A model generated the notes under the pieces. The model saw only the letters and a list, made by a program, of their open reading frames with translations, was not told where the DNA came from and did no database searches. Below are positions 1 to 31,643 of a stretch of 31,643 nt of DNA, one piece after another. The translations under genes and the position numbers were made by a program. The stretch is from the IMG/VR virus record IMGVR_UViG_3300032050_000526, positions 1 through 31,643 of that record, one strand, 5' to 3'. The DNA is from a virus (Duplodnaviria > Caudoviricetes). Within the stretch, counting starts at the first letter, position 1, and each line of letters opens with the position of its first letter.

Positions 1-1676
1 TGTCCGACAACAGCCTCGTGCTGTCCAAGACGAACCACGAAGGCTGGTGCGGCATCGTCTGCCCGAACCACGCCGAGCACAGCGACGGCAACATCGAAGC
101 GCGCTACAAGCCGCTGGACCGCTCGTTTTGCTGTTACCACGGCCACTGTCAGCACCTCGACAGCCGCACGTTCCTCGACTGGGTGCATGACAACGGCGGT
201 CCGAAGACCGCGCCGGGGCTGCGCGATGAACTGATCGCGGAGCATATGAAGCGCATGGCCGACAAGATCATGCCGACCGACGCCTACCCGGACGAAGCCG
301 CGGCTATCGTCAAGGAAGTGGAGCGCAAGGAAGCCGGGCGGCTGGAGAAGGCCGAGTGGTTCGACCGTTTCGCCTACATTCAGTCGGATGACAGCTATTT
401 CGACATGGTGACGCGTCGGGAGACGCCGCGGCATGTGTTCAACGCGCTGTTTCGGCACGTCGAGTGCAAGTCGATGCACGGGGCGAAGAAGAACCGCGTG
501 CAGGCCAGCGTCTACTTCGACGAGCGTAGGCAAGAGTACGGCGCCAAGGCGCTGGTGGGTGTGACCTACGCGCCGGGCGAGGACGTGCTGGTGGCGCGCG
601 ATGGGTTGGTCTACGGCAACACATGGATCAATTACCGGCCAGACATGTCGGGCAGCGATCCAATTCCTGACCGCGACATTACGCCGTGGCTCGACCATTG
701 CCGCCTGTTGGTGCCAGACGAGCGCGAACTGAACCATGTGCTGAACGTCATGGCGTTCAAGGTCCAGCGCCCGAACGTCAAGATCAATCACGCCGTCCTG
801 CATGGCGGCGACGAGGGCAGCGGCAAGGACAGCCTGTGGGCGCCGTTCCTGTGGGCGATCGGCGGAGATCACCAGCACAATCGGTCGATCATCGAGAACA
901 AGGGGCTGGAAAGCCAGTGGGGATACAACCTGCAAGCCGAAGTCGTGATCCTGAACGAACTGAAGGAACCCGAAGCGAAAGAGCGCCGGGCGCTGGCGAA
1001 CCGGCTGAAGCCGATCATTGCCGCGCCGCCTGAGACGCTGACGGTCAACCGCAAGGGGCTGCATCCGTATGAGATGATCAACCGCTTGCTGGTCGTGGCG
1101 TTCACGAACGACCCTGTCCCTATCTCGCTCCCGTCGCAGGACCGCCGCTGGTTCTGCCTCTGGTCGCGTGCGCCGCGGATGCACGAAGACGACGCCGAAG
1201 CGCTGTGGAAGTGGTACAAGCAGGGCGGCTTCCAGAAGATCGCGGCTTGGCTGCATCAGCGTGACGTGTCGGCGTTCAACCCGGCGGCAGCGCCGCCAGT
1301 GACCGAGTGGAAGCTGAACATGGTCGAGCACGGCATGAGCATGACGGAAAGCCATATGGTTGAGATGATGACGCACGGCATGGATGTGTTCGCGTGCGGT
1401 GTGATCGCCAGTCCGTTCCACAAGGTGTGCGACGCGGTTGCGACGAAGCTGGGTATCCCAGTGTCGAAGGTGCCGCAGGCGGCGCTGCTGCACGCGTTCA
1501 AGGAAGCTGGCTGGGTAGACTGCGGGCGCCTGCACTCGCGGGAGTTCCCGACCAAGAAGCAAATCTTTGCCCGGGCGGCGATGATCGAGCGCTACTCGAA
1601 GTCTGAACTGCGCCGCATGGTCGAAGGCGTCGAGGGGGTTGCATCGGACGACCGTAAGGTGGTAGGCATCCGGTAG
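1..1676 (+). CDS. Primase-helicase, C-terminal part (SF3/D5-like, DUF5906/NrS-1 helicase-like), 5' truncated
   Basis: The frame is open from the window edge. It has a Zn-finger-like CPNHAEH...CYHGHC, Walker A GDEGSGKD, Walker B ILNE and the FTND...DRRW motif typical of phage prim-pol helicases. Confidence 0.85.
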   Translation, partial: SDNSLVLSKTNHEGWCGIVCPNHAEHSDGNIEARYKPLDRSFCCYHGHCQHLDSRTFLDWVHDNGGPKTAPGLRDELIAEHMKRMADKIMPTDAYPDEAAAIVKEVERKEAGRLEKAEWFDRFAYIQSDDSYFDMVTRRETPRHVFNALFRHVECKSMHGAKKNRVQASVYFDERRQEYGAKALVGVTYAPGEDVLVARDGLVYGNTWINYRPDMSGSDPIPDRDITPWLDHCRLLVPDERELNHVLNVMAFKVQRPNVKINHAVLHGGDEGSGKDSLWAPFLWAIGGDHQHNRSIIENKGLESQWGYNLQAEVVILNELKEPEAKERRALANRLKPIIAAPPETLTVNRKGLHPYEMINRLLVVAFTNDPVPISLPSQDRRWFCLWSRAPRMHEDDAEALWKWYKQGGFQKIAAWLHQRDVSAFNPAAAPPVTEWKLNMVEHGMSMTESHMVEMMTHGMDVFACGVIASPFHKVCDAVATKLGIPVSKVPQAALLHAFKEAGWVDCGRLHSREFPTKKQIFARAAMIERYSKSELRRMVEGVEGVASDDRKVVGIR

Positions 1677-1702
1677 TCAGTGTTTGCTCCACTGGTTAAC
1701 TT

Positions 1703-1740
1703 AAGCCCCGGCGGTCCTCACTCCGCCGGGGCTTTTTGTT
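1703..1740. terminator. Probable bidirectional intrinsic terminator
   Basis: 12-bp stem AAGCCCCGGCGG/CCGCCGGGGCTT followed by a T-tract, between convergent transcription units. Confidence 0.85.
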
Positions 1741-2167
1741 ACCTGATCCGCGTGATGGTCATCACGCCGTCAGTCGTGCGGCAGCGGTAGCAGCGATCAT
1801 GGCGCAGCCCGTACTGGCTGACGTTGCGGCAGATACGCTTGATGTCGGCGCTGGTGGGCGCTGGCAGCGTCACGCTGTCGCCGGGCTGCATGGGTGCCAG
1901 CGGGTAAGTGCGTGGCCGCCCAAAGGGCTTAGAACCTGATGTCATCGTCGTTCCATTCGTAGCAATCCCAACCGAAGTTGGCCCAAAGCCAGTGGCGCAG
2001 GGCGGGGGTGCGGCGAGGTGGGCATCGCGGGCGGCGGTGGCGTCCTCAATGTAAAGTTGCCAAGCCACATGGGGATCGCCCTTCCGAAGCACTTTGACAC
2101 TGCGGTCTGGATCGCACCCGTCAGCCTTGCACAAGGCCCGCGCCATCGCTTCAATCGGATCAGTCAT
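1739..2167 (-). CDS. Hypothetical early protein (apparent in-frame fusion; the 1945-1739 part resembles a small DNA-binding protein)
   Basis: ATG at 2167 lies within the 3' end of the upstream gene (MTDPIEAMARAL...). An internal ATG at 1945 begins MTSGSKPFGRPRTYPL..MQPGDS. Confidence 0.55.
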   Translation of the reverse strand: MTDPIEAMARALCKADGCDPDRSVKVLRKGDPHVAWQLYIEDATAARDAHLAAPPPCATGFGPTSVGIATNGTTMTSGSKPFGRPRTYPLAPMQPGDSVTLPAPTSADIKRICRNVSQYGLRHDRCYRCRTTDGVMTITRIR

Positions 2168-2384
2168 TGCGCTTCTCCCGTTCGGCAAGCAGGGCGTCGG
2201 CAAGTTGATATGAAAAACTTGCAACGACCTTGTAAGTTCCGGGATTGTTAACTTCGATCAGGCTAGATAGTTCGACCAAAGCCTGCCCAGCAAACCAGTC
2301 GCGCAGGGTCATGCCGTGGCCGGGATCATCCCAGCTACCGGGCGGTGACAATGACGGAAACGCAGGCGGGTTATCAGGCTTCAT
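2160..2384 (-). CDS. Conserved phage hypothetical protein (PAFP...GMTLRDWFAGQAL family)
   Basis: PAFP and GMTLRDWFA...ADALLAER motifs of a widespread small phage protein family. Confidence 0.8.
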   Translation of the reverse strand: MKPDNPPAFPSLSPPGSWDDPGHGMTLRDWFAGQALVELSSLIEVNNPGTYKVVASFSYQLADALLAEREKRND

Positions 2385-2586
2385 CGGTCGGTCCTTTCGG
2401 GAGCGGGTAGGAAAGTTCGGGTATCCCTTCACCCAGCGGAGCGGTGTGATACTCGCGAATGCCTCGCTTCTTGAGATTAGCGACGACTTGCTCGGCATCG
2501 GCGGAACTGAATGAGACATGGTGGCCCCAATCCAAACATTCTTCACCAAGCTTACGCCAAAACGTGACGTAGCGTTCATTCGGCAT
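2374..2586 (-). CDS. Hypothetical protein
   Basis: 70-aa ORF overlapping both neighbours in the operon. Confidence 0.6.
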   Translation of the reverse strand: MPNERYVTFWRKLGEECLDWGHHVSFSSADAEQVVANLKKRGIREYHTAPLGEGIPELSYPLPKGPTDEA

Positions 2587-2914
2587 CGGTCTGTCCTTTC
2601 ATGGGCTTGGCGAGGGCGGCGCGGGCGATGTCCACTCGCTCAACAGCCAGCTTGCGCCAGCGCGAATACATCTGGGCATCGGTTCCCGCAGTGACCCAGC
2701 ATTCGGCTGCTATCTTTGACAACGCCTCACGCATCACAGGCAGGGCTTCTAGGGCGGTGAGGATGGTGGGGAGCAATTTGCGGGCGCGGTTCACAACCTC
2801 CATGTCGCGGTCAAGCTGGCGCTTTAGGCGCTCATCATAGCCCCAACGGTCGCGCACCTCTGCTTCTAGGCTGTCGCATAATTCCTCGACCAGCGCTTTC
2901 AGTTCGTCTGTCAT
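2576..2914 (-). CDS. Hypothetical protein
   Basis: Starts MTDELKALVEEL with an ATGA overlap to the upstream small gene. Confidence 0.65.
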   Translation of the reverse strand: MTDELKALVEELCDSLEAEVRDRWGYDERLKRQLDRDMEVVNRARKLLPTILTALEALPVMREALSKIAAECWVTAGTDAQMYSRWRKLAVERVDIARAALAKPMKGQTDAE

Positions 2915-3033
2915 AGTCCCCAGTCCTCGTCCGTGAGTTCCAAGTCCTCGATGTCGGGTGTCGTGAATGCCAGCCACGCGGCGATGCCCAGAACGCTCAG
3001 GATGAACAGCATGGGCCAATTATCCAGTCTCAT
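2911..3033 (-). CDS. 40-aa single-TM membrane protein (not in ORF track)
   Basis: MRLDNWPMLFILSVLGIAAWLAFTTPDIEDLELTDEDWGL, with a GGAGCAA RBS upstream and an ATGA overlap downstream. Confidence 0.7.
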   Translation of the reverse strand: MRLDNWPMLFILSVLGIAAWLAFTTPDIEDLELTDEDWGL

Positions 3034-3196
3034 GGTCGTTTTGCTCCAGTTTGAGGGTTACAGTATAGGTTCGGCCTTTCCATGCAATCGGAAAGATTGC
3101 TTCGAAGCCGTCGCCAAGGAACATCCGCAGCTTGTCGGCATCGTCCAGCAGGTGGTGGCCGATCTCCAGCGCCGCCTCGTCGCGCGTCTGCGTCAT
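3020..3196 (-). CDS. 58-aa hypothetical protein (not in ORF track)
   Basis: MTQTRDEAALEIGHHLLDDADKLRMFLGDGFEAIFPIAWKGRTYTVTLKLEQNDHETG; ATGA overlap with the upstream gene. Confidence 0.65.
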   Translation of the reverse strand: MTQTRDEAALEIGHHLLDDADKLRMFLGDGFEAIFPIAWKGRTYTVTLKLEQNDHETG

Positions 3197-3411
3197 TGCT
3201 CGATCGCCTCTGCGTAGACGACGCGGGCCACCCGGCGGCGCTGGTCGCGCGCCAGCAGCCGCTCGGCCACGTCGAGCGCTGCATCGGCCAGTGCCGCGCG
3301 GGTCTTGACGTGTGCCGTGCGGCGATGGCCAGCCGGTGTCAGGTAGACCAGCCGACAGTTGAAGTCGCGGGTCGGAATGGCGCGCAGCCAGTCAGTTCCG
3401 GGGGCGGTCAC
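3193..3411 (-). CDS. Hypothetical protein
   Basis: 72-aa ORF with start/stop overlaps on both sides. Confidence 0.65.
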   Translation of the reverse strand: MTAPGTDWLRAIPTRDFNCRLVYLTPAGHRRTAHVKTRAALADAALDVAERLLARDQRRRVARVVYAEAIEQ

Positions 3412-3635
3412 AACAGCCCCCTAGCCTTGCAGGCTTGTGCCAGATGGTGCGGTGCGAAGCCTGTTGAGCCGCTGGCGGCGTCAAATTGGCGGCACAGAGT
3501 GCGCAGACGCGTCTCGCTGGTCCGTAGGGCCACCCGCAACCGTTCGTGCTCCTGTAGGGCCGTGGCGGCTTCCTGTAGCACGTCCTGCTCGGTCAGGACA
3601 GCGGCGGGGATACGTTCGGTCGTTTCGGTTGTCAT
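3408..3635 (-). CDS. Hypothetical protein
   Basis: A GGAGGA RBS is well spaced to the ATG at 3635; N-terminus is coiled-coil-like. Confidence 0.7.
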   Translation of the reverse strand: MTTETTERIPAAVLTEQDVLQEAATALQEHERLRVALRTSETRLRTLCRQFDAASGSTGFAPHHLAQACKARGLL

Positions 3636-3637
3636 GG

Positions 3638-3697
3638 TCATTCCTCCAAGAGTAGGCAGAGCAGCCCTAGCGCTAGGGCGAATATCGCCGCGCCCAT
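3638..3697 (-). CDS. Putative 19-aa hydrophobic micropeptide
   Basis: MGAAIFALALGLLCLLLEE fills the gap exactly, with a TGATG overlap to the upstream stop. Confidence 0.5.
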   Translation of the reverse strand: MGAAIFALALGLLCLLLEE

Positions 3698-3951
3698 CAG
3701 TCCAGCCCGGCCCCGGTGCCCTTTAGCGCCTCGTGCAGTTCATTGAGTTCGGTCAGCAGCAGCGCCACACGCTTGTCGAGTTCGTCGCGCTCGGCGATCA
3801 CGTCCTGCAATTGATCGTCGATGTCGGTCAGGTCTTCCAGCCGTTCGCCCAGCGCAATGCACAGTTCGTGATTGCTCTCGCGGGCGGCGGCGGTCAGGCG
3901 CTGGTCGTCGCAGCGCCGCCAGTCGGTGCGGTCATAGAAAGGGTCGTACAT
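3697..3951 (-). CDS. Hypothetical coiled-coil protein
   Basis: GGAGCAACTGACCATG start motif and a heptad-rich C-terminus. Confidence 0.75.
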   Translation of the reverse strand: MYDPFYDRTDWRRCDDQRLTAAARESNHELCIALGERLEDLTDIDDQLQDVIAERDELDKRVALLLTELNELHEALKGTGAGLD

Positions 3952-3953
3952 GG

Positions 3954-4112
3954 TCAGTTGCTCCTTTGTTGTGCGCGCTTTTGCAGGGCCTGCACAATGC
4001 GCGGGTGTCGATCGGTCAGTTGGTTCAGCAGGGCCTCGCTTGCGCGCCGCATGTACTCGCGGTGCAGCCGCTCGGCCTCGGTCGGACAGTAATGCTGTTT
4101 GGGGTCAGCCAT
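3954..4112 (-). CDS. 52-aa hypothetical protein (not in ORF track)
   Basis: MADPKQHYCPTEAERLHREYMRRASEALLNQLTDRHPRIVQALQKRAQQRSN fills the gap between neighbours. Confidence 0.65.
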   Translation of the reverse strand: MADPKQHYCPTEAERLHREYMRRASEALLNQLTDRHPRIVQALQKRAQQRSN

Positions 4113-4115
4113 AGG

Positions 4116-4334
4116 TCAGGCGTCCGTTTCAGCTTCATAGTGGCTCTTCACCATGGTCAGGACCAGTTCGACGCTGGCTTGCCCTTCGTACGTGTCGAGC
4201 AAGTGCAACAGGTCGGTGATCAGGTCGGTGACGTCCTCGTCGGGCGCGTTGATGGTGCCGCGCGCGTTGCAATAGGCGTTCAGGGCCTCGCGGGCGAGGT
4301 ACAGGCGTTGCTCGTGAAAGTCTGCGTCGGTCAT
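4116..4334 (-). CDS. Hypothetical acidic protein
   Basis: GGAGCAACTGACCATG start; contains DLITDLLHL...HYEAE. Confidence 0.75.
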   Translation of the reverse strand: MTDADFHEQRLYLAREALNAYCNARGTINAPDEDVTDLITDLLHLLDTYEGQASVELVLTMVKSHYEAETDA

Positions 4335-4336
4335 GG

Positions 4337-4675
4337 TCAGTTGCTCCAATTGTTACCGGCAGCCCATTCGGCTTCGGTGTCGGTCATGATCATGTGCGCG
4401 GCGGCGCGGCGGTCGGCTGGCAGGAACAGCGCGTGCCACTTGTCGCCCGGCGCGCCATGTTCGCGGACATATTCGCGCGCGGCTTGCTCCACAGCGTAGA
4501 TCAGGCCCTTGCGGGCTAGGGCGGCGTCGTACTGGCCCTTGGCGCGCTTGCGTTCATAGTTGCGGAACGCAGCCTCGGCCATGCGCCATGCGGGCGCGCA
4601 GTTGGACGTATACAGGTACAGTTCGCGGGCGGCCTCGCTAGGCTCTGCCGGGTGAATGAATAGGTTCATAGACAT
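4337..4675 (-). CDS. Conserved phage hypothetical protein, directly downstream of the ribozyme
   Basis: GGAGCAAACGACATG start; contains ARELYLY...KRAKGQYD...AAREYVREHG. Confidence 0.75.
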   Translation of the reverse strand: MSMNLFIHPAEPSEAARELYLYTSNCAPAWRMAEAAFRNYERKRAKGQYDAALARKGLIYAVEQAAREYVREHGAPGDKWHALFLPADRRAAAHMIMTDTEAEWAAGNNWSN

Positions 4676-4694
4676 GTCGTTTGCTCCTATGGTG

Positions 4695-4763
4695 TGGCCT
4701 GCCTCATCAGCGCGCCTAGGCCAGCGGGCGCGGACAGGCGGCGCTAGGGCCGCCTGTTTCGGC
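4695..4763 (-). ncRNA. Type II hammerhead ribozyme with loop I / 3'-tail pseudoknot
   Basis: Minus strand reads GCC-GAAA-CAGGCGGC-ccuagc-GCCGCCUG-UC^-CGCGCC-cgcUGGCCUa-GGCGCG-CUGAUGA-GGC-AGGCCA. All core nucleotides and three perfect stems are present, plus a 6-bp pseudoknot. It is intergenic and in the sense of the operon. Confidence 0.92.
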
Positions 4764-4766
4764 TTG

Positions 4767-4985
4767 TCAGTGTTTCTTAAGCTGACCCCGCCAGTAGTCG
4801 CGCTCTCCGCGCATGAAATCGCGCATGGTGCCGCTAAAGCCGCGCATGGTGCGCTCGATCGCGTCAATATGCGCGGTGATGAACGCGCGGTCGATCGTGT
4901 CGCCCGCTGCAACGCAGTGGCGCTTAAAGTCGCGGCCCTCGATGATGCCATCGAGATACGCTTGCGAGACAGTCTGTGTAACCAT
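4767..4985 (-). CDS. Hypothetical protein
   Basis: 72 aa with a GGAGCAACACGACATG start. Confidence 0.75.
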   Translation of the reverse strand: MVTQTVSQAYLDGIIEGRDFKRHCVAAGDTIDRAFITAHIDAIERTMRGFSGTMRDFMRGERDYWRGQLKKH

Positions 4986-5007
4986 GTCGTGTTGCTCCTA
5001 GTTATGG

Positions 5008-5097
5008 TCAGTTCGGCAGGATGAGCGCCAGCGCCAGCACGAGGCAGGGCAGCGCGATCAGGATAGCGGCGGCGTCGAGGATTAGGCGGCGGGTCAT
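5008..5097 (-). CDS. 29-aa hydrophobic micropeptide
   Basis: MTRRLILDAAAILIALPCLVLALALILPN with the operon's consensus start GGAGCAACTGACATG. Confidence 0.7.
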   Translation of the reverse strand: MTRRLILDAAAILIALPCLVLALALILPN

Positions 5098-5119
5098 GTC
5101 AGTTGCTCCATGTTGTTGC

Positions 5120-5143
5120 GCCGGGCGGTTGTCGCCGCCCGGC
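5120..5143. other. GC-rich intergenic hairpin without U-tract
   Basis: GCCGGGCGG-ttgtcg-CCGCCCGGC after the first early gene. Confidence 0.6.
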
Positions 5144-5153
5144 GGGTTGATGG

Positions 5154-5474
5154 TCAGGCGGGAATGAGGCGGCCCGCGTCGCTGTAGTTGCCCAGCACCT
5201 TGACGGTGTAGAGCTTGCCTCCGACCGAGACGGTGTCGCCGTGGCGGACGACCTGTTCGCCGTTGTAGATGCGGTCGATGTGTGCGCGGTCCGCGTCGGT
5301 GTAGTGCGACTTGAGGCAACCGGCAGCCTGCATGAGAAACATTTCGTCATTCCGATCATCGTGAAAGAGGTAGCCCTCGCCGCGCGTCGGACGCTTCTTG
5401 TAGTCGAGGTATTCAAACGCGAAGCGGGCGTCGCGGTCGAAGGTGTCGGTCGGGAGGGTCAATTCGATGGTCAT
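5154..5474 (-). CDS. Hypothetical protein, first gene of the early operon
   Basis: 106 aa with a GGAGCAACTGACATG start. Confidence 0.75.
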   Translation of the reverse strand: MTIELTLPTDTFDRDARFAFEYLDYKKRPTRGEGYLFHDDRNDEMFLMQAAGCLKSHYTDADRAHIDRIYNGEQVVRHGDTVSVGGKLYTVKVLGNYSDAGRLIPA

Positions 5475-5504
5475 GTCAGTTGCTCCTACGGGTGTTGATG
5501 GCGT

Positions 5505-5533
5505 CTTGTCGCATAGATTGAGGGTAGGGTCAA
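5505..5533 (-). promoter_or_regulatory. Putative sigma70-type early promoter
   Basis: TTGACC-17 nt-GACAAG with a TG extension, about 30 nt upstream of the first early ATG. The -10 box is weak. Confidence 0.45.
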
Positions 5534-5556
5534 ACAAAAAGTGTTTCGTTCAGGCG

Positions 5557-5877
5557 TTGCCCACAATCGCCCACGGACTGCCCACAATCGCCCACGGAAT
5601 GCCCACAACCGAGGCGCTGCTAACAGCGCTCTATTATAGGGGTGTGGCGAATAGCGCGGGTTGTGGGTATTTTGGGTGGTGTGTGGGCGGTGCATTTTTG
5701 GGGGTATTGCCCACGGCTAAAGGCGCGGCAATCCTGAGGGCGTAGGGCTTGTGGGTCATGTGGGTCATCAGTTGTAAGGTTGGAAAAATTATAAATGCTA
5801 GTTAAGAATGATTCGCAATAAGGATAGAAATGGCCGCGATTAAAAACTGTATGCCCACATTGCCCACATGACCCACG
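5557..5877. repeat. (G/A)CCCAC repeat arrays around an AT-rich core; candidate replication origin
   Basis: Forward copies at 5559, 5569, 5580, 5590, 5601, 5709, 5853, 5862, 5871. Inverted copies at 5663, 5683, 5751, 5760. Two more copies at 6272 and 6281. Confidence 0.7.
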
Positions 5878-6454
5878 CCCCCAGCCCGCGGCGCCTCTAG
5901 CCCGCCGCGCTTCAAAGTTTGTGACATCAAAGTTTGTGGCAGTGCTGCAACAGATAGTGTTGCAAAAATGTATACGCCTAAATTGCCCGGAAAGGCCCCT
6001 TAGAGCGCGGCCGCGCATTTTGGCTACTCGGCTACCCTCAAACTAATCTTCCCGATTTGTTTACGGTTTGTTCTAAACAACAAAATAACAAAAAGTGTGA
6101 CGGCTTTGAGGGTAAGTTTCGCCGGGTCTGCGATGTGAAACACAATCTGTTTCATGGCTGTCTGATAGTTGCGCGATCGGCTGACCGCCCTCGTCGATGT
6201 TCTCATTTGTCTACCTGCCAGCTAGACAATGTGTGCTCGTGCATCGCCAGCCAGCAATGGTCCCGCGCATTGCCCACATTGCCCACAGCCAAAAGGGCCA
6301 CGCGCTTTGCTGCATTGCAGCATAAAACCGGATTGCCGGTTGGCTGGAGGGGGAGGGGGTGGGGCCGAGCGCCGTGTGATTGTCACGGGCACGGTCCGCA
6401 GACAAAAATTAATTTTTTTCTTTTTATTTTTTAAAAACTGCGGTATGGTTAGCT

Positions 6455-6928
6455 ATGACCGATTTAGACGCCCTAAAAACCAAATACGATTATGACCCCA
6501 ACACCGGCGAATTTCGCCGCCGCACGTCTTGGGGTAGGCAAAAAGCAGGCGACATAGCAGGGTGCATATCGCCGCAAGGATACCGATATTTGACGTTTAA
6601 AGGGCGAGCAACACCAGCGCACAGACTGGCATGGTTATGGGTCTATGGAGATTGGCCTTCCGCCGACGTTGACCACATAAACCGCGATAGGCTAGACAAC
6701 CGTATCGACAATTTGCGGTCTGTCACGCGCTCTGTTAATTGCCACAATATAGCTGGCAGAGCCTCGTCCGGCGAAAAAGGCGTGACGGCGGCGTCAAAAA
6801 ACCGCAATGCTTGGGAAGCGCGCATAACGGTAAACCGCAAAGCCATATACCTTGGGCTCTATCAAACTAAGGAGGAAGCGGCGGCGGCTAGAAAAGGTGC
6901 CGAAATTGCGTTAGGATTACGGTTATGA
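6455..6928 (+). CDS. HNH homing endonuclease (HNH_3 plus AP2-like C-terminus)
   Basis: AHRLAW...DHINRDRLDNRIDNLR and WEARI...YLGLY.T.EEAA motifs; lower GC than its neighbours. Confidence 0.92.
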   Translation: MTDLDALKTKYDYDPNTGEFRRRTSWGRQKAGDIAGCISPQGYRYLTFKGRATPAHRLAWLWVYGDWPSADVDHINRDRLDNRIDNLRSVTRSVNCHNIAGRASSGEKGVTAASKNRNAWEARITVNRKAIYLGLYQTKEEAAAARKGAEIALGLRL

Positions 6929-7395
6929 CCTTCTACTCACTGCCGTTCACGCCCGAACGCGTCGAAGCCACTGAGGCGCGTCTGGAAGCGATCTATGAAG
7001 CCGCCAAGTACGGCCTGAAGGGTGACAGCCTCGCGCTTAAGGCTGGACTGACGCCGGCGCAGTTTCGCCGCTTGCAGGAGTTTGACCCGCTGGTGGAGAT
7101 GGCGGAACTGAAAGGCCGGGCGGACGGCGAATACCTCGCGGCCAAGACGCTGCACGACGCAGCAGCGGACGGCGACGCCACCGCGGCGCTGAACATCCTC
7201 AAGCACCAGCATGGGTGGGTAGCCAAGCAGCAGATCGACGTGAACGTCGACCAGCAGATCAGCGTGATCGGCGCGCTGGAGCGGGCGCAGACGCGCGTAA
7301 TCGAGGGTATCTATAGCCCGGTAAATGCGCTAGAAGACCGGACGGCCACGGTGCCCAGCCCTACGGAGACGGTCCATGCGCAACGCGATGACTAA
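6925..7395 (+). CDS. terS: Putative terminase small subunit
   Basis: Lies upstream of terL; helical protein with GDATAALNILKHQHGW and a C-terminal beta strand QIDVNVDQQIS. Confidence 0.65.
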   Translation: MTFYSLPFTPERVEATEARLEAIYEAAKYGLKGDSLALKAGLTPAQFRRLQEFDPLVEMAELKGRADGEYLAAKTLHDAAADGDATAALNILKHQHGWVAKQQIDVNVDQQISVIGALERAQTRVIEGIYSPVNALEDRTATVPSPTETVHAQRDD

Positions 7396-7858
7396 TGGGT
7401 TCATTCCCTACATGCCCGTGGAAAGCGGCGGTCCGGCAGTCATGCGGATTGATCCGTTTGGGGATGCCAGCGGCATGTCGACGCCCGGCGCGTTCGGGAT
7501 GAACTTCAACCTTGGCGGCGGCGGCCGCGGCGCTACGCAAGTGGCGCCTGTAACCCCGATCTCTGCGGCCATGCAGCGCACGCAGGACTTCGCGCCCATC
7601 CCGACGCTGGCGGACATGCCCGCCATGCCGACATTCAGCACCATGACGCCGTTCCAGCCCTATCAGGGCTTCCAAGGCCGCGGCGCCAGCGCAGGCGGCC
7701 CCCGCAACGCCATGCTGGGCGCCGGCTACGCACCACCGCCGCAGTCGCCGTTCGGGCGGTACAGGACGCCCAGCACCTACGGGACATACGGTAGCGGGGC
7801 CTACGGAGGCACTTACGGCAACGCAGGCGGCTTCAACCCCTACGAAAACATGTTCTGA
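7376..7858 (+). CDS. Low-complexity G/P/M/Y-rich hypothetical protein
   Basis: GGAGA RBS upstream, TGATG coupling to terL, GC-rich third codon positions. Confidence 0.6.
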
Positions 7859-9384
7859 TGCAGCAGCCGGTCTACTCCGCTCAGGACGAGATGGAACTGA
7901 TGGCGCGGCTGTGGTCGCCCGCCATCAAGGACGACCCGCTGGCCTTCGTGCTGCTGGCCTTCCCGTGGGGCGAACGCGGCACGCCGCTGGAGCATTTTAC
8001 GGGCCCGCGCAAATGGCAGCGTGACATCCTAGTAGATTTACGTAATCATATCCAAGCCAACAGCGGAAAGCTGGATTATGATACGTTTAGGAAAGCGGTG
8101 GCTTCGGGTCGCGGTATTGGCAAGTCTGCCTTGGTTAGTTGGCTGGTTATCTGGATGCTATCCACCCGGATAGGCTCGACCACTATCGTGTCGGCCAACT
8201 CCGAAGCGCAGCTACGCTCGGTCACATGGGCGGAAATTACCAAGTGGCTGGCGATGTCGCTGAACAGCCACTGGTTCGAGGTAGCCGCCACCCGCATCAT
8301 GCCCGCCAAATGGCTGACGGAAATCGTCGAGCGCGACCTGAAGAAAGGCACGCGCTACTGGTCGGTCGAAGGGCGGCTGTGGTCTGAAGAGAACCCTGAC
8401 GCCTACGCAGGGGTACATAACTTCGACGGTGTGCTGCTGATCTTCGACGAAGCCAGCGGTATCCCCGACAGCATCTGGTCGGTGGCGCAGGGCTTCTTCA
8501 CGGAAAACACGCCCAATCGCTTCCATTTGGCCTTCTCCAATCCCCGCCGCAACACGGGGTATTTCTACGAGACGTTCAACTCCAAGCGCAGCTTCTGGCA
8601 CACGCGCAACATCGACGCCCGCGAGGTCGAAGGAACCGACAAAAACCTCTACCAGCAGATCATCGACGAGTACGGCCCGGACAGCTACCAAGCCAACGTC
8701 GAGGTCTACGGACAGTTCCCGTCGGAGGGCGACGACCAGTTCATCGCAGTCAACGTGGTCGATGACGCCATGCGCCGGCCGCGCTACAAGGATGCGTCCG
8801 CGCCCATCGCTATCGGAGTGGATCCGGCGCGGTTCGGGTCGGACGCAACCGTGATCGCCGTGCGGCAGGGCCGCGACATCGTCGCCATCAAGCGGATGCG
8901 CGGGGCCGACACGATGGAAGTGGTCGGGCACGTCATCGACGCCATCGAGGAGTACAAACCGGCGCTGGTCTGCATCGACGAGGGCGGCCTCGGCGCAGGC
9001 GTCGTGGACCGACTGAAGGAGCAGCGGTACAAGATCAGGGGCGTCAACTTCGGCAACAAGGCGCAGAAGCAGATGATGTACGGCAACAAGCGCGCCGAAA
9101 TGTGGGGCGCCATGCGCGACTGGCTCAAGGAAGCGTCGATCCCCGAGGATCGCTTCCTGAAAACCGACCTGATCGGGCCGCGCGTCAAGCCTGACAGCAA
9201 AGGCACGCTGTTCCTTGAAAGCAAGAAGGACATGAAAGCCCGCGGGCTGGCCTCGCCAGACGCTGCCGACGCCATCGCGCTGACTTTCGCATACCCGCTG
9301 GCGTCCCGCGAAGCCCGCGTTGACAGAACACCGCGCAAAGGGTACTCTATGAGCGGAATTTCTACATCTTGGCTGGGGGCCTGA
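7858..9384 (+). CDS. terL: Terminase large subunit
   Basis: Walker A SGRGIGKS, Walker B LIFDEA, coupling motif SNP, nuclease motifs GVDPARFGSD and SPDAADA. Confidence 0.95.
   Translation: MQQPVYSAQDEMELMARLWSPAIKDDPLAFVLLAFPWGERGTPLEHFTGPRKWQRDILVDLRNHIQANSGKLDYDTFRKAVASGRGIGKSALVSWLVIWMLSTRIGSTTIVSANSEAQLRSVTWAEITKWLAMSLNSHWFEVAATRIMPAKWLTEIVERDLKKGTRYWSVEGRLWSEENPDAYAGVHNFDGVLLIFDEASGIPDSIWSVAQGFFTENTPNRFHLAFSNPRRNTGYFYETFNSKRSFWHTRNIDAREVEGTDKNLYQQIIDEYGPDSYQANVEVYGQFPSEGDDQFIAVNVVDDAMRRPRYKDASAPIAIGVDPARFGSDATVIAVRQGRDIVAIKRMRGADTMEVVGHVIDAIEEYKPALVCIDEGGLGAGVVDRLKEQRYKIRGVNFGNKAQKQMMYGNKRAEMWGAMRDWLKEASIPEDRFLKTDLIGPRVKPDSKGTLFLESKKDMKARGLASPDAADAIALTFAYPLASREARVDRTPRKGYSMSGISTSWLGA
9320..9348 (+). 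promoter_or_regulatory. Internal sigma70-type promoter in the 3' end of terL
   Basis: TTGACA-17 nt-TACTCT, about 40 nt upstream of the next start codon. Confidence 0.65.
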
Positions 9385-9387
9385 CAC

Positions 9388-9654
9388 ATGGCCGACAAGA
9401 AAAAGTCAGTATCACTGGCGGTTGGGCGCGGCGAAAAGCTGCCGGTGTCCAAGGGCGCAGGGCTGACCGCTAAAGGCAGGGCCAAGTATAACCGCGAAAC
9501 TGGGTCAAACCTCAAGGCACCGGCGCCGAACCCCAAGACAAAGGCCGATGCAGGCCGTAAGAAGTCGTTTTGCGCCCGAATGGGCGCGGTAGCAGCCAAG
9601 GCCAAGGACGGCGAACGTGCCAAGGCCAGCCTCAAGCGGTGGAAATGCTCATGA
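9388..9654 (+). CDS. Small basic protein (DUF6321-like)
   Basis: GLTAKGRAKYNRETGSNLKAP...RKKSFCARM...LKRWKC signature. Confidence 0.8.
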   Translation: MADKKKSVSLAVGRGEKLPVSKGAGLTAKGRAKYNRETGSNLKAPAPNPKTKADAGRKKSFCARMGAVAAKAKDGERAKASLKRWKCS

Positions 9655-9800
9655 AACCGGGACTATACGCCAACATTCACGCCAAAAAGGCCCGAATTGC
9701 GGCCGGATCAGGCGAAAAAATGCGCAAACCGGGCGCTAAAGGCGCTCCGACCGCCAAAGCGTTCCGTGACAGCGCCAAAACCGCGAAGAAAGGCAAGTAA
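9651..9800 (+). CDS. Small basic Lys-rich phage protein
   Basis: MKPGLYANIHAKK...GEKMRKPGAKGAPT; ATGA overlap with the upstream gene. Confidence 0.8.
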   Translation: MKPGLYANIHAKKARIAAGSGEKMRKPGAKGAPTAKAFRDSAKTAKKGK

Positions 9801-9801
9801 A

Positions 9802-10011
9802 ATGGCCAAGCCGCCCCGCATGACCCTGCCGAAGCCCAAGCCGGCTACCAAACCGGCCCCGAACATGTCCACCAGCGCCGTTCTGGGCCGCGCTGAGCGC
9901 ATTCAGCGCGAAGAAGCAGGCGAAAGTGCCCTGATGCGGCGTCGGCCCGCCAAGGACGTGATTAGCGTCGTCACGCGCATGCGCGAGACGCCTGTGAAGA
10001 AGGGCCGCTGA
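9802..10011 (+). CDS. Small basic hypothetical protein
   Basis: MAKPPRMTLPKPKP..., starting 1 nt after the upstream stop. Confidence 0.65.
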   Translation: MAKPPRMTLPKPKPATKPAPNMSTSAVLGRAERIQREEAGESALMRRRPAKDVISVVTRMRETPVKKGR

Positions 10012-10012
10012 C

Positions 10013-10156
10013 GTGCCTCTGGTCAAGTCGGCGGGCAAAACCGCCTTCCGCAAAAACATCAAGGCTGAAATTGCCGCTGGAAAGCCGCAAAAACAAGCGG
10101 TTGCTATCGCCTATGCGGTAAAGCGCGAAGCCGCCAAGAAGGGCAAGAAGAAGTAA
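10013..10156 (+). CDS. Small basic protein (MPL...KQAVAIA family; not in ORF track)
   Basis: GTG start; MPLVKSAGKTAFRKNIKAEIAAGKPQKQAVAIAYAVKREAAKKGKKK. Confidence 0.75.
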   Translation: MPLVKSAGKTAFRKNIKAEIAAGKPQKQAVAIAYAVKREAAKKGKKK

Positions 10157-10157
10157 T

Positions 10158-12425
10158 ATGGCCGATCCCACGGGCATCAATACGGCTGGCAAGGTCGCCA
10201 ACGTGGGGTCTAACCCTGCCAAGTCGTCGGGCAGCGACGACAAGATGGCGACCATGCGCCACCGGCTGCAAATGGCGCAGTCGGCCTACTCGGACAGCCG
10301 CGAGGATGAACTCGACGACCTGCGGTTCATGGCGGGCAGCCCTGACAATCAGTGGCAGTGGCCGGCCGACGTGCTGGCGACCCGCGGGGCCGTGCAGGGC
10401 CAGACGATCAACGCCCGCCCGTGCCTGACGATCAACAAGCTGCCGCAGCACGTCCGTCAGGTCACGAACGAGCAGCGCCAGAACCGCCCCAGCGGCAAGG
10501 TCATCCCGGCTGATGACAACGCCGACATCGAGGTCGCGGAAATCCTGAACGGCGTGGTGCGCCACATCGAGTACATGTCGGACGCCGACGTGGCCTACGA
10601 CACGGCCTGCGACAATCAGGTCACTTACGGTGAAGGCTACCTCCGCCTGCTGACCGAGTACTGCAACGACGAGACGTTCGATCAGGACATCCGCATCGGG
10701 CGGGTGCGCAACTCGTTCAGCGTCTACATGGACCCGACGATCCAAGACCCGTGCGGGGCTGACGCGCAGTGGTGCTTCGTTACGGAAGACATCCTCAAGA
10801 GCGAATACGAGCGGATGTTCCCGGACGCGACGCCGATCTCGACGCTGTACAGCCAAGGCGTCGGCGATCAGGGCATCTCGTCGTGGCTTCAGGAAGACAC
10901 CATCCGCATCGCGGAGTATTTCTACTGCGAGTACGAGCGTGCCACCCTGCACCTCTACCCTGACAACCAGACGGCCATCTCGCGCACGCCCCGCGACAAG
11001 CAGCTTATGGCCATGTTCGGGGCACCCGTCCGCAGCCGTCAGGTAGACCGCAAGAAGGTCATGTGGATGAAGACTAACGGCTTCGACGTGCTCGACGAGC
11101 GCGAGTGGCCGGGCAAGTGGATTCCTGTCGTCCGTGTGATCGGCAACGAGTGGGAAGTGGACGGCCGACTGCACATCAGCGGTCTTGTGCGCAACGCCAA
11201 GGACGCGCAGCGCATGTACAACTACTGGACCAGCCAAGAGGCAGAGATGCTGGCGCTGGCGCCCAAGGCGCCGTTTATCGGTTACGGCGGCCAGTTCGAA
11301 GGCTACGAACAGCAGTGGAAGACCGCCAACACGACCAACTGGCCGTATCTGGAGGTCAATCCCGACGTGACGGACGGCGCTGGGAATGTCCTCCCTCTTC
11401 CGCAGCGTGCACCTCCTCCGTTGCCCCAGACTGGCCTGATACAGGCCAAAATGGGGGCTGCTGACGACATCAAGGGCACCACAGGCCAGTACGACGCCTC
11501 ACTGGGGATCGGCGGCAACGAGCGCTCGGCCAAGGCTATCGTGGCCCGTGAAAAACAGGGCGACGTGGGGACGTACCACTACGTCGATAACCTCGCCCGC
11601 GCGGTGCGTCACATCACGCGTCAGATCGTCGACCTGATCCCGAAGATTTACGATACGCAGCGCATCGCCCGCATCATTGGTGTCGATGGCGACGTGAGCA
11701 TGGTCAAGTTCAACCCGATGCAGCAGGAGCCGGTCAAGGAAATCCGCGACCAATCGGGCGCCATGATCGAGAAAATCTACAACCCCGGCGTGGGCACTTA
11801 TGACGTGATGGTCACGACCGGCCCCGGCTACATGACCAAGCGTCAGGAAGCGCTCGACGCCATGAGCCAGATTTTGCAGGCCAACCCGCAGCTTTGGACG
11901 GTGGCCGGCGACCTGTTCATCAAGAACATGGACTGGCCGGGCGCGCAGGAAATGGCCGCACGGTTCAAGAAGATTCTGGACCCGAAGGTGCTGTCCGAAG
12001 GCGATCAGTCGCCCGAAATGATGGCGGCGCAGCAGCAGATCGAGGCAATGACGCAGGAACTGAATCGCGTCACCGACATCATGCAGAACATTCAGGACAG
12101 CGCCGAAATGCAGAAGGTCGAGATCGACCGTTACCGGTCCGAGATCGACGCCTACAACGCCGAAACCAAACGCATCGCCGCGGTCCAGAACAGCATGACG
12201 CCGGAACAGATTCAGGACATCGTCATGGGCACTATCGCCGCCGCGCTGGACACCGGCGACCTGATCGGCGAGGCACCGCAGATGCGCGAGATGCCTGAAG
12301 CCGAGGAACCTGAAGAGGCTCCGGAAATGCCTGAAATGATGCCAGAAATGCCTGAAATGATGCCAGAAATGCCTGAAATGATGCCAGAAATGCCCGAAGG
12401 AATGGCTGAAAATGAGCAACTGTAA
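10158..12425 (+). CDS. Portal protein, P22 gp1-like
   Basis: 755 aa with RPCLTINKL, GLVRNAKDAQRMYNYW and YDVMVTTGPGYMTKRQEA motifs and a C-terminal coiled-coil barrel. Confidence 0.93.
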   Translation: MADPTGINTAGKVANVGSNPAKSSGSDDKMATMRHRLQMAQSAYSDSREDELDDLRFMAGSPDNQWQWPADVLATRGAVQGQTINARPCLTINKLPQHVRQVTNEQRQNRPSGKVIPADDNADIEVAEILNGVVRHIEYMSDADVAYDTACDNQVTYGEGYLRLLTEYCNDETFDQDIRIGRVRNSFSVYMDPTIQDPCGADAQWCFVTEDILKSEYERMFPDATPISTLYSQGVGDQGISSWLQEDTIRIAEYFYCEYERATLHLYPDNQTAISRTPRDKQLMAMFGAPVRSRQVDRKKVMWMKTNGFDVLDEREWPGKWIPVVRVIGNEWEVDGRLHISGLVRNAKDAQRMYNYWTSQEAEMLALAPKAPFIGYGGQFEGYEQQWKTANTTNWPYLEVNPDVTDGAGNVLPLPQRAPPPLPQTGLIQAKMGAADDIKGTTGQYDASLGIGGNERSAKAIVAREKQGDVGTYHYVDNLARAVRHITRQIVDLIPKIYDTQRIARIIGVDGDVSMVKFNPMQQEPVKEIRDQSGAMIEKIYNPGVGTYDVMVTTGPGYMTKRQEALDAMSQILQANPQLWTVAGDLFIKNMDWPGAQEMAARFKKILDPKVLSEGDQSPEMMAAQQQIEAMTQELNRVTDIMQNIQDSAEMQKVEIDRYRSEIDAYNAETKRIAAVQNSMTPEQIQDIVMGTIAAALDTGDLIGEAPQMREMPEAEEPEEAPEMPEMMPEMPEMMPEMPEMMPEMPEGMAENEQL
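12324..12394 (+). repeat. 21-bp tandem repeat (3 copies plus a partial) encoding EMPEMMP
   Basis: GAAATGCCTGAAATGATGCCA at 12324, 12345 and 12366. Confidence 0.95.
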
Positions 12426-12777
12426 CGACTTCATCGGAATGCTGTTTCTGGCACGCGACGTGACGCATTCGGCGCACCTGAACACGCGCAGCTACGCCAA
12501 GCACACGGCGCTGGGCGAGTTTTACGACGGGGTCATTGATCTCGCGGACAAGTTTGCGGAAGCCTATCAGGGCAAATACGGCCTGATCGGGCCTATTTCG
12601 CTGATGTCAGCCAAGAAGACCAGCAACGTCGTAGACTTCCTTGAAGGTCAAGTGGACGACCTGATGGAAATGCGGTATAAGGTCGTCGAGAAGGAGTGCA
12701 CCCCACTCCAGAACATCATCGACGAGATTTTTGGGCTGTATTATACCACCCTGTACAAACTCAAATTTTTGGCGTGA
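12412..12777 (+). CDS. Ferritin/Dps-like four-helix protein (DUF5856-like)
   Basis: H..HL.T.SYA.H.AL..FY......D.F.E.YQG and a terminal YKLKFL pattern. Confidence 0.7.
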   Translation: MSNCNDFIGMLFLARDVTHSAHLNTRSYAKHTALGEFYDGVIDLADKFAEAYQGKYGLIGPISLMSAKKTSNVVDFLEGQVDDLMEMRYKVVEKECTPLQNIIDEIFGLYYTTLYKLKFLA

Positions 12778-12786
12778 GGTTACATC

Positions 12787-13083
12787 ATGGGACTGAAGAC
12801 CACCACTTTCTGTCTGGGCTATCAGCAGCTCACCCCAAACTCGGCTACCAGCCTGACGGTCCCTGCCCGCGCCCCTGACGGGTCGGTCCAGCAGGCGACC
12901 TTCGCCATCATCACCCCTGAAGGGCAGAATGTGCGCTGGCGCGACGACGGCACCGACCCGACGGCATCGGTCGGTATGCCCATCTATGTCGGCACGTCGC
13001 TGCTCTACGACGGCAACCTCACCAACCTTCGGTTCATTAACACAGTGGCCGGCGGAAAAATTAACGTGAGTTACTACGCATGA
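12787..13083 (+). CDS. Hypothetical beta-rich virion protein
   Basis: GAGG RBS; contains VRWRDDGTDPTASVGMP. Confidence 0.75.
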   Translation: MGLKTTTFCLGYQQLTPNSATSLTVPARAPDGSVQQATFAIITPEGQNVRWRDDGTDPTASVGMPIYVGTSLLYDGNLTNLRFINTVAGGKINVSYYA

Positions 13084-13445
13084 TGAACGTCACGGGGGTT
13101 CCGCTAAACATCTCGGGGCCAGCGTCTGCCGCGGGCTACATTCTGACGCCTGACGGCATCATTACCGAAGCCACGACCAGCCGCACGCTGTCGGCCGCTG
13201 ACAACGGCAAGGTCATCTACTGCACCAGCGGGTCCGCGGTAACGATTACCTGCGCGGCCGGTCTGGGTGCGGGCTTCAGCGTGACGATCATTCAGGGCGA
13301 CGCAGGCAAGGTTACGGTGGCCGCTGGCGGGCAGACGCTGGTGTCCTACTCGTCGCTGTTTAGCACTATGGGCCAGTACGCCGTCATTTCGCTAATCTGC
13401 CCGGTCGCTAACACCTTCGTGGCGGCCGGCAATCTGGGTGTGTAG
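13080..13445 (+). CDS. Hypothetical tail-fibre-related protein
   Basis: TL...DNGKVI...TIT...GF.VTIIQ...G.VTV...GNL pattern, as in C-terminal fibre domains. Confidence 0.7.
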   Translation: MMNVTGVPLNISGPASAAGYILTPDGIITEATTSRTLSAADNGKVIYCTSGSAVTITCAAGLGAGFSVTIIQGDAGKVTVAAGGQTLVSYSSLFSTMGQYAVISLICPVANTFVAAGNLGV

Positions 13446-13447
13446 CT

Positions 13448-15979
13448 ATGTCTGTTAATCCCTCACCTATCGGCGGTTTTGCTGGTCAGTTTTTTGATAA
13501 CAACGGCCAGCCGCTGTCAGGGGGTAAGATTTACACCTACGCGGCCGGCACTACCACGCCGCAGGCTACGTACACCAGCGCGCTCGGGGGCACGCCGCAC
13601 GCCAATCCTATCGTTTTGGACAGCGCCGGGCGCGTACCGGGCGGCGAGATTTGGCTGACCGACAGCCTGATCTACAAGTTTGTCATCGAAACCTCGACGG
13701 CAATCCTGATTGGCACCTACGATAACATCACCGGCGTCAACTCGAACTTTGTCAACTACACGGTGCAGGAAGAGGTCATCACGGCCACGGCCGGTCAGAC
13801 TGTGTTCAATCTCTCGACGATCAACTACACGCCGGGCACCAACTCGCTGTCGGTCTACATTGACGGTGTGAACCAGTACGTCGGCGACAGCTATCTGGAG
13901 ACGGACAGCGACACCGTGACCTTTACCAGCGGCTTGCATGTCGGTGCCGAAGTCAAGTTCACCACGGCCGTTCAAACTACCACCGGGGCTGTAGACGCGA
14001 GCGACGTAGGGTATACTGCGGGCTTTACCGGGGCCACCGCGCAAACCGTCCAAACCAAGCTGGAGCAATACGTCTCCGTCAAGGACTTCGGCGCTGTAGG
14101 CGATGGCGTGGCGGATGACGGCCCAGCAATCAACGCAGTCATATCGGCGCTCAACGCGGCTGGCGGCGGCACACTTTGGTTCCCGGAAGGTGTCTACAAT
14201 ATCGACACTGCGTTAGTTTTGCTTTCAAACGTGCATCTTAATATAGGCGCAAAAGCCGTTCTTGACGTGGCCACCTTGTCGGGCGGTATTGCAATGCAAG
14301 CGCAAGGTACCGTGGGCACGGCAGTGCCGCTCGCGTCTAATGCTTCACGCACCAACACTAGCGTAGCGGTAGCCGCAGGCGCCGAGGCTGCCTTTACCGC
14401 TGGCGATTATGTGCTGATCTACTCTGAACGGCAGCCCGACCCCGCAGCGCAGAAAGACGGTGAGTTCCAGATCGTCAAATCGACTTCCAGCGGATCAATT
14501 ACGCTTCAAGACGGCCTGTGGAGTGATTATGCTACGGCTGACACGGCGTCTATTCGCAAGCTGAACCCGGTCTCCAATATCCGCGTTTTTGGTGGCGGCA
14601 CCATTCGTGGTTCTGGAACGAACGATAAGTTGCTGACGTTTTACCGCTGCAACGATGTTCACGTTGATAGCATCATTTTTGAGGACGGCGATTTTGAGGC
14701 TTTGACCTTCCAAAGCACCCTTAATTTTTCCGCGACCAATTGCTCATTCTATCGCTCCAACAATGCTGGCACTGGTTATGGTGTAGCTATCTATGACGGC
14801 AGCCAATGGGGCGACGTGATCGGCAACAAGTTCATTGATTGCCGTCATGGCGTTAGCGGCGGCGGGAACACTGGTGGCTATGGTTTAAACCGCTTTGTCA
14901 ACATCATTGGCAACAATGCTTATGGTGGCCTTGATAGCGCATACGATGGTCATAGCCCGTGCCAGTATTGGAACTTTGTCGGAAACACGGCGACCGCCAA
15001 AAACGGCACCAACTCTGATGGCATAACATGGCAAGGCCTTGACGTTGTCATCGCTGACAACACCCTAATCGGTTGCAAAAACTATGGCGTTTTTTTGGAG
15101 CCGCGCCGCCCTGAAAATCAAACTGGTTTAACCGTTAAGGGCAACGTAATCCGTGACAGCGGCCTTTTTGGCGTCTACCTTCTCCCAGTTGGCACCGTTG
15201 GGACGATTAGCGGCGTCAACATCACGGGCAACACTGTTCTGAATGCGGCGAACCACGGAATTTTAGCGCGGTCGAACACTGCGAACCGCGATATTAACGG
15301 GCTAAACATTTCAGACAACACCGTAATCTCCAGCACTGGTCGCGGCGTCTATGTTTTGTCTGAAGCAGCGACGATCTCGGCTGTCGATATATCGGGCAAT
15401 ACGATTTACGGCAGCAGCGCCGAAGGCATCTATGTCTACGCCAACACCGCTGACATTAACAACTGTGGCGTCCGCGACAACAGCATCACCATGACCGCCG
15501 CCACGGACGCAATTGGCGTGCAGACCGGTGCAACGGGTAATTTTGCACAGTTGACCATTACTGGAAATGTTGGAGGCGGTGGGACGCACGGCGTTCGCAA
15601 ATTTACTGGGGTAGGAACGTACACGAATGTCTGGGTAGCTGACAACGCTTTGACAGGATCGACCGCACGTATTCGCGGGTTTTCTGAAGCGGAGTTCGGC
15701 GAAAACCAAGGCTATATTTTGTTTGCCTCAGCCACTTATGACCCACCCAGCCTAAACGATGGTGCTGGCGCGGAAACCGATGTGACCGTAACGGGTGCGG
15801 CGCTTGGCGATTACGTCGATCAGATTTCGTTTTCGCTTGATACGCAAGGCATCAATTTGGACGGCCAAGTTACTGCGCTCAACACCGTCACGGTGCGTTT
15901 TCAGAATGAAACTGGCGGAACGATTGATCTTGGAAGCGGGACTATTCGTATCCGTGTCCGTAAGGTGCCTAACCCATGA
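13448..15979 (+). CDS. Tailspike / depolymerase 1 (virion anchor plus pectate-lyase-like beta helix)
   Basis: N-terminal QFFDNNGQPLSGGKIYTYAAGTTTP anchor, VSVKDFGAVGDGVADD motif and I.GN beta-helix repeats. Confidence 0.88.
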   Translation: MSVNPSPIGGFAGQFFDNNGQPLSGGKIYTYAAGTTTPQATYTSALGGTPHANPIVLDSAGRVPGGEIWLTDSLIYKFVIETSTAILIGTYDNITGVNSNFVNYTVQEEVITATAGQTVFNLSTINYTPGTNSLSVYIDGVNQYVGDSYLETDSDTVTFTSGLHVGAEVKFTTAVQTTTGAVDASDVGYTAGFTGATAQTVQTKLEQYVSVKDFGAVGDGVADDGPAINAVISALNAAGGGTLWFPEGVYNIDTALVLLSNVHLNIGAKAVLDVATLSGGIAMQAQGTVGTAVPLASNASRTNTSVAVAAGAEAAFTAGDYVLIYSERQPDPAAQKDGEFQIVKSTSSGSITLQDGLWSDYATADTASIRKLNPVSNIRVFGGGTIRGSGTNDKLLTFYRCNDVHVDSIIFEDGDFEALTFQSTLNFSATNCSFYRSNNAGTGYGVAIYDGSQWGDVIGNKFIDCRHGVSGGGNTGGYGLNRFVNIIGNNAYGGLDSAYDGHSPCQYWNFVGNTATAKNGTNSDGITWQGLDVVIADNTLIGCKNYGVFLEPRRPENQTGLTVKGNVIRDSGLFGVYLLPVGTVGTISGVNITGNTVLNAANHGILARSNTANRDINGLNISDNTVISSTGRGVYVLSEAATISAVDISGNTIYGSSAEGIYVYANTADINNCGVRDNSITMTAATDAIGVQTGATGNFAQLTITGNVGGGGTHGVRKFTGVGTYTNVWVADNALTGSTARIRGFSEAEFGENQGYILFASATYDPPSLNDGAGAETDVTVTGAALGDYVDQISFSLDTQGINLDGQVTALNTVTVRFQNETGGTIDLGSGTIRIRVRKVPNP

Positions 15980-17163
15980 TAACGCCTGCATACGCACCTA
16001 CCGCTACCGAGCGGGTTTTACCTCGGCTTGCGCTGGACTTTACGACTGGCGTGCTTGATCCTCGTGTGACTGTCACGCGGGCATTAAACACGGCTACCCG
16101 CGTCAACAGCAGCGGCCTGATTGAGACTGTCAACGCTAATTTGCCTCGTTTCGACTACGACCCCGCCACACTTGCGCCTAAAGGGTTGTTGATTGAAGAA
16201 ACACGCGCAAACTTGCTTTTGCATTCGTCCGGCGCAAACGAAAGTGCGTGGACAAAAGACGCAACCGGCACTGGTGTGGCCCCTGTCGTCACACCCAACT
16301 TCGCCGTTGCACCAGATGGCACTACGACTGCTGATCGCATTGAGTTTAACCGAGGCGCAGGCACTACTGTCAGTGATCTTAGTCGTGTTTTTCAGTTTAT
16401 TGGCGGAACCGATACGCGCACAGCCACGGTTTATTTAAAGAGCAACGACGCGAACACGTATTCGCTCCAGCTTCTGACTGGCTCCAATGTCCAGAATATA
16501 TCTGTAACACCGTCTTCATTTACGCGGTTTTCAGTATCTGGCGCTAGCGGGGCTAACTTTATGCTACGGCTGGCCGGGTCAGTCGGCGCGTCTACGACCG
16601 CGGATATTTTGTTTTGGGGCGCACAACTCGAAGCAGGAGCATTTGCGACCAGCTACATCCCAACGACCACGACCAGCCTGACGCGCAACTCTGACGTTGT
16701 ATCAATGACAGGGACAAATTTTAGCAGTTGGTACAACGCCAGCGAAGGGGCGTTTCTTGCTGAATACTCATCTAACGCTGCTACGGCCAGCACCTTTAGC
16801 AAAGCAGTAATATCTGTTAACGATACCACATTAAACAACCGACTTTATGTTAACATTAGCACAAGCGCCATCCCATTCGTGTTTATTAATTCCAGTGGTT
16901 CCTCGCAAGCCAACATAAGCACTGGGGTCACACTTACAAATGAGACCACAACCAAAACAGCTTTTGCGTACAAAGCGGACAGTTTTGTCGCGGCTACCAA
17001 TGGGGCCGCAGTTGGGACCGATAGCTTAGGGTTAGTTCCTGCTGTCAGTGCCCTTAATATTGGGCATCAAGTCGGGTTTGCTTCGCTGTTTGGTCACATG
17101 AAAAAATTATCGTATTGGCCCCAGCGTTTGATAAACAGCGAAACTCAATCATTTTCAAAATAG
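15976..17163 (+). CDS. Tail or head fibre with a lectin/LamG-like domain
   Basis: PRFDYDP...GLLIEE.R.NLL and WGAQLEAGAFATSYIPT motifs. Confidence 0.8.
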   Translation: MITPAYAPTATERVLPRLALDFTTGVLDPRVTVTRALNTATRVNSSGLIETVNANLPRFDYDPATLAPKGLLIEETRANLLLHSSGANESAWTKDATGTGVAPVVTPNFAVAPDGTTTADRIEFNRGAGTTVSDLSRVFQFIGGTDTRTATVYLKSNDANTYSLQLLTGSNVQNISVTPSSFTRFSVSGASGANFMLRLAGSVGASTTADILFWGAQLEAGAFATSYIPTTTTSLTRNSDVVSMTGTNFSSWYNASEGAFLAEYSSNAATASTFSKAVISVNDTTLNNRLYVNISTSAIPFVFINSSGSSQANISTGVTLTNETTTKTAFAYKADSFVAATNGAAVGTDSLGLVPAVSALNIGHQVGFASLFGHMKKLSYWPQRLINSETQSFSK

Positions 17164-17172
17164 GTGTCCGCC

Positions 17173-18909
17173 ATGTCTTTGACCAAAGCAACATACTCAA
17201 TGATAGAAGGCGCGCCGGTAAATGTACTGGATTATGGCGCGGTTGGCGACAACACAGCGGACGATACTGCGGCCATTCAAGCCGCGATCACCGCCGCGAA
17301 CGCCAATAACGCAAGCGTCTATATTCCTGCGGGGATTTACAAAGTAAGTTCGTCGATTTCGTGTTATGGTAATTCAAAAATATATGGTGATGGGCGAGGA
17401 TCGAGGATTAACCCTATCATCAGCGACGGTACTGCTGTTTTTGTCTACCCAGCAAATGCGCAGTTTTTTTCGGTTGAAGATTTGCAAATTGCGTCGAGCG
17501 TTGTTTTCAACACATATATAGCTGGCGGCGCGGCGCAAAATTGCACCGCAATTAAGCACACTACTTACGCCAACCGATTTTACTACAAAAACATCATTAT
17601 CTATGGCGTTGCTGTAGGCTTGGACATTTCTGGGTTTATCGGCACATTAGACAACGTGCATGTTAACTGCTGTGATGTTGGTTTAGTCGGAACCAATCTA
17701 AACTCTTCAGATATTAATCTGAGGGCGGAAAACAATAAAAAGGCTTTTAGCCTTACCGGAAGTTACGGGGTATTTTTTCGCCAACTTCTCGACGAAGGGG
17801 GACACGTATCACCTCTTGCGGCCACAATAGATGGTTGCGGGGGAGTTCATTTTGCTTCGCCTTACTGGGAGCAGGTAGTTAGCGCTCCTCGCGCAACACC
17901 TTACTTATCCATTGGTGCTACAACGGCGTGTCAAAGCATACGTATCACTGGAATGAATTTGGTTGATTACGTTACCGCAGGCACAGCTATGCTTTCTGCA
18001 GATGACGTTGACGGGCTATTTGTGGAAGGCCATGTTTCGCGTGGCGTCAACGGTGGCCCAACGGTATTGACCACAAGCAATACAACTAATGTTCGCCAGA
18101 ACGTATGGTCTAATGGAGCGTTAAACGCTTCACCTTGGTTGACTGAAGGTAGCAAGCAAGAAGGCGCTTGCTTCAACTATTTTCCTAACCGCAATTTTGA
18201 TATGTGGTTCCGTGGCTGGAACAACGTAACTCCGAACCGCAGCACTTTTGCCCAAGAAACAACGTTGGTGCGAAAAGGTGCTAATGCGGTTAAAATTACC
18301 GCTACGGCAGGCCAAAACTTTAATGTTTTGACTTGGACGCTAGTTGGAAGCGCAGTTACGTCACTGCGCGGCAAACGCATCGTTATGGGCGCTTGGGTTT
18401 ATGTTCCGGATATTTCCGAATTTACCGACGTTTTTGCGTCCCGTACAAAGTTTCCGTCAATCACACTAGATAGCTTTAACGGCTCTGCGACCGTAAGTAG
18501 CGACAGCCGCAACAACCGTTTTTCAGTTGGGGAATGGCAGTTTATGTGGACTGAAGTAACAGTTCAGGTAGACGCAACTCAGATTTTCCTAAACACTTAC
18601 GTAAACCAAAGTTCAAATGTAGCCAACGGCAACGAATATATCGTTGTTGACAGCATTGTCCTAGCCGAAGCTAATACACCTTTTGAGCGCTTGATGAACG
18701 ACGATCTTCCAGACAGCGCTATGATTGCAACGATTGGCGTTAACGGAAAAATGATTAGTTCGACTTCGGGCGTCCCTAGCGACGCTGACCAAACATATGA
18801 GATTGGCGACCGCGCGTATAATCAATCGCCGGCTGTTGGTCAGCCAAAGTCGTGGGTATGTACAGTGGCCGGATCGCCCGGCACTTGGACCAGCGAAGGC
18901 AACCTTTAA
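17173..18909 (+). CDS. Tailspike / depolymerase 2 (short anchor, beta helix, CBM-like domain)
   Basis: MSLTKATYSMI start, NVLDYGAVGD...DDTAAIQAAI motif and a terminal WVCTVAGSPGTW; low GC. Confidence 0.85.
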   Translation: MSLTKATYSMIEGAPVNVLDYGAVGDNTADDTAAIQAAITAANANNASVYIPAGIYKVSSSISCYGNSKIYGDGRGSRINPIISDGTAVFVYPANAQFFSVEDLQIASSVVFNTYIAGGAAQNCTAIKHTTYANRFYYKNIIIYGVAVGLDISGFIGTLDNVHVNCCDVGLVGTNLNSSDINLRAENNKKAFSLTGSYGVFFRQLLDEGGHVSPLAATIDGCGGVHFASPYWEQVVSAPRATPYLSIGATTACQSIRITGMNLVDYVTAGTAMLSADDVDGLFVEGHVSRGVNGGPTVLTTSNTTNVRQNVWSNGALNASPWLTEGSKQEGACFNYFPNRNFDMWFRGWNNVTPNRSTFAQETTLVRKGANAVKITATAGQNFNVLTWTLVGSAVTSLRGKRIVMGAWVYVPDISEFTDVFASRTKFPSITLDSFNGSATVSSDSRNNRFSVGEWQFMWTEVTVQVDATQIFLNTYVNQSSNVANGNEYIVVDSIVLAEANTPFERLMNDDLPDSAMIATIGVNGKMISSTSGVPSDADQTYEIGDRAYNQSPAVGQPKSWVCTVAGSPGTWTSEGNL

Positions 18910-18914
18910 CGAGA

Positions 18915-18943
18915 TTGCCAGCCTGCAACAAATGTTGTAGACT
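18915..18943 (+). promoter_or_regulatory. Sigma70-type promoter for scaffold/coat, overlapped by an inverted repeat
   Basis: TTGCCA-17 nt-TAGACT in the intergenic gap. Confidence 0.7.
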
Positions 18944-18997
18944 GGCCTGTAACCGTACTGATGCGGAACATCAGGTGACTGGAAAGGTCAAAACCAA

Positions 18998-19789
18998 ATG
19001 AGCGATGATGCTCCTGAACTAGCGGAAGTGCCCGCGCCAGAACTCGAAGCCACGGCAGCAGTCGAGCCTGTAGAAAACGAAACGCCGGAAACGCCTGCCG
19101 AGCAGGAAGCCTCCAAGACTTTCACTCAGGAAGAACTGGACGCAATTGTCGGTAAGCGGCTTGCAAGAGAGCAGCGCAAGTGGGAACGAGAGCAGGCTCA
19201 ACGGCTTGCGGATATGGAAGCCCGCCAGAAGCCAGCCGCTTCTGCGGACATCAGTCCCGAGCAGTTCGAGACTTACGACCAATACGCAGAGGCTTTGGCC
19301 GAACGTAAGGCGGAAGAATTGCTGAACCAGCGGGAAGCCGCACGGCAACAGCAAGCCTTGCTTGAACAGTACCACGACCGTGAAGAGGCAACGCGGGACC
19401 GTTACGACGACTTCGACCAAGTCGCGTACAACCCCAACCTGCCCGTCACGGAATACATGGCGCAGAGCATCCAAGCCTCGGATGTTGGCCCCGATGTCCT
19501 TTACTGGCTCGGCTCCAACCCCAAGGAAGCGGACCGCATCGCCAGATTGCACCCGATCTTGCAGGCAAAGGAAATCGGAAAGATTGAGGCTTCATTGTCC
19601 TCAAATCCGCCGGTTAGAAAAACTTCAACCGCCCCGGCACCGATTGCTCCTGTTACGCCACGCGCTTCTAGCGCACCCGCATACGACACCACCGACCCTC
19701 GTTCGACCAAGTCAATGAGCACGTCGGAATGGATCGAAGCGGAACGGCTACGGCAGATCAAGAAGTACGAGGCACAACGTAACCGCTAA
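18998..19789 (+). CDS. Scaffolding protein
   Basis: Directly upstream of the coat gene; acidic N-terminus, KTFTQEELDAIVGKRLARE, coiled coil and a C-terminal MSTSEWIEAER helix. Confidence 0.85.
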   Translation: MSDDAPELAEVPAPELEATAAVEPVENETPETPAEQEASKTFTQEELDAIVGKRLAREQRKWEREQAQRLADMEARQKPAASADISPEQFETYDQYAEALAERKAEELLNQREAARQQQALLEQYHDREEATRDRYDDFDQVAYNPNLPVTEYMAQSIQASDVGPDVLYWLGSNPKEADRIARLHPILQAKEIGKIEASLSSNPPVRKTSTAPAPIAPVTPRASSAPAYDTTDPRSTKSMSTSEWIEAERLRQIKKYEAQRNR

Positions 19790-19804
19790 TTTGGGAATAC
19801 CACC

Positions 19805-21013
19805 ATGTCCAACAGCATTCTTACTATCGACATGATCACGCGGAAGGCTCTCGAAATCCTTGAGAACAACCTCGTGCTCACCCGCAACGTCAACCGCCAG
19901 TACGACGACAGCTTTGCCGTCGAAGGCGCCAAGATCGGTTCGACCCTGCGCATCCGTCTGCCTGACCGTGCGCTCGTCACCGACGGTGCTGCCCTTCAGG
20001 TGCAGGACGACAACGAGCAGTTCACCACGCTGACCGTTGCCAACCAGAAGCACATTGGCGTGAACTTCACCACCGCCGAAATGACCATGCAGCTTGACGA
20101 CTTTGCCGAGCGCGTGCTCAAGCCGCGTATCTCGCAGCTTGCTGCCAGCATTGACGCGGACGTTGCCAACGCTTTCTCGACCATCGGCAACTCGGTCGGC
20201 ACCCCCGGCACCACGCCGGCCACTTCGCTGGTTCTGCTTCAGGCCCAGCAGAAGCTGAACGAAAACGCCGCCGTGATGTCGCCGCGCTATGCCACCGTCA
20301 ACCCGGCCGCCAACGCCGGTCTGGTCGAAGGCATGAAGGGACTGTTTAACCCGACCGACACCGTCAGCCGTCAGTTCAAAAACGGCCTGATGGGTACCGG
20401 CGTGCTTGGTTTCGAAGAAATCAACATGTCGCAGTCGATCAAGCAGTTCACCTGCGGCACCCGCGACGCCACCGGCGGTTCGACCTCGGCGGCTGTCACG
20501 GTCGAAGGCGCGACCACCATCGCCATCACCGGCGCTGGTAGCGGCGACACCGTCAAGGCCGGCGACGTGTTCACCGTCGCTGACTGCTACGCTGTCAACC
20601 CGCAGACCCGTGAGTCGACTGGTTCGCTGTTCCAGTTCGTCGCACTATCGAACGTCACGCTGGGCGGCTCGGGCGAAGGCAACATCACCGTCGCTCCGAT
20701 GTATTCGGCCGGTCACGCCCTCGCCACCGTTTCGTCGCTGCCGGGCAACGGCAAGGCCGTGGTGTTCGTCGGTGCTTCGGGCGGTCAGTACGCGCAGAAC
20801 CTCGTGTACCACAAGGACGCGATCACCTTCGCCACCGCCGACCTCCTGCTGCCGCAGGGCGTCGATATGGCGTCGCGTCAGGTGCACAACGGCATCTCGC
20901 TCCGCGTTGTTCGTCAGTACGACATCAACAACGACCGTATGCCCTGCCGTATTGACGTTCTGTATGGCTACAGCACCATTCGTCCGCAGATGGCTTGCCG
21001 TCTCTGGGGCTAA
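19805..21013 (+). CDS. Major capsid protein, P22 gp5-like
   Basis: 402 aa with KIGSTLRIRLP, YHKDAITFATADL and RIDVLYG motifs; strongly biased codon usage. Confidence 0.93.
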   Translation: MSNSILTIDMITRKALEILENNLVLTRNVNRQYDDSFAVEGAKIGSTLRIRLPDRALVTDGAALQVQDDNEQFTTLTVANQKHIGVNFTTAEMTMQLDDFAERVLKPRISQLAASIDADVANAFSTIGNSVGTPGTTPATSLVLLQAQQKLNENAAVMSPRYATVNPAANAGLVEGMKGLFNPTDTVSRQFKNGLMGTGVLGFEEINMSQSIKQFTCGTRDATGGSTSAAVTVEGATTIAITGAGSGDTVKAGDVFTVADCYAVNPQTRESTGSLFQFVALSNVTLGGSGEGNITVAPMYSAGHALATVSSLPGNGKAVVFVGASGGQYAQNLVYHKDAITFATADLLLPQGVDMASRQVHNGISLRVVRQYDINNDRMPCRIDVLYGYSTIRPQMACRLWG

Positions 21014-21022
21014 CCTAACACC

Positions 21023-21044
21023 GCCCCCGGTTTCGGCCGGGGGC
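21023..21044 (+). terminator. Hairpin after the coat gene (weak U-tract)
   Basis: GCCCCCGGT-TTCG-GCCGGGGGC. Confidence 0.55.
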
Positions 21045-21066
21045 AAATTCTTATAGGAGATTTATA

Positions 21067-21474
21067 ATGGCTCTTCCTAATGGTGCTGGTGGCTACCAGC
21101 TTGGCGACGGCAACCTGAACGAAGCCGTCCTCGGCGTGCAGTCGATTCCGGCCACTCTGACCGGCGACACTACCCTGTCCGGCGCTCAGATGGCTGTCGG
21201 CCTTGTTGTTTGCAAGAAGGCCAGCGACGCAACCCTGACCGTTACGACCGCTACGGGCGCGCAGCTTGACGCTGCTATCCCGTCGGCCAAGGTGGGTTCG
21301 TCGTTTGACCTGACCATCTGCAACGACAACAACTCGGGTACGTCTTCGACTGTTCCGGTTACGGCCGGTACGGGCATCACCGTCTACGGTTCGGTGACGG
21401 TGCCGCGTTTTGGCGCTCATACCTATAAAATCGTCAAGACCGGCGACGCGACTTGGTCGGCGTTCCTGAAGTAA
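21067..21474 (+). CDS. Putative capsid decoration protein
   Basis: AGGAG RBS; Thr/Gly-rich beta protein directly after the coat gene. Confidence 0.65.
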   Translation: MALPNGAGGYQLGDGNLNEAVLGVQSIPATLTGDTTLSGAQMAVGLVVCKKASDATLTVTTATGAQLDAAIPSAKVGSSFDLTICNDNNSGTSSTVPVTAGTGITVYGSVTVPRFGAHTYKIVKTGDATWSAFLK

Positions 21475-21481
21475 TCGACTT

Positions 21482-21505
21482 GGCCCCGGCTTAACCGCCG
21501 GGGCC
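21482..21505 (+). terminator. Intergenic hairpin
   Basis: GGCCCCGGC-ttaacc-GCCGGGGCC. Confidence 0.5.
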
Positions 21506-21524
21506 TAACTCTACGGAGACTGTC

Positions 21525-21818
21525 ATGCCAAACACCAAGCCTATCGGTGTCGCTTACGAGGACCAGTACCTCGATGGTGCCACCATCGCCAACCCGGTCT
21601 ATCCGGCCAAGGGCGCGGCGCTGACCACTCAGCTTACGTCGATCACTTCGACTGCTCCGGGCACCCCGGACTACGCGATCCAAGACCTCATCAATTCGAG
21701 TGCTTGGGGTTTTGCGACTAAGGACGAAGGCAACACTGTTCTGTCGGTTATCGCTAACCTTCAGACCCGCGTTGCACAGCTTGAGAGCCGCCTTACGGCG
21801 CTCGGGCTTATCGCCTAA
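21525..21818 (+). CDS. Putative head fibre or decoration protein
   Basis: GGAG RBS; C-terminal coiled coil ending L.ALGLIA. Confidence 0.65.
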   Translation: MPNTKPIGVAYEDQYLDGATIANPVYPAKGAALTTQLTSITSTAPGTPDYAIQDLINSSAWGFATKDEGNTVLSVIANLQTRVAQLESRLTALGLIA

Positions 21819-21822
21819 AAAC

Positions 21823-21849
21823 ATGGGCGGCCTTCGGGCCGCCCATTTG
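21823..21849 (+). terminator. Intrinsic terminator with a cUUCGg loop
   Basis: ATGGGCGGCC-TTCG-GGCCGCCCAT-TTG. Confidence 0.65.
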
Positions 21850-21858
21850 CGAGGTTGT

Positions 21859-22074
21859 ATGGCTATTATCTACATGGTTCATGCGGTGCACGGCGCTAAG
21901 GTCGCGATTGACGAGGCCGAAGCGATTTATGATGAAATGCACGGCTGGGAACGCTATAACCCTGAAACGCCTTCCGTGGCGGCATACGATGGCGACGACG
22001 AGGAAGACGAAGTCGTGAACGTACTGGCGGCCCCCAAGCGCCGTGGACGCCCGCGCATCAAGCAGGAAGACTGA
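21859..22074 (+). CDS. Hypothetical protein with an acidic stretch and KRRGRPR (AT-hook-like) tail
   Basis: GAGGT RBS before the ATG at 21859. Confidence 0.7.
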   Translation: MAIIYMVHAVHGAKVAIDEAEAIYDEMHGWERYNPETPSVAAYDGDDEEDEVVNVLAAPKRRGRPRIKQED

Positions 22075-22076
22075 CA

Positions 22077-22787
22077 ATGGCATCGGCCGGCGACATCATC
22101 AACGGTTCGCTCAGGCTTCTTGGCGTTCTGGCCGAAGGTGAAGTGCCTTCGGCCGAAACGTCTCAAGACGCGCTGAACGCCATGAACCAAATGCTGGATA
22201 GCTGGAATACGGAACGTCTGTCCGTGTTCGCAACGCAGGATCAGGTGTTTATCTGGCCGGCCGGTCAGCTTCGCCGCACGCTTGGCCCTTCTGGCAACTT
22301 CGTCGGCAACCGCCCCGTGCTGCTCGACGACAGTACCTATTTCCGCGATCCGGGCACCGGTGTCAGCTACGGCATCAAGTTTATCAACCAGCAACAGTAC
22401 AACGGCATCGCGGTTAAAACCGTGACCTCGACGTACCCGCAGGTTATCTTCGTCAACGAGACGTTTCCTGACGTGGAAATGTTCATCTATCCGCGCCCGA
22501 CGCGTGACCTAGAGTGGCATTTCGTTTCGGTTGAAGAACTGACCCGACCGGCGACGTTGGCCACCCAACTTCATTTCCCGCCGGGCTATCTGCGGGCGTT
22601 CCGTTACAATCTGGCCTGCGAAATGGCTCCGGAGTTCGGCACGGAGCCGTCATCTCAAGTGCGCCGCATTGCGATGGCCAGCAAGCGCAACCTCAAGCGC
22701 ATCAACAACCCGAACGACATCATGTCGATGCCGTATAGCATTGTGGCGACTAGGCAGCGGTTCAACGTTTACGCAGGGAACTACTGA
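22077..22787 (+). CDS. Head-to-tail adaptor, P22 gp4-like
   Basis: SLRLLGVLAEGE...AL.AMN.MLDSW and YNLACEMAPEFG motifs; gene order. Confidence 0.8.
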   Translation: MASAGDIINGSLRLLGVLAEGEVPSAETSQDALNAMNQMLDSWNTERLSVFATQDQVFIWPAGQLRRTLGPSGNFVGNRPVLLDDSTYFRDPGTGVSYGIKFINQQQYNGIAVKTVTSTYPQVIFVNETFPDVEMFIYPRPTRDLEWHFVSVEELTRPATLATQLHFPPGYLRAFRYNLACEMAPEFGTEPSSQVRRIAMASKRNLKRINNPNDIMSMPYSIVATRQRFNVYAGNY

Positions 22788-24217
22788 TGAAAACGCCGAT
22801 CCTCGGGGCGGCGTATGTCGCTCGCAGCGTCAACGCTGCTGACAACAGAATGATTAACATTTATCCCGAGGTTGTCCCCGAAGGCGGCAAAGAGCCTGCC
22901 TTTCTTCAGCGCGCGCCCGGCCTAACCGCGCTGGCTACGGTCGGCATTGGCCCGATCCGCGGCATGTGGACGTTCGGCAATTACGGCTACGTTGTGTCGG
23001 GGCCAACGCTGTTCCAAATCGACAGCAATTGGAACGCGGTCGCTAAGGGCACTGTGGCTGGCACCGGCTCGGTCAGCATGGCCGACAACGGCATTCAGTT
23101 GTTTATCGCGGCCAACCCGCAAGGCTACATCTACAACGCCAACACTGGCGTTTTCCAGCAGATTACCGATCCGGACTTCCCGGGTGCGACAACGGTCGGC
23201 TATATCGACGGCTATTTCACGTTCAACGAACCCAACAGCCAAAAGATTTGGGTGACGCAGTTGCTGGACGGCACCAGCGTTGACCCGCTGGAATTTGCCA
23301 GCGCCGAAGGCAACCCGGACGATGTCGTGGCGGTGTTCGTTGACCACCGCGAAGTGTGGGTGTTCGGCACTAACTCGACCGAAGTCTGGTACGACGCCGG
23401 TCTGCTGGACTTCCCGCTGACCCGCATCCAAGGCGCGTACAACGAACTGGGCTGCGCAGCGCCGTACTCCATCGCCAAGATGGACAATCAGATTTACTGG
23501 CTCGGCAAGGACGCCCGCGGGCAAGGCATGGTTTACCGGGCCGCCGGCTATATTGGCCAGCGCGTCTCGACGCACGCTATCGAGTGGCAGCTACAAGAAT
23601 ACGCCAACATCGAAGACGCGGTCGGCTACACCTATCAGCAGGACGGCCACAGCTTCTATGTGCTGAACTTCCCCAGCGCCAACACGACGTGGGTATTCGA
23701 CGTGGCGACCGGCGCATGGCACGAACGCGCCTCGTTTGCGGCCGGGCAGTTTAACCGCCATCGCGGAAATAGCCAGATGTTTTTCAACAGCACAAACGTC
23801 ATCGGCGACTACCAGAACGGCAAAATCTACAAGTTCGACCTTGAGGTCTACTCGGATGATGGCCAGCCGCAGAAATGGCTGCGCTCGTGGCGCGCGCTGC
23901 CGACCGGCGCTAACAATCTGGCCCGCACGATCCAGCACTCGATGCAGCTTGACTGCGAGACAGGCGTTGGTCTGAACGTCGGGCAGGGCAGCAACCCGCA
24001 GGTCATGCTGCGCTGGTCAGACGACGGCGGCCATACGTGGTCAAACGAACACTGGAAGTCGATGGGCCAGATCGGCCGCTACGGCTACCGTACCATCTGG
24101 CGGCGGCTAGGCGCGACGATGAAAATCCGCGACCGCGTTTACGAGGTGTCAGGCACCGACCCGGTGCGTATCTACATCATGGGCGCTGAACTGCTCCTTA
24201 GCGGGACGCGGGCCTGA
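22787..24217 (+). CDS. Packaged-DNA stabilisation / tail hub protein, P22 gp10-like
   Basis: 476 aa with FASAEGNPD, TYQQDGHSFYVLNFP and LRWSDDGGHTWS motifs. Confidence 0.9.
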   Translation: MKTPILGAAYVARSVNAADNRMINIYPEVVPEGGKEPAFLQRAPGLTALATVGIGPIRGMWTFGNYGYVVSGPTLFQIDSNWNAVAKGTVAGTGSVSMADNGIQLFIAANPQGYIYNANTGVFQQITDPDFPGATTVGYIDGYFTFNEPNSQKIWVTQLLDGTSVDPLEFASAEGNPDDVVAVFVDHREVWVFGTNSTEVWYDAGLLDFPLTRIQGAYNELGCAAPYSIAKMDNQIYWLGKDARGQGMVYRAAGYIGQRVSTHAIEWQLQEYANIEDAVGYTYQQDGHSFYVLNFPSANTTWVFDVATGAWHERASFAAGQFNRHRGNSQMFFNSTNVIGDYQNGKIYKFDLEVYSDDGQPQKWLRSWRALPTGANNLARTIQHSMQLDCETGVGLNVGQGSNPQVMLRWSDDGGHTWSNEHWKSMGQIGRYGYRTIWRRLGATMKIRDRVYEVSGTDPVRIYIMGAELLLSGTRA

Positions 24218-25062
24218 TGACCGCACCGATCAACCCCACACAGCTTACGCCGCCGCGCGTCGCCTTGATCGACGAGCGCAGCGGGGCGATTAGCCGTGAG
24301 TGGTATCGGTTCTTCCTGTCGCTGCTGACCGCAACGCAAACTAATCAAGACGAAACGGTTCTAGCCCCCGACACGGCGTCGCTGCTGGCCTCTTATGATG
24401 CCGTGTTCGGCGAAGCTATTCAGGGGCTGGAAAGCGCACCTGATTGCTGCACGGCTACGGCCGACGTAGACGCCAAGGTCAACAGTCTGGCACAAGCTGT
24501 CGGCGCCGAACCGCGCGCGGCCAGCGAAACCGACATCGCGGTTATTCAGTCGCAGCTTCAAGCGCTGGCGCTGTCACCGCCAGCCCGCGAGTACCGCACC
24601 CCGCGCTACGGCTCTTTTTATGATACGACCGATCAGACGGCCGCCGTCATCAACACGGCCTACCCGATTACGTTTAACACGACCGATTTATCATTCGGCG
24701 TGACCAGAGGCGTTACCACCTCACATATTTCCGTTGACCGCCCCAACATCTACAACGTTCAGTTTTCCGCGCAGTTTATTAATGCCGGCGGGAGCCCGCA
24801 CCGCGCTTGGATTTGGCTGCGCAAAAACGGCTTTAATGTTCCTGAAAGCGCCGGCGTGATTCGCCTTGAAGGCAATAACACGGAACTTGTCGTGTCGTGG
24901 AATTATCTGATACAACTGAACGCCGGCGACTATATTGAACTGATGTGGGAAGTGGACGACCTTGGTGTCAGCCTGCACGCCGATCCGGCGACGGGTGTCC
25001 ACCCCGCGGTGCCGTCGGTTATCCTCACGGTGAGCGATAACATTAGTTCCATGGAGGTATAA
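24217..25062 (+). CDS. Putative tail needle/plug protein (gp26 position)
   Basis: SREWYRFF N-terminus, helical middle section and a C1q-like knob (LNAGDYIELMW). Confidence 0.6.
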   Translation: MTAPINPTQLTPPRVALIDERSGAISREWYRFFLSLLTATQTNQDETVLAPDTASLLASYDAVFGEAIQGLESAPDCCTATADVDAKVNSLAQAVGAEPRAASETDIAVIQSQLQALALSPPAREYRTPRYGSFYDTTDQTAAVINTAYPITFNTTDLSFGVTRGVTTSHISVDRPNIYNVQFSAQFINAGGSPHRAWIWLRKNGFNVPESAGVIRLEGNNTELVVSWNYLIQLNAGDYIELMWEVDDLGVSLHADPATGVHPAVPSVILTVSDNISSMEV

Positions 25063-25398
25063 ATGGCCGTTACCATCAGCAACATCATCCCGGCCAAGAC
25101 CGCGGAGAACAGCCAGACGACGCAATACACGTCGAATGGCGTCCAGACGATTATCGACAAGTTTACGGCAACCAATTACAGCGCCAACGCAGCGACGATC
25201 AGCGTCAACTTGATCACGGCCGCCGGCAGCGCGACGAATGATAACCTGATCGTCAAGACCAAGACGCTCCAGCCGTCCGAGACATATACGTTCCCCGAAC
25301 TGGTCGGGCATGTGCTGCCGGTCAACGGGTTCATCTCGACCATCGCCGGCACGGCTTCGGCCATCAATATCCGCGCCTCGGGCCGACTGGTCAGCTAA
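25063..25398 (+). CDS. Hypothetical virion protein
   Basis: GGAGG RBS; 111-aa beta-rich protein. Confidence 0.7.
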   Translation: MAVTISNIIPAKTAENSQTTQYTSNGVQTIIDKFTATNYSANAATISVNLITAAGSATNDNLIVKTKTLQPSETYTFPELVGHVLPVNGFISTIAGTASAINIRASGRLVS

Positions 25399-25820
25399 TG
25401 CGGCTGGCGCGCACTCACGACGCGGACGCCGTCAACCGGGTAGTCAATCACCCTGACGTGCGACCGTTTGTGGGAGCGCCGGAAGCCGGCGAACTGGACC
25501 TGTCGGCGATTGTCGAACGGCCAGAGCACTGGTTCCTGCTTGGCGAACATGGCGGCTTTGGGCTGCTATGGACTGCGCCGCGCACGTATGAAGTCCACAC
25601 CTTCATCCTGCGCAGCGGCCGCGGCGAATGGGGCAACGCCGCCCGCGCTGAAGGCATCGACTTCGCGCGCCGGCACGGCGCCAAGGCACTTTGGACCAAG
25701 ATACCGCCGCGGTCGCCGCACGTCGAACGCTTTGCCCGTCAAGGGGGTATGCAGCCGACCGGAGAAGTGATAGAAACATTCGGTGTTCCGCACCGCATAT
25801 TCAGGATGGAGTTAGACTGA
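25398..25820 (+). CDS. GNAT-fold protein (P22 gp14 / DUF2824-like)
   Basis: YEVHTFIL..GRG.W and FARQGGM motifs; lies just before the ejection genes. Confidence 0.7.
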   Translation: MRLARTHDADAVNRVVNHPDVRPFVGAPEAGELDLSAIVERPEHWFLLGEHGGFGLLWTAPRTYEVHTFILRSGRGEWGNAARAEGIDFARRHGAKALWTKIPPRSPHVERFARQGGMQPTGEVIETFGVPHRIFRMELD

Positions 25821-26590
25821 TGCCCGTTGCAGGTGCAATTATCGGCGGCGTTGCGTCCATTGGCGGTGCGGCTATCGCGTCGAGCGGCGCTAAGAAGGCT
25901 GCCAGCGCGCAGGAGCAGGCTTCGCGGGAAGCGCTGGCCGCGCAGGAGCGGATGTTCCAGCGGCAGATTGAACTGCAAGAGCCGTTCCGGCAGGCTGGCC
26001 TCACTGCGCAGCAGCAGATCATGCAATTGCTCGGCATCGGCGGTGACGCTACGGCTGCCGGCTACGGCAGCCTTGCCAAGCCCTTCGGCACCGAACAGTT
26101 CCAGCAAGACCCCGGCTACGCCTTCCGCCAGTCAGAAGGGACGAAGGCGCTGGAGCGTTCGGCGGCTGCACGCGGCGGTCTGATGTCGGGCGCTACGCTG
26201 AAGGGCATCCAGCGCTTCGGGCAGGACTTGGCCAGTCAGGAATACCAGAACGCGTTCAACCGCTATCAGGTCGAGCGCGCCGCGCGCCTGAACCCGCTTC
26301 AGTCGCTGATGGGGTCGGGCCAGAGCGCGGCTAACGTGCTAACTGGCGCCGCCGGTCAGGCCGGGCAAAGCCAAGCGCAGAACATCATGAACGCTGGCGC
26401 GGCCCGCGCGTCGGGTTATGTCGGCAGCGCAAACGCGCTCGGAAGCGCCCTTGGGTCTATCGGCAGCATGGCCACGCAGTTTCCGCTGTATCAGGCGCAG
26501 GTGAACTACATGAACTCGCTAGCTAACCGCGGTGGCGGTCTTTCGGCCGATGTCAACCGCACCTTTGCCGCCAATCCGAGTATTTTCTGA
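25820..26590 (+). CDS. DNA ejection protein, gp7-like
   Basis: Gly/Ala hydrophobic N-terminus; DPGYAFR..EG..ALERSAAARGGLMSGATLK motif. Confidence 0.85.
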   Translation: MPVAGAIIGGVASIGGAAIASSGAKKAASAQEQASREALAAQERMFQRQIELQEPFRQAGLTAQQQIMQLLGIGGDATAAGYGSLAKPFGTEQFQQDPGYAFRQSEGTKALERSAAARGGLMSGATLKGIQRFGQDLASQEYQNAFNRYQVERAARLNPLQSLMGSGQSAANVLTGAAGQAGQSQAQNIMNAGAARASGYVGSANALGSALGSIGSMATQFPLYQAQVNYMNSLANRGGGLSADVNRTFAANPSIF

Positions 26591-28278
26591 TGGCTAACCA
26601 GATGATCGCCCTCGGCGCCCGCGCCCCACAGGTTAACGTACTTGGCCCGGCTATCCAGCAGGGCGCGCAGATGATCAATATGATGCGCCAGCAAGACGCC
26701 GCAGCGCGGCAGGCTGCGGTCGCGCAGCAGCAGATGCAATTGGCGCAGGCCAAGGAACAGCGCGAAGCATCGGCGGCTGAGATTGAGATGGCCGGCAAGA
26801 AGCTTGCGTACCATACGTCGCGGGCGCCGATAGTGCAAAACCAAGCAGGCTATCAGCTTTGGTTGAACGCTGTCGGTAAGGACAGCCCAGAAATGGTTGA
26901 GTTCTTCACAACCAATCTTCCGCCGCAGGATTTTTCGCCAGAAAAGTTGATCAAGCTGGTTGGCAGCGTTAACCAAGTGTTTAACGCTACCTACGGCCCC
27001 CGCGAAACCGAAGTCGTGCAAGACGAAAAGGGCGATACATTTGTCGCCGTCACTGGCGGGTTCGGCCCACAGGGTATCGTTCCGCTTAACCAATTCAAGC
27101 CTTCTGCCGCCGGCGCCCGTCCGCCCGCACCAGCCGCCACCGCACCTTCGATGGGCGCCGCTCCGCCCGCAGGGCCTGCCGCACGCGCAACCCGCGGGGT
27201 CAACACCACGCCGCAAGACCTTATTCAGCAAGGCATTCCGCTTAACCGCATTCCGATGGGCAACCCGCTTCAGCCTATGTCTATGGGTGCGGCACCGCAG
27301 CCTGACCTCGGCGCTATGGTCCAGACGATGATGGACACCGGCGTCGTGTCGCAGTCCGATTTCGAGGCTATGCGCGCTGCCGCCGGTCCGGGCAAGGACG
27401 AGCAGTTGGCGCAGATTTTGCGGGCCAACAACATCCGGATCATGCCGAACGAACAGGCGCCGGAAGGTATGCGCAGCGCCGTCTACCGCCCTGAAGAAGG
27501 TGCACCGACGCTTCAGCAGACGCAGTCGCTGCAAGGCTATGAAGATACGGGCGTCCAGTTCCGCGGTAAGCCGCCGATGCAGTCACCTACACCCGGCGTC
27601 TATAATGTGCCGACGCCGGTTATCCGTGAAAAAGCCAAGGCGGAACGCAGAACGCCGCAGGAAACTTACGAAGAGACGCGCTCGTCGAAACAGGCCGAAA
27701 GCGACGTGGCGTTTTTGAGCGAGTACGCGAAAAACACCGAAATTGCTCGCAGCAGCTTGAATGTTCTGAAGCAGATGGTCGGCGACGCTACCATCGGTAA
27801 AGACGGCAAAATTTTTATCCCAAAAGGCGGCGTGGCGCCGCACGAAGGTTTTGAAGGTGTAGTGGGGTTAGGCATCCCCGGTATGCGATTATTCTCGGGG
27901 TCTAAAGAAGCCGACTTTGACGCCATGTACAAGCAGGTAACTGGCGCAGCGTTTCTGGAGGCGTTCGACAAGTTGCGCGGTGGGGGCGCGATCACTCAGG
28001 TCGAAGGCGAAAAGGCTACCGCGGCGATTAGCCGGCTCGGCCGCAACATTTCTGAGGCAGCGTTTGTACAGGCAGCCGCCGAACTGCGCGACATCGTACA
28101 GCGGGGGCTAGAGCGCGCCGAAGCGCGTAAAGCCAAGCTGGAAGGCCGCGCGGCGCCCGTTTCGCAAGCGGGTAAGGCGCCGATAGCTGCCACCGGAAAG
28201 CGTGTAGTCCGCTCTGGAACATACCAAGGGCGCCGCGTGGTCGAGTTCAGCGACGGGAGCGTCGAGTATGCCGATTAA
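26590..28278 (+). CDS. DNA ejection protein (gp20 position)
   Basis: Gln/Pro/Ala-rich; LRGGGAITQVEGEKATAA motif; gene order. Confidence 0.7.
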   Translation: MANQMIALGARAPQVNVLGPAIQQGAQMINMMRQQDAAARQAAVAQQQMQLAQAKEQREASAAEIEMAGKKLAYHTSRAPIVQNQAGYQLWLNAVGKDSPEMVEFFTTNLPPQDFSPEKLIKLVGSVNQVFNATYGPRETEVVQDEKGDTFVAVTGGFGPQGIVPLNQFKPSAAGARPPAPAATAPSMGAAPPAGPAARATRGVNTTPQDLIQQGIPLNRIPMGNPLQPMSMGAAPQPDLGAMVQTMMDTGVVSQSDFEAMRAAAGPGKDEQLAQILRANNIRIMPNEQAPEGMRSAVYRPEEGAPTLQQTQSLQGYEDTGVQFRGKPPMQSPTPGVYNVPTPVIREKAKAERRTPQETYEETRSSKQAESDVAFLSEYAKNTEIARSSLNVLKQMVGDATIGKDGKIFIPKGGVAPHEGFEGVVGLGIPGMRLFSGSKEADFDAMYKQVTGAAFLEAFDKLRGGGAITQVEGEKATAAISRLGRNISEAAFVQAAAELRDIVQRGLERAEARKAKLEGRAAPVSQAGKAPIAATGKRVVRSGTYQGRRVVEFSDGSVEYAD

Positions 28279-29911
28279 TCCCGCTGAAGTTAAATGGGAT
28301 GAAGAAACGCCGGCTGAAGCCGCGTTTGCGGCTGCGCCCGCCGCGCCGCCACCCATCGACCCTAATAAAATCGAGTGGCAGCAGCCTTCGCGGGATAACT
28401 CGGCAGGGCGCTGGCTGGGCGTCACTACGCGTGCTCTAGCACCTTATGCCACGGTGGCTACCGCGGGCGCGGCTGCCGGTGCGCCTTTCGCCGGTATTGG
28501 CGCCGTTCCGGGGGCTGCTGGCGGCGTCTTGTCGCTGGGTCTTAGTGATCTCTTGACGCTGGGGTACAACGCTGCGGCGAATGCTTTTGGCGGTCCGCGG
28601 GTTTCGCTGCCGTCGCAGACTATCCAGAACGTATATGAAAGAGCTGGTATCGGCGCCCGGCCTACTACACCAACTCAGCAGGTATACAGCGATGTGCTGG
28701 AAGGGACCGCGAGCGCCGTCTCGCCCGCCGCAGCTTTTCGCACGCTGGCCCCGCGGTACGCGGGCACTACGCAGCGCGTACTAAACGTCATGGCCCAACA
28801 GCCGGGCGCGCAAGCCCTGTCTGGAGCATTTGGGGCTGGTCTGCCGTCTGCGGCCGCCAACTATGGTGAAGTGACTGACCCCCTAGCTTTGTCGGCGCTT
28901 GGATTTACGGGCGGCTTTCTGGGCGGCAAACCCGGCGTCAAAACCGATAAAGGCCCGAGTATCGACCAGTTGCGCGCACAAGCCGACGCGGCGTATACAC
29001 AGGCGAAGAGCGCAGGGATGGTTTTTCCCAACCAGAACTTTTCCACGCTTACTGCAGATATTGGCGCCGATCTGACCCGCCAAGGCTTCAACCGCACTAT
29101 GCACCCTAAAGTCGCCGCAACGCTGCGCGATTTTAACGCAGCGGTCAAATCAGGAAACCCGCTCGGTTTGGACGACATTGATGTGCTGCGCCGGGTAGCT
29201 AAGAACGCCGCGGGAAGCATTTCCCCGGATGAACGTCGCTTGGGTCGGATCATTATCGAAAAAATCGACGATTTCGTGATGAACCCGCAGAATGTTTCGG
29301 CGGGTAACGCTCCTGAAGGCGCTTTCGCGCTGAAGAAAGCGCGTGAACTGTGGTCGCGTAAAGCGCGCACCGAAATCTTTGATGACACTGTGCAGGCAGC
29401 GTATAACCGCTCGCAGACCGGCGAAAAGCCCCCGTCTATGGGGCAAGCGTTGCGCCAAAAATTTGGCGAGATCGCCAACAACCCGAAACGGATGAAGGGC
29501 TTCAGCGCCGAAGAGCAGAAGTATATCCGCGAAATTGCCGGCGGCACTGCGTCAAACAAGGCGCTTCGTTTTATCGCTGATTGGCTAACCCCGAACTCTA
29601 TCCGCGGGCTAGCCGCCGAAGCAGGCATCGCGGCGTCTATGCTGTCCTTCTTGGGACCAGAGGCCGCTGCGGTTGCGCTAGGTACGTCCTTGGCCGGCGG
29701 AGCGTCAAAATTGCGCGCCAACGCCATGACAACCCGTCAGGCCGCGGCTGCCCGCAACGCGTTTGCCACCGGTAAAGCGCCTGTACCGCGCCGTAATTAC
29801 GTAATGCTCCCCGCCGCCGGCCAATCCGCCCGCGCGACAAGTCGGGGCGAAGAGGCACAACGTCTGCGTCAGCAGTATAACCTTCCAGCATGGGCTGTTC
29901 GGCCTGATTAA
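28268..29911 (+). CDS. DNA ejection protein (gp16 position)
   Basis: Gly/Ala-rich membrane-like segments and a helical body; gene order. Confidence 0.7.
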   Translation: MPINPAEVKWDEETPAEAAFAAAPAAPPPIDPNKIEWQQPSRDNSAGRWLGVTTRALAPYATVATAGAAAGAPFAGIGAVPGAAGGVLSLGLSDLLTLGYNAAANAFGGPRVSLPSQTIQNVYERAGIGARPTTPTQQVYSDVLEGTASAVSPAAAFRTLAPRYAGTTQRVLNVMAQQPGAQALSGAFGAGLPSAAANYGEVTDPLALSALGFTGGFLGGKPGVKTDKGPSIDQLRAQADAAYTQAKSAGMVFPNQNFSTLTADIGADLTRQGFNRTMHPKVAATLRDFNAAVKSGNPLGLDDIDVLRRVAKNAAGSISPDERRLGRIIIEKIDDFVMNPQNVSAGNAPEGAFALKKARELWSRKARTEIFDDTVQAAYNRSQTGEKPPSMGQALRQKFGEIANNPKRMKGFSAEEQKYIREIAGGTASNKALRFIADWLTPNSIRGLAAEAGIAASMLSFLGPEAAAVALGTSLAGGASKLRANAMTTRQAAAARNAFATGKAPVPRRNYVMLPAAGQSARATSRGEEAQRLRQQYNLPAWAVRPD

Positions 29912-29933
29912 CTACCGTAGAGTGACGCCTGCT

Positions 29934-30107
29934 ATGAGCCTTATCGACCACACCGAAGCCCGCCTTGACGCGCACGAACAGGTTTGCACGCTCCGGTACG
30001 AGAGTATCTGCGCGCGGCTGAAGCGGTTGGAAGGTGTCGGTATGACTGCTGCGGGGACAATCATCATGCTGCTGATCGGCATTCTCATAAAGTTGGCTGG
30101 CGTATGA
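29934..30107 (+). CDS. Small coiled-coil plus TM protein (XhlA/holin-like)
   Basis: RLDAHEQVC..RY..I..RL.RLE followed by one TM segment; precedes the endolysin. Confidence 0.7.
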   Translation: MSLIDHTEARLDAHEQVCTLRYESICARLKRLEGVGMTAAGTIIMLLIGILIKLAGV

Positions 30108-30496
30108 GCATCGTCCTCGGCACCCGCTCACTGTCGCGCCTTGAAGGCGTACACCCGGACCTCGTCCGCGTGGTCAAGAAGGCCGCCGCAATGTCGGACC
30201 TCGACTTCACGGTACTGGAGGGTCTGCGCACGCTGGAACGCCAGCGGCAACTGATGGCGAACGGCGCGACCAAGACCATGAACTCGCGTCACCTGACTGG
30301 TCACGCTGTCGATCTCGCGCCGATGATCGGCGGTAAGGTATCTTGGGACTGGCCGCTTTATCACCGGCTGGCCAAGATCGTGAAGGCGGCTGCCGCCGCC
30401 GAGAATGTCCCCATCCAATGGGGAGGGGACTGGCGAACCTTCAAGGACGGCCCGCACTGGGAACTTCCTTGGAAGGCTTACCCGAAAGGAAAATGA
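30104..30496 (+). CDS. Endolysin, peptidase M15 family (L-Ala-D-Glu peptidase-like)
   Basis: EGLRT..RQ, SRHLTGHAVD and WGGDW..FKDGPHWEL motifs. Confidence 0.92.
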   Translation: MSIVLGTRSLSRLEGVHPDLVRVVKKAAAMSDLDFTVLEGLRTLERQRQLMANGATKTMNSRHLTGHAVDLAPMIGGKVSWDWPLYHRLAKIVKAAAAAENVPIQWGGDWRTFKDGPHWELPWKAYPKGK

Positions 30497-30497
30497 C

Positions 30498-30674
30498 ATG
30501 AACATCCTTCACTGGCTTCTCCACCGCCTGAAAGAGCCGAGCACATACGCCGGGTTTTCCGCCATCGCGCTGACGTTCGGCCTGTCGGACACGCAGTGGG
30601 CGGCCATCTCCACGGCGGTCGCTGGTCTGGCAGGTGTCGCCGCTGTGTTTCTTTCGGAAACGCCCAAGGCGTGA
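30498..30674 (+). CDS. Putative holin
   Basis: 58 aa, RLKEPSTYAG motif, two hydrophobic segments. Confidence 0.7.
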   Translation: MNILHWLLHRLKEPSTYAGFSAIALTFGLSDTQWAAISTAVAGLAGVAAVFLSETPKA

Positions 30675-30892
30675 TCAAACTTCTGTCGTCCCTGCTGTCG
30701 CTGCTTGACCGCCTTTGGGCGGCGTGGAACGAACACAAGCTGCGGCAGCAGGGCCGGCAAGAAGCAGCGAAGGAAGCGGCCGATGAAATTCAACGGCAAA
30801 TCGACTTGGCGGCGCATGTCGCTGTCACTCCTGATCCTGAGCGCGACAAGCGCCTGCGTGCACGGTTCGACGCCGCCGCCGGTGGCGAATAG
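30671..30892 (+). CDS. Putative i-spanin (Rz-like)
   Basis: GTG start overlapping the holin stop; hydrophobic N-terminus followed by a coiled coil. Confidence 0.55.
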   Translation: MIKLLSSLLSLLDRLWAAWNEHKLRQQGRQEAAKEAADEIQRQIDLAAHVAVTPDPERDKRLRARFDAAAGGE

Positions 30893-31034
30893 CTACTGCG
30901 CCATCACCAAACCGATCCGGTACAACAGCCAGACTGACAGTCCTGAGACGGTCAAGCGCATCGAAGCGCACAACTCTACTTGGGTGTGTCTGTGTGAACA
31001 AGACTGTCCCGCCAGCGGTTCAGATACCAAATAG
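30783..31034 (+). CDS. Putative o-spanin lipoprotein (Rz1-like)
   Basis: Overlaps the Rz-like gene in another frame; signal peptide with a TSA-C lipobox, Pro-rich linker, C...PI and HN..W..LC. Confidence 0.65.
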   Translation: MKFNGKSTWRRMSLSLLILSATSACVHGSTPPPVANSYCAITKPIRYNSQTDSPETVKRIEAHNSTWVCLCEQDCPASGSDTK

Positions 31035-31260
31035 CTTTGCCGACCTCCTGCGCCGTGGCGTCCTTGTGCCCCGCGCGGCTCAGGTACTTCAGCGCGTTAC
31101 CGCGGCAATACCCGGCGAACTCTTCCGGCGACAGCTTGGCCTGAATGTAGTCAATAGCCTCAATCCCGCCAACCTTATAGTGGTCTGGATGATTGACCAT
31201 GTCGGCTTTCATTTCCAGCGCCCGTTTCCACGAACCCGGCTCTGACTGATCGTCGATCAT
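30976..31260 (-). CDS. DUF3310 (SaV / T7 gp1.7-like) protein
   Basis: VNHPDHY..GGIEAIDYI, GNALKYLSRAG.K and KAIWYL motifs. Confidence 0.88.
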   Translation of the reverse strand: MIDDQSEPGSWKRALEMKADMVNHPDHYKVGGIEAIDYIQAKLSPEEFAGYCRGNALKYLSRAGHKDATAQEVGKAIWYLNRWRDSLVHTDTPK

Positions 31261-31451
31261 TTCTTCTTCATCCTTTCCATGATCTCGACCCGTTCCCGCG
31301 CCATCCGCAGCTTGCACAGCCGCTGGTGCAGGCGCCGGGCGATGGCGCCTCGTCTGTGCGTGGTGATCTCGTCGGCCAGCATCTGCTCGACCTCCGCCTC
31401 CGAATAGCTGGGCAGCTTCACTGCCAGCGTCTGCCACGATACCTTAGCCAT
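31257..31451 (-). CDS. Hypothetical protein
   Basis: 64 aa; RLHQR...LR..RER; overlaps both neighbours. Confidence 0.75.
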   Translation of the reverse strand: MAKVSWQTLAVKLPSYSEAEVEQMLADEITTHRRGAIARRLHQRLCKLRMARERVEIMERMKKK

Positions 31452-31643
31452 TCTTCAATTCTCCAATCGCTGTATCGGACACCGCGCGCTTGTCGTGCAG
31501 CGCCGCCCAGATGCGTTCGTCAATGGTCTTTTCCGTCAGCATGACGTAAACCCAAACGTCGCGCGTCTGCCCGCTGCGGTGCAGGCGCCCGACTGCTTGT
31601 TCGTAAAGTTCTAGGCTCCACGGCAGCGACAAAAACGCCATGT
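31444..31643 (-). CDS. SNF2/DEAD-like helicase, C-terminal fragment
   Basis: WSLELYEQAVGRLHRSGQ (motif VI) and TIDERI; truncated by the window edge. Confidence 0.88.
   Translation of the reverse strand, partial: MAFLSLPWSLELYEQAVGRLHRSGQTRDVWVYVMLTEKTIDERIWAALHDKRAVSDTAIGELKNG

Follow-up and report, generated by a model that had tools for sequence, protein, structure and literature searches.

A type II hammerhead ribozyme in a probable phage early operon, at a gene junction where relatives carry another hairpin or no device

The 31,643-nt stretch of viral DNA analysed here (the window) contains a real type II hammerhead ribozyme between two small genes, and its sequence suggests that it is probably active. 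It likely cuts a predicted early polycistronic mRNA a single time, after the third gene and without a host enzyme, leaving two separately protected messages that likely differ in stability. The class, its pseudoknot, its phage setting and the idea of a processing role are already found in Perreault et al. (2011), and the window copy is an ordinary member of that family. What we add is that the same ribozyme stands beside different flanking genes, that relatives carry a different structure, hairpin X, at such junctions, and that the device is optional.

Results

On the minus strand, the hammerhead parts and coordinates assigned by the first-pass annotation agree base for base with the sequence (Table 1), and so do the two spacings it had given, 3 nt after the upstream stop and 7 nt before the ribosome-binding site (RBS). 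The core consensus, CUGANGA, GAAA and an NUH triplet with A15.1-U16.1, is present as CUGAUGA, GAAA and GUC. Stems I (6 bp) and III (8 bp) are closed by loops and stem II (3 bp) is open, which is the type II layout. The earlier call of a type II ribozyme with a pseudoknot also held: loop I pairs with the 3' tail over 6 bp (at least 4 bp being counted as a pseudoknot), and the Rfam search that had been suggested as a check returned RF02276 at 4764-4693 with 38.9 bits, above the gathering score of 37, over model positions 1-66 of 66. This was the sole match at the gathering score in the 31.6-kb window. A type II descriptor likewise matched once in the window and in none of 200 dinucleotide shuffles. 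Nothing else in the window was credible as a further ribozyme or as another Rfam RNA, whether by Rfam, the descriptor or a hammerhead model. Another minus-strand CUGAUGA, at 5771-5765, was rejected as a candidate, having no match by Rfam, the descriptor or model R1.

Table 1. Positions of the ribozyme, its parts and neighbouring features in the window, and of hairpin X copies in relatives.
Feature	Position	Strand	Basis or remark
Type II hammerhead ribozyme with loop I/3'-tail pseudoknot	4695..4763	minus	Rfam RF02276, descriptor, covariation
Stem II 5' strand GCC (open stem, partner 4703-4701)	4761..4763	minus	sequence
Core GAAA (G12-A15.1)	4757..4760	minus	sequence
Stem III hairpin, 8 bp, 6-nt loop	4735..4756	minus	sequence and folding
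Stem III strands CAGGCGGC / GCCGCCUG	4756-4749 / 4742-4735	minus	sequence
GUC triplet; predicted cut C4733/C4732	4733..4735	minus	sequence; position from hammerhead consensus
Stem I hairpin, 6 bp, CGCGCC 4732-4727 / GGCGCG 4716-4711, 10-nt loop	4711..4732	minus	sequence
Loop I pseudoknot strand UGGCCU	4723-4718	minus	sequence
Core CUGAUGA	4704..4710	minus	sequence
Stem II 3' strand GGC (4703-4701) and pseudoknot tail AGGCCA (4700-4695)	4695..4703	minus	sequence
Upstream gene, 72 aa	4767..4985	minus	stop TGA 4769-4767, ends 6 nt before GAAA
Downstream gene, 112 aa	4337..4675	minus	ATG 4675; start 57 nt past predicted cut
Shine-Dalgarno GGAG of the 112-aa gene	4684..4687	minus	within leader GGAGCAA(A/C)
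Predicted early promoter TTGACC-N17-GACAAG	5505..5533	minus	likeness to family motif TTGAC(A/T)-N17/18-NATAAG
10-bp GC hairpin in the operon's first intergenic gap	5119..5144	minus	counterparts of other sequence in L001 and L005
Hairpin X copies	L041:4669-4719; L059:6444-6497; L085:3547-3602; L096:6929-6985	plus; minus; minus; minus	early-operon junctions

The virus record that makes up the window is linear and 85% complete; it has genes for a primase, an HNH endonuclease, a terminase and P22-like portal and coat proteins. Its DNA is present in lake and freshwater DNA runs as well as in runs labelled fungus metagenome, and no RNA run is among them. The ribozyme lies between phage genes of its own direction, among small minus-strand genes without known families that are transcribed away from the terminase genes. 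Judging by gene layout, this minus-strand run is a probable early operon of a podovirus with a P22-type portal, and to that degree the previously claimed place inside a phage early operon is supported. Within the 91-nt gap between the 72-aa and 112-aa genes, the 69-nt ribozyme is preceded by 3 nt and followed by 7 nt, GGAG and a spacer. The 72-aa upstream gene belongs to no Pfam or PHROGs family. For the 112-aa protein there was no Pfam or PHROGs match, none of its 31 homologs has one in Pfam, and its Atlas matches do not exceed 0.82.

Three genes lie between the ribozyme and the promoter-like site at 5533-5505. A sigma-70 scan did not flag this site; visual inspection of 25 family loci showed the promoter motif ahead of the first gene in 10. 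According to the accessible text of PMC7703639, a -10 element lacking the final T is typical of alphaproteobacterial promoters, and the missing last T of the predicted promoter is thus a slight hint at an alphaproteobacterial host. The leader GGAGCAA(A/C) occurs eight times on the minus strand (5486, 5109, 4998, 4687, 4347, 3964, 3047 and 1690) and never on the plus strand of the window; such repeats may help the exchange of gene modules. Plain GC hairpins of 10-11 bp without a U-tail stand in another early gap, at 5119-5144 (minus) in the window, at about 2577-2604 in L001 and about 4378-4403 in L005, and in L057 and L070; some of them are similar to the upper stem of hairpin X. The mostly non-coding stretch 5560-6290, which separates the divergent gene blocks, holds (T/C)GTGGG(C/T) repeats, 10 on the minus and 4 on the plus strand, with similar ones in L001; these are possibly origin or packaging signals. 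At 1703-1734, between the convergent primase gene and early block, a 12-bp terminator-like hairpin has a T-run on the plus strand and a weak one on the minus strand.

Covariation in related phages, which had been proposed as a further check, was found in the form of compensatory changes, with the core intact in locus L004. The L004 variant has 10 substitutions and one inserted nucleotide. Eight substitutions are in loops and the other two make up one compensatory stem I pair (G-C to A-U), the insertion follows CUGAUGA, and core, stem III and pseudoknot are all unchanged. Two pattern scans that fixed the core, stem II and the pseudoknot and left stems I and III free yielded 11 and 13 viral loci. 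The descriptor found stems I and III in 21 of these 24, and the remaining three scored 71-76 bits with a model not trained on them. A pattern fixing only the core and stem III gave 37 loci, corresponding to 22 distinct contexts, 21 of which have a stem I of at least 4 bp and a stem II of at least 2 bp, stems for which the pattern did not select. A pseudoknot of at least 4 bp occurs in 12 of the 22 contexts against 5 of 22 control tails, so that this contact is common, not universal. In a genome scan the same pattern found two loci, neither with family genes. Finally, we examined a 57-row alignment, which was fitted to the model and is hence biased towards the structure: 13 of 14 stem pairs show two-sided change with 98.7% of cells paired, and 5 of 6 pseudoknot pairs do so, in 12 cells, 24 of the loci having been selected for an exact pseudoknot.

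The placement between genes is shared as well. An upstream stop lies within 20 nt in 48 of the 57 related hammerheads (46 of 326 controls), and a start led by a Shine-Dalgarno (SD) sequence lies within 45 nt downstream in 44 (73 of 326 controls). Both occur together in 36/57 compared with 10/326, indicating that the stop-ribozyme-RBS layout is the norm of the subfamily across unrelated phages. The stop ends 2-9 nt before GAAA in 39 of the 48 hammerheads with a nearby stop, and among all 57 the leaders after the cut cluster at 51-61 nt.

Four runs list no substitution within 4695-4763, one short indel-bearing piece in X13 being probably foreign. Run X8 shows no listed change in the ribozyme among 12 differences over 341 nt, a weak result (about 0.07). 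Unusual conservation relative to L001 was considered and rejected: the 79-nt identity is not exceptional, and a 92-nt identical run occurs elsewhere. Runs X2 and X13 contain a short contig piece like part of the ribozyme (4687-4733), with substitutions, three 1-nt gaps and unrelated flanks, which probably comes from another organism. GenBank phages gave merely six partial matches to the ribozyme (E 0.3-0.9). The phages OR003940 and MW202483, at about 80% capsid identity, had no Rfam match and none to the hammerhead or hairpin X model; with the closest cultured-looking GenBank relative (80% capsid identity) thus free of Rfam matches, the scope for direct in vivo work is limited.

Nested folding does not by itself return the hammerhead. 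The minimum-energy fold is a different one (z -0.54; ViennaRNA, in which the pseudoknot is not scorable), and with the pseudoknot left out ViennaRNA gives -29.9 kcal/mol for the hammerhead and -32.4 kcal/mol for the best fold. As a stand-alone duplex the pseudoknot amounts to -9.1 kcal/mol. For the 3' product of the window, nested folding with the pseudoknot unscored predicts an alternative hairpin that hides the SD sequence and a stem I probability of 0.01; folding of L001 and L004 did not find this alternative. Furthermore, cutting did not open the SD sequence in the folding calculations (4.1 to 4.3, 4.7 to 4.8 and 4.8 to 4.9 kcal/mol). A conserved translational switch is therefore not supported, as the SD sequence is not opened on cleavage and the fold that hides it is not conserved.

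The ribozyme is independent of its neighbouring genes. In L001 and L002 an identical ribozyme precedes the 112-aa gene, and the gene upstream is another one, of about 200 aa; the similarity of L001 to the window begins at 4770, the edge of the element. This upstream gene (L001 3321-3914) is an early gene common in the family, and its product may be clamp-like, resembling a sliding-clamp domain. In L157 the ribozyme differs solely at N7, a free core position, with the roughly 200-aa gene upstream and another gene downstream; L004 has genes other than the window's on both sides. The assembly of run X3 contains a 79-nt node, 4692-4770, without differences and with two upstream and three downstream branches, and run X17 adds further flanks around the ribozyme. 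A homolog of the 112-aa gene is present in 10 loci. Immediately upstream of it lies a hammerhead in the five with 71% identity or more, which represent three lineages, and none in the five with 60% identity or less. A fixed link between the ribozyme and this neighbour was accordingly rejected. The hammerheads of L036/L037 and L038 have changed stems, and the downstream proteins of L036 and L038 are 71-77% identical to that of the window.

The survey of relatives covered 80 viral loci, the best among 594 that code for a relative of the small terminase subunit. In this set the hammerhead model matched 4 of 80 loci, all of them genomes already found, and a sequence profile built from 21 copies located hairpin X, an uncatalogued structure, in 30 of 80. 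Hairpin X was absent from the hammerhead carriers searched (the window, G001, G003, L036, L038, L046, L048, L050 and L068). It has a lower stem, an internal loop and a GC-rich upper stem in all 21 aligned copies and ends a few bases before the RBS. It starts at the upstream stop codon in 18 of the 21 copies and 6 nt past the stop in three. The stop codon is inside the lower stem, and the conserved 3' end UGGCGCUAGUGCC is able to form a small hairpin of its own. Rfam returned no match at E 0.1 on L041, a carrier of hairpin X. L065 and L066 have two copies.

Hammerhead and hairpin X follow or precede homologous genes. The roughly 200-aa gene is followed by a hammerhead in L048, L036 and L038 and by hairpin X in nine loci, including L059 (90% identity). 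A 46% homolog of the window's 72-aa upstream gene in L085 is followed by hairpin X, and in L078 hairpin X precedes the 112-aa gene. The gene after the L068 hammerhead has hairpin X in front of it in L096 (73%), L059, L061 and L062. The early side is covered by 5 kb or more in 37 of the 80 surveyed loci. A hammerhead is present in 3 of the 37, hairpin X in 20 and neither in 14, Rfam being blank on the 12 tested of these 14; the junction device is therefore optional. In a tree of the terminase small subunit, which left out duplicates and L038 (a locus without the gene), the four hammerhead carriers fall in one supported 15-row group, mixed with hairpin X carriers; they formed one clade in 0% of 200 bootstrap trees, the protein being short and the tree weak.

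Five early-region intergenic stretches of T7 (NC_001604) fold to a shape similar to hairpin X, and some hairpin X copies share GGCCTTTATG with two such stretches. The T7 gaps hold RNase III sites, which are unmarked in the NC_001604 annotation. Like a processing site of that enzyme, hairpin X spans about two helical turns with an internal loop and lies between genes. By eye, the GC-rich upper stems of hairpin X (7-11 bp) are disfavoured by the E. coli RNase III box rules, and given this poor fit the RNase III reading of hairpin X is one of resemblance, not membership. We found no paper on swaps between hammerheads and RNase III sites in a literature search that was thin on subscription journals, and the accessible main text of PMC3088659 does not mention 'RNase'. 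At L091 7788 and L107 5395, both on the minus strand, a stand-alone intergenic hairpin has at most three mismatches to the window's stem III and no hammerhead core; it may be a remnant or else the source of stem III.

Discussion

Hammerhead cleavage leaves a 2',3'-cyclic phosphate on the upstream product and a 5'-OH on the downstream product (accessible text of PMC6765202). The course of events that we propose would set out from an intact ribozyme anatomy, visible on the same strand as the two neighbouring genes, after the stop codon of one and before the RBS of the other. Transcription would begin at the promoter near 5533-5505, and pseudoknot-assisted cleavage is predicted at C4733/C4732. 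By the type II layout, the upstream piece would end in the stem III hairpin and a cyclic phosphate, and the downstream piece would start with its 5'-OH in stem I, followed by the pseudoknot and the 57-nt leader; after the cut the two would be joined by the 3-bp stem II only. The downstream block would thereby be stabilised and uncoupled from the upstream genes, much as by the RiboJ insulator, and the hammerhead would be one of several interchangeable, optional junction devices of this phage family. Both new ends would be expected to resist exonucleases and decay that depends on a 5'-monophosphate.

Other readings were weighed as well. It might cut with the result that downstream expression falls, the 5'-OH end being degraded or poorly translated and the first three genes dominating. 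Cleavage followed by degradation is described for glmS (accessible text of PMC6765202), and the window's 3' product is able to fold over its SD sequence. We nevertheless consider this outcome unlikely: the product begins base-paired, the SD-hiding fold is absent from L001 and L004, expression in E. coli was higher with a hairpin at the 5' end left by ribozyme cleavage (PMC6206723), and hairpin X, which takes the hammerhead's place, is similar to T7 sites, where a single cut yields 3' ends protected by hairpins (PMC1540722, accessible text). It is rather improbable, too, that cutting is minor and that the element owes its spread chiefly to service as a conserved anchor for recombination, by which phages swap early-gene modules, and as a hairpin that protects 3' ends. 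The start of the L001 similarity at the element's edge (4770), the collapse of the assembly graph on the ribozyme, the failure of hammerhead carriers to form a clade (0% of 200 bootstrap trees, again from a short protein and a weak tree), the stem III-like hairpin with no core in L091 and L107 and the many relatives without the device all agree with such an anchor. Anchoring, however, has no need of a catalytic core, and core and pseudoknot persist despite covariation in the stems and a downstream protein that has diverged to 71-77% identity (L036, L038), the one change in L157 being confined to the free position N7. The anchoring and cleavage roles are compatible.

Cleavage could also be conditional and report on upstream translation, either through a terminating ribosome that covers the 5' strand of stem II or through competition between the core and the SD-hiding fold. 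The stop that precedes GAAA by 2-9 nt in 39/48 cases fits this idea, as does the existence of the alternative fold in the window, but tight packing is usual in phage operons (2-3 nt gaps or overlaps elsewhere in the window), the fold is not conserved and the SD sequence was not opened by cleavage in folding, which makes this mechanism quite improbable. More improbable still is a window copy that misfolds or is a recently inactivated relic. Its RF02276 score is just 1.9 bits over the cut-off, its nested minimum-energy fold is not the hammerhead, and 4 of 18 consensus hammerheads were inactive (PMC3088659, accessible text); yet core and pairing are perfect, no substitution is listed within 4695-4763 in four runs, and other phage lineages carry identical copies. 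Very doubtful, finally, is a combined proposal in which the hammerhead is an allele of a swappable junction slot and a crossover point for early-gene shuffling, and hairpin X a new class of self-cleaving RNA rather than an RNase III substrate.

Cleavage of the early mRNA, on which the reading we prefer depends, had been likened in the first-pass annotation to RNase III processing of T7 early RNA. The T7-site-shaped hairpin X at the same junctions in relatives gives this analogy comparative support; the many relatives without any device weigh against the preferred reading. T7 early mRNA is alike in being cut between early genes in a way that leaves a protective 3' hairpin (R1.1 being the model substrate; PMC1540722, accessible text). 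The hairpin X of relatives is similar to the T7 sites in its stem/internal loop/stem shape and in position, and the window has no hairpin X. RNase III products carry 5'-phosphate ends, whereas hammerhead chemistry is protein-free and produces 5'-OH and cyclic-phosphate ends. The family provides naturally occurring alleles of a single junction, which may hold a hammerhead, hairpin X, a plain hairpin or no device, beside proteins up to 90% identical. This allows a direct test of whether a ribozyme and an RNase III-type site are equivalent in function. We regard the junction swap as comparative support for a processing role and a convenient test set, not as a new system.

RiboJ is likewise a self-cleaving element upstream of an RBS; whatever sequence precedes it, the 5' end after its cut is fixed and carries a hairpin. 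It raised the mRNA level about twofold and the protein level two- to tenfold (PMC6206723). RiboJ is an engineered construct, a ribozyme from a plant satellite RNA to which a hairpin was added, in contrast to the window's natural ribozyme, whose own stems would serve as caps. The purpose of bacterial and phage self-cleaving ribozymes was still undefined according to the accessible text of a 2019 review (PMC6765202).

Type II hammerheads, their pseudoknot, prophage contexts with changing neighbours and a proposal of mRNA processing were reported by Perreault et al. 2011 (PMC3088659), and Dataset S1 of that paper may already list members of the window ribozyme's subfamily. In its accessible text, activity was seen in 14 of the 18 consensus hammerheads tested and disappeared on mutation of the pseudoknot, three tandem prophage arrangements cleaved in vitro, with cleavage in E. 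coli too, and the 5' end of a halovirus early transcript maps near the hammerhead site. With the catalogued RF02276 members the window copy shares the core, the circular permutation, the short open stem II, the pseudoknot and a bacterial or phage setting, with no structural difference; unlike them it is unannotated and known from sequence alone. The operon hammerheads of prophages and phages described there (the Agrobacterium ardA block, Clostridium scindens, Azorhizobium, and HHphage of haloviruses HF1/HF2) are, like that of the window, intergenic, co-directional and upstream of a start codon, and their neighbours are not constant. They lie in polycistronic phage transcripts, from which they were proposed to produce shorter mRNAs. 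The window differs in a downstream gene without a known family and a leader of 57 nt. Those hammerheads are often in tandem around single genes or blocks, although this is not required; the window has one copy and L038, a family member, has two. The L038 copies, at 1944-2020 and 3210-3286, are near-identical and 1,266 nt apart, and only the second tail gives full loop I pairing. Two unrelated phages have more, with five type II hammerheads in L031 (4999-7600) and three in L025 (4999-7043).
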